DNA of 64,000 nucleotides from the human T2T-CHM13v2.0 reference genome, Homo sapiens (GCF_009914755.1 NC_060925.1), one strand, 5' to 3'. Counted from the stretch's first letter, positions 1 through 64,000 are shown. A program made the numbers and translations. The notes: generated from the letters alone by a model not told the origin.

Positions 1-165
<165 letters not shown>

Positions 166-1024
166 TTAGTTCTCATAGAGATGGGACATTTTTCTGGAAA
201 ATGAACTTTTCTTAGCTCCAAAGTTCCCACTTAATTCTGCCTAGGAAGATTTGGTTTCTTTGGTTTAGAAGTACATCCCGTTTTGGGGTAATTACTCACT
301 CCATCCAAGCTTTAAACTTAAAGTTCAGATTCTCTATCAGTTCTGTTGTGTATTGCCTGTCTCCTAGGACGGCATCTGTGTACAGCAGGGTTCACGTCCT
401 GGTGCTGTCCTCTGGGTCCTACCAGCTTTGATCTGCATAAACTCTTGATCTTTGTAAGGTGATCTCTAGTCCTTCCGCACCTGCTGCAGATCTCCTTGGT
501 CCCACCTAGTCTTCCAGAGGGGACAGTGCGCCTATTGCTGATATCATTTTTTCTCTGTCAGGTGTGGGACCACAAAGCCTGCACACTCTGCAGCATTCTC
601 TTGCCGGCCTCAGGCCTCTTCCAATCCACCAATACCCTCTACATTCCTTCGACCCTCACTAGACTTGCGGAAACACCTGCCTCTCTCCTCATTCAGGCAG
701 GCCAGAGAGGTACTATTTTGAGCTTTTTTTCTCTGCAGCCTACCAACTACCAATTCTAAGTCACTGTCCCAACCTGTCATAAGTATGGGGAAGCTTTTGA
801 GATGGTTTCCTTCCGATAGTTCCAAACAAAAAATAAAAAACAAGCCCTATCAATTCTTTAATCTATCATCTGCTGCCCCATCCCTCATACACACACCTAC
901 ACATATACACAAGGGCCAGGGTGGCTGAGGCACTGGGTCCCTACTCAGTCTACCATCTGCTCCTTAGCTTCAAATAGCTCCTGCATCCTTGTGCAGGTCA
1001 GAAAAAGTTTCCATGCCTTCCTTT

Positions 1025-1703
1025 TGTCAGAGGTGTTTGAACCAGAGCGACTCCATCTTGAATAGGGGCTGGGTAAAATAAGGCTGAGACCTACTGGGCT
1101 GCATTCTAAGTCACAAGATGAGGGACAAGGTCAACACAAGAGTGTGTTCCCCTCACTTATGACAGGTTGGGACAGTGACCTAGAATTGGCAACAGGGTAG
1201 GTAAAACAGCATGTGGTAAAGAAGTCAGCGAAAACCTACCAAGATGATGAACGTGACCTCTGGTCGTCTTCACTGCTCTGGTCGTCTTCACTTCGTGACC
1301 TCTGGTGGTCTTCACTGCTCATTATGTGCTAATTATATTGCATTAGCATGCTAAAAAACACTCCCACCAGAGCCATGACAGCTTGCCAATGCCATGGTCA
1401 ACGTCAGGAAGTTACCCTATATGGTCTAAGAAAGGGAGAACTCTTGGTTCCGGAAATTGCCCACCCCTTTCCCAGAAAACTCATGAAAAATCCACCTGTT
1501 GTTTAGCATATAATCAGGAAATAACCATAAAATAGACAACCGGCAGTCCTGAGGGCCTGTGGAGTAGCCATTCCTTATTCCTTCACTTTATTAATAAATA
1601 AACTTGCTTTCACTTTACTCTATGGACTCACCTCAAATTCTTTCTTGTGTGGGATCCAAGAACCCTCTCTTGAGGTCCTGATTGAGACCCCTTTCCGGTA
1701 ACA
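1025..1703 (+). mobile_element. MER41 (MER41B-like) ERV1 solo LTR with internal rearrangements
   Basis: Starts TGTCAGAGGTGTTTGAACCAGAGCGACTCCATCTTGAATAGGGGCTGGG and ends CCCCTTTCCGGTAACA; contains AATAAA; imperfect 4-bp TSD cttt/tttt. Confidence 0.9.
1448..1477. promoter_or_regulatory. Tandem GAS/STAT-type motifs of MER41
   Basis: TTCCGGAAA at 1448-1456 (one base off the GAS consensus) and a perfect TTCCCAGAA at 1469-1477; activity not shown. Confidence 0.5.
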
Positions 1704-2655
1704 TTTTGAGCCAGGGAAATGTTCGAACATGATATCTTCATCTTTCCTACCTATGTTTAGTTTATAAACCTAGATTCCAGGAAGTTTTGGCTCACTGGGA
1801 CTTGAAAATCTCTTTTTCTCTCAAAAAAGTCTAGCTCTAGCTTTTTGCAACTATTGTCTCTGAAAAGGGCTTCAAGAGTGCTTTGAATGCCAAAAGGGGG
1901 CCATTTAATTCCCTTGCTCTTGTTTAGATTTTATCTTCTTTTAAAGCAAGGAGCATAACTCAGCCTTAATGTCTGGACAGCCTCAGGGCAGCAAAAATGC
2001 TAGGAATAGCAAATGCCCTAAGGTTGTACTTCAGAATAGCAGCTCTCAGACTGGACCTTCCCCACCCATGGCCAGCTGACCCCTACCTTTTGTTCCCATA
2101 CCCTTGTCTCCCCATCTAGGGCTCCTTCGCCACAGGAGGACCCCTTCATGAAGTGGGGAGGTGGCTGATGGTGTCAAGATGCCCAATCCAGTACTCGGCA
2201 GCACTTCCTCCATCAGAAGAGGGGAAGGGGTATTATACAGCCAACATCATAGCTTTTATCTAGGTCAAAAAATGCATGTGCCTTCCATATGTTAAGGCAA
2301 CATTCAAACGTATTGGATAGAAATACCAAAGTTTAACTGGCTGAACCAACAGAAAGACAAAAGAGCTGCTTAGGAGAATATTTGAGAAACAGAGAATGAT
2401 ATGTTCAGTTGAGAAAGGAATGTCTAAATAAGATTGCTAAGTTAGATACAGGAGCAGTTCCCTTTCTACAATAATGCCTCGGCATAACTTCTCTAACAGG
2501 TTATTAACATTTATCTTTTCTGAATCACACTGACTGGAAGCAGTTAAGTGCCTCTATCAGCTGTGAATATTAAGCAAATATGTGGTGACAAAATACAATA
2601 AAATGCTACAGGCCTGTCTGATGATGGCTAGTTTACAAAAACAGAGCTCTGTTTT

Positions 2656-2731
2656 TGTTTGTTTGTTTTTTATTTTTTGAGCCGGAGTCTTGCTTTGTCG
2701 CCAGGCTGGAGTGCAGTGGCGTGATCTTGGC
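2656..2731 (-). mobile_element. Severely 5'-truncated Alu (last ~50 bp plus tail)
   Basis: gagccggagtcttgctttgtcgccaggctggagtgcagtggcgtgatcttgg; TSD cagagctctgtttt / cagagccctgtttt. Confidence 0.9.
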
Positions 2732-2798
2732 AGAGCCCTGTTTTACTGAAACATTAGCATGGTATAAAAACCGAAGCAATGCAAATTTTATAAGTTTA

Positions 2799-2903
2799 GT
2801 ACACATGTATGTATATATATCCATGTATACCTATATATATAAAATGGTATATATATCCATGTGTATATACATACATGTGTACACACACACACACACACAC
2901 ACA
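2799..2903. repeat. Compound (TA)n/(TG)n/(CA)n microsatellite
   Basis: Directly visible. Confidence 0.9.
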
Positions 2904-3299
2904 CTTCTTTCCTTTCTCACATATGTAGAAGGTAAATCTCCAAAGTATAGTGGAAGTTACTGTTGAGGAGAAAGAGAAGCAAGTTGCAAGGAGACTGGTG
3001 TCATTTACCCCTTTTAACCTGCACATCTCAAAAGGTATCCTTTGATTGGTTCATTTCCAGGTGACTCTGCGTGAATGCATACTGATTTTATAATCCAGCT
3101 CTCCTTTCTCCTCTGGGAAATGCACCTTCTTCTGTTCCAAGCGTATTGATTTAGTGGGAGCAGCTTTGTCATTAGAGAATACACCTGGGCAAAGGGAAGA
3201 AGACGGAAGAGGACTGGTGACCGTCACCAACTCAAGAGTCTTGCTTTAAGGATTTCCCAACTGAAGCCAGAGGGAAAAAAAAAACAGCGTCTCTCTGGG

Positions 3300-3495
3300 G
3301 CTAAACCTAGGAATCCCAGTTTCACCACTTTTATCTGTGTGACCTTGGGCAACTTATTTTGACTCTCTGTCTCTTAGTTTCCTTCTGTAAAATAGGGATA
3401 ATAGTAGCACTTAACCTGATAAAGTGGTGAAATTTTAGTGAATACATCTAAAAAATTTAGAACAATACTGGGCACACAATAAACTTTCAGTACAT
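3300..3495 (+). mobile_element. MIR SINE
   Basis: MIR core tgtgtgaccttgggcaac...tagtttccttctgtaaaatagggataatagta; boundaries approximate. Confidence 0.8.
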
Positions 3496-4529
3496 TTTGT
3501 GAGAAATGGTAGCTGCCATTTCCCATCCCTGTTCGCTGCCCATTGGAGAAAGATAATCAGAGCTAAGAAAAACTACAGTGGAGAAAGTAAGAGGCCAGAG
3601 ACAGACAAAAACAGATAGCAATGCCTTACTACCACCCTGTATCCCTGGGTTAGCTGCTCCCTGAGGCAAGCCTCATCCCTGACTTTCCTGGGGCTATGTT
3701 AGGTACCCCACAAATTTCTGCTTTTGTTCCAGTTTTGTACTTTTCATTCTTTTAACTACTTACAAGTTGTACCTCTCTTAAATATGCTTTAGTATTTAAA
3801 GTGGGTATCCCTCAGACACCATATAGTTGGGTCTTGCTTTTTGGGAACATGGTAACAATGATGATGATTAATAGCTCTTTTACATTAAATTGTTATAAGA
3901 GCTTACACTTTTACTTCTTCACTTGAGGAGAGGACTGAAGCATAGGCAATTGATTGGTATGCTGAATAACTTGTATGTAGCTCAGTGAAGCTAAGACAAG
4001 ATCCTCAGGGCTAGAAATGCCCCAGTTGCTCTTTTGTCTTTCCCAACCACATAGTTGTTATAAAAGATAAGGTGCCAGGACCTTATAAAGCAAAAGTTAA
4101 TAGGTAAAAACCAATGGTAAAGATTTCAAAGGAGGTTACTGCCGTTAGGAAAAAAGTTACCAATCGCTTTTGTTTCCAACCTTAGGAAAGAAATCTTCAC
4201 CACTGGCTTCTACTTCTTTCTTAACTTTTGCTTTTTCTAGACCCAGCATATTTGTAAAGCAAAGATCAAGCCACATCCAGAACCTCTAAAGAGTTTTTGG
4301 TGCTGCTTATGTTTCGCTGTACTCATCACTGTCCTTTCCTTCCTTATCTCAGATATGCCCACCAGGATTCCACCAAAGGAGAAGTACAAATAGCTTTCCA
4401 GGCCTCCTCAGGGGAGTTCGCTATAGTTGGCATTGCACTTGATCTGGATATTAAAACCATTCAAAGAAGATACAGATATTTTGAATTTCAGCCCTTGCTC
4501 TGTAACACTTTTGTGAGAATGACTATTTT

Positions 4530-4775
4530 TCTTTCATTTATTTTTCCCATGAACAGTAATTGCACATATGCTATATACCAAGCACATTCTGGGCATCAGG
4601 GTACAGCAGTGAGTAAGACAGATAGGGTGCTTGCACTTATGGACAACCTTCTTGTACTACCTATGCAAATGTTTAATTACAGTTCACTCAAATGTGTACT
4701 GAGTGTCTACACAGGCGCTGGTTTAAGTGCTAGGGACACAGTTGTGAACAAAATAGACCCCTCTGCTCAGTAAGT
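4530..4775 (-). mobile_element. Two adjacent L2 3'-end fragments
   Basis: ccaagcacattctgggcatcagggtacagcagtgagtaagacag and tgagtgtctac...aagtgctagggacacagttgtgaacaaaatagac. Confidence 0.65.
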
Positions 4776-5336
4776 GATACTTTTAAGTGAAGAAAACCTC
4801 ATGAAAAAGGCAGCATTTCTTTCCCTGCTAAAGTCCCTGAATATTTTCGCCACCTCATCTCGTCTGAATCCTTGTATGATAGCCGGAAAAATAGAAATAA
4901 AATAATTCCCTTTTAGGGTTTACGCTGTCACCAAAGGTTTCAATAGAGGGGAAAATTCAGAGAATGCTTAGTCCAATTCCTTTGTATTATATTTGTAGAC
5001 ACAGAGATCCAAAAAGGTTGGAAGTCGCCCAAAATCTCTACCTTATAACACAGCCAACACTAGAATCCAGATTTCCAGATTGCCAGCCCCGTATGCATTC
5101 TCCTAGGTCCAACTACTCACGTGAGAATAGCTGCTAAGGCCATATTTACCATAAATGCTGAGCGAATGAGCTTTAAAATAAGAATGGACATGATAATTCA
5201 TAGGAAAAAATGTTTTGAATAGAAATTAAATATAAGAAAATTAGCCAGGAAGTTTGTATCAGAAACACGGTTATTCACAGCAAATGTTAATGATCAAAAC
5301 TTAAAACTGGAAAATCATCATGGTTTGACTGTTTCT

Positions 5337-5755
5337 TGTAGAGACAAAAGGTAGCCAAGAGTCCCTGGCGAAACCCCGCCTCCAAGTCTAAAACAGCCGG
5401 AAGGCGGAAAAACCGTACTGTGGGTCCCGGATGACTCCCGCCCCTTCCCGTCTGATTCTGAATAATGCCCACCCACGGGCTGGGAGGATGGGGTGGAGCC
5501 TAGGGAAGTTAGCATCGTTTGCCCAGGGGAGGAGCCTGGCCTCTCACATTCCTGCGTGGTGACCTGGGATTCAATCTGTGAGGCGGGAAACCTGCTAACA
5601 TGACTCTTTCTCGCTTTGCTGAGAATTTTTTTTCCTTTTTTTTTGAACAGTACATTCCATTTTCCTCACCCTTCTGTGTGTCCACGAGCCTAACCTTTCC
5701 TGGTCGTGTGACAAGAGCCTGGTTTTAGCCGAACTAAGAAGAAACTTTTGCAACA
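5337..5755 (+). mobile_element. ERV1 (MER4-group; MER50/MER73/MER87-like, subfamily uncertain) solo LTR
   Basis: TG...CA termini; 3' end ggtcgtgtgacaagagcctggttttagccgaactaagaagaaacttttgcaaca is typical of this group; flanks tttct/tttcc. Confidence 0.7.
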
Positions 5756-6364
5756 TTTCCTGAGCGATTGATACTTGGTTGTGAGAAGGATGTTTGGGGA
5801 TTCTTTGATTCTAGAATTAAGTCATTACCAATAAGCGATCATGCCTAGTATTAAAGCTTTGTAAAGCTATGTTCTTGGGTTTGAGAGAGGTTATTATTTG
5901 TTTATTTGCTTATTTTAAAAATTACTTTAGGAGATGGACATGTCACGGAATGCGGAGTTAGTAGACAAACACCTGAAGCTTCCTTAGAGTCACCTAGAAT
6001 GACAACATTTGCTATCCAGGGTCCAGAATTGTAAGGCCTAACTCAAAACTTGTATAGGAAAGGAAAAGGCTGAAGGAAGATGGATGCTCAGATGTGCGTT
6101 TTAGGCTTCAACTCAGTTTCGGGGACACTGGGGAAACCATTCCAAGCAGAGAGCTGCCCCTCTTGGAAAATGGATGGTAAGTGGGGCGAATCTGAGGGAT
6201 TGTGGAGCTGAACTGCAGACTGACAAGTGAGCATCCATGCCATGGCCTGTGGTAGAAGCAGCACATGCAGTTGTCCCGAGGACACTACCCTCTTCACTAC
6301 ACCAGAATATCTGTGCCCTTCAAGGGCGTGGCATCCTGCTTTCTCAAGCCATAGAATGCACTTA

Positions 6365-6685
<321 letters not shown>

Positions 6686-7599
6686 TGCATTTATGCTTCA
6701 AGGGAGATGATATGGCAGAAGCATCAGCCATTCATAATTTAATTGTTACATAACTTTTAAGTACTTCATTGGGATAAAATAAAATACACCCATTTAAGCA
6801 TACTACTTAGTGAATTTTGACACACATGTATACCTGTGGAATCACCACCCATAGAGATGTTAAAACATTTCCACTACCCCAGAAAGTTTCCTCACCTGTT
6901 CTTTTGGTCAGTCCTCTCATTAGAGTCAATTACTATTCTGTTTCCTAATAATATAGCTTAGTTTTGCCTGATCTAGAACTTTCAAAAAATTGAATCAAAC
7001 GTTACACACTTCTTTGGGGGCCTGGTTTCTTTCACATAACATAATGCTTTTTACGATGCATTCATGTTGTGTTGATAGTTTATTGCTTTTTTATTGCTGA
7101 GTAGGATTCCAAATGAAAGCCATTCACTTGCCCTTTTAGTAGTTTCTAAATTTTTGGCTATTATGAATAAAGCTGCTATGAACCTTCTTTCTGTTTCACA
7201 AGGCTTTTCAGAGTCATGTCTTTTCACTTTTTAATTTTTGAAGAAATATGTAAGAGTGGAATTGCTAAGGCAGAGAATAGATATATGTTTGACTTTCTTG
7301 GGTAAATTGTCAACATTTCCAAAGTGGTTGGGTTAATTTACACTCCCACTAGCAATGTATGAGAATTCCATGTGCTCTGTATCCTACTAACATTTGAGGT
7401 AGTCAGATTTTTGTTTCTGTTTCTTTTACCATTATACTGGTGGATAGTGGTATCTCATGGGGGTTTTACCAAGCATCCTCATAATAACTAGTAACTCTGA
7501 GCATCTTTTCATGTGCTTACAAACATTTCATATTGTTTTTTGTAACGTGTTCATTTTAAGTTCTTTGCTCAATTGACATTGGGTTGCTTGCCTTTTAAA

Positions 7600-8001
<402 letters not shown>

Positions 8002-9252
8002 TAAATATTGATTTATAGGAGTTCTCTATACATTTTGGATATATATTCTGGATATATTCCTGAACATATGTCAGATACATGTATTGCAAGAATTTCACTC
8101 TGTGTCTCACCTTTTATTTTCTTAATGGTGTCAAAAAAGATATTTTTGATTTGATGAACTGCAATTGACTAATAATTTTTATTTTACAGTTAGTGCTTTT
8201 GATGGCCCACCTAAGAAATTTTTGCCTACTCAAAGCTGCATAGATAGTCTCTGCTTTCATCTATAAGTTTTCCAGCTTCATGTTTAAGCTTATGATCCAT
8301 CCCCAAGTAATTTTTGTTCATAGTCTAAAATAGAGATCATGGATCACATTTTCCTATATGTTTATTTGATTATTGTAGCTTTGTTTGTTGAAAAGACTTT
8401 TGTTTTTGAATTGCCTTGGTGCCTTCTTTTGTTGAAAATTAATTGAATATGTGAGTCTATTTCTGGACTCTTCCAGTAGCATTAATCTACTTGTCTGTCT
8501 TATATCAGTATCAAACTATCTTAAATACTGTAGTATTATAATTAGTGCTTAAATCAATTGGAGTAAGTTCTACTGAGTTCTTTTTCAAGATTCTTTTGGC
8601 TAATTTAGAACCTTAGCATTTTCATATACATTTTAGAATGAACTTAATAGCTACCAAAAAAAGCTACTGGGAATAAGGTAGTGATTGTATTGAACCAGTA
8701 GCTTTGGGGAAAATTGACATACTAAAAATACTGCCTTTCAATCCATGATGTTATATATGTCCTTTTACTTAGAGCTTTTTAAAATTTCTCTCTACACTTT
8801 TTGCATGCATTTTGTACTTTTTAGCATACAGGTCTTGCTTGTCTTTTGTTAATTTTATTCTTAAGCATTTAATTTTTAAATAATTTTATAAAAGGTACCA
8901 CTTTTAAATCTTAATCTCTAATTGTGCCTATTATGTAGAGTGCAATAAATTTTTTTATCTTGACCTTGTATCATGCAATCATGTTAAATTCACTTAATTC
9001 TAGTGGTTGCTATGTAGATTTCTTAGCATTACTTATGCACATGACCATGTCATCTATGAATAAAGTTTATTTCTATTTTCTAATCTTAATGCCTTTTATT
9101 TATTTTCCTTCTCTTTTACTGATTAGGATCCCATTCCACTCATGAATAGAAGTTATGGAATTGGATATACTTATCCAAAGATTGTTCCTGGTCTTTGGGC
9201 AAAGCATTCAATAGTTCACCATTTTGTATGATGTAGGTTTTCATAGAGGTTC

Positions 9253-9547
9253 TTTTTTTTTTTTTTTTTTTTTGAGACAAGGTCTCCCGTGTCACCCAGA
9301 CTGGAGTACAGTGGCATGATTGTGGCTCACTGCAGTCTCAAACTTCTGTACTCAAGCAAACCTTCTGCATCAGCCTCCCGAGTAGCTAGGACAATAGATG
9401 CGCGCCACCATGGCTGGCTAATTTCTTTTGTAGAGACAGGTCTCGCCGTGTTTCCCAGGCTGGTCTCAAACTCTTAGCCTCAAGTGATTCTCCCAGCTCA
9501 GCCTCCCAAAGTGCTGGGATTACAGGTGTGAACCATTGCACCAAGCC
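9253..9547 (-). mobile_element. AluJ
   Basis: polyT then gagacaaggtctc...gctcactgcagtctcaaac (AluJ-type right arm). Confidence 0.92.
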
Positions 9548-10788
9548 TCAAATTATTTTCTAATTTGTCTTGTGATTTCTTCTTTGACCTATATCAGTTA
9601 TTTAAAAAATGTGTTGCTAAATTTCTAAATATTCTTCAATTTTCTAGATATCTTATTATAATTTAATACCATTGTGATCACAGAGCATACTCTGTATTAT
9701 TTTGATCCTTTGAAATGTATTTCATGATCCAGCATGTAATCTATCTTGGAGAATGTTTCAAGTGAATTTAAAAAGGATGTTTACTCTCCGGTTGTTGGGT
9801 GCAATGTTCTATAAATTTCAATCAGATCAGGTCGATTATTAGCGCTGCTAAAATCTTTTATATCCCTATTGGTTTTTCTAGGTAAGTGCTCTATCAATTA
9901 CTGAGATAGGTGGGGTTTTAAAATATCCCATCATAATTGTGTGATTGTTCTTTTCTCCCTTCAGTTCTGCTGATTTCTGCTTTGTGGCACACTTACTAGA
10001 TGCACAGGCATGTAGGATTTTTGTCATCTTCTTAATGAATTCAACCTTTCATTATTACTAAAGACCCCTCATTGTTTTAAAGTCTATAATGTTAGGTATT
10101 AATATAGACACAGCAGCTTTCTTTTGCATAGTGTTTTAAATTTTTAAAAATTTTCCTGGTGATTTCTTCTTTGACCCATGAGCTTCTTTTGAAGACTGTT
10201 GCTTCCTTTCAAATGTCCTTATTATTGATTTCAAGTATAATTATGTTGTAATCGAAGAATATATGTGTTATATGAATTCAGTCCTCTGAAATTTACTGGG
10301 ACTTATTTCATTGCCCAACATAGGGTCTATCCAAGAGATAGACTGGAAAAGACCCTGATCTTGTTGTATGGGCATGGTTTTAAGCTTTGTTAGAATAGGT
10401 CTTTATTTTTCCTTTAATGCTGGGGATAGGGCAAATCTTTTAGTCATGACATGACAGCTTTTCTCGTCTAAGGCATGTCTTTTCTGACGTCTAATAAAAA
10501 GCAAGATGCGTTTCCCAAGCCTTTATAACTAAACTGGACACAAACTGAAACTTGGTTTCCAGAAACTACTATTCAGCAACTCAGCCTTTCAGAGTGAATT
10601 CTTTGATTTATTCCACAGACATGTAGTTCAGCTGTCAGTCAAGGACTAGGGGCTCCCCTTCCCTTAGTTTTTTTTCTATTCTAGGATTTTCTTCCTCTGT
10701 TTTCATTTTCCGACTCCTTAGGCCAATGCAAGTGGACTTTTCTACTTGAGTTCTGTTTGTTACAGACTGTACAGACCCAGAAGTGCAC

Positions 10789-11139
10789 TGATATGGTTTG
10801 GCTGTGTCCCCACCTAAATCTCATCTTGAATTGTAGCTTCCACAATTCCCACCTGTCATGGGAGGGACCAGGTGGGAGGTAATTGAGTCATGTGGGCGGG
10901 TCTTTCTTGTGCCGTTCTCATGATGGTGAATAAGTCTCACGAGATCTGATGGTTTTATAAAGGGGAGTTTCTCTGCACGATTCTGTTATTGTCTCTTGTC
11001 TGCTGCCATGTAAGATGCGTCTTTCACCTTGCGCCATGATTGTGAGGTCTCCCCAGACATGTGGAAATGTGAGTCCATTAAACCTATTTTTCTTTATAAA
11101 TTACACAGTCTCGGGTATATTTATCAGTGTACTAATACG
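10789..11139 (+). mobile_element. THE1 (THE1C/D-like) MaLR solo LTR
   Basis: tgatatggtttggctgtgtccccacc...actaatacg; perfect 5-bp TSD tgcac. Confidence 0.93.
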
Positions 11140-11384
11140 TGCACTTAGGGAAAAAGCTAAATAAATGCGCATAGCAAAAATGTAGTTACCTTCTTCGATC
11201 ACATCCTCTCTGTTGTCAGCTTGCTTTTGTCTATTAGTGTGTTCAAGCAGTTTTCAGTATTTTATCCCAGTGTTTATAATTGTTGTTTATAGAAGGGTAG
11301 TCAGATACAAGTTATTCCACTATTACTGGAAGTTGGAACCTGTGATTTAATTTAAAAGGCAGATCAGGGGTAGATTCTGCATTT

Positions 11385-11600
11385 GCAATCTTGACTTAGA
11401 CCATCTGGGTTTGCATCCTGGTCCTGTCACATTTAGTTATGGGATCTTGGCCAATCTTTCTGTGTTCTAATATTTTCATCTGTAAAATGAAGGTGATAAT
11501 AGTTCCTAAGCTACAAGGTTTTTGTGAGAATAAAATAAAATTTTACATGTAAAGCTTTTAGTATAGCACCTGGCTCTGATGTTTCATAAATATCAGTCAG
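11385..11600 (+). mobile_element. MIR
   Basis: ctgggtttgcatcctgg...tcatctgtaaaatgaagg...tgtgagaataaaa...catgtaaagc. Confidence 0.75.
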
Positions 11601-12673
11601 TGTCTACTGGGGACCCCTTGTTTTTCTACTGTGAACAGAAAGCACTGTATCTTTAGCTACTTCTCTGACCGAATTCCAGAATGTGATTCTGGTTAATTAG
11701 GGTTATATTGAATTACATAACGTTTGCTAGTTCCTAATCCACTATACTGCCCTTGAGATAAATGGTATTGTATAAATGCTTGTGATGCCAGAAGTGCTCT
11801 TATTCATGGTGTAGATAGTTCAATGAATTCTTCCATAAATCTTTTCCTCCTGAAAACTTACAATTTACTTTCTAATGGAAGGTATATTCAATGTGCTTGT
11901 CTCTTCAAAATGCATATTAAAAAACCTTCAAAGCTGACAGTTTGTAAACAACATACTAGAGATAAAGGAATCGTGCTTTTGCTGCCTCATATACTTTTTA
12001 AAATAGAACCAAGGTAATGTTTTTGAACTCTATTATCTCACTGCTAAATTGAAGATTTTAATTTTTTATCTTCAAACAAGCACTTTTGTTTTGGACTAAA
12101 CTTGAAGTAGCAATAAATCACCACATTAGTAAAAGCAAGTTCCAAACTCAGTCAGAGAAGACAACAAAATACACTGATGTGGTAGGTTAGCATGTAAATT
12201 CTGTGAGCTGGCAATCAATATGAAATGTCTTGTGTAAGGTCTGAGATGCATAAAGGTCAATGCTGATAGGAGAGATTATTTGTCCTTTTACTTTTCCTGT
12301 TGGGGGAGGATGGAGAAGGAAAGCGAGGTAATTCAAAGCCCCTCCAATGTTAGCCATGACAAATGTGAGGCAGGCAGGACATCGTAAGTGTTACATGAAA
12401 GGTGGTAAGGAAAATGCCTGCAAAATTGAAAACTCACCTCTCTATGAGTTTGTGTGGTCACATGGATACAGCACCAGACTGGACATCAGGAAGGAGTCTC
12501 TTCACTACGGACTTCAGGATATTCAAATGGACCTACAGGGACCTCAGTGTTGATAACAGAAATCAATGGATGCAGAATAGCTTCTCACAGCATCTTTGTG
12601 AGAAAAAGTAAAACAGATGTAACGGATTCAGAAAAAATGCAAAGCACAGTGTAAAATAAGATAACATAATTGG

Positions 12674-12987
<314 letters not shown>

Positions 12988-13018
12988 TTACTTGTTTATA
13001 TAAAGCAGGAGTTTCCAT

Positions 13019-13133
13019 GGCCAGGCGTGGTGGCTCACACCTGTGGTCCTAGCACTTTAGGAGGCTGAGGCAGGAAGATAACTTGAGCTCAGCCTGGGCA
13101 ACATAGTGAGACCTCACCTCTAAAAGAAGAAAA
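13019..13133 (+). mobile_element. FLAM/Alu monomer with internal deletion
   Basis: ggccaggcgtggtggctcacacctgt...cttgagctcagcctgggcaacatagtgagacc followed by an A-tail. Confidence 0.85.
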
Positions 13134-13474
13134 GAGCAGTAGTTTTCAGTTTAGGAATTAGTCTTGTTTTTCTATCTTTCATCACAAACTGTGCATATTA
13201 AATGTCTTAATACCTGGAAAAATGTTAATTTGCCTGAGTCATATAAAAATTAACAACAGAATCATGTCTACCACTCAAATCTCTTATCAATGTCTAATCC
13301 AGGAAATATAATTTTTTTCACAATGTTCTGTCCTTCTAACGATATTATTATTATTATAATAGAAATTCCGGTCAGTCCCCTATTATTACTGCCTTAAATG
13401 TGTCACTCTCTTCATCAGGGGCTACTTTCCCAATGCCTGTATTTTTCCTCTGTGTCTTTCCTGCTCGTATGGAA

Positions 13475-13601
13475 TAGGGTTGCTGATACAATACAGAATA
13501 CTCAGTTGAATTTGAAATTCAGATAAACAATGAGTAAGTGTTTAGTGTAAGTAGATTCCGTGCAAAGTGTCATCCTGAGTTTTCTTAATCTAGCAACCCT
13601 A
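13475..13601. mobile_element. MER53 hAT-type MITE, internally deleted
   Basis: Terminal inverted repeats tagggttgc / gcaacccta; internal cagttgaatttgaaattcagataaacaa. Confidence 0.8.
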
Positions 13602-14050
13602 ATTTAGAAGCTTTGCTGATCCTGAACAGATGAAGGACAAGGACTTAGACAGTCAAGTCTCAGCACAGGAGCGGCTGAATTTTGTCTTACAGCCAATATT
13701 TACTACAATATTTTAAGTTGGAAAAGGACGGTCTATGATAATAACAAATTATGAAGGCTGTGTATATGGAAAGAGAGTTTAATGTTTGCATAAAATAAAA
13801 CGTAGTTGACAGAATCTGGCACAGACCTTGTTATTCTACAATCCAGTAATTAGAGTCTAGTGAAAAATTCTTTTTCATAAATGAGAATTACTAATATTGT
13901 ATTTATATAGTGAAATGAAGCATGTCTGCACAAGGTTGAAAAAGACAGCCTTTGCAAGGGGGTAAGGAAGCTGAGGGCAGAATCACTGAGCTCTGGGTTC
14001 TCTCTATAGCATGTGCTTGCTGCACCGGTCTCCCATTTCCAACCATCTGA

Positions 14051-14354
<304 letters not shown>

Positions 14355-14559
14355 TCCAACCGTCTGAATTTAATGAAGATGTGCTTCTGCTTTTCCTTAA
14401 GCTGCACTGACTCTAAGATGTCAGGAACTAACTTGCTATCATTTCAAATATGTGGAAATGGAAGATCTTTAAAAAAAAAAATCTCCTTGGAATAAGCTAT
14501 ATCTCTGGAAAAATTGGGAAATAATTTGCTGTCTCCTCACCCCTTACAATAGCTGCCGT

Positions 14560-15350
<791 letters not shown>

Positions 15351-15573
15351 AAAAATCCAAAGTATGAGGCATTTGTTTGAAGACCAAATGATAAGCCAGT
15401 GATCATTTTGTTATAATTCTTATCGCTTGGGAATACAATAAGCCAGGGCCCAGGGGAGTTGGGAAAATAAGTAGCTGTCTCTCCATCCCTACTTCCCTTC
15501 AACAAAGTCTTCTCGAATGTATTATATTCACAGATAGCCCATACTTCTAAGGAATCAGTAGCTGGAAGGATGA

Positions 15574-16284
<711 letters not shown>

Positions 16285-16522
16285 AATGAATAAGAAGGGA
16301 CAGGAATTCAAGAGTCATAAGGTTTAAAAAGAACTATATTTTCATGATAGTGTAATAACAGAATTTAATGAGATTGTTGTCCTAACATGCAATGTAAAGG
16401 TGCACCGTGGTGAGGCCAATCCTGGAAGGAATGCTGTAGTAAAAGGAGGCTGAGATTAAACAGACAGCAACAGTACTGTGCTGACCGTTAAAAGGGAGAG
16501 TATTGAGGGTGCTAGGAAATCT

Positions 16523-16548
16523 CACACACACACACACACACACACACA
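16523..16548. repeat. (CA)n microsatellite
   Basis: Directly visible. Confidence 0.95.
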
Positions 16549-17934
16549 CCCCAATAAGGACAAGCCATATACTCAGACATTTTTCAGATCCCACCTCCTT
16601 CCAACTACCTTAGCCTACTCTTTGTGGAGTGGTGAGGGGCACATATGGGCAGTAGTGGAGCATCATCAGAGAGCTGGCTGTGTATTATTTAACTGGAAGC
16701 CAAACTGGGAGACACACAGAAGCCATGATCCCAGGCATTCTCTGTGCTGCACTGAACTTGCATGCGTTGGTAGAAACCATGCTTATAAGGATTTACTTAA
16801 AGATGAGGTCATCAGAAATTAATTTTTTCTAATATCAAGAATTGCCTAGCTCTTTTTAAAATGACATCCTAGAAATCACTCTCAAAGCTTCTTATTTATT
16901 CTTCCTTTAAGTTTCCATAGAAAATTTAGATTCATCTCTGTAATCTAGAAAGAAAAATATGACTCAACAATTTCATAAAATGTGACCCAAATTGTGCCTT
17001 TGTGGAATATATCCCTGTAAGAGATTCAGAAATAATCACAAAAGGAGATTCCTGAATGACTGGCAATGTATTATGTTCATGTGCCTCAAAGCCCTACAAT
17101 ATGGGAAAATAATAGATCTTACACAGAATAGAATCAGTTAAGGAATGAAACATCAAACTCAATCAGATACTCCATGTTTCTGGCCTCTGGTCACCATTTT
17201 GCAGCAATCCTTGTTATGACCTCACTTCATCCTTCACTTAGCCAGATGAAATTGGCTATTTCCAAAAGAGAGTTAGGCCCAAGCCTGGCACAGTGCTTTA
17301 AGAAGGAACCTGCATCAGGATGCAAAAACGAGACACCCTGCTGATCTGTTTTTCATTGACTGCATTTTAAATTGCTTCCATTTTGCATCTAGTCCAAGTG
17401 GAGAAGAGCTGAAAATAAAATGTAAATCACTCTGTAATAGTTTTAGGAATTAGAAGAAATAGCAGCAGCCATCTGATTATAGCTCTGTAAGAAGGGCAAA
17501 TTCTCCCAAAGCAGAGAAACTGTGATGTTGTTGACTCTGTGAAATAATAAATGACAATAGCCTCAAGAAAAATGTCAGAGTGAAGCTCAGCTATGTTTGT
17601 GCATGCTAGAGGATCAATGTGTCCATGTAAAAGCTATACAATGGATTTAAAACTATCAAAGCCATATGAAAAAATGAAACCCAGTGTTATTATTTTAAAT
17701 ATACTTCTTTTGATGAGTTCTATACACATCGTAGCCAAATCCAGTCAAAGTTCACATTTGTACAATAGACTTGTGTTTACATATATGTTATCATTCTAAT
17801 GTTGTCTTGCTTCTGAAGTTTTTGCACATGAAATATTTGACACAGATTTACCTACCCCTAAAAATGTTTTCCTAATAATGGGAATAAATACAAGTTAAAT
17901 TTATTATGTTTGTAATGTCAGAAATACGATCTCA

Positions 17935-19610
17935 ATTTTTAACAATATTGAAGTGTAATTCACATATTATACAATTCACCCTTTTAAAATATACAATGTG
18001 ATAATTTTTAGTATATTCAGAGTTGTGTAACCATTACTACAATCTAATTTTAGAACATTTTTGTCACCCCAAAAAGAAATCTCATACTCATTAGCAGTCA
18101 CTCTACATTCCCCTCCCAAGCTACCCCACCCCAGTCCTAGGAAACGACTAATCTACTTTCTGTCTCTTATAGATTTTCCTATTTTGGACATTTCATATAA
18201 ATTCAATTATACAACATGTAGTCATTTGTGACTGGCTTCTTTCACTTAACATAATGTATTCAAAGTTCATACATGTGATAGTATGAATCAGAGCTTTATT
18301 CTCTTCATGGCTGAATAATCTTTCATTATATGGATATAACACATTTTATTTGTCCATTTATCAGTTTATGTACATCTGGACTGTGTTCACTTTTTAGCTA
18401 CTATAAATAAATGCCACCATGAACATTTGCATACAAATATTTGTGTGAATATCTGTTTTTAATTCTCTTGGGTATATACCGAGAAGTAGAATTGTTGGCT
18501 CATGTGGCTCCTTCATGTTTAACATTCTGAGGAACTGCCAAATTGTTTTCCACAACAGCTGTACCATTTTACATTTCACCAATAGTGTTGAGGATTCCAG
18601 TTTCTCCATATCCTTGACAATTTTGTTGTCTATCTTTTTTATTATAGACATCCTAATGAGAGTAAAATGATACCTAACTGTGCTTTTGATTTTTAGTTCT
18701 CTAACGATTAATGATGTTGGGAATTTCTTGTGTACTCATTGACAATTTGTATATCATCTTTGGAGAAATGTCTGTTGGGATCCTTTATCCATCTTTAGAT
18801 TGGGTTATTTTTTTCATTATTGTGTAAGTTTTTACATATTCTGGTTACAAGTCTTACAAGATATATAGTTTGTAAATATTTTCTCTCATTCTGTAGGTTG
18901 TCTTTCACTTTCTTAGTAATTATTTGCCGCACAAACGTTTTTAATTTTTATAAAGTTCAGTTTATCTATCTTTTCTTCTGTTACTTCTGCATTTGGTTTC
19001 TTGTGCTTTTGCCTAACCCAAGTTTGTGAAGATTCGCTCTTACATTTCTCCTAAGAGTTTTATAGTTTTAGACACTAACATTTATGTCTGTAATCCATTT
19101 TGAGTTAATTTTTGTTCATAGTGTGAGGAAAGGGTCCACCTTCATTCTTTTACATGTGGATATTCACTTGTCTCAGCACATTTGTTTAGAAGATTATTCT
19201 TCCCTCCATTGAATTGTCTTGGCACTGTTGTCAAAAATCAATCAACCATAAGTGTAGGGGTTTATTCCTGAACTGTCAATTCTATTCCATTGATATATAT
19301 GTCTGTCCTTATGCTATACCACAAAGTCTTGTTTACTGTGGCTTTGTAGGAAGTTTTGAAATAAGTAAGTATGAGTCCTTCAACTTTGTTCTTCTTTTAA
19401 AATATAGTTTTGATTTTTATGAATTTATTGAATTTCTATATGAATTTTAGGATTAGCTTGTCAATTTCTTCCAAAAAGGCAGCTGAGTTTTTAAAAAATA
19501 ATACTTGCATAAAATTTGTAGATAAATGTGAGGAGTATTGCCATCTTAATAATATTGTCCTCTCATCCATGAACATGGGATGTATTTCCATTTATTTAAA
19601 TCTTTTTTAA
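17935..19610 (-). mobile_element. L1MB-type 3' UTR and ORF2 end
   Basis: L1MB 3' terminus (ttttagtatattcagagttgtgtaacc...gtcaccccaaaaagaaa); ORF 18394..18651 gives decayed ORF2 C-terminus (ILLLGIYPRELK). Confidence 0.85.
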
Positions 19611-20529
19611 GCAACATACTTTTTATTAACACAGTTGTTGAGCCTCAGAGAAGTCAGTTAATCTCTCTGGATGTCAGTTTTATCACTTATGAATTAGAAA
19701 TAAAAATGTCTATTTCATAAGCCTATTGTGAGATTTAGTCATGATTCCCATAAAGACACCCACTAAAGGGTAACATATACATGATGCCTAAAATTAAAAT
19801 AAGATAATCAAAGTGAAGAAGTTCTCTAATTGCCTAAAAAAATAAATGGACACAGGAACCCTACTTTTGGAATTTGAAAGTATTCTTATTTAAAAATACA
19901 ATCAGTGCTTAATTATCCAAGCGAATATGCTACACAGACAGCAAACAGTATTATTTATTGATATTCTAAAACTATTTTTAGCTAGGAAATTGCAAAGTTT
20001 AATCTCACTAAACCATAAACATATGGTAAGTGTAAGTACCAAAGTTGGCAAATTGAATGACATCTTTGATTGATATAAAGGTGAATTCTCCAGAAGATGA
20101 CTGAGAAAATTGATGGTTGCTAGATGATACTTTTTGTGCATGCTGCATCTTTACAATAGGTTAGGAGAAAGCAGTAGTGACTTGTGATTACTGTACATTT
20201 TTTTAATGCCTTGAAATTTTGTTCAACCCATAATTTACTCAAGCTTTTCTTCAGTCCAATCTCCAAGGGCCTCTACAATGTTCTCATTAAATCTTTATTT
20301 GCCATTGCACTCATTTCATAAATGCACTGACATTTGATGAGGGAAATACCCTCACTCTTCACATTCATGCCTATTTCCCCCACTATTTAGCCCTTATCCT
20401 AAAATATCTAGAGTATATTGTACATAATATATTCATACTGAGCATGTATTACATCAAAGATAAATGTGTGAATGAGAGAGATATATCTTTTCATTCATTA
20501 TCATTTTATTTGTTCATATGTGCATGTAA

Positions 20530-20715
<186 letters not shown>

Positions 20716-20949
20716 AAATTAAAGAGAACCAATGTTGGTTTATTTCATTGTATAGCAATTTATATTACAGGTTAAGTGTTGAATAGTTTTTTCACCCAAA
20801 CCCTTTTATACATTTCTATGTATGTTAGAGGGAGACTACTCTTTGGTTAGAAAACATAATTGTTTTGATTTGATGACAATACAGAAGGAAGTATTCCATA
20901 TGTAAAAATATTCTCAAAATACAAAGATTTCTTTTTATTTAATATGTAG

Positions 20950-23185
20950 ACATGCATCAAATCAATGATTTAAAAGTCTATCTTAAGAAGCTACAAAAAG
21001 AAAAGCAATTAAAAACCAACATGTGTACAAGGAAAGCAATAAAAAAGATTACACAAACCAATGTAATAGAAAATAAAAAATTAACAAAGCCAAAAGACGG
21101 TCTTTTAAAAAGATCAACAAAATTGATAAACCCAAAGCAAGACTGATTTAACAAAAGAAAGAAAAAGAAAGGTAAACACAAATCACTAATACCAGAAATG
21201 AAAAAAGTTATCACTACAGACCCCACAAACATCAAAAGAATGTTTAAGAAATATAACTGTTTGAAGTTGACAGTTTGCCAAATTAGATGAAATAGGCAAA
21301 TTCTTTGAAATCTAAAATTTACAAGATGAGAGAGAATGTCAAAATTGCCTTATGTCTACTAGAGAAACTGAATTATCAAAAACCTTACCACAAAGAAAAC
21401 TTCAGGCAAAGAGACTTTCAATAGTAGATTTTATCAAATAGTCAAGGAGAAAATAATACTAATCTTATGAAACTTATTTCAGCAAATAAAGGAAAGAACA
21501 CAAGGAACACTTTTTAACTAATTTTATGAGACTAGCATAATCCAATAACAAAACTTGGCAGAAATAAATAGAAGAGAAAACAAATACAGACCAATATCAC
21601 TATGAACAAAGATACAAAATTCCCTAACAAAAAAAATTAGCAAATCAAATCTAGTTGTACATTAAAGGAATAATACATCATGATCATATAAGGTGTATCT
21701 CAGGAATAGGAGCTTAATTTAAAATTCAAAATTAGTCATTTAATTTGTCATATTAATAGAATAAAAGAGAAAATCATGATTATTTCAATAGTGGTAGTAA
21801 AAATAATTAGCAAAATTCAGTATCTTTCATGATGTAAGTGCTTTGCAAATCAGGTTGCAGGATACAAGGTTAAATGTATTTTTATATACTAACAGAAAAC
21901 AACTGAAAAATAAAATTGATAAAACTTTATTTTTAAGACCACTAAAAAATTATTTAGGAATAAGTTTAACAGAAGTCACTGCATTGAAGACTCCAAAAAT
22001 TGTTGAGAGAAATAAAAAAATAACTAAACTAATGGAGAAGTATGCCATGTTTATGAATTAGAAGACTTCATGCTGTTAACATCATAATGAATGTCAATTC
22101 TTCTCAATATAATCTATAGATTCAGTGCAATCCCAATAAAAATCCCATAGATATTTTTTGTAAAAATTTGCCACCTGAATTCTAAAATTTATATAAAATG
22201 CAAAGGACTTAAAATAGCAAAACAGTTTTGAAAACAAATAGAGAAATGGCATCACCTGATTTCAAAACTTACTACAAAGTTTCAGCAATTAAGATAGTGT
22301 GCTCAACATTCTTTGTCATTAGAGAACTGCAAAACAAAACAACAATGAGATAACACTATACATCCACCAGAATGGTTAACATAAAACAACAACAACAAAA
22401 AAAAAACCTAACAATATCACACAGGACTCTCATATATTATTGTTGAGCATGTAAAGTGGTACAAACTCTTTGGGTTCTTATAAAACTCAACGTACTCCAA
22501 ATTCTACTTCTAGGTATTTACCCAAAAGAAGTAAAAACATGTATCCACAAAAAGGCTTATACAAGAATGTTCATAGCAGCTTTATTTATAATTGCCCCAA
22601 CTGGAAACACTCCAGTATCCACCAATAAGGGAATTGTTGTAAATTCATGCTATGAAATACTACTCAGCCATACAATAGAATGGACTACTAACACAAAACC
22701 TTATGGATGAATGTCAGAAATGTTATGCTTAGTGCAAAAGTACATGCTGTCTGATTTCATTTATATGAAATTCTATAATAGGTAAAACTAATGTATAAGA
22801 AAAAAAACAGAACTTTGAAGGAATGGGGATGGAGAGTTCATTTCTAAGATAAAGACAATATACTTGATGAGGGTTTGAGGTTCAAGTAACATGCTTAAAA
22901 GGTTTCTGCACTTTCTCAAAAGAAAAAAATATATAAGCAAATATTGATTCTCAATGATGCATATGCTGAAGTTTTTGAGGAGGAGAGCTTGATGGTTTTT
23001 ATTTACTTTGAAATGCATAAAAAATAAGATGGCTTGATGGTTGGATAGAGAAATGGAGAGATGGATAGATACATAGTAAATCAAGTAGAGAAATTTTAAT
23101 TGTTGAGCCAAGGTGGAGAGTATATAGGTGCTTAATGTAAAATTATTTTGACTTTTCTGTATGTTTGAAATGTTTCATAATAAAA
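20950..23185 (+). mobile_element. Old L1M ORF2 and 3' UTR fragments
   Basis: Decayed ORF2 peptides (LKVYLKKLQKEKQ; LLLGIYPKE...MFIAALFIIA). Confidence 0.8.
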
Positions 23186-23281
23186 TGGAAGGAATTGAAT
23201 GATGGTATCAAACCATTTGGTATTTAGTTTACATAGGACATAGAAGATAAATGCAAAGGTTATGTTTTGAAATCACAATAT

Positions 23282-23690
23282 TGTAAACCAAAAATAAAAT
23301 CCTAAACCCTCCAGTCAACTGAATGGATATTCTCTACCTTTTGGAGTTTAGACAAAACTAACGAGCATTAATGTTAAAATAGAGATCTGAAGACTGACAA
23401 AACAGACTCTTTGGCAATAAGAACAAATTCCAACCTGACTCTTGTATAGCATCACATGATCATGAAGGAAATCAACATATTTTACCCAAAATATATTTCT
23501 TTGACATATTTTGAAATAACCTTGCAAAGCCATCTTTTGTGGCTGATATTTTGCATCTGTAGAGAATTTCCACTAATGCAGCGAGGGCTTTCCCCAATCT
23601 AAGAGAGATCGACTAAGAAACTTACACCTCTTAAGAGAACAGAATACCATCTGCTCTCTCTGAAACCTGCTCTTCTTGAGACCTTTGGAA
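23282..23690 (+). mobile_element. MER4-family LTR, internally deleted and 3'-truncated
   Basis: tgtaaaccaaaaataaaatcctaa and aaaatatatttctttgacatattttgaaat. Confidence 0.8.
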
Positions 23691-23784
23691 ACTCCTGTGG
23701 TAAATTCAAGACGACTGTCCAGAAATTCCGATGGTTGCTAAAGAATTGCTAGTGCTGAAGGGCAAAGATCAGGGGTTGGCTGGT

Positions 23785-24290
23785 CTTAGTCCTGTTTTCC
23801 CCAGAAGTGGACTCCTAAGACAAGGGTTCAAGTACAAATAGTTTGCCTGGAAGGTACAGGGAAGACAAACAAAGGTGTGGGGAAGTGATACAGGGATGGA
23901 AAATTGATTCCATTTCCCAATTGATGTGCGTTAGTAAGTCAGCTACCACAGGGGGCTGTCAGGGCTTACTCTTATGGGGGAACTCTGAGAAGTGGTATAA
24001 AACACACATTTCAGAATTATCTCATCTGAGAGGTGAGAAGGCTGGAGTACTTATACACTGGCTACCAAGAGGCACTGGTTAAGGGAGGCTTCCAGGGCAG
24101 GTGCACTCCTTAGTACTTTGGGCTTGGCATGCAAGGAGACAGAGCTGCCTCTCTTGGTTTTAGAAGAGGACATGGATACATGAATCTGGGGGCTGAATGT
24201 TGGCTGGAGTGCACAGAAGTAGCACAGCCTAAGGGGCAAGGGCAGGGCACAGATGGGGCTTGATGGCTGTGCTCCTCAGGTATCACTACT
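23785..24290 (-). mobile_element. Ancient ERVL-class LTR (subfamily not assigned)
   Basis: ttccccagaagtggactcctaagacaagggttcaagtacaaatagttt...ggggaagtgatacaggga resembles old ERVL LTR ends. Confidence 0.5.
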
Positions 24291-25450
24291 GGAAAGTGCT
24301 CCAGGCTCCAGGCAGTGATAGCGAGGGCAAGGAAACGCACGGTGCACCCCTGTTCTGACCAGGGTCTAAGCTAGTCTTCTGTCTTCACAATCCCACTGCC
24401 CCTCACCTCCACTCCTGATTTGACCACTCCTAGCAGTACTATTGTTGAGTAACTGCAAGAGTACATGAATCAGGTGACAGTTTGATGAAAGTTAAACTTG
24501 CCTACATAGATATCACATTTTGAAGACAATTGCAGAAGCTCATACGTGGACCCCTGGGAGTTCCTTTGAAGCCCCAGATCAAAATGTACTCAGCATGGCT
24601 GCCTGCATAGCTAGTAGCCAGGTAAACCCTTATCCTGGTTCCCAATTGTCAAACAGTCCTGATGTCTCATCCCTAGGAAAACTGATGACCCAATGGATTG
24701 AACTGCAAGGTAATCATTTGGAAGGTTTTATTTTTTGGATTTCACAATATAATCTTCTATTTCTAAGTTTTCATTAGGGGAAATCAAGAGCAATTATGCA
24801 AAAGTTCAGCCAGGAAATACATGACAGCTTGTAATGAGGTGTAGTCCTAGCAATCAAAGAGTCTGAATTTAATTTGTGTTCTTCTGTTATGACTTTTTAT
24901 AATGTGCATTTGGAGAGCTTTTTATAAACATCTAAATTGCAATTTTATGCTACTGGTATTGAGTTGGGTTTTTCTTTATTGTGTATGTTACTAGTGTTAT
25001 TAACTAGGGTATGTGAACTACTGATCCTCTAAGAATTTATTTACTGGAATAAAATACTGACATAATAGTGTTACTATGCCTGAATAATTACAAGATTGAC
25101 AAAATGTCCTTAGCATGTGGGTGTGCCTTAATTTCTCCATTTGTAACTCAAGAAGAGTAATGTTGGTTTAACTCTGAGGAGAATTGGTTAAATCACTATT
25201 GAATTTTCAAATTGCGTTTTCAGGTCAAAGCAAAGAAAGCCTAATTTAGAGGAAAGAACAAATTGTTATAGAGTAAAAATTTAATCATTTTCTATGTTAT
25301 AAATCTCTCCTATAATTTGCCTCTTTGTTTTTTCACTATAGAGCACGTTGGGAATTGGCAGAGAAGGCAGAGATTAAATGAATTTTGTCTGAAAAAAGAT
25401 AAGGCAATATACAGCCAAATGATGTTTGAATTTAAACATTGGGTTTGCCT

Positions 25451-25749
25451 GGCCGGGCATGGTGGCTCACACCTGTAATCCAGCACTTTGGGAGGCTGAG
25501 GTGGGTGGATCAGCTGAGGTCAGGAGTTTGAGACCAGCCTGACCAACTTGGTGAAACCCCGTCTCTACTAAAAATACAAAAATTTGCCAGGCGTGGTGAT
25601 GGGTGCCTGTAATCCCAGCTACTCAGGAGGCTGAGGCAGGAGAATCACTTGAACCCAGGAAGCAGAGGTTGCAGTGAGCTGAGACCCTGCCACTGCATAC
25701 CAGCCTGGGCAACAGGGCAAGACTCCATCTCAAAAAAAAAAAAAAAAAA
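25451..25749 (+). mobile_element. AluSx-like
   Basis: Full dimer with A-tail. Confidence 0.93.
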
Positions 25750-25793
25750 GGGTATACTTTAGAAATATAGGCTAAACAACAATTTTAAAAAGA

Positions 25794-26089
25794 GGCCAGG
25801 CACAGTGGCTCATGCCTGTAATCCCAGCACTTTGGGAGGCTGAGGAGGGCAGATCACGAGGTCAGGAATTCGAGACCAGTCTGGCCAACATGGTAAAACC
25901 CTGTCTCTACTAAAAATACAAAAATTTGCCAGGCGTGGCAGTGGGTGCCTGTAATCCCAACTACTTGGGAGGCTGAGGCAGGAGGATTGCTTGAACTCAG
26001 GAGGAGGAGGTGGCAGTGAGCTGAGATCGCACTACTGCACTACAGCCTGGGCAACAGAGCAAGACTCCATCTGGAAAAAAAAAAAAAAA
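25794..26089 (+). mobile_element. AluSg-like
   Basis: gatcacgaggtcaggaattcgagacc; full dimer with A-tail. Confidence 0.92.
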
Positions 26090-26454
26090 CTCTGAAGGAT
26101 CCAGCCCATTTTCCAGTTAACTTCCTGCCAAAAAAACTCAACACTTTGTACAAGAAAATAATATTCAAACTCTCAACAAAGCAGTATTCACAATGTCCAG
26201 ATATGCTAAAAAATTAGTAGTGCTAAAGCAAAAAAAAAAAAAAAAGTGACTCATAACCAGGGAAAATAAACAATAGGAACAGATACAGAGATAACACATC
26301 TGTTGGAATTAGCAACCAGGACTTTCAAGTAGCTACTACAAATACGTCCAGGTTTAGTGAGTCACTCACCAGGTAAATTGTTGAGATGGATGAAAGGTGT
26401 ATCTATGGGTACTATTATGCATACTTGTGTATATGTTTAAATTTTTCCACATTA

Positions 26455-27590
26455 CATCTCCAGAACCTGATTACTTCTCACCACTTCTATGCTATAACCC
26501 TAGTCCAAGTCATGAAGACTTCTCTGCATTAGTTACAACAGCCTCTGAACAAGATGCTCTCTTTCTTTCCTTGCCCCGCTACAATCCATTCTCCTTAGTC
26601 CTTTCAAAACAGAAGCCAGATTATCTCACTCCTTTACTCAAAATCCTGTAATGATTCCCATCTCAAAGTAAAATTCTACAATATCAGACAAGGTCCTCCA
26701 AGGTCTGGCCCCTCATTATGCCTCTATGCTAATGTCTTACTTTCTTCCTATTACTTATACCACTTCAATCACTCTGGACTCTTTATTGTTCTTTGAATGT
26801 TGCAGCCATGTTCCAGGTTCAGGGACTTTGCACTGTCTTAATTACTTTCCCTGGATGTTCTTCTCCTAGACATTTTCAAGACTGACCTCACAGCCTTATT
26901 CAAGTGCTTGCTCAGTTTTTACCTGCACGGTGAGGTTCTTTGAAGCAGATTGGAATATAGTTTGCAACTCTTCACTACCTCTCTGCTACAGAATTAAACA
27001 TTGACATCTGGGTGATCAAATCTCATTAAAGTAGGGGGTGGTATGCTTCCTTCCTACCTGGGCTTATTTCATGGGACTTGCTTATAAATTAGAATGCTAG
27101 CAAAAAAGACACAGAGGTCTTGAATATGTTTAGGTGATTTGGCACTGACCATGAGAAAAACACATCCTTGTTCAAGAGGAATGAGGACATATATGAGACA
27201 GACCTGAACTCGACCCACAGCATAGTCCAAGTCCAGTTGACCCACTGACCAAAGATTATTGTAAACAATTGAGATTTGCGGATTATTTTCTATGTAGCAT
27301 TATCAGGGAAATAGGTCAGTCGTGTACCCTCCCTGACCAACTATTTAAAATTGTGCTCTTACGTCTATCATTTCCAATAATCCTTACTATTCTCTATGTT
27401 TTCTACAGATTTAACATTTTTTAACACGCAATATCTTAAAATAAAGTTTATTGTCTCTTCTAAATGTAAGCTCTACTTTGGGCCAAGCTCTTTATCTGTT
27501 TTCTTCTCTGCTGTATCTGTGGCTCTTGAAACAGAGCCCAGCATATAGTAGTTGCTCAATAATGGAATGGGACAAATAAGTAAATGAATG
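26455..27590 (+). mobile_element. L2 3' region, probably interrupted by an old MLT1-like LTR (~26940-27320)
   Basis: cagggactttgcactgt...tcctagacattt and L2 terminus cagcatatagtagttgctcaataa...aataagtaaatgaatg. Confidence 0.65.
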
Positions 27591-29370
27591 TTTATTGCAC
27601 TTTTGCTTGATAGCAAAAACTTGAAAATGACAGGAGAATGAATACATAAATTGTGGCTTAGTATAGTCTCTAGCAGTTAAAATGAGTGAACAAGGGCTAT
27701 ATTATCAAAACAAAAATAAATCTTAAAGATATAAAGTTGAGGGGGAAAGCAAATTGCAGAACGAACCTAACATTTGGATAAATTGTAAAGAACTATTATA
27801 ATATTGTTTATGTATATATACATAACTATATACATATATAATTAAAATATATCTAAGGAATGATAAACATTAGTTCAAGAACATGGCTGCCTCTGGTAAG
27901 CTAGGAAGAGAGATCAAGGAAGGAAGGTGGGCAATTCAACCATGTCCATAGCAAAATGTTCAGATCTGTCAACAATAAGTGTTATTCATTCAATACATGA
28001 ATGTTGTTTATAATGTTCTCTCTCACCATGTTTAAATATTCTTCATTTAAAATTCTAAACACTTAATTTTATTGATTAATAATATTTTCACATGGCACAA
28101 AACTCAAAAGATAATAATAAGTTATGTGGCAAAAATTCTATCTTCCAACCCTATCCCCTGGGAAGCCATTTACTTCCCTGAAGGCAACCAATTTTACCAG
28201 TTTCTTATGTATCTTTCCTGTGTTATTCTGTGCATATTCAATAAAGGTCTTTGTTCTTTCTTATTTTATAATTTACAAAATTTGTAGCATATTATGAACA
28301 TTATTTTGCATTTTCTTTTTTTCATTGAAAAATATACCGTGGAGTTCATTCCATATGAATTTGTACTTGGTTATACAGCACTTCCTTATCCTTTTTATTA
28401 GTGGCATAGTAATCCATTGGATGGATGCATCAAGATTTACTTTGTTTCTTGATGAGCATTTTGGTTGGTTCCAATCTTTGGTATTACAAAAAAAAAAGTT
28501 ACCAGAAAAAACTTTATACAAATTAATTTTATTCTATACCTGTATATGTATGTGTGTGTATTTGCAGGATAAATTTCTAATAGTGGGATTGCTCTCAGTT
28601 ATACTATAGCAAATGCTATTGTATTTTTAATTCATAATTTAAAATTTCTATAGATATGACAAATTTCCCTCCCACAGACAATGTACCAATTTAGACTCCC
28701 ACTGACAATAAATGAGAGTGCCAGTTTTCCCATATCCTTGCTACACATGGTGTGTTCTCAAACCTTGTAAGGTAAAGAAATATTAAAGATAAAGATTACT
28801 TTGACTGAATTGTGGAAAATGAACTCAAGGAGAGAAAGTCTGAGGGCAAAGAAACTATTTATAGAGTCATATACTACAAATGAGGTAAATATGGAAATCA
28901 CAGTGAAAATGGAGAAAAATGGATGGATTTGAGAGATAATTAACAGTTATCACTGACAAGATTTAGATTTCATTGATTTTAATGCACAAACATCAATTTT
29001 ATCAACATTTGTAAAATCAAAAATGGAAATAACCTACATGTTCAAAAATAGATGTTTTAAATAAATTATAGTCTATACCTATGATGTTATGTCACTCAGC
29101 AATTAAAAAAATAAGCTGTTAAAGAACAAATCCAATGGTGAGAAAATTTTCTAATATAATGTAAATACAAAAAATTAGACGCAAAACTGAAAATACAGCA
29201 TGGTCTCAATTTTGCTGATCTATCTATCTATCTATATTTTTCAAGAAATGCACCAAATACATGACATTTTTCTGAATAATGAGATTACATTTTTACATTC
29301 TTCTGAATGATGAGATTATAATTTTAGTTTTTACTTATATTCTACATTTTCTTTACCAACATTATTTTCT
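27590..29370. mobile_element. Mosaic of very old L1ME and L2 fragments in mixed orientation
   Basis: For example gatgagcattttggttggttccaatctttgg and tgtaccaatttagactcccactgacaa; boundaries approximate. Confidence 0.55.
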
Positions 29371-30847
29371 ATGAGAGAGAAAGAACAATTGCATGAACAG
29401 ATTATATAACAAACACTGTCATTTCCAGTTTGACATCATTGGCATAAGTTACAGCTGTCCTCACTTATTTTTCTCCAAAGCTACTTTATCTTTAAGAATT
29501 TCAAAATGCAGTTGAATTATGCTGCCTGTGAGAAGATGATTATGATACTTGTAAAATGCAAGGTAAAAGCCTTGCGTGATGTAAGTGATAGAAGCAAGTC
29601 CTCTCATTATACCCTTAAAGAGCTTTCATAAACTCAGACTGTTTAACTCCTTTTACAGTTGAACCAAACAATTTCAGTTCTCAGTTTGTCTATAATTATA
29701 CAGTTTTACCAAGAATCTGATTTATTATCTAGTACAGATGATGTGAGAACATTCTGAAAAATCTTTTTGTTTTTGGTTTCTGCACTTATTTCACAAAGTT
29801 GTTGCAGTAGATTTCTTTTTAGTGAATTTACAATTAAAAGAAAAAACCTAAGTTAGATTATTTTGCCTATCATGGTATTTTGGGATAGAAAAAGTACTTT
29901 ATAGGCATTAACAGATTAATTCTTTGAATTATGCTATAAATAGTAAGTAAAGAATCATAGAGACAGAAGTTAATGTAAAGTAAAAGTGACGTTTAGTAAT
30001 AATTTGGTCCTAATACTATTTTAAAATATAAAGTTTTCCTTTAAAAAAAAACTCTGCCCTAAAACTTCACCCCTAGAATATGTTCCTAATAAATATGACA
30101 AACTCTAGCTATTAAACAACTTCATATTTAATTAACCAAAAAACACATTTGTCCAATACCACACTGAGGTGTTTTTTTTTATATAGCAGGTACTTAAATT
30201 ATCCTTCTCTAAGCACCCAGAATAAAAGTATACTGTTCCTTTTTCCAATTGCTTTAGCCCAATCACTCTCTTCCATTTCATCTCTGCTGTGACTTAACAG
30301 ATGACAGTCTTAACTTTGGAGCAGCCTTCAGCTGTAGAAGAAGACAAAATAAAGTAACTCAAGGCCTTAAATTTGTTGGCATCTGTTCTTTAAAATGTAA
30401 GCCTGAATGATTTACGAACTATTGATGTCTGTGAAGGCACATTTATGAGTGTATATGCCTAGAAGGCACAAGCTATTGTCAAAAGAGCTGAACGATCATT
30501 TCATTTGGGTCTGACAAGACTATCGTCATTCTTTAACAAAATGTCAATCACTTGTAATAATCTATTTTAGCCAAGTAGAAGTGAAAGCCTGACATTTGCA
30601 GGCTGTACCCTGAAAGGTGTTATGGAATTTTCATTTTTTAATAATTATGCTTTAAGTTCTAGGGTACATGTGCACAACGTGCAGGCTCGTTACATAGGTA
30701 TACATGTGCCATGCTGGCCCGCTGCACTCATCAACCCATCGTTTACATTAGGTATTTCTCCCAGTGCTATCCCTCCCCCTGCCCCCAACCCCATGACAGG
30801 CCCCAGTGTGTGATGTTCCCCGCCCTGTGTCCAAGTGTTCTCATTGT

Positions 30848-34657
<3,810 letters not shown>

Positions 34658-34729
34658 TATGATGTTAGCTGGTTATTTTGCTCGTTAGTTGATGCAGTTT
34701 CTTCCTAGCAACCATGGTCTTTACAATTT

Positions 34730-35746
34730 GGCATGTTTTTGCAGTGGCTGCTACTGGTTGTTTCTTTCCATGTTTAGTGCTTCCTTCAGGAGCTCTTGTT
34801 GAGGCAGGCCTGGTGGTAACAAAATCTCTCAGCGTTTGCTTGTCTGTAAAGGATTTTATTTCTCCTTCACTTATGAAGCTTAGTTTGTCTGGATATGAAA
34901 TTCTGGGTTGAAAATTCTTTTCTTTAAGAATGTTGAGTATTTGCCCCCACTCTTTTCTAGCTTGTAGAGTTTCTGGAGAGAGATCCGCTGTTAGTCTGAT
35001 GGGCTTCCCTTTATGGGTAACCCGACCTTTCTCTCTGGCTGCCCTTAACATTTTTTCCTTTATTTCAACCTTGGTGAATCTGACAATTATGTGTCTTGCA
35101 GTTGCCCTTCTCGAGGAGTATCTTTGTGGTGTTCTCTGTATTTCCTGAATTTGAATGTTGGCCTGCCTTGCTAGGTTGGGGAAGTTCTCCTGGATAACAT
35201 CTTGAAGAGTGTTTTCCAACTTGGTTCCATTCTCCCTGTCACTTTCAGGTATACCAATCAAATGTAGATTTGGTCTTTTCACATAGTCCCATATTTCTTG
35301 GAGGCTTTGTTCATTTCTTTTTACTCTTTTTTCTCTAAACTTCTCTTCTTGCTTTATTTCATTAATTTGATCTTCAATCACTGATACTCTTTCTTCCACT
35401 CGATCAAATCAGCTATTGAAGCTTGTGCATGAAACAGATAGTTCTTGTGCCATGGTTTTCAGCTCCATCAGGTCATTTAAGGTCTTCTCTACACGTTTAT
35501 TCTAGTTAGCCATTCATCTCATCTTTTTTCAAGATTTTTAGCTTCCTTGTGATGGGTTCATACATCCTCCTTTAGCTCGGAGAAGTTTGTTATTACTGAC
35601 CTTCTGAAGCCTAGTTCTGTCAGTTCATCAAAGTCATTCTCCATCCAGCTTTGTTCCATTGCTGGCGAGGAGCTGTGATCCTTTGGAGAAGAAGAGGTGC
35701 TCTGGTTTTTAAATTTTTCAGCTTTTCTGCTCTGGTTTCTACCCAT
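34730..35746 (-). pseudogene. L1 ORF1p remnant (frameshifted)
   Basis: ORFs 35558..35746 (MGRNQSRKAE) and 34665..35399 (NEQSLQEIWDYVKRPNL...RHIIVRFTKVE) are in different pieces. Confidence 0.92.
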
Positions 35747-37152
35747 CTTTGTGGTTTTATCTACCTTTGGTCTTTGATGTTGGTGACCTACAGATGGGGT
35801 TTTGGTGTGGATGTCCTTTTTGTTGATGTTGATGCTATTCCTTTCTGTTTGTTAGTTTTCCTTCTAACAGTCAGGTCCCTCAGGTGCAGGTCTGTTGGAG
35901 TTTGCTGGAGGTACACTCCAGACCCTGTTTGCCTGGGTATCACCAGCGGAGGCTGCAGAACAGCACATATTGCTGCCTGATCCTTCCTCTGGAAGCTTTG
36001 TCCCAGACGGGCACCTGCCTATATGAGGTGTCAGTCAGCCCCTACTGGAAGGTCTCTCCCAGTTAGGCTACACAGGGTTCAGGGACCCACTTCAGGAGGC
36101 AGTCTGTCCATTCTCAGAGCTCAAACACCATGCTGGGAGAACCACTGCTCTCTTCAGAGCTGTCAGACAGGGACGTTTAAGTCTGCAGAAGTTTCTGCTG
36201 CCTTTTGTTCAGCTATGCCCTGCCCCCAGAGGTGGAATCTACAGAGGGAACAGGCCTTGCTGAGCTGCGGTGGGCCCCACCAAGTTTGAGCTTCCCCAGC
36301 TGGCTTTGTGTACCTACTCAAACCTCAGCAATGGCAGACGCCCTTCCCCCTCCCAGGCTGCTGCCTCAGAGGTCGATCTCAGACTGCTGCCCTAGCAGTG
36401 AGCAAGACTCTGTGGGTGTGGGTCCTGCCAAGCCAGGCATGGGATGTAATCTCCTGGTGTGCCATTTGCTAACACCATTGGAAAAGCGTAGTATTTGGTC
36501 AGGAGTGTCCTGATTTTCCAGGTACAGTCTGTCATGGCTTCCCTTGGCCAGGAAAGGGAAATCCCCTGACCCCTTGAGCTTCCCAGGTGAGGAGATGGCC
36601 CACCCTGTTTTTGTTCCTCTGAGGGCTGCACCCACTGTCCAACCAGTCCCAATGAGATGAACCAGGTGCCTCGGTTGGAAATGCAGAAATCACCCATCTT
36701 CTGCATTGATCACACTGGGAGCTGTAGACCAGAGCGATTTGGCCATCTTGGAACAGAATCCTGGAATTTTCAACATTTTTCATTTGGCTTATCTTTCCTT
36801 TGGTACTAAAAGAAGTTCAAAAGTCATGGTAATAATATGTTTTAAAAAATCTACAGGTGATTATTTACTGATGTTAATTAATGTTTATAATAAAACAAAG
36901 GAAAGAATACACATCAGTTCCTACAGTGTACTCTCATTTATGTGTGCATACATATATACATGTGCAAATGCATACACATCCAGAAGGTACTAGGCCAATG
37001 CACTTTGTTTAGTTTTGGCTTTGGTTTTTTTAAATAATTGCTTTTAAGGATATGGCATAAATAATAGTAATATTTCTAAAACTGAAATTTGTCTTTGACT
37101 AGGAAAAAAAATAAGGAACTCCCTTATAGGATACACAATGAATTATGATATC

Positions 37153-37482
37153 TTCTATGGTTTGAATGTTTTTATTCCCTCCAAAATTCATGTATTGGAA
37201 ACTTAATCATGAGGGTAACAGTGTTGGGAAATGGGACCTAAAGGGAGGTGTCTAGGTCATGAGGGCAGAGTGGATTCATGCTGTTATAAAAGGTGCTCCT
37301 GGGAGTGTGCTCTCTCTTGCACTTCCCCCTTCTGCCATGTGAGGAAGAAGGTCCAACACCAGATGCTGGTAACTTGATCTTGGATTTCTCAGCCTCTATA
37401 ACTGTAAGAAATAAATTTCTGTTCTCTATAAACTATCTAGTCTCTGGTACTCTAGTAAAGCAGCACAAAACAGACTAAAACA
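37153..37482 (+). mobile_element. MSTC/MSTD/MLT1A-like MaLR solo LTR
   Basis: ttctatggtttgaatg...ccctccaaaattcatgt...cagcacaaaacagactaaaaca. Confidence 0.8.
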
Positions 37483-37879
37483 TTATTGTCAAGAATTCAA
37501 TGGGTAATATCAGTGAAACTTTCTTACAACAGAATGAATCATGAGAAAAAGTGTAGTTGTTGATGATGTTCCCTTGAAGTATACCTTTCAGGATATACTG
37601 ATATTTAGTAAAAAATAGCTTTGGTTTTTTCACTTTAAAAGGAACAGAACTACCTCTCATTTGTATAATGTGAGTCTCCAAAAAATTGTTAGACAAGAAA
37701 AATTTAAAAATTCAATTATTTTCAGTTTAGCGAATGCTGTTGAGTACATGTTTTACGTGCTAGGGTCTAAAGGGAATAATAATAGAATAAGACTTTGTTT
37801 TTGTACAAGAACTTGTACAAGCCCTGGGTATTTTGGAGACTTAGATCAACTATTTTGTTTGAGACCCATAACTAATAAC

Positions 37880-38350
37880 CACTAACTTATAAAGCACTTA
37901 TAGGATGTCCAAACATTATCCTAAGCAGTCTATCTATTTAATTCTTATAAGAACTCCAGTGAAATAAATACTCTTATTAGCATTATTTTATATTTGGGTA
38001 ATCATTTTACATTGCACAATTGATGAAGCTACATTGATGTGTCATCACTCAAAGTTTAGTTCACATTAGGGCTCACTTGGTGTACATTCTATGGGTTTTG
38101 AAAAATGTATAATGCCAGGTATGTTAGTCCACTTTGTATTGCTATGAACGAATACCTGAGACTGGGTAATTTATAAAGATAAGAGGTTTATTTGGCTCAC
38201 TGTTCTAGAGGCTGTACAAGAAGGCACCAGCATCTTTATATTTGGGTAAAGCACAGAAAGTTAACTAATGTGCCCAAGGCAGCATAGCTATTAACTGGAA
38301 AACCAGGGACTAGATTCATGCTAGTCTAGCTCCAGAGTCTGTGTCCTTTA
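37880..38350 (-). mobile_element. MIR interrupted by a 233-bp templated insertion
   Basis: gcacagaaagttaactaatgtgcccaaggcagcatagcta continues the MIR after the insertion. Confidence 0.7.
37987..38249 (+). repeat. Local direct duplication of an L1MC/MST junction (source ~39435-39670), flanked by a 15-bp direct repeat
   Basis: Colinear alignment by eye at ~85% identity across the same L1-to-LTR junction; tttatatttgggtaa at 37987-38001 and 38235-38249. Confidence 0.88.
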
Positions 38351-38440
38351 GTCATGTGATATAGGCATGAGTATAGACACTGTGCTATACAACTTCATCC
38401 CGAAGGCTCTCCTCCTCTGTTATTCTACTTCCAGAATCCC

Positions 38441-38990
38441 TGTATTAGTCAGGGTTCTCTAAAGGGACAGAACTAACAGGATAGATGTACGTACGAAGGG
38501 GAGTTTATTAAGGAGTATTGGCTCACACGATCACAAAGTGAAGTCCCACAATAGGCCCTCTGCAAGCTGAGAGGCAAGGAAGCCAGTCTAAGTCTCAGAA
38601 CCTCGAAAGTAGCGAAGCCGACAGTGTAGCCTTCAGTCTGTGGCTGAAGGCTGGAAAGCTTCTGGCAAACAACTGGTGTAGATCCAAGAGTCCAAAAGCT
38701 GAAGAACTTGGAGTCCAATGTTCGAGGGCAGAAAACATCCAGCACAGGAGAAAGATGGAGGCCAGAAGACTCAGCCAGTGTAGTCCTTCCACATTCATCT
38801 GCCTGCTTTTATCCTATCCATGTTGGCAGCTGAATAGATGATGCCCACCCAGATTGAGGGTGGGTCTGCCTCTCCCAGTCCACTGAGTCAAATGTTAATC
38901 TCCTTTGGCAGCATCCTCACAGACACACCCAGGAACCATACTTTGTAATCTTCGGTCCAATCAAGTTGACACTTAATATTAACCATTACA
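38441..38990 (-). mobile_element. MLT2A2-like (HERV-L) solo LTR
   Basis: tgtattagtcagggttctct...attaaccattaca; 550 bp; perfect TSD atccc. Confidence 0.92.
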
Positions 38991-39299
38991 ATCCCCATTG
39001 TGGTAAACAAGTTCTAGCTTAAAAAAGCATTTTGAAGACTCATTTCCAAGGGTTTTTGTATTTTTATGAGTTTTATAATTATTTATTTTACTATGAATTT
39101 TTGTTAAAAAATCTTTTACAGTTTTGAGTTTGTCTTTGTGCTGGTGATTTATGTTTTACATTTTTCTTCCTTTCTGTTCTCATCCATCTTCACTATGTTT
39201 TTCTCATCCTCATGATTCCTTGTTTTTTTTAAAAAAATTGCCTTTTTAGTTATTATTCTTTATTTTTGTTCTTCTACGCTTTAAAGTTATTTGTATATC

Positions 39300-40960
39300 T
39301 TTTTATAAAGAGATGTTATTTTTAGAGCAGCTTTAGATTCCCTGCGATACTGAACAGAAGGTTGAAGTTTCATGTACCCCCTGCCCCCACATATGCATAA
39401 TCTACCCTATTATCAACCTCCCCCACCAGAATGGTACATTTGTTGCAATTGCTGAATCTACATTGATGCATCATCACCCAAAGTTTATAGTTTACATTGG
39501 GGCTCACTCTTGGTGTATATTCTATTGGTTTTGAAAAATGTGTAATGATAGGTTTGTTAGTCCATTTTGCATTGCTGTAAAGGAATATCTGAGACTGGTA
39601 ATTTATAAAGAAAAGAGGTCTATTTGGCTCACTGTTTTCAGGCTGTACAAGAAGCACAGCACCATCCTCTGCTTCTGGTCAGGACCTCAGGAAGATTTTA
39701 CTCATGGCAGAAGGCAAAGTGGGAGCTGGTGTGTCACATGGCAAGAGAGAGCAAGAGAGAAGGGAGCAAAAGAGGGAGGAGGAGGTGCCAGGTTCCTTTA
39801 AACAACCAACTCTTGTGTGAACTAATAGAGCAAGAACTCATTACCATGGGGAGGGCACCAAATCATTCATGAGGAATCCTCATGACCCAAACACCTCCCA
39901 CCAGACCCCACCTCCAACACTGGGGATCAAATTTCAACATGAGATTTGGAGGGGAAAAACATCCAAATCATATAAATAGGAATCCACAGCTATAGTATTA
40001 TACAGAGTAGTTTCAATGCTCTAAAAAATCATCCGGACTCCACCTAGTCATCCTTCTCTCCCCTCTAATCCTTGAAAAACCACTGATCCTTTTACTGTCT
40101 CTGTAGTTTTACCTTTTCCAGAATGTCATATATTTGGGATCTTATAATATATGGCCTCTTTCATTTAGTAATTGGCTTCTTTCATTTAGTAATGTATCTT
40201 TACATTTCACCCATGTCTTTTCATGGATTATAGCTCATTTCTTTTTTAACATCAAATAATATTCCATTGTTCCACGTACCACAGTTTATCTGTTCACCTA
40301 CTGAAGAACATTTTGGTTGCTTCCACTTTTTGGCAATTATGGATAAAGCTGCTATAAACAACCATGTGCAAGATTTTATGTGGGCATAAGTTTTCACATC
40401 TTTTCTTTGGGTGAACACCAAGAAGTATGATTGCTGGATCATATGGTAAGAGTATGTTTAGATTTGTAAGAAACTGCCAAACTGTCTTCAAAAGTGGCTA
40501 TACCACTTTGCATCTCCACCAGCAAGGAATGAGAGTTCCTGTTACTCCATATATTCTCGCCAGCATTTGGTGATGTCCATGTTCTGGGTTTTGACTTTTC
40601 TAATACATGTGTAGTGGTGCCTCATTGTTTTCATTTTCATTTCCCTGATGACATATGATATGAAGTATCTTTTTATAGCTTATTTGCAATCTATATATCT
40701 TTTTAGAGAGGTATCTGTTAAGGTCTTATCAAATCAGCTTGTTTTATTTTTATTCTTGAGTTTTAACAGTTCTTTGTATATTTTGTAAAACAGTTCCTGA
40801 TCAGATATATTTTCTCCAAGTCTGTGGCTTGTCTTCTCATTGTCTTGACAGTGTTTTTCACTGTCAAGTGAAAAACATTTTACATTTTAATGAAATCCAA
40901 ATTATCAATTCTTTCTTTCATGGATTGTGTCTCTTAGTATTGTATTCATGATATCATTTG
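39300..40960 (-). mobile_element. L1MC-type 3' UTR interrupted by an MST LTR
   Basis: ttttagagcagctttagatt...ccccaccagaatggtacatttg; decayed ORF2 C-terminus in ORFs 40221..40491. Confidence 0.82.
39553..39975 (-). mobile_element. MSTB-like solo LTR
   Basis: ttagtccattttgcattgct...catgagatttggagggg...atccaaatcatataa; TSD atagg. Confidence 0.88.
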
Positions 40961-41192
40961 TTTATCTATTCTGCTTAGGTCGTTTTGCCTTTTTTGCCTT
41001 TATTTTTAGGTTTTCTTTATGTGAAATGTTTATTTTAAATTTTGTTCATTTTAATAACTTAGAAGACTTTCATTTTCTGAAACTTTTATTTATTAGTATT
41101 ATTATTCCACTTTCTTAGTGTTTTTATTGTTTTGGAAATGATGGGAGTCTGAAGTTTGCTGTTTTTCTCTGGATCTCACCCTTGGAGATCAT

Positions 41193-41243
41193 ACACACAC
41201 ACAGACACACACACACACACACACAGACACACACACACACACA
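41193..41243. repeat. Interrupted (CA)n microsatellite
   Basis: Directly visible. Confidence 0.95.
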
Positions 41244-41506
41244 GCAGGCTGGTTAAAGAAGACCTGAGAAATGAATGTAGACATTCATTTCTCACTGGAG
41301 GAAGTCCTCAGGGACATCAAACTGGGTAGGGAGAGCTTTGTCTACAAACATCTTCTCTCTCTGATGCTACTCTGAGAGGTGGATGGCCCTCTTGTTTTTA
41401 TTGCAGTGCAAGAGCTACACCAGCCTAACATCAGCAGGCTGTGGAGAACATGAGAGCAGCCCTGCACATTTCTGTGCTGAGCAGAAGACAGTAGGCATAG
41501 GGAGCC

Positions 41507-41928
41507 TGTATTAGTCTGCTCTTGCATTGCTATAAATAAATACTTGAGACTGGGTAATTTATAAAGAAAAGAGGTTTAATTAGCTCACAGTTCTGCAGGC
41601 TGTACAGGAAGCATGACACTGGTATCTGCTTGGCTTCTGAGGAGACCTCAGGAAACTTACAATCATGGTGGAAGGAGGACAAGTTGCAAGCACCTCAAAC
41701 GGTAGGAGCAGGAGCAAGAGACGTAGAGGAGGTGTTATACACTGTTAAATGACCAGATCTCCCAAGAACTCACTATCACGAGGATGATACCAACAGGGGG
41801 ATGGTGTTAAACCATTCATGAGAAACCTGCCCCCATGATCCAGTCACCTCCCACCAGGCCTCACCTCCAACACTGGGGATTAAAATTCAACATGAGATTT
41901 GGTGAGGACACAAATCCAAATCATATCA
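41507..41928 (-). mobile_element. MSTA-like solo LTR
   Basis: tgtattagtctg...atccaaatcatatca; TSD gagcc / cagcc. Confidence 0.9.
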
Positions 41929-42078
41929 CAGCCTAACTAGATCCAGAGCAGCTTCAATTTTGGCGGAAGGTGAGTCACATGGTTAGACTTAAGTTTTTAT
42001 TCTTTTCAAACTGGATGTATAATTCTCCTAAAGCTGTATAAAGTCTTAAAACAAAAAATCCTAATAATCAGCCTCTTA

Positions 42079-42425
<347 letters not shown>

Positions 42426-42775
42426 GATGGTTCTGAATTCTGGAGTCTGGAGCCTGGACAGCAAAAAGAAATGAAGCTCTCTAGAAGACAATCTAGGTTT
42501 TTGTTTTGTTTTGTTTTATTGTGTAGGGGACAGAGGGGAGTGATGCATGGGTTCATTATCAGAGTTTGAGGCAATGTTGGACTATCATGTGTAATCCCTA
42601 GGAGGCAATATAATTTTGGAACTTTGAAGAGAAAGTGCCAGGCTGGTGGTACAAAGGAGGAGAGATGGAGGGTGGAGGTGAGAGGAAGAATAACTTTCCA
42701 CATGATAATAGGGAAAGAGAAAAAGAGCATGAGAGAAGACAGGTGAGAAAGCAGGATTCAAATCAAAGCCAGTGT

Positions 42776-43094
42776 TTTGTTGTTGTTGTTCTTTGTTTGT
42801 TTAAGAGACACAGTTTCACTCCACTGCCCAGGCTGGAGTGCAGTGCAGTGGCACAATCATAGCTTACTGTAACCTTGAACTCCTGGGCTCAATTGATCCT
42901 CCTGCCTCAGCCTCCCAAGTAGCTAGGACTACAGCTGCATGCCACCACACTCTGATAATTAAAATTTTTTTTTTTGTAGAGACAAGGTATTGCTATTTTG
43001 TCCAGGTTGGTCTCAAACTCCTGGCCTCAAGCAATCCACCCACCTTGGCCTCCCAAAGCACTAAGATTATACACATGAGCCACTGCGCCTGGCC
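42776..43094 (-). mobile_element. AluJ
   Basis: Full dimer; TSD cagtgttt. Confidence 0.92.
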
Positions 43095-44465
43095 CACAGT
43101 GTTTATTACAGAGAGAGACGCTGGCAGAAAGGAGACCACAGAACGTGCCCACACCAATTTACCTTTACATTTGTAATTTAGGAAATTCCGAGTGGAAATC
43201 ACTAGCTTAGAGGCAAAATTGATACCAATGGCTTGCAATGAGAGGGGATCATTTGAAGCAACCACTGTAGCGACTGCAATATAAACAAGAAATAAATCTA
43301 AGACAACCAAATGGAATGAGAGACAAAAGGATAAACAGGGAAGTTAAGTTAGATGGACAGAACAGCTTTGCAAGTATTGATAGCAGCAGTTGCCACCTCT
43401 CTCCACCCTTTGGATGTGTCTCATCTTTGGATCGCCTTCCCTGGCCCACCATCTGAGCTGATGAGATTTGACAGGTGGCTGGCTTCCAGTAGTTCTTTTC
43501 TCCTTTATGCCCTGTGATTTGAGTCAATACAGAAACTCTGACTCAATGATATCTTCAGTGGTAGGTACAATAATCACAACCTCTGCTGTCCTTCCTTCAG
43601 ACACTGCCTCTGCCACAATTCCTTTCCATCATGACTCCCCAACCCTTACTTCCAGCCATCCTAAACTTTCCTAGGATCTTCTAACATTTAGTCTTGACAG
43701 ATTCTGGAGAAACTTCATGAGTACCATTTTGAGAGATATTGTTATTTAGAATGACATAAAGAATGCTTTCCCAATGTCCAGATGGATTCCATAGCCATTA
43801 TCTCATTTGATCCACAAACTGGTGAAAAGAAGTAATTCTACTGCCCAGTCACAAAACTACTTAGCAACAGATCAGAACCTAGAAACACCAGGTATCCTAG
43901 TTGCTGGGTTTATACCTTTTGTTGTTGTTGTTCATATTTTTTTTATTGTTACCAAAAAGGACAGTTTGATTTAGAGGTACAGTAATAATGTTCTCCAGAT
44001 ATTGGTGCCCAGAGCCAATATTTAACATTTTTGAAAGAGTAAGCTTGATAGAAACTGCATGTTCTTACCCCAGTTGGAAAAATCAGATTCCCAGGAGTCT
44101 AACTGAGCATTGAGGTTCAGTACTTCAGAGCTGCTAAAAACAGCAATTACACAGGGCACAACACTGATTTGCATTCACACAGCTCTTCTTTCCTCTGGGA
44201 ACCTCAGAGCCTATAACAAATACTCACTTATCTATTTCCATGTTGAGACAATGCCCCCCTTTCAAGGCACCCAAAGCAGTTTGCATATATTAATCTACCC
44301 AGTAAACAATTACGGCATTAATGAGGGTTAAAAGAAGTTGAAGGAAATCTAGATTCCCAAACCTGCTCAAATTTAGGGGTCATCTGACCCTTTAATATGA
44401 GCAGACTCTCAAGCCAAATGTAGTTAGATTTTCATAAAAGGTGCTACTCGAGACAAGTTCATTAT

Positions 44466-44740
44466 CAGTGGGCTCAGTGGACCACCCCTGTTAACATTAC
44501 CTGGGTGAGCCAAATGTGGTGGCATGGGCCTGTAGTCCCGACTACTCTAGAGAATCATTTGAGCCCAGTACTTTGAGACCATCCTGGGCAACATAGTAAA
44601 AGCTCATCTCAGAAACAAAACATTATCTTGGGTGCTTAGTAAAAATGAGGGTTACTTGTCTCCACCTCAGAGCTACTGAATCAAAATCTCTGAGTGGCAG
44701 GAACCTGAAATCTGAATTTTAACGAGCTTCTTTGATTCTT
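44466..44740. mobile_element. MER5-type hAT-Charlie element containing a FLAM (~44507-44620)
   Basis: ctactgaatcaaaatctctgag...ctgaattttaac; FLAM TSD aacattacctgggtg / aacattatcttgggtg. Confidence 0.7.
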
Positions 44741-45012
44741 GTGTAACCATCGCCTGAATAGTGTACATTGTACCTCTTGGGTAATTTCTCATCCCTTAGC
44801 CCCCTTCCACCCTCCCACCTCCAATGCCTATGATTCTCCTCTCAAAGTCCCTGTGTACACATTATTTAGTTTCCACTTTAAGTGAGAAGATGCAGTATTT
44901 GAATGTTTCTGAGTTATTTTACTTAACATTATGTCCTCCAGTTCCATCCATGTTGTTGCAAAAGATATGATTTCATTCTTTTTTATGGCTGAGTAGTATT
45001 CTATGGTATATA

Positions 45013-45355
45013 TATATATATATATAATATATCAGTAGTATTCTATGTATATTCTATGTAGTATTCTATGGTATATATATATATGTATATTATATATATG
45101 TATATTATATATATATATATATATCTCGGTAGTATTCTATGTCTATATACCATAGAATTCTACTCAGCCATAAAAAAGAATATATATATATACTTGAGCC
45201 TGGGAGTATATATATATTTATGTAAATCTTGTCTCTACCAAAAAATTTTAAAATCTGTCAGAGTGTGTTTGCATGCACCTGTAGTCCTAGCTGCTCGGGA
45301 GGCTGAGGCAGGAAGATCAACTGAGCCCAGGAGTTCAAAAGTTACAGTGAGTTAT
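45013..45355. other. Patchwork templated insertion at a (TA)n tract
   Basis: Repeated gtagtattctatg, a 38-bp inverted copy of the left flank and tailless Alu pieces, separated by TA runs. Confidence 0.8.
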
Positions 45356-46146
45356 ATGTATATGCCACATTTTCTTTATTCAATCATCGGTTGATGGACA
45401 CTTAAGTTGGCCTATATCTTTGCTATTGTGAATGGTGCTGTGATAAACATACAAGTGCAGGTTGTCTTTTTGATATAATGATTTATTTTCCTTTTGATAT
45501 ATAACCAGTAGAGAAATTGCTGAATCAAATGGCAGCTCTATTTTAGTTCTTTTAGAAATCTTCATACTGTTTTCCATAGGGTTTATACTAATTTACATTC
45601 CTATCAATAGTGGATAAGCATTCCTCTTTCTCTGCATCCTTACCAACATCTGTTGTTTTTTTGCCTTTTTAATAATGGCCATTCTGATTGGTGTGAGATA
45701 ATATCTCATGGTGCTTTTAATTTGCATTTCTCTGATGATTAGCAATGTTGAGCATTTTTTCATATATTTGTTGGTCATTTATATGTCTTCTCTTAAGAAG
45801 TGTCTGTTCACATCTTTTGCTCACTTTTTAATGGGATTATTTGTTTTTTGTTGTTGAATTATTTGAGTTTCTTATAGATTCTGGATATTAGTCCTTTGCC
45901 AGATACATCATTTACATATATTTTCTCCCATGCCATAGGTTATCTGTTTACTCTGTTACTTCCTTTGCTGTACAGAAGCTCTTTAGTTTCATTAAGTCCC
46001 ATTTGTCTATTTTTGTTTTTGTTGAATTTGTTTTTTAGTTTTTAGGTCTTAGTGATAAATTCTTTGCCTAGGCCAATGTTTTTCCTAGGTTTTATTTTCC
46101 TAGGTTTTATTCTAGAATTTTTATTGTTTTTACTCTTACATTTAAG

Positions 46147-46455
46147 TTTTTTTGCTTTGTTTTGTTTTTTTAAGATGGAGTCTTACTGTGCCACCAAGTC
46201 ACCCAGACTGGAGTGCAGTGGTGTGACCTCAGCTCACTGCAGCCTCTGCCTCCCAGGCTCAAGTAATCCTCTCACCTCAGCCTCCCGAGTAGTTGAGACC
46301 GCAGGGCATCATGCCCAGCTAATTTTTGTATTTTTGGTAGAGTGAAGAATTCACCATATTGCTCAGGCTGGTCTCAAACTCCTGAGCTCAAGCAATCTGC
46401 CCACCTCAGCCTCTCAAAGTGCTGGGATTCCAGGCATGAGCCACTGTGCCCAGCC
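46147..46455 (-). mobile_element. AluJb-like
   Basis: Full dimer; TSD acatttaagt. Confidence 0.92.
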
Positions 46456-46700
46456 ACATTTAAGTCTTTAATCTATCTTGAGTTAATTTTTGTATATGGT
46501 GAGAGATAGAGGTCCAGTTTCATTCTACTGCATATGGCCATCCAGTTTTCTCAGGACCACTTATTAAATAGGGTGTCCTTTCTCCAGTGTATGTTTTTGC
46601 CTACTTTTCAAAGATCAGTTGTCTGTAGGTATGTGGCTTTAGGCTTTATTTCTGGGCTCTCTATTCTGTTTTATTGATCCATGTGTCTATTTTTACATCA

Positions 46701-46802
<102 letters not shown>

Positions 46803-48073
46803 TCAGGCTCTTGTTTTTTTTTGTTGTTGTTGTTTGTTTGTTTGTTTTTTTGCTTTCACATGAAATTCGGATTGGTTTTTCTAATTCTGTGACACATGAT
46901 GTTGGCGTTTTAATAAGAATTGCATTGAATCTGTAGATGTGAGGAAGTGTTGACAGAACATGGCTGTGTTCTTGTCCAAATAGTGGGGGAGGGAGTGGCA
47001 AACACATGCACATAAGAGCCTGGCAGAGTAGCATGAAGCCAGAGGTGGGAAGAGAAGAAGCTGGGCCAGAGCTATGGGTCTGGGGCCAGTGTTACCTGTT
47101 CCATCATCTTCCAGCCCAGAAGAGAAAACAGATTTTAGTTAAGGTGATTGGGTTGCCTTTGTCACTTATATGTTTTAGTCATCTGGTATGTAGCCTGTAT
47201 TTGTACCCTTGTCCTCGACTGTGCAAGTGTTGGGATGAACCTGAGTGTCTCGTGAACATGTTTTAGTTTTAAGGATTTAGACTTCGGAAAGTGCATTATT
47301 CTTTCTCATTATTCTAATTTCTAAAACCTGCATCGAGTTTACTTCACAAGCAATACCCAGGGTGAGTAGCTGTGTTCCTAAACCATCTGCACAGACCTCA
47401 AACTCAGTTCCTCGATAACACAGCCCAGATTGACTAAGACAATCCTGGTTGCTTCTTTTTTTCTGAATTTTTAGGGCATTTTACCATCTCTAAGTTTCAT
47501 TATTGTTCTTAAGCATATGCTCTATCACAGCAATATTTAAATTTCTTGTATGTAGATCTTACCTCTCAATTTAATGTTTAGGTTTCTTGTACATCTTTCC
47601 TTGCTTCAGCCATGCCTAGCACATTTGTACTTAGTGAATACTTCTACAACAGTGGGTGACCGTCGATTGCTGGACAAACAAGCAAGCCTGGTCCATGCTA
47701 AGCTGGAAAATTAGTGTTCTATTTTCCTGACTTCCAGCCCAGGAACTTGATTAGTTGTGAAGCCCTATGCAACAATAAGGCAGAGAGTGAGAGTATCCAG
47801 CCCTGTTTCTATGCCTCCTTTACCCATGCATGCTCAGAGGGCTGTGCATTTGCGAGAAACGTATTTCTTGTACCAAATTTTCCAATTATTTTCATTATCT
47901 AGATGGAAGTTCTTTTAAGAATTCATGTTTTACCTGACTGTACAGCACTCCAGACTCCGATACATTTGTACTTAAATAATGTTTTTAAGGGTGTTTTTAA
48001 GGGTTTTTTTGTTTTCTTCAATCATGATTTAGGGAGCATCACCCAGGCTGTATTTGCAAAACCACAGATGCTA

Positions 48074-49712
<1,639 letters not shown>

Positions 49713-49813
49713 TATTACCTCTGAAAGCCATGTTTGCTTTAAAAAAATTATATCCCAGGGACTGGCAGAGATTAAAATATAAATAATCCAACCCACCTTT
49801 CAAAATGTGCTAA

Positions 49814-49828
49814 CCTGTCTCAATAAAA

Positions 49829-49867
<39 letters not shown>

Positions 49868-49868
49868 A
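49814..49868 (+). repeat. (AAAT)n microsatellite preceded by an Alu-terminal motif
   Basis: cctgtctca followed by (AATA)n. Confidence 0.85.
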
Positions 49869-50166
49869 GGCTTGGATCATTCAACACATTTAAGGGTCAC
49901 AGAGAGCTGTTCACAGTGGGCTGAAAAGCATACACTCAGTGAATTAACTGCGCCTGTGCCTTCTGCGAACCGTGCTCATGAGCTTCTTCCTTGGCCTAGT
50001 TTCTCAAAATTTAGACAAAACAAAGTAGATGGCAATGTGGCAGAATTCTATCTGTTTGGTAGGTCCTCAATTAACACTGACCACCCAGGTTCTGGTGGTT
50101 ATTTTTAAACCCCTGTTGATGAGATTCTCCATGTTTAAAAGGATAAAAATTGTTTGTGTTTCTGGT

Positions 50167-50287
50167 GGCTGAAACACAAGAATCGCTTGAACCCGGGAGA
50201 CGAAAGTTGCGGTGAGCTGAGATCGCACCATTGCACTCCAGTCTGGGCGACAAAGCGAGACTCTGTCTCACACACACAAAAAGAAAT
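50167..50287 (+). mobile_element. Alu right-arm fragment
   Basis: agaatcgcttgaacccgggag...gcgagactctgtctca. Confidence 0.9.
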
Positions 50288-51178
50288 ATCCACGAGGCGC
50301 TGTCCTTCCTGCAAAAAGTGGCAAGCAAGTGGGAGAGAGATGCACTCACACAAGCCTGAGATGAGCAGAATGTGATAGGTGCTGTAATGAGCTACCAAGG
50401 GCACAGGAAACGAAGATATTCATTACAAATTGGTGACAGGGTGTGGAAAATTGAGTAAGAATTCCTACAGGAGCTGACATCTGAGTTGAATCTTACAGAT
50501 GAGGTGAAATTTCATCAGGAAGTGATGGGAGAGAGGAGGATGTGCTACAAAAGTAAAAGTGCAGACAGAACAAATGTGGGGACACAGGCGTCTGCTGGGT
50601 TTGGGGAACGCCACATCTTCTGTTACAGTTAGAGAAGAGAGGGAATGGAGTTCGGTGAGAAGCAAAGCAGCTAAATAGAGGTTAGGGAAGACCACGCAGA
50701 GACAGAAATGCGTGACAGTTTTGTGGGCAGTTTTACTTCTGTGGCAGTTACACAATTGGAAAGTCACCCAGTGAGGTGTGCATAGGTTCACATTATAAAG
50801 TGGCAAGGCCAGGAGAGATGCTCCTAGAGATACTAAGATCGGGGCAACATTGTGAGAGCATTGGTATGTCAGGGCCATGATTATCCTATGAAGAGAGCTT
50901 GGGTACACCTGCTAGCTTGGTATTTATACTTACCATGTGATCAGTGGGTAAAATATCACAGAGGCAGGTGTGTAAGTGAATGTTATGCGTGGATAAGAGG
51001 TGCGGTCCATGTTCATAGATGAGCCAATGATAAAACAAAACTCCAGCTTGTGACTATAATATTCTACCTCCACCTGTATCACTTACCTTGCATTTTCCCA
51101 CTCTCATTTTAATGTCCCCTTGATTGAAGATTGTAACTGCAAAACTCTGTTGCTACCTGGGTCATCTAGCCTTCTGTC

Positions 51179-51503
51179 ACAGCGTTTCTCAGCCATTTTT
51201 TTCACTTTTGCATTGCTAAAGAGAAAAATTAATTAGGCTTAATTTAATTTAAATATTTATTAAGTTAGCAAATTTAAATTAAATTTAAATGTTTACTGAA
51301 TAAATTAATTTAGATTTAAATTAGGCTACCTGTCTTTATAATGAAAGAAGCTTAATACTAAGGAATAAGACTTTGTTCATAGGGTTGAGCTTCCAAGAGC
51401 CACAAACCATTATAATATGCTAAGATTTTTTTATATGCTCCCACCAACCATGAACTGGTTTTCACCCTGCTGGTAGTGATATCACCCCCATTGAAAGTGC
51501 ATG
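51179..51503. mobile_element. hAT-Charlie-like non-autonomous DNA transposon (subfamily uncertain)
   Basis: Ends cagcgtttctca / ttgaaagtgcatg; internal tactaaggaataaga...agggttgagctt...gccacaaaccatt. Confidence 0.55.
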
Positions 51504-51507
51504 TTCT

Positions 51508-51983
51508 ATGCCCATGTGTGTTTATGGTAGACTATTTACAATAGAAAAGGCTTGGAACCAACCCAAATGCCCATCAATGATAGACTGGATAAAGAAAATG
51601 TGGCACATATACACCATGGAATATTATGCAGCCATAAAAAGAAGAGTTCATGTCCTTTGCAGGGACATGGATGAAGCTGGAAGCCATCATTCTCAGCAAG
51701 CTGACACAGGAACAGAAAACCAAATACCGCATGTTCTCACGCATAGGTGGGAGGTGAACAATACGAACACATGGACACAGGGAGGGGAACATCACACACT
51801 GGGCTTTTTAGGGGGTGGGAGGCAAGGGGAGGGAGAGCATTGGGAGAGATACCTAATGCATGCAGGGTCTAAAACCTAGATGACGGGTTGATAGGTGCAG
51901 CAAACCACCATGGCACACGTATACCTATGTAACACACCTGCACGTTCTGCACACGTATCCCAGAACTTAAAGTAACATAAAAA
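51508..51983 (+). mobile_element. 5'-truncated L1PA (about L1PA8-10) 3' end
   Basis: WNQPKCPSMIDWIKKMWHIYTMEYYAAIK plus 3' UTR; TSD aaagtgcatgttct / aaagtgcatattct. Confidence 0.9.
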
Positions 51984-52637
51984 AGTGCATATTCTGTTCT
52001 AATGGGTATATGCATGTATATATAAATACACACATATTTTATCATAAACCATTCTAAATTTTTCCACATACAACTTCAGTATAAATTATAAATACCATTT
52101 ACGACATAGATGCAATAAACTTTTGTGAAGCAGAGGTTGAATTTTATATACTACACTTAGCCAATGGGCTCATTTACAAGGGAAACATCAGTCTGTGAAT
52201 GATTCATTACTCAAGGGGAATGTGAGCCTTTATTTTTTAATTGCTACTATACTATGCAAAATGTTCTAGGACTTTCCAAAGAACATAAAAATAAAATTTT
52301 AAAATGGCATTGCCATTTTACAGGGAAGTCTGGAATGATGTGTACAAGTAATATGGCAATTTGAACCGCTGACCCAAAGCACCAGCCTGGAGTTCAGTAA
52401 AGTCAAAGGCAAGGAAGATGAGAACGCATTACTCAATGAGACATTCCACTTAATTGTAAATGAAATTTGAGTTAGAATTGTTTAATGCCAAGCAAAAACA
52501 AAGGGCGCTTCTCTGTCATGAGAAATCCAACACAATTTAGTCCCAGAGTTCCTAAACATGAGGGCTGGGTGACTTTCAGCTGAACAAACTCGATGGCAAG
52601 ACTTTTTCTTCTTTGCAAACTACAGGAAACATGCTTC

Positions 52638-52639
<2 letters not shown>

Positions 52640-52670
<31 letters not shown>
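52640..52670. repeat. Poly(T) tract (~31 nt)
   Basis: Directly visible. Confidence 0.95.
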
Positions 52671-52676
<6 letters not shown>

Positions 52677-52763
52677 CAGAAAAAGAGTGCATAGCTTCTG
52701 TAGTTTAGTGAAAAAGGAAAATTATATAGAAGACATTTAAAAGTAATTCTGAAATGGCCCCCC

Positions 52764-53050
52764 TTTTTTTTTTTTGAGACAGAGTCTCACTCTGTTGCCA
52801 GGCTGGAGTGCAGTGGCATGATCTTGACTCACTGCACCGCCTCCCGGGTTCAAGTGATTCTTCTGCCTCAGCCTCCTGAGTAGCTGGGACTACAAACGTG
52901 CGCCACCACGCCCAGCTAACTTTTGTATTTTTAGTAGAGACGGGGTTTCACCATGTTGGCCAGGATGGTCTTCGTCTCTTGACCTCATGATCTGCCCACC
53001 TCGGCCTTCCAAAGTACTGAGATTATAGGAGTGAGCCACTGCACCCGGCC
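52764..53050 (-). mobile_element. AluSc-like
   Basis: ggccaggatggtc...tcttgacctcatgatc; TSD ctgaaatggcc. Confidence 0.93.
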
Positions 53051-53550
53051 CTGAAATGGCCTCTTATACCCAACTGCTACTAGGCTCGCCCTGGATTTAC
53101 TTCCCTGTTGTTTTTTGACTTATATTTCAATATATAATTTAAAAAAATAAAACTGGGATAATACTAGACAAAGCTTTAAACCTTTGAACAATCATGTAGT
53201 TAACATTTCTTCATGAATTTAAATAATTTTAAATCAAGATTTTCAGTGGCTACATCATAATTTATCACCTACAGGTGTAATATTTCATGTAACTATAAGC
53301 CATCCTATTGCATATTGACTTTGATTCTAGCTTTTACTAGAATATATAATGCTACAATAAATATCCTTGAGAATAAATATTTGTTTGCATCTCTGGTTAT
53401 TTTCTTAGAATAAATTCCTTGAAATGGAATTACTAGGTGAAAAGATATCAATAAACTTTTTAAAATGTCTTTGATATGGAATAGAAATCACACTTTATTC
53501 TTTCAAAGTTTTTAGCTAAGTCTCCCCGCTCTTCTTCCCTATTCCCTTAT

Positions 53551-53552
<2 letters not shown>

Positions 53553-53589
<37 letters not shown>
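53553..53589. repeat. (CA)n microsatellite
   Basis: Directly visible. Confidence 0.95.
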
Positions 53590-53590
<1 letters not shown>

Positions 53591-53739
53591 TTTAGTTCAG
53601 CCCTTTTTTCTTTTCATTTGTCTCCTTTCCCCTTCAACACCTTCATCCTACCACATCCACGTATGTGTGAACCCCATTCTTCCCACCCAGATCACCTATG
53701 TTGACAACAGAGTTTGAATCCTTCAATACTTTAGTGTAA

Positions 53740-53947
53740 TGAGAACACTTGGACATAGGGTGGGGAACACCACACACCAAGGCCTGTTGTGGGGTAGGGG
53801 GAGCGGGGAGGGATAGCATTAGAAGACATACCTAATGTAAGTGACGAGTTAATGGGTGCAGCACACCAACATGGCGCATGTATACATATGTAACAAACCT
53901 GCACGTTGTACACATGTACCCTAGAACTTAAAAGCATAATAAAAAAA
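53740..53947 (+). mobile_element. Short L1PA (about L1PA4-5) 3' UTR insertion
   Basis: gagaacacttggaca...gggatagcattag...cacatgtaccctagaacttaaa; TSD tttagtgtaa. Confidence 0.9.
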
Positions 53948-54015
53948 TTTTTAGTGTAAATATTTTATATATTCCAAATTTTCCTTCAAAAATTTAAAAC
54001 CAATTCACTATCTTA

Positions 54016-54354
<339 letters not shown>

Positions 54355-54608
54355 TCACTGGGTATTATATTTCAATTGGAGCTTCTTTTATTACTAGTGA
54401 GCTAGTCAGTTCAAACATTTTTTAGGTCATTCGTTACTTATATAACTCTTTTTGTTTTTTAAACAAATGTTCTATTCTTGCTTTGTTGCCTGCTTTCTTT
54501 TTTGTATTGGGAGACATTTATTTTTCTTATTAATTTACAAAAGTATCAAATAGGGTGCAAATGTTGTTTCTCAGTTTTTTTTGCATACATTTAAAGTTTG
54601 ACTACTTT

Positions 54609-54895
54609 TTTTTTGAGATGGAGTTTTGCTCTTGTTGCCCATGCTGGAGTGCAATGGCACGATCTCAGCTAATTGCAACCTCTGCCTCCTGGGTTGAGGC
54701 GATTCTCCTGCCTCAGCCTCCCTAGTAGCTGGGATTGTAGGCACCTGCCACCATGCCCAGATAATTTTTGTATTTTTAGTAGAGATGGGGTTTCACCATG
54801 TTGGCCAGGCTGGTCTCGAACTCCTGACCTTACGTGATCTGTTCACCTCAGCCTCCCAAAGTGCTGGGATTACAGGTGTGAGCCACTGTGCCCAG
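54609..54895 (-). mobile_element. AluSq/Sp-like; source of the inverted duplicate
   Basis: Full dimer with T-tract; TSD tgactacttttt starting at 54599 and 54896. Confidence 0.93.
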
Positions 54896-55633
54896 TGACT
54901 ACTTTTTTAACATAGAAAATTTACTTAACTTTTCATTAACTTTATTGATCTTTATGTTCATGCTTCCTTTATTGTAAGATTACACAAATGTGTATATTTA
55001 TGCTTTCTTATAGTTTCATTATTTAATGGTTAAATATTGGCCCATCTAGAAATTCAATTTTTTAAACTGTATGAGGTAGGGGTATAGTTTTATATTATAC
55101 AAATGTATATACTTTCCCTAAGAGTTAAGCAGTTGCCCTGGGTTCAAATATTGATTAGTTTTCTTTTCCCAACTCTTCTCTTTCAACTTTGAAGATTTAT
55201 TTCATTATGTTATCTTTGAATTGGCTATTAGTACTCATAATTGAGTAATTTAAGTCATATGTAATATTATACTTCCCCATACAAGATTCAAGTTCTAGAG
55301 AATGATTTAGACTAAGATGTGGAGGTCTTCTTTGTTTAGACAGAATGACTCATATAACTTTTCTCCAATTAAATACCAATAAAGCCAGAGTCTGTCAAAC
55401 CAGTGGTTGATTCATTTCAATTTTTGAAAGTTACTCCAAGAAATAGCTTATGAAAGACTGTAGGAATGCCTCTTTATTACACACTTCTGCTAAGTTGTTG
55501 TCCTTTTTTGACACATCTTTAAGTATCTAGCAATAATACATTAAATCCATGCGATTTTTGTGCGTGTTTCTTAAATCCTCTGCACCTCAGTTTCTTCATT
55601 TGTAAAACTGGGATAATAAGAAATAAGAATACT

Positions 55634-55949
55634 GGCTGGGTACATGGCTCATGCCTATGATCCCAGCACTTTGGGAGGCTGAGGCAGGAGGATTGCTTGA
55701 GCACAGGAGTTCCAGAACAGCCTGGGCAACACAGCAAGACCCTGTGTCAACAAAAATTACAAAAATTAGCTGGGTGTGGTGGTGTGTGCCTGTGATCTCT
55801 GCTGCTCAGGAGGCTGAGGTGGGAGGATCACTTGAGCCTGGGAGGTTGAGGTTGCAGTGAGCCGTGATGGGATTGTGCCACTGCACTGCAGCCTGGGAAA
55901 CACAGAGAGACCCTGTCTCAAAAAAAGGAAGGAAGGAAGGAAGGAGAAA
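55634..55949 (+). mobile_element. AluJ with (GGAA)n tail
   Basis: Full dimer; TSD aagaatact / aagaaaact. Confidence 0.92.
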
Positions 55950-56016
55950 GAAAACTGACCTTCTCTGTTTGTGAGTCTAACACTCACAAACACATATTTG
56001 TTTGTGAAACATAGAA

Positions 56017-56330
56017 AAGTAAATTTTCTATGTTAAAAAAGTAGTCACTGGGCACAGTGGCTCACACCTGTAATCCCAGCACTTTGGGAGGCTGAGGTGA
56101 ACAGATCACGTAAGGTCAGGAGTTCGAGACCAGCCTGGCCAACATGGTGAAACCCCATCTCTACTAAAAATACAAAAATTATCTGGGCATGGTGGCAGGT
56201 GCCTACAATCCCAGCTACTAGGGAGGCTGAGGCAGGAGAATCGCCTCAACCCAGGAGGCAGAGGTTGCAATTAGCCGAGATCGTGCCATTGCACTCCAGC
56301 ATGGGCAACAAGAGCAAAACTCCATCTCAA
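56017..56330 (+). repeat. Inverted duplicate of 54613-54926 (Alu plus 31 bp of non-Alu flank)
   Basis: Base-by-base reverse complement comparison gives 313/314 identity; no A-tail and no TSD of its own. Confidence 0.97.
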
Positions 56331-57734
56331 TTTTGTGAGGTTTGTGAGGCTTTAATATGCATAAAGCCTCCAGTACTGAGTCTGTGGTTTGCTATTACTA
56401 TTATGAATGCTATCCAATGTCAAACTTACCTAGAAGTTCATTCTGCTACTGAAGACCTCTGTAATCTTTTGCTCAACTCTCTGTCCCCATTATCCTAAGT
56501 TACCTGTGATTTCCTCAAGGTACTTTTTCCCTCACATCTCAGCACTATGGATACACTGCTCCCTTTGCCGAGAATTCCCCACCCCACCTCTTCCGACCAC
56601 CCCCATCTCCCCTGATCCCCACCTTGCAGTCAGCCTTCAGGACTCAGCTCAGGCCTTAGCTTCCCCCAAGAGTCACAGTGCCTCCTACCCCAGCAAAAGT
56701 TATGTATCTCTCTTTCATGATTCCTCAGCAGTCTGTACTTTCTTCTATCAGGACATTCATTCATTTGTTCACTCATTCATTCATTTAACAAACACTTACT
56801 GAGTGGCTCCCACATACCAGACACTGAATTATCTGTCTGCCTGCCCCTGAAGAGCGTCTTATCCAACTGGCATATAGTCTGCACTTTGTAAGTGATGGCT
56901 AAACGAAAAAATGCCTTCCCAAAGAGGTACTGCCCCTAAAATGGACTTTCTGGGCTCCTTTTTTAAACCATCAAGATCCTTTTAGGGAATTCTAACATAC
57001 TCTGCAGTCTAATTTGAGTATAAAAAAAGAGGGATCCTCCTTAGTAGAAAATAGACGAGAAAGTGATAACATAACCTGGACATTCTATTTTCTTCCTGGG
57101 AGAAAAAAATTACTTATCAATTTCACCAAATTAGTGTAGATGGTATTTCCTAGGAACCTATTGTTTAAAAACAAACAAACAAAAGGCTTCCCTGCTGCTG
57201 CTCTCACTGGAAAACTCTTTCCGGTTGTTAGACTTCAGGAGATGTTTCCTGGTTGCTGATCTGACAAGAGACATCAGAAAGAACCGCATCAATCAGAGAG
57301 TTTGTGTCCTGCTCTACACACACACATACATTCACACCTCCCTTTCTCTACTACGCTTCTCTCCAAAGGTGCTTGCTGGATTCCACATCAGAATCCATAC
57401 CCCCACCCCCACCCCAGGAAAGGGTAATTGGACACATTGCCCTTCTTGAGGCCTGTGTGTCTCTGGATGCTCTGCCCTAAAACTCCTTAACCGGATGATA
57501 CAGCCCTGTATCATCTTGCTGTCAGCTCTTGATGTGCCCTGGAATTTCCAGGAATGAAGGGCACTCCGATGGAGAGTGATGTCCTTCGAGTCCTGTGACC
57601 TAGTTCTTTTCCAGTTCACTCAGTATTTTTGCAGAACAGGTGCCAAGATGGATGCATGCTATGTCCTCCCCAGTCAAATTGTGAGCATCTTCGAAGATGC
57701 CAAGTGCTGAGAACAGGGTATGTTAGCTAACTTG

Positions 57735-57751
57735 TGCTCCCTCTAGTGGCA
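57735..57751 (-). promoter_or_regulatory. Candidate CTCF binding site
   Basis: Minus strand reads CCACTAGAGGGAGC, 13/14 match to the core CCASYAGRKGGCRS, in apparently unique sequence. Confidence 0.6.
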
Positions 57752-58720
57752 CTGCAGGAGCATAACACAGATGTTCAGATAATGCCATAGGGGATGACAG
57801 CTATTCCGCATCCTAGTGAGTAAGGATGGACATGCTTTAAATGGCCAGTTATTTAAGATTTCAGAGTCAATGGTAGGAAAACCATACCATGTCATTTAAC
57901 AGTAAAAACAGTCAAATTTGGAGTTCAACTTTCTTGGATTTTTTTTAAAATTATTTCACTTTTTAAAAATAGAGGTCACAATTTGAACATAATATAAATG
58001 GGAATGCAAAATTCTAATTTATGCCCTTGGGTCTGAGTTGGTCATTGATCCAGAATAGAGGATAATATAACATGCTTATGTCACGTGCTTTTGAACTAAG
58101 TGCAACAAGGCAGAAGTAAGTGGTAATTTTCAGCATTCAAACAAAGTGAATGCACATCACGTGTGAATGGAGATGTTGAAATGTGTGTTCTGTCCAACCT
58201 GGCACTAAAGTTCTGCATAAGGCTTTTGATGTTTTGTGTCTCTCCCTCCACATACCAGATGCTGCAGAATCCACATTGCCTCCAAGGCAGCCCAGCCATG
58301 TGTCCTTGATGCTTCACGAACAATCATAAATTAGCAAAGCCAGCAGTGGCTCCCGTGACATAAGGTGGCACACTTTATGGGCTCTGCCCTCCTCGCTTCA
58401 GTGTTATTTATTCAGCTCCATATACTGTGCACCGCTTGCTCCTTTTATTACTCAGCAGAGATTTGTAAATACATAAACTCTTCCCCAAGCCATTTTCTGA
58501 AACAGATGACTGGCCGAGTGGCATGTCCTTTGTCAGAGTTTGCGCAGTGCTCACACTGCCTTGACAACAGCCACATTTCCTTATGTTCTAAGTCCTTCCT
58601 TAAATGTCTTGTGCAGGGGTCAGTCTTTTAAGATACTTTCTAAGGACTCGAGTCATGTAATTGGTCAAATGCATTGGGATATGTGACCAGATAACCAAAA
58701 TGCATTTCTTAAAATCAAGC

Positions 58721-58780
58721 AAAACAAACAAACAAAAACAAACAAACAAAAACACTCCAACCAATAATAACAACAACAAA
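58721..58780. repeat. (CAAA)n/(CAA)n low-complexity repeat
   Basis: Directly visible. Confidence 0.85.
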
Positions 58781-58806
58781 AGCAGTTTTTAGAAATTGGA
58801 CGTAAG

Positions 58807-59173
<367 letters not shown>

Positions 59174-59703
59174 TCAGTGCAGATAAAAGGACACTGGCAG
59201 TCTGGATGAGAGGCCCTGTCTTCGTAAGTCCTGAAATGCTCAGAGCAGAACCCCTTTCCCCACCTGGTGACTCCAGAGCTCCCACACTCAGCCCTTCTCT
59301 AACGCAGGAAGTAAAATTAGGTCCGAACAGAAGACAGTGAGAGTTGCTTTATCTAACTATTCATCTTGTTCTCAGCCAGCTTCTCCTGCCCTCCAACATT
59401 CACCTCCAATGTTGTTTCTGTTTTTTCTGTAAACTTTGTTGGGGACATCGGGGACTGAGAGAGCCCAGGCACAGTCTAGGGAGTCCTAAGTCTATGGAAA
59501 TGTTATAAAATTTGTTAAAAGCTTTTATTTACAAAGAGTCAGTGACCTCAGTAATTTCACAAAATATTTTGACAAAAAAAAAAAATAAAAACCCAAACTG
59601 GTGTCATTTTGTACAAGAGAAAGTTTTAGACTCACTTGGTTATGTTCTAAGACTTTCTAGGATCAGTGGTGTCAGTGCTCTCATATTCAAACCCATACAT
59701 GAA

Positions 59704-61876
59704 GGTACTGAAGGAACATATCTCAAAATAATAAAAGCCACCTATGACAAACCCACAGCCAACATCATAGTGAACGGGCAAAAGCTGGAAGAATTCCCCT
59801 TGAAAATTGGCACAAAAAATATGTCCTCACTCACCACTCCTATTCAACATAGTATTGGAAGTCCTGGTCAGGGCAATCAGGCAAGAGAAAGAACTAAAGA
59901 CATCTAAGTGGAAAGAGAGGGAGTCAAACTATTCCTGTTTGCAGATGACATGATCCTATATCTAGAAAACCCCATAGTCTCAGCCCAAGAGCTTCTTAAG
60001 CTGATGAACAACTTCAGCAAAGTCTCAGGATACTAAACCAATGTGCAGAAATCACTAACATTCCCATACACCAACAATAGTCAAGCCGAGAGCCAGATAA
60101 GTAATGCAATCCCATTCACAATTGCCACAAAAAGAACAAATAACTAGAAATACAGCTAACCAGGGAGGTAAAAGATTTCTAGGAGAACTACAAAACACTG
60201 CTCAAAGAAACCAGAGATGACACAAACAAATGGAAATACATTTCATGCTCACAGATAGGAAGAATCAATATCTTAGAAATAGCCATACAGCCCAAAGCAA
60301 TTAATAAATTCAATGCTATTCTTATAAAACTATCATTGAGATTCTTCACAGAAGTAGAAAAAACTATTTTAAAATTCATATGGAACCAAAAAAAAAGACC
60401 CCAAATAGCCAAGGCAATACTAAGGAAAAAGAACAAAGCTAGAGGCATCACCTTAGTGAACTTCAAACTATATTACAGGGCTACAGTAAATAAAACAGCA
60501 TGTACTGGTAGAAGAACAGATACATTGACCAATGGAATAGAATAGGGAATCCATAAATGAGGCCACACACCTACAACTATTTGATCTGACAAAAACAAGC
60601 AATGGGGAAAGGATTCCCTATTCAATAAATGGTGCTGGGATAGCTGGCTAGCCACATGTAGAAGATTGAAACTGCACCCCTTCCTCACACCATATACAAA
60701 AATTAACTCAAGATGAAATATAGACTTAAATGTAAAACCAAAATTTAAAAACCCTGTAAGACAATCTAGGCAATACCATCCAGGGCATAGGAATGGGCAA
60801 AGATTTCATGACGAAGATGCCAAAAGCAATTGCAACAAAAGCAAAATTTGACAAATGGGATCTAATTAAACTGAAGAGCCTCTGCACAGCAAATGAAACT
60901 ATCAGCAGATTAAAAAGACAACCTACAGAATGGGAGGAAATTTTTGCAAACTATGCATCTGACAAAGGTCTAATATCCAGCATCTAGAAGGAACTTAAAC
61001 AAATTTACAAGAAAAAAAAACAACCTCATTAAAAAGTGGGCAAAGGATATGAACGAACACTTTTCAAAAGAAGACATACATGTGGCCAACAAGCATATGA
61101 AGAAAAGTTCAACATCACTGATCATTAGAGAAATGCAAATCAAAATCACAATGAGATACCATCTCACACCAGTCAGAATGGCAATTATTAAAAAGTAAAT
61201 AAAACAACAGATGCTGGTGAGGTTGCAGAGAAAAAGGAATGCTTATTTACTGTTGTTTGGAGTGTAAATTAGTTCAACCATTGTGGAAGACAGTGTGGCA
61301 ATTCCTCAAAGGCCTAAAGACAGAAATACCATTTGGCCCAGCAATCCCATTACTGGGTATATACCCAAAGAAATATAAATCATTCTGTCGTAAAAACACA
61401 TGCGTGCATATGTTCATTGCAGCACTATTCACAATAGCAAAGACAGAATCAATATAAATGCCCATCAGTGATAAATTGGATAAAGAAAATGTGGTACATC
61501 AACACCATAGAATACTATGCAGCCATAAAAAAGAATGAGATAATATCCTTTACAGGAACCTGGATGAAGCTGGAGGTCATTATCCTTCACAAACTAATGC
61601 AGGAATAGAAAACCAAATACCACTTGTTCTCAATTATAACTGGGAGCTAAATGATTAGAACACATGGACACATAGAGGGAAAGAATATATACTGGGGCTC
61701 ACCAGAGAGTGGAGGGTGGGAGGAGGGAGAGGATCAGGAAAAAGAACTAATGGGTACTAGGCTTAATACCTGGGTGACAAAATTATCTGTAAAACAAACC
61801 CCCAGGACACAAATTTACCTATATAACAAATCTGCATATGTACCCCTGAACTTAAATAAAAGTTAACAAACCCCAC
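59704..61876 (+). mobile_element. 5'-truncated older L1PA (about L1PA13-16) ORF2 3' half and 3' UTR
   Basis: YLKIIKATYDKPTANII and [16 protein letters not shown]; 3' UTR ggaggagggagaggatcagg; degenerate TSD around tacatgaa. Confidence 0.88.
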
Positions 61877-61919
61877 AAATCCCTACATGAAAAGACAGGG
61901 CTAATTAGCTAATTGGTAG

Positions 61920-62160
61920 TAATACTATTAGCAGTGTTTACTGAGTGCTTGTATCAGCCAGACACTGGTCTCAGAGCTTGAGATGCTTTAGCTCATTAAG
62001 TTAATTGGCCCATGAGTTGGGTACCATTACTGCCCTCCACCTTACAAACAGTGAACCTGAAGCAGAAAGAGTTTAACCTCAAGGTCACCCTGGTGGACAT
62101 CTTGGATTTTGAATATAGGCTTTATGGTTCCATCTTGTATGCTTTGAAGCATCCCACTGC
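61920..62160 (-). mobile_element. MIR
   Basis: tttactgagtgctt...ccagacactg...cttacaaacagtgaacctgaagcagaaagagtttaa. Confidence 0.7.
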
Positions 62161-62222
62161 CCCTCTCACAGGATAAGGCAGGAATCACCCCCTTTGGTGT
62201 TGTGAGGACACTCAGGCCAGCC

Positions 62223-62440
62223 TGTGTTGCTATAGATAAATACCTGAGGCTTCATGATTTATAAAGAAAATAGGTTTATTTTGTTCTTCAGGCTGTACAT
62301 GAAGCTTGGCACCAGTCTCTGCTTCTTCTGAGGACCTCAGGAAGTTGTAGCAGAAAAGGCAGGGAAGCTGGTGGGCCACATGATGAAGAAGGGAGCAAGA
62401 GAGAGGGGGATGGTCCCAGGCTATTTTGAACAATCAGCTG
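62223..62440 (-). mobile_element. MST-type LTR fragment
   Basis: tgtgttgctata...atacctgagg...atttataaagaaaataggtttatt. Confidence 0.75.
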
Positions 62441-63146
62441 TACATTTTGGGGTGAACTGACTACACAGAAATTTATAGATGATCTTTCTTACTGTGAGAG
62501 TGGTTATGCACAAGGACTCTGTTCCTAGCTGAGCCATCACAGTACTTGCAGAGAGGCCAAACACTGGTACTCAAGGTTGTGTCTTTTTTAATGTCACACA
62601 GTCTCTCGTGTGGGTGAGGACTTAGTTGCCAAAGAGAGAAAAATTTTGTTGAGTCTCTGATTGGCAACTTTACCAATAAGGACACTTGAAAGCATGTTTT
62701 TTAACCCTGTGGTTGAAATGGCCTAGACACACCATGTTTGCCTCTGTCCAGGGATGTGGTCTGTTGAGCAGGTTTCATGTTCTGCTTCACTGCCTTCCAG
62801 TTCTCTATCACCAGCCCATTAGCTTTTGTCAGCTGGAGGATCCACACGGATGCCCACACACTGGGCTTCCCAGATGAGCTGCCTTCAAAGGCTGCTGCTG
62901 CTGCCTTTAGAAATGTATGAGTCCCTTCTGTCATCCTTCCCAAGATGGTGCATGGCAAGGCCCGTGGTTGTTGTGAAAGAAATATGTAGAATGAATGGTT
63001 GGCAAGGCAGCATTCCTTACTCTCTCACCACTTCCAATAAATCACATTCACATGACAGTTTCCACAATGAGAAATGGGAAATCATAGTTTCTCCAGCTTG
63101 CTTTTCTGTCTTAAGGAATGTTAGAGAGACGCTACTTGCAAAATGA

Positions 63147-63438
63147 AGTCGTCTCTTGGTGTCTACAGGGAATTCGTTCCAGGAGGAGGCTCAAGTCCCT
63201 TATGTAAAATGACATGGCATTTACATATAACCTACTCACATCCTTTTGTATACTTTAAATCATCTCTATATGACATAATACCAATACAATGTAAATGCTA
63301 TGTAAATACTTGTTATATTGCATTTTTAATTTGTATTATTTTTTATTGTTATTAAAAAAAATTTTTTTTTTCTAATGTTTTTGACCTATGGTTGTTTGAA
63401 TCCATGGCTGCAGAAACTGAGGATACCGAGGGCTGAGT
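63147..63438. mobile_element. MER2 (TcMar-Tigger MITE)
   Basis: ctcaagtcccttatgtaaaat...tatactttaaatcatctcta...ttgaatccatgg...ggataccgagggc. Confidence 0.85.
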
Positions 63439-64000
63439 ATACTTAGGGTTACCTTAGGAAAATGTGCCTGGGGCACTTTCAACATAAGTGTTTATGATTT
63501 TGGAGGATTTACTTTTACCAGGCAAACTTAAACTGATCCATATCCCAGAGCCAATCAGAAGTTAAAGGAGGCCCAGAGAAAATCATAAGAAGAAAATCAT
63601 AAGAAAAATGTGGGCCCCTTCCTGCCACATAACTCTTCTGCATACTTCTTCTAGGGCCACCGTCAGTGGTGGCTGCCCCCAGAGGTGGGATCCCACCTGT
63701 GGCAGGGTCTTAAATCCCCTGAATCTGACTGCAGCCCCGTCCTGGGTTGCTTCATGGCCTTTGCCATCTTCCTTTCAAGACCTCATCTCACAGCTGGCAT
63801 CAAAGAAAAGGTTTCCTTGCTTTTTTGGCCTTGCAAATGCTTCTCTCCCTGATATAGACACCCCTTCACTTTTCCTCACTGTTTCTAGGTTCTTTAGTCA
63901 TCCCAAAGGGCAAGCCTGCTATGTGTTCAGGTGTAGCTTTGCCAGGGAGGTGCCTTTAGTTTAAGGGTCAAAGGCATAAAGGTCTACAGTAGGAGTTAAT

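What the first reader, a model, noticed from the sequence alone, without database searches (positions are those of the whole stretch)
54613..56330. Near-perfect (313/314) inverted DNA-level duplication of an Alu plus its unique flank, 1.09 kb apart
Seen: 56017-56330 is the reverse complement of 54613-54926 with one difference, at a CpG site (agccgag vs agctgag). All private mutations of this old AluS copy are shared. The copy includes 31 bp outside the Alu 5' end (the TSD plus aacatagaaaatttactt), stops 2 nt into the A-tail and has no TSD, while the 54.6-kb copy has both tail and TSD. Inference: the direction is 54.6 kb to 56.0 kb, the event is recent, and it is template switching or break repair rather than retrotransposition. 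Established: closely spaced, near-identical inverted Alus are unstable and depleted in the human genome. Predicted consequences are recurrent inversion or deletion of the 1090-bp spacer and, if transcribed, a ~314-bp almost perfect dsRNA (ADAR substrate, potential MDA5/PKR ligand). Standard repeat annotation would simply call two Alus.
Basis: partly seen in the sequence, partly recalled or inferred. Interest (0 to 1): 0.8.

Follow-up and report, generated by a model that had tools for sequence, protein, structure and literature searches.

The report
Inverted local copy of an Alu
An old Alu repeat and 31 bases of its unique flank were copied in reverse orientation into a spot 1.1 kb away by a DNA copying or repair error, a known kind of mutation seen here in unusually clear detail.

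Summary
Window 54613-54926 and 56017-56330 are reverse complements at 313 of 314 positions, 1090 bp apart. Of 187 repeat pairs of 150 bp or more in the window, this is the only one at 90% or above; the next is 86.6%. The 31-bp non-Alu flank occurs only at these two places in the whole assembly. All 35 differences from the window's other Alus are shared. The single mismatch is a CpG-to-TpG change in the left copy.

The left copy is the source. It has a 13-bp target-site duplication that the right copy lacks.

The right copy sits inside an old interspersed repeat, within a roughly 364-bp insertion with a complex scar:
- five copies of the target motif TTTGTGA, four direct and one inverted;
- two perfect hairpins with 11-bp stems and 5-nt loops;
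- 0-2 nt of microhomology at the long-range junctions.

Best reading: a DNA-templated, multi-step template switch during replication or break repair, not retrotransposition. The age is poorly bounded, roughly 0.1-19 Myr. At a 1.09-kb spacing the predicted instability is modest. The dsRNA consequence is untested, and no gene is annotated here. This is a clean new member of a known kind.

The parts
54599..54611 (.). Left target-site duplication of the source Alu (TGACTACTTTTTT). Not part of the copied segment.
   Evidence: Identical to 54896-54908.
54606..54614 (+). Run of 9 T. It is the source's short A tail merged with the T's of the target-site duplication. Copying stops 2 nt into it, at 54613.
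54613..54926 (-). Left arm, the source segment. It holds the Alu on the minus strand (about 54615-54895), the right target-site duplication (54896-54908) and 18 nt of unique flank (54909-54926).
54667..54667 (.). The only difference between the arms. The source carries the derived TpG (A on the + strand); the copy (56276) and the majority of 15 other window Alus keep the CpG.
54927..56016 (.). 1090-bp spacer in ancestral orientation: unique sequence, the core of an old repeat (about 55560-55635), an older Alu on the + strand (55636-55925, with a GGAA-rich tail to about 55953), and the filler.
55966..55976 (+). Target motif copy 1 (TGTTTGTGAGT), the left edge of the insertion site in the old repeat and the left stem of hairpin 1.
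55976..56016 (+). 41-nt filler. In order: TCTAAC (origin unknown); an inverted copy of the motif (55982-55992, right stem of hairpin 1, 11-bp stem and 5-nt loop); CATATT; a direct copy of the motif (55999-56007); and AACATAGAA(AA), which runs to 56018 and overlaps the arm by 2 nt.
   Evidence: 28 of 41 nt are covered by exact matches of 9 nt or more to the neighbouring 60-nt stretches. None of 20000 shuffles reached this, and 2 of 619 real control stretches did. Parse.
56008..56018 (+). AACATAGAAAA. It is the reverse complement of 56024-56034 inside the arm (hairpin 2, 11-bp stem, loop GTAAA) and equally a direct copy of source 54909-54919. Its last AA overlaps the arm, giving 2 nt of microhomology.
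56017..56330 (+). Right arm, the inverted copy: 18 nt of flank, a 13-nt copy of the source's target-site duplication, the Alu body in + sense, then AA.
56331..56340 (+). T plus an extra direct copy of the target motif (TTTGTGAGG). No microhomology with the end of the arm.
56341..56349 (+). Target motif (TTTGTGAGG) where the old repeat resumes. A 9-bp palindrome (56346-56354 with 56362-56370) overlaps its last four bases.

Best explanation
A DNA strand being synthesised at about 56.0 kb, at a stalled fork or a broken end inside an old interspersed repeat, left its template at the motif TGTTTGTGAG. After several short abortive priming steps on nearby sequence it landed on the opposite strand about 1.1 kb away. 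There it copied 314 nt backwards, from 54926 to 54613: unique flank, target-site duplication and the whole Alu. It fell off 2 nt into a 9-bp A:T run and rejoined the original locus. The result is an insertion of about 364 bp whose core is an inverted copy of the source, which stayed intact.

In the four-point template-switch scheme this is the 3-2-1-4 pattern, at kilobase range instead of tens of bases.

Shown: the duplicate, its direction, the repeated target motif, the two snap-back hairpins and the 0-2 nt microhomologies.

Inferred: that all pieces arose in one event; which enzyme or pathway did it (replicative FoSTeS/MMBIR-type switching or polymerase-theta-type end joining); the order of the steps; and the age.

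The locus now carries a 314-bp near-perfect inverted repeat with a 1090-bp spacer. No function is indicated.
For: Identity and extent:
- 313/314 identity, with sharp ends.
- The non-Alu flank exists only at these two sites in the genome. The donor is therefore local, and gene conversion between two independent Alus is excluded.

Not an Alu transcript insertion:
- The copy starts 31 bp upstream of the Alu, has 2 A's instead of a tail, and the target lacks an L1-type site.

Direction:
- Only the left copy has both 13-bp target-site duplications.

The scar:
- The motif TTTGTGA occurs 21 times on both strands in 64 kb. Five of these occurrences bracket the copy.
- Only about 6 loci in the window have perfect hairpins with stems of 10 bp or more and loops of 3-8 nt. 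Two of them lie within 70 bp at the inner junction, both with 11-bp stems and 5-nt loops.
- 28 of 41 filler bases are copies of 9 nt or more of adjacent sequence. None of 20000 shuffles reached this, and 2 of 619 real controls did.

Target site:
- The majority of 20 genomic paralogs of the old repeat has the motif region once and is collinear with the window across the insertion.

Literature:
- Passages of PMC5068794 show that polymerase theta leaves flank-templated inserts in direct and, by snap-back, reverse-complement orientation. Most are under 25 bp, and 2-3% are copied from more than 1 kb away.
- Passages of PMC7954356 show that reverse-oriented template switches create inverted repeats, that 3-2-1-4 is a majority pattern, and that T8/T10 tracts are the most enriched motif around switch point 1 in that study. 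Here a T9 run abuts the point where copying ended (point 3).

Proximity:
- A donor only 1.1 kb from the target is expected for local template switching. It is about a one-in-a-million coincidence for a freely diffusing RNA or cDNA (inference: 3 kb out of 3.1 Gb).
Against: - No outgroup or second human haplotype was available. The empty site is inferred from paralogs of an old repeat, not seen.
- The filler and the extra motif copies could come from separate events.
- The parse into templated pieces is not unique. Pieces of 5-6 nt (TAACA, CATATT) may be chance.
- The main copied piece of 314 nt is much longer than typical polymerase-theta inserts (under 25 bp) and much longer-range than described short template switches (tens to hundreds of nt).
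- The outer junction has no microhomology, so a pre-formed fragment could have been ligated in.
- Snap-back and template jumping are also properties of reverse transcriptases (recalled), so the hairpin does not by itself exclude a cDNA.
Confidence: 0.72

Rival explanations
1. RNA-mediated patch. A read-through transcript of the minus strand of the source, covering flank plus Alu, was reverse-transcribed and captured at a double-strand break. This is endonuclease-independent retrotransposition, the route proposed for non-classical Alu insertions and class 2 templated sequence insertions.
For: The outward features match those listed for non-classical Alu insertions in passages of PMC5402677: no poly-A tail, no L1 cleavage site, and non-Alu sequence co-inserted. 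They also match class 2 templated insertions in passages of PMC5110952: intact donor, no poly-A, and microhomology or untemplated bases at the junctions. A hairpin at the end corresponding to the RNA's 5' end could be cDNA snap-back (recalled property of reverse transcriptases).
Against: The donor is only 1.1 kb from the target, and a trans-acting RNA has no reason to land there. No gene is annotated in the window (hub annotation). An Alu's own polymerase III transcript would not include 31 bp of upstream flank. Several filler pieces are copied from the target's own flanks, which is a DNA-templated signature.
Confidence: 0.1
2. Same origin, but old. The inverted duplication arose many millions of years ago, and the arms have been kept nearly identical by gene conversion, so 'recent' is wrong.
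For: The divergence clock gives only one event. The 95% interval is 0.09-19 Myr even without conversion (with recalled mutation rates). Inverted repeats in cis are known substrates for intrachromosomal conversion (recalled; a mouse-cell study by Bollag and Liskay is listed in the references of PMC5398296, not read).
Against: Arms of 314 bp are near the lower size limit for efficient homologous exchange in mammals (recalled). None of roughly 304 non-CpG sites differ. The 9-11 nt perfect filler repeats and both 11-bp hairpin stems are still unmutated, although conversion would not maintain them.
Confidence: 0.12
3. Assembly artefact. The second copy is not in the sequenced genome.
For: None found. 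It is raised only because I could not look at reads.
Against: The copy is embedded between unique and old-repeat sequence with intricate junctions, not a simple fold-back. It differs from the source at one base. The flanking old repeat resumes exactly after it.
Confidence: 0.03
4. Two independent Alu insertions homogenised by gene conversion.
For: Both arms are Alus in opposite orientation, the usual situation.
Against: Identity runs 31 bp beyond the Alu into the source's target-site duplication and unique flank. The right copy has no tail and no target-site duplication of its own. All 35 private differences are shared.
Confidence: 0.01

Closest known systems
Reverse-oriented template-switch mutations (four-point model; PMC7954356, abstract and passages; PMC5453318, search listing only)
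   Same: A nearby stretch is copied as its reverse complement and creates a perfect inverted repeat. The point order is 3-2-1-4, and an A:T tract lies at a switch point. A small example lies in the same window at 40844-40877.
   Different: Described events act over tens to hundreds of nt. Here the jump is about 1.1 kb, the copied piece is 314 nt, and several extra short switches accompany it.
Polymerase-theta-mediated end joining / synthesis-dependent MMEJ with templated inserts (PMC5068794, passages; PMC4912351, PMC5728401 and PMC2943611, search listing only)
   Same: Short flank-derived inserts in direct and reverse-complement (snap-back) orientation, repeated rounds of priming, and 0-2 nt of homology.
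   Different: Typical inserts are under 25 bp, and only 2-3% come from more than 1 kb away. A 314-nt piece is unusual for this pathway. The data are from C. elegans and in vitro systems, not the human germline.
Non-classical Alu insertions (as summarised in PMC5402677, passages)
   Same: An Alu without a poly-A tail, no L1-type target-site duplication or cleavage site, and non-Alu sequence co-inserted.
   Different: Those are usually truncated Alu fragments thought to come from RNA. Here the Alu body is complete, the extra sequence is the donor's own flank, the donor is adjacent, and the junctions show DNA-templated pieces.
Class 2 templated sequence insertion polymorphisms (PMC5110952, abstract and passages)
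   Same: A patch copied from an intact donor into a break, with end-joining features and no poly-A.
   Different: Those donors are distant and enriched for transcribed sequence, and RNA is the proposed template. Polymorphism at this locus is unknown.
Unstable inverted Alu pairs (Lobachev et al. 2000, as cited in PMC10164571, passages; PMC3215922, abstract and sections 5-6)
   Same: Full-length inverted Alus at about 100% identity, the most recombinogenic identity class.
   Different: The spacer is 1090 bp, not 100 bp or less. Fragility through cruciform formation falls steeply with spacer length. It persists mainly when long single-stranded DNA forms.

Membership tests
Classical L1-mediated (TPRT) Alu insertion | Intact 3' end with poly-A tail | tested here: not met
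   The copy ends with AA and is followed by TTTTGTGAGG.
Classical L1-mediated (TPRT) Alu insertion | Insert begins at the Alu's own 5' end | tested here: not met
   31 nt of the donor's upstream flank, including its target-site duplication, are included.
Classical L1-mediated (TPRT) Alu insertion | Flanking target-site duplication at a TTTT/AA-type site | tested here: not met
   The duplicated motif is TTTGTGAG, present in five copies (one inverted) and not A-rich at its 5' end. The site consensus is as quoted in PMC5110952.
Non-classical Alu insertion | No poly-A tail, no L1 site, non-Alu sequence co-inserted | tested here: met
   Criteria from PMC5402677.
Non-classical Alu insertion | RNA intermediate, and a deletion at the target | not testable with these tools
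   Needs the empty site from an outgroup and transcript data. Proximity of the donor argues against RNA (inference).
Reverse-oriented template switch (four-point model) | The inserted segment is the reverse complement of nearby sequence, and the source is retained | tested here: met
Reverse-oriented template switch (four-point model) | Short range (tens to hundreds of nt) | tested here: not met
   The jump is 1081-1090 nt and the copied stretch is 314 nt. Range as stated in PMC7954356.
Polymerase-theta-type templated insertion | Filler copied from sequence close to the junction, direct or reverse complement | tested here: met
   28 of 41 filler nt are covered, 0 of 20000 shuffles reach this, and there are two snap-back hairpins.
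Polymerase-theta-type templated insertion | Dependence on POLQ | not testable with these tools
   This is a historical germline event. Only the scar can be read.
Fragile inverted Alu pair (Lobachev criteria) | High arm identity (about 86% or more) | tested here: met
   99.68%.
Fragile inverted Alu pair (Lobachev criteria) | Short spacer (about 20-100 bp or less) | tested here: not met
   The spacer is 1090 bp. Spacer effect from PMC10164571.
Endogenous immunogenic inverted-repeat dsRNA | Both arms in one stable transcript | not testable with these tools
   No gene is annotated in the window (hub annotation). If transcribed, 312 of 314 arm bases pair in register.

The most novel reading that the evidence does not exclude
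The locus records a single kilobase-range switch from the leading-strand to the lagging-strand template. The copied stretch is about the size of an Okazaki-fragment gap and ends at an A:T run. The event would fill the gap between short template-switch mutations (tens of nt) and FoSTeS/MMBIR copy-number changes (kb to Mb). It would be young, human-specific or still polymorphic, so that carriers have a 314-bp perfect inverted repeat that can flip its spacer and, if transcribed, give a near-perfect long-loop dsRNA of the kind reported to load MDA5 (PMC13251931, abstract only).
Probability: 0.2. Interest if true: 0.55.

Novelty: new member of a known kind. Interest (0 to 1): 0.35.

Why it matters
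This is a well-preserved, base-resolved example of how an inverted repeat is born in the human germline. The donor, the target, five motif copies and two snap-back hairpins are all still unmutated. That makes it useful as a teaching case and as a search pattern: inverted repeat pairs whose identity runs past the repeat into unique flank. Standard repeat annotation would report two Alus and miss the event.

Practically, it adds a 99.7%-identical inverted pair to an intergenic region downstream of KCNK1. The expected effects are a low rate of spacer inversion or fold-back rearrangement under replication stress. Any RNA effect depends on transcription that is not documented here. It does not reveal a new mechanism.

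Tried and rejected
- Paralogs of the old repeat inside the window: nothing usable.
- Whole-genome search with the right-hand part of the old repeat (56341-56480): only the locus itself. The core part (55560-55635) gave 20 paralogs, used.
- A chr13 match to the junction region is AT-rich chance similarity with no Alu or flank structure.
- I looked for microhomology that could have primed copying at the outer junction and found none. At the inner end, the 7-nt GAAAAGT match would need a 5-nt skip, so I rejected it in favour of the 2-nt AA overlap plus the 11-nt hairpin.
- Gene conversion between independent Alus is rejected, because identity extends into unique flank.
- Inversion of the spacer in this haplotype is rejected, because the old repeat is collinear across the spacer's right end and the donor's flank continues at its left end.
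No repeat library is available, and I did not use a recalled consensus.
- I did not sample other parts of the genome to measure how common such pairs are.

Full report
**The observation**

The repeat finder reports arms 54613-54926 and 56017-56330, 314 nt each, with 1090 nt between them. A base-by-base comparison gives 313/314. The single difference is at left 54667 and right 56276, in a CpG context. The match ends abruptly on both sides.

The right arm consists of 18 nt of unique flank, a 13-nt copy of the source's target-site duplication, the Alu body, and AA.

In a self-comparison of the whole window, 187 repeat pairs of 150 bp or more were found. This pair is the only one at 90% identity or above (99.68%); the next is 86.6%. 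A 131-nt query that starts in the Alu's 5' end and holds all 31 flank bases (54880-55010) matches only these two places in the 3.1-Gb assembly.

**Which copy is the source, and when**

The left copy is flanked by identical 13-bp duplications, TGACTACTTTTTT, at 54599-54611 and 54896-54908. It has a 9-T run at 54606-54614 that merges a very short A tail with the duplication. The right copy carries only one of the two duplications, as part of the copied flank. The direction is therefore 54.6 kb to 56.0 kb.

I aligned the Alu with 15 other Alus of the window. The right copy differs from their majority at 35 columns and the left at 36, and 35 are shared. The extra difference is a T in the left copy where the majority and the right copy have the C of a CpG. 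So the source mutated after the copy was made.

The other window Alus differ from the same majority by 8-22%. This Alu is therefore old, and the duplication came late in its life. I did not determine the subfamily.

With recalled human mutation rates (non-CpG about 0.35e-9 and CpG about 3.9e-9 per site per year), one difference in 314 nt gives about 3.4 Myr, with a 95% interval of 0.09-19 Myr. Gene conversion between the arms would make this an underestimate. 'Recent' is thus only loosely supported.

**The target**

The copy lies in an old interspersed repeat, which I recall as MIR; no tool named it. A search of the assembly with the repeat's core (55560-55635) gave 20 paralogs.

Their majority sequence is collinear with the window through three stretches: the core, the stretch after an older Alu (from 55946), and the stretch after the inverted copy (from 56341). 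It has the motif region only once. The pre-insertion site most likely ran straight from the motif at 55966-55975 into the sequence at 56349 onward. This collinearity also shows that the spacer has its ancestral orientation in this haplotype.

**The junctions**

This is the new information. Reading left to right:

| Coordinates | Sequence | Reading |
|---|---|---|
| 55966-55976 | TGTTTGTGAGT | target motif, left stem of hairpin 1 |
| 55977-55981 | CTAAC | loop of hairpin 1 |
| 55982-55992 | exact reverse complement of 55966-55976 | right stem of hairpin 1 (11-bp stem, 5-nt loop) |
| 55993-55998 | CATATT | origin uncertain |
| 55999-56007 | TGTTTGTGA | direct copy of the motif |
| 56008-56018 | AACATAGAAAA | left stem of hairpin 2 |
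| 56017-56330 | 314-nt arm | inverted copy of the source |
| 56331 | T | single base |
| 56332-56340 | TTTGTGAGG | extra direct copy of the motif |
| 56341-56349 | TTTGTGAGG | motif where the old repeat resumes |

AACATAGAAAA is the reverse complement of 56024-56034 inside the arm, giving a second hairpin with an 11-bp stem and a 5-nt loop. It is equally a direct copy of source 54909-54919. It overlaps the arm by AA.

How unusual this is:
- The 7-mer TTTGTGA occurs 21 times on both strands in the 64-kb window, and five of those occurrences are here.
- Perfect hairpins with stems of 10 bp or more and loops of 3-8 nt occur at about six loci in the window. Two of them are within 70 bp at this junction.
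- Of the 41 filler bases, 28 are covered by exact matches of 9 nt or more to the adjacent 60-nt stretches. None of 20000 shuffles reached this, and 2 of 619 real control stretches did.

Microhomology at the long-range junctions is 0-2 nt. The copy ends 2 nt into the 9-bp A:T run of the source.

**Mechanism**

These features fit a DNA-templated, multi-step template switch. The relevant literature, from passages I read:
- Polymerase theta leaves inserts copied from the flanks in direct or, by snap-back, reverse-complement orientation, after repeated priming with as little as one base pair. Most inserts are under 25 bp, and 2-3% are copied from more than 1 kb away (PMC5068794).
[quoted passage not shown] The order 3-2-1-4 is one of the majority patterns, and T8/T10 tracts are the most enriched motif around switch point 1 (PMC7954356).

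The present event has the 3-2-1-4 order: point 3 = 54613, point 2 = 54926, point 1 is about 56007-56016, and point 4 is about 56331-56341. A T9 run sits at point 3.

A simple geometry is a rightward fork whose leading strand switches to the lagging-strand template about 1.1 kb behind the fork. It copies about 314 nt as if it were an Okazaki fragment, then returns. This geometry is inference.

What does not fit neatly:
- The copied length and the range are both larger than typical for either described process.
- The outer junction has no microhomology.
- I cannot show that the filler and the arm arose together.

**Rivals**

- An RNA or cDNA patch (non-classical Alu insertion, PMC5402677; class 2 templated insertion, PMC5110952) shares the outward features. 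It does not explain why the donor is 1.1 kb from the target, nor why filler pieces copy the target's own flanks. I give it about 0.1.
- An old event kept identical by gene conversion gets about 0.12. The short filler repeats, which conversion would not maintain, are still perfect.
- An assembly artefact gets about 0.03. I could not inspect reads, but the one-base difference and the intricate embedding speak against it.
- Independent Alus plus conversion gets about 0.01.

Instability:
- In wild-type yeast, identical 320-bp inverted Alus give about 20-fold fewer gross rearrangements with a 200-bp spacer than with 12 bp, and about 31-fold fewer with 1.5 kb. The rate stays above background.
- Recombination falls about 300-fold from a 12-bp to a 100-bp spacer.
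- In long single-stranded DNA the spacer no longer matters (PMC10164571, passages).
- In the human genome the inverted:direct ratio of adjacent full-length Alu pairs is about 0.07 at 24 bp or less, but 0.948 for spacers above 930 bp (PMC3215922, sections 5-6).
- The pair is therefore in the most recombinogenic identity class but at a spacing where the effect is modest.

dsRNA:
- If one transcript covered both arms, 312 of 314 arm bases would pair in register, with an MFE of -951 kcal/mol for the 1718 nt.
- A 2026 preprint reports that MDA5-bound endogenous dsRNAs are highly complementary inverted repeats with long intervening sequences in 3'-UTRs (PMC13251931, abstract only).
- No gene is annotated in the window (hub annotation), and I could not test expression. 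The dsRNA prediction stays conditional.

**Verdict**

The finding is real, and its core interpretation is right. The junction anatomy strengthens it. It belongs to known classes of mutation: template-switch and break-repair insertions, phenotypically a 'non-classical' Alu insertion. It has no sign of function.

I did not find this locus described in the literature searches. None of those searches was locus-specific, and variant catalogues were not available. Novelty: new member of a known kind. Interest 0.35.

Noticed in passing
window 40844-40877: Overlapping perfect hairpins (10- and 11-bp stems) inside an old L1-like repeat copy. The majority of 19 genomic paralogs lacks them. The window copy has a clustered change, 6 nt longer, that turns the stretch into the reverse complement of the bases just upstream. 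This looks like a small-scale template-switch mutation.
   Followed up: partly
window 41265-41294: Perfect hairpin with a 13-bp stem and 4-nt loop about 20 nt after a (CA)n-type microsatellite at about 41194-41244. Origin not examined.
   Followed up: no
window 56346-56370: A 9-bp palindrome (GAGGCTTTA ... TAAAGCCTC, 7-nt loop) overlapping the right edge of the insertion site. It could have favoured stalling or breakage there.
   Followed up: no
window 55636-55953: An older Alu on the + strand, about 19% from the window majority, with an A-rich tail that has become a GGAA repeat. It is inserted in the same old repeat about 40 bp upstream of the later insertion site. It is 74% complementary to the left arm.
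   Followed up: partly
L003 (G000:C13:23019372-23019428): An 82% match of 56 nt to the junction region. On inspection it is AT-rich chance similarity without the Alu or flank.
   Followed up: yes
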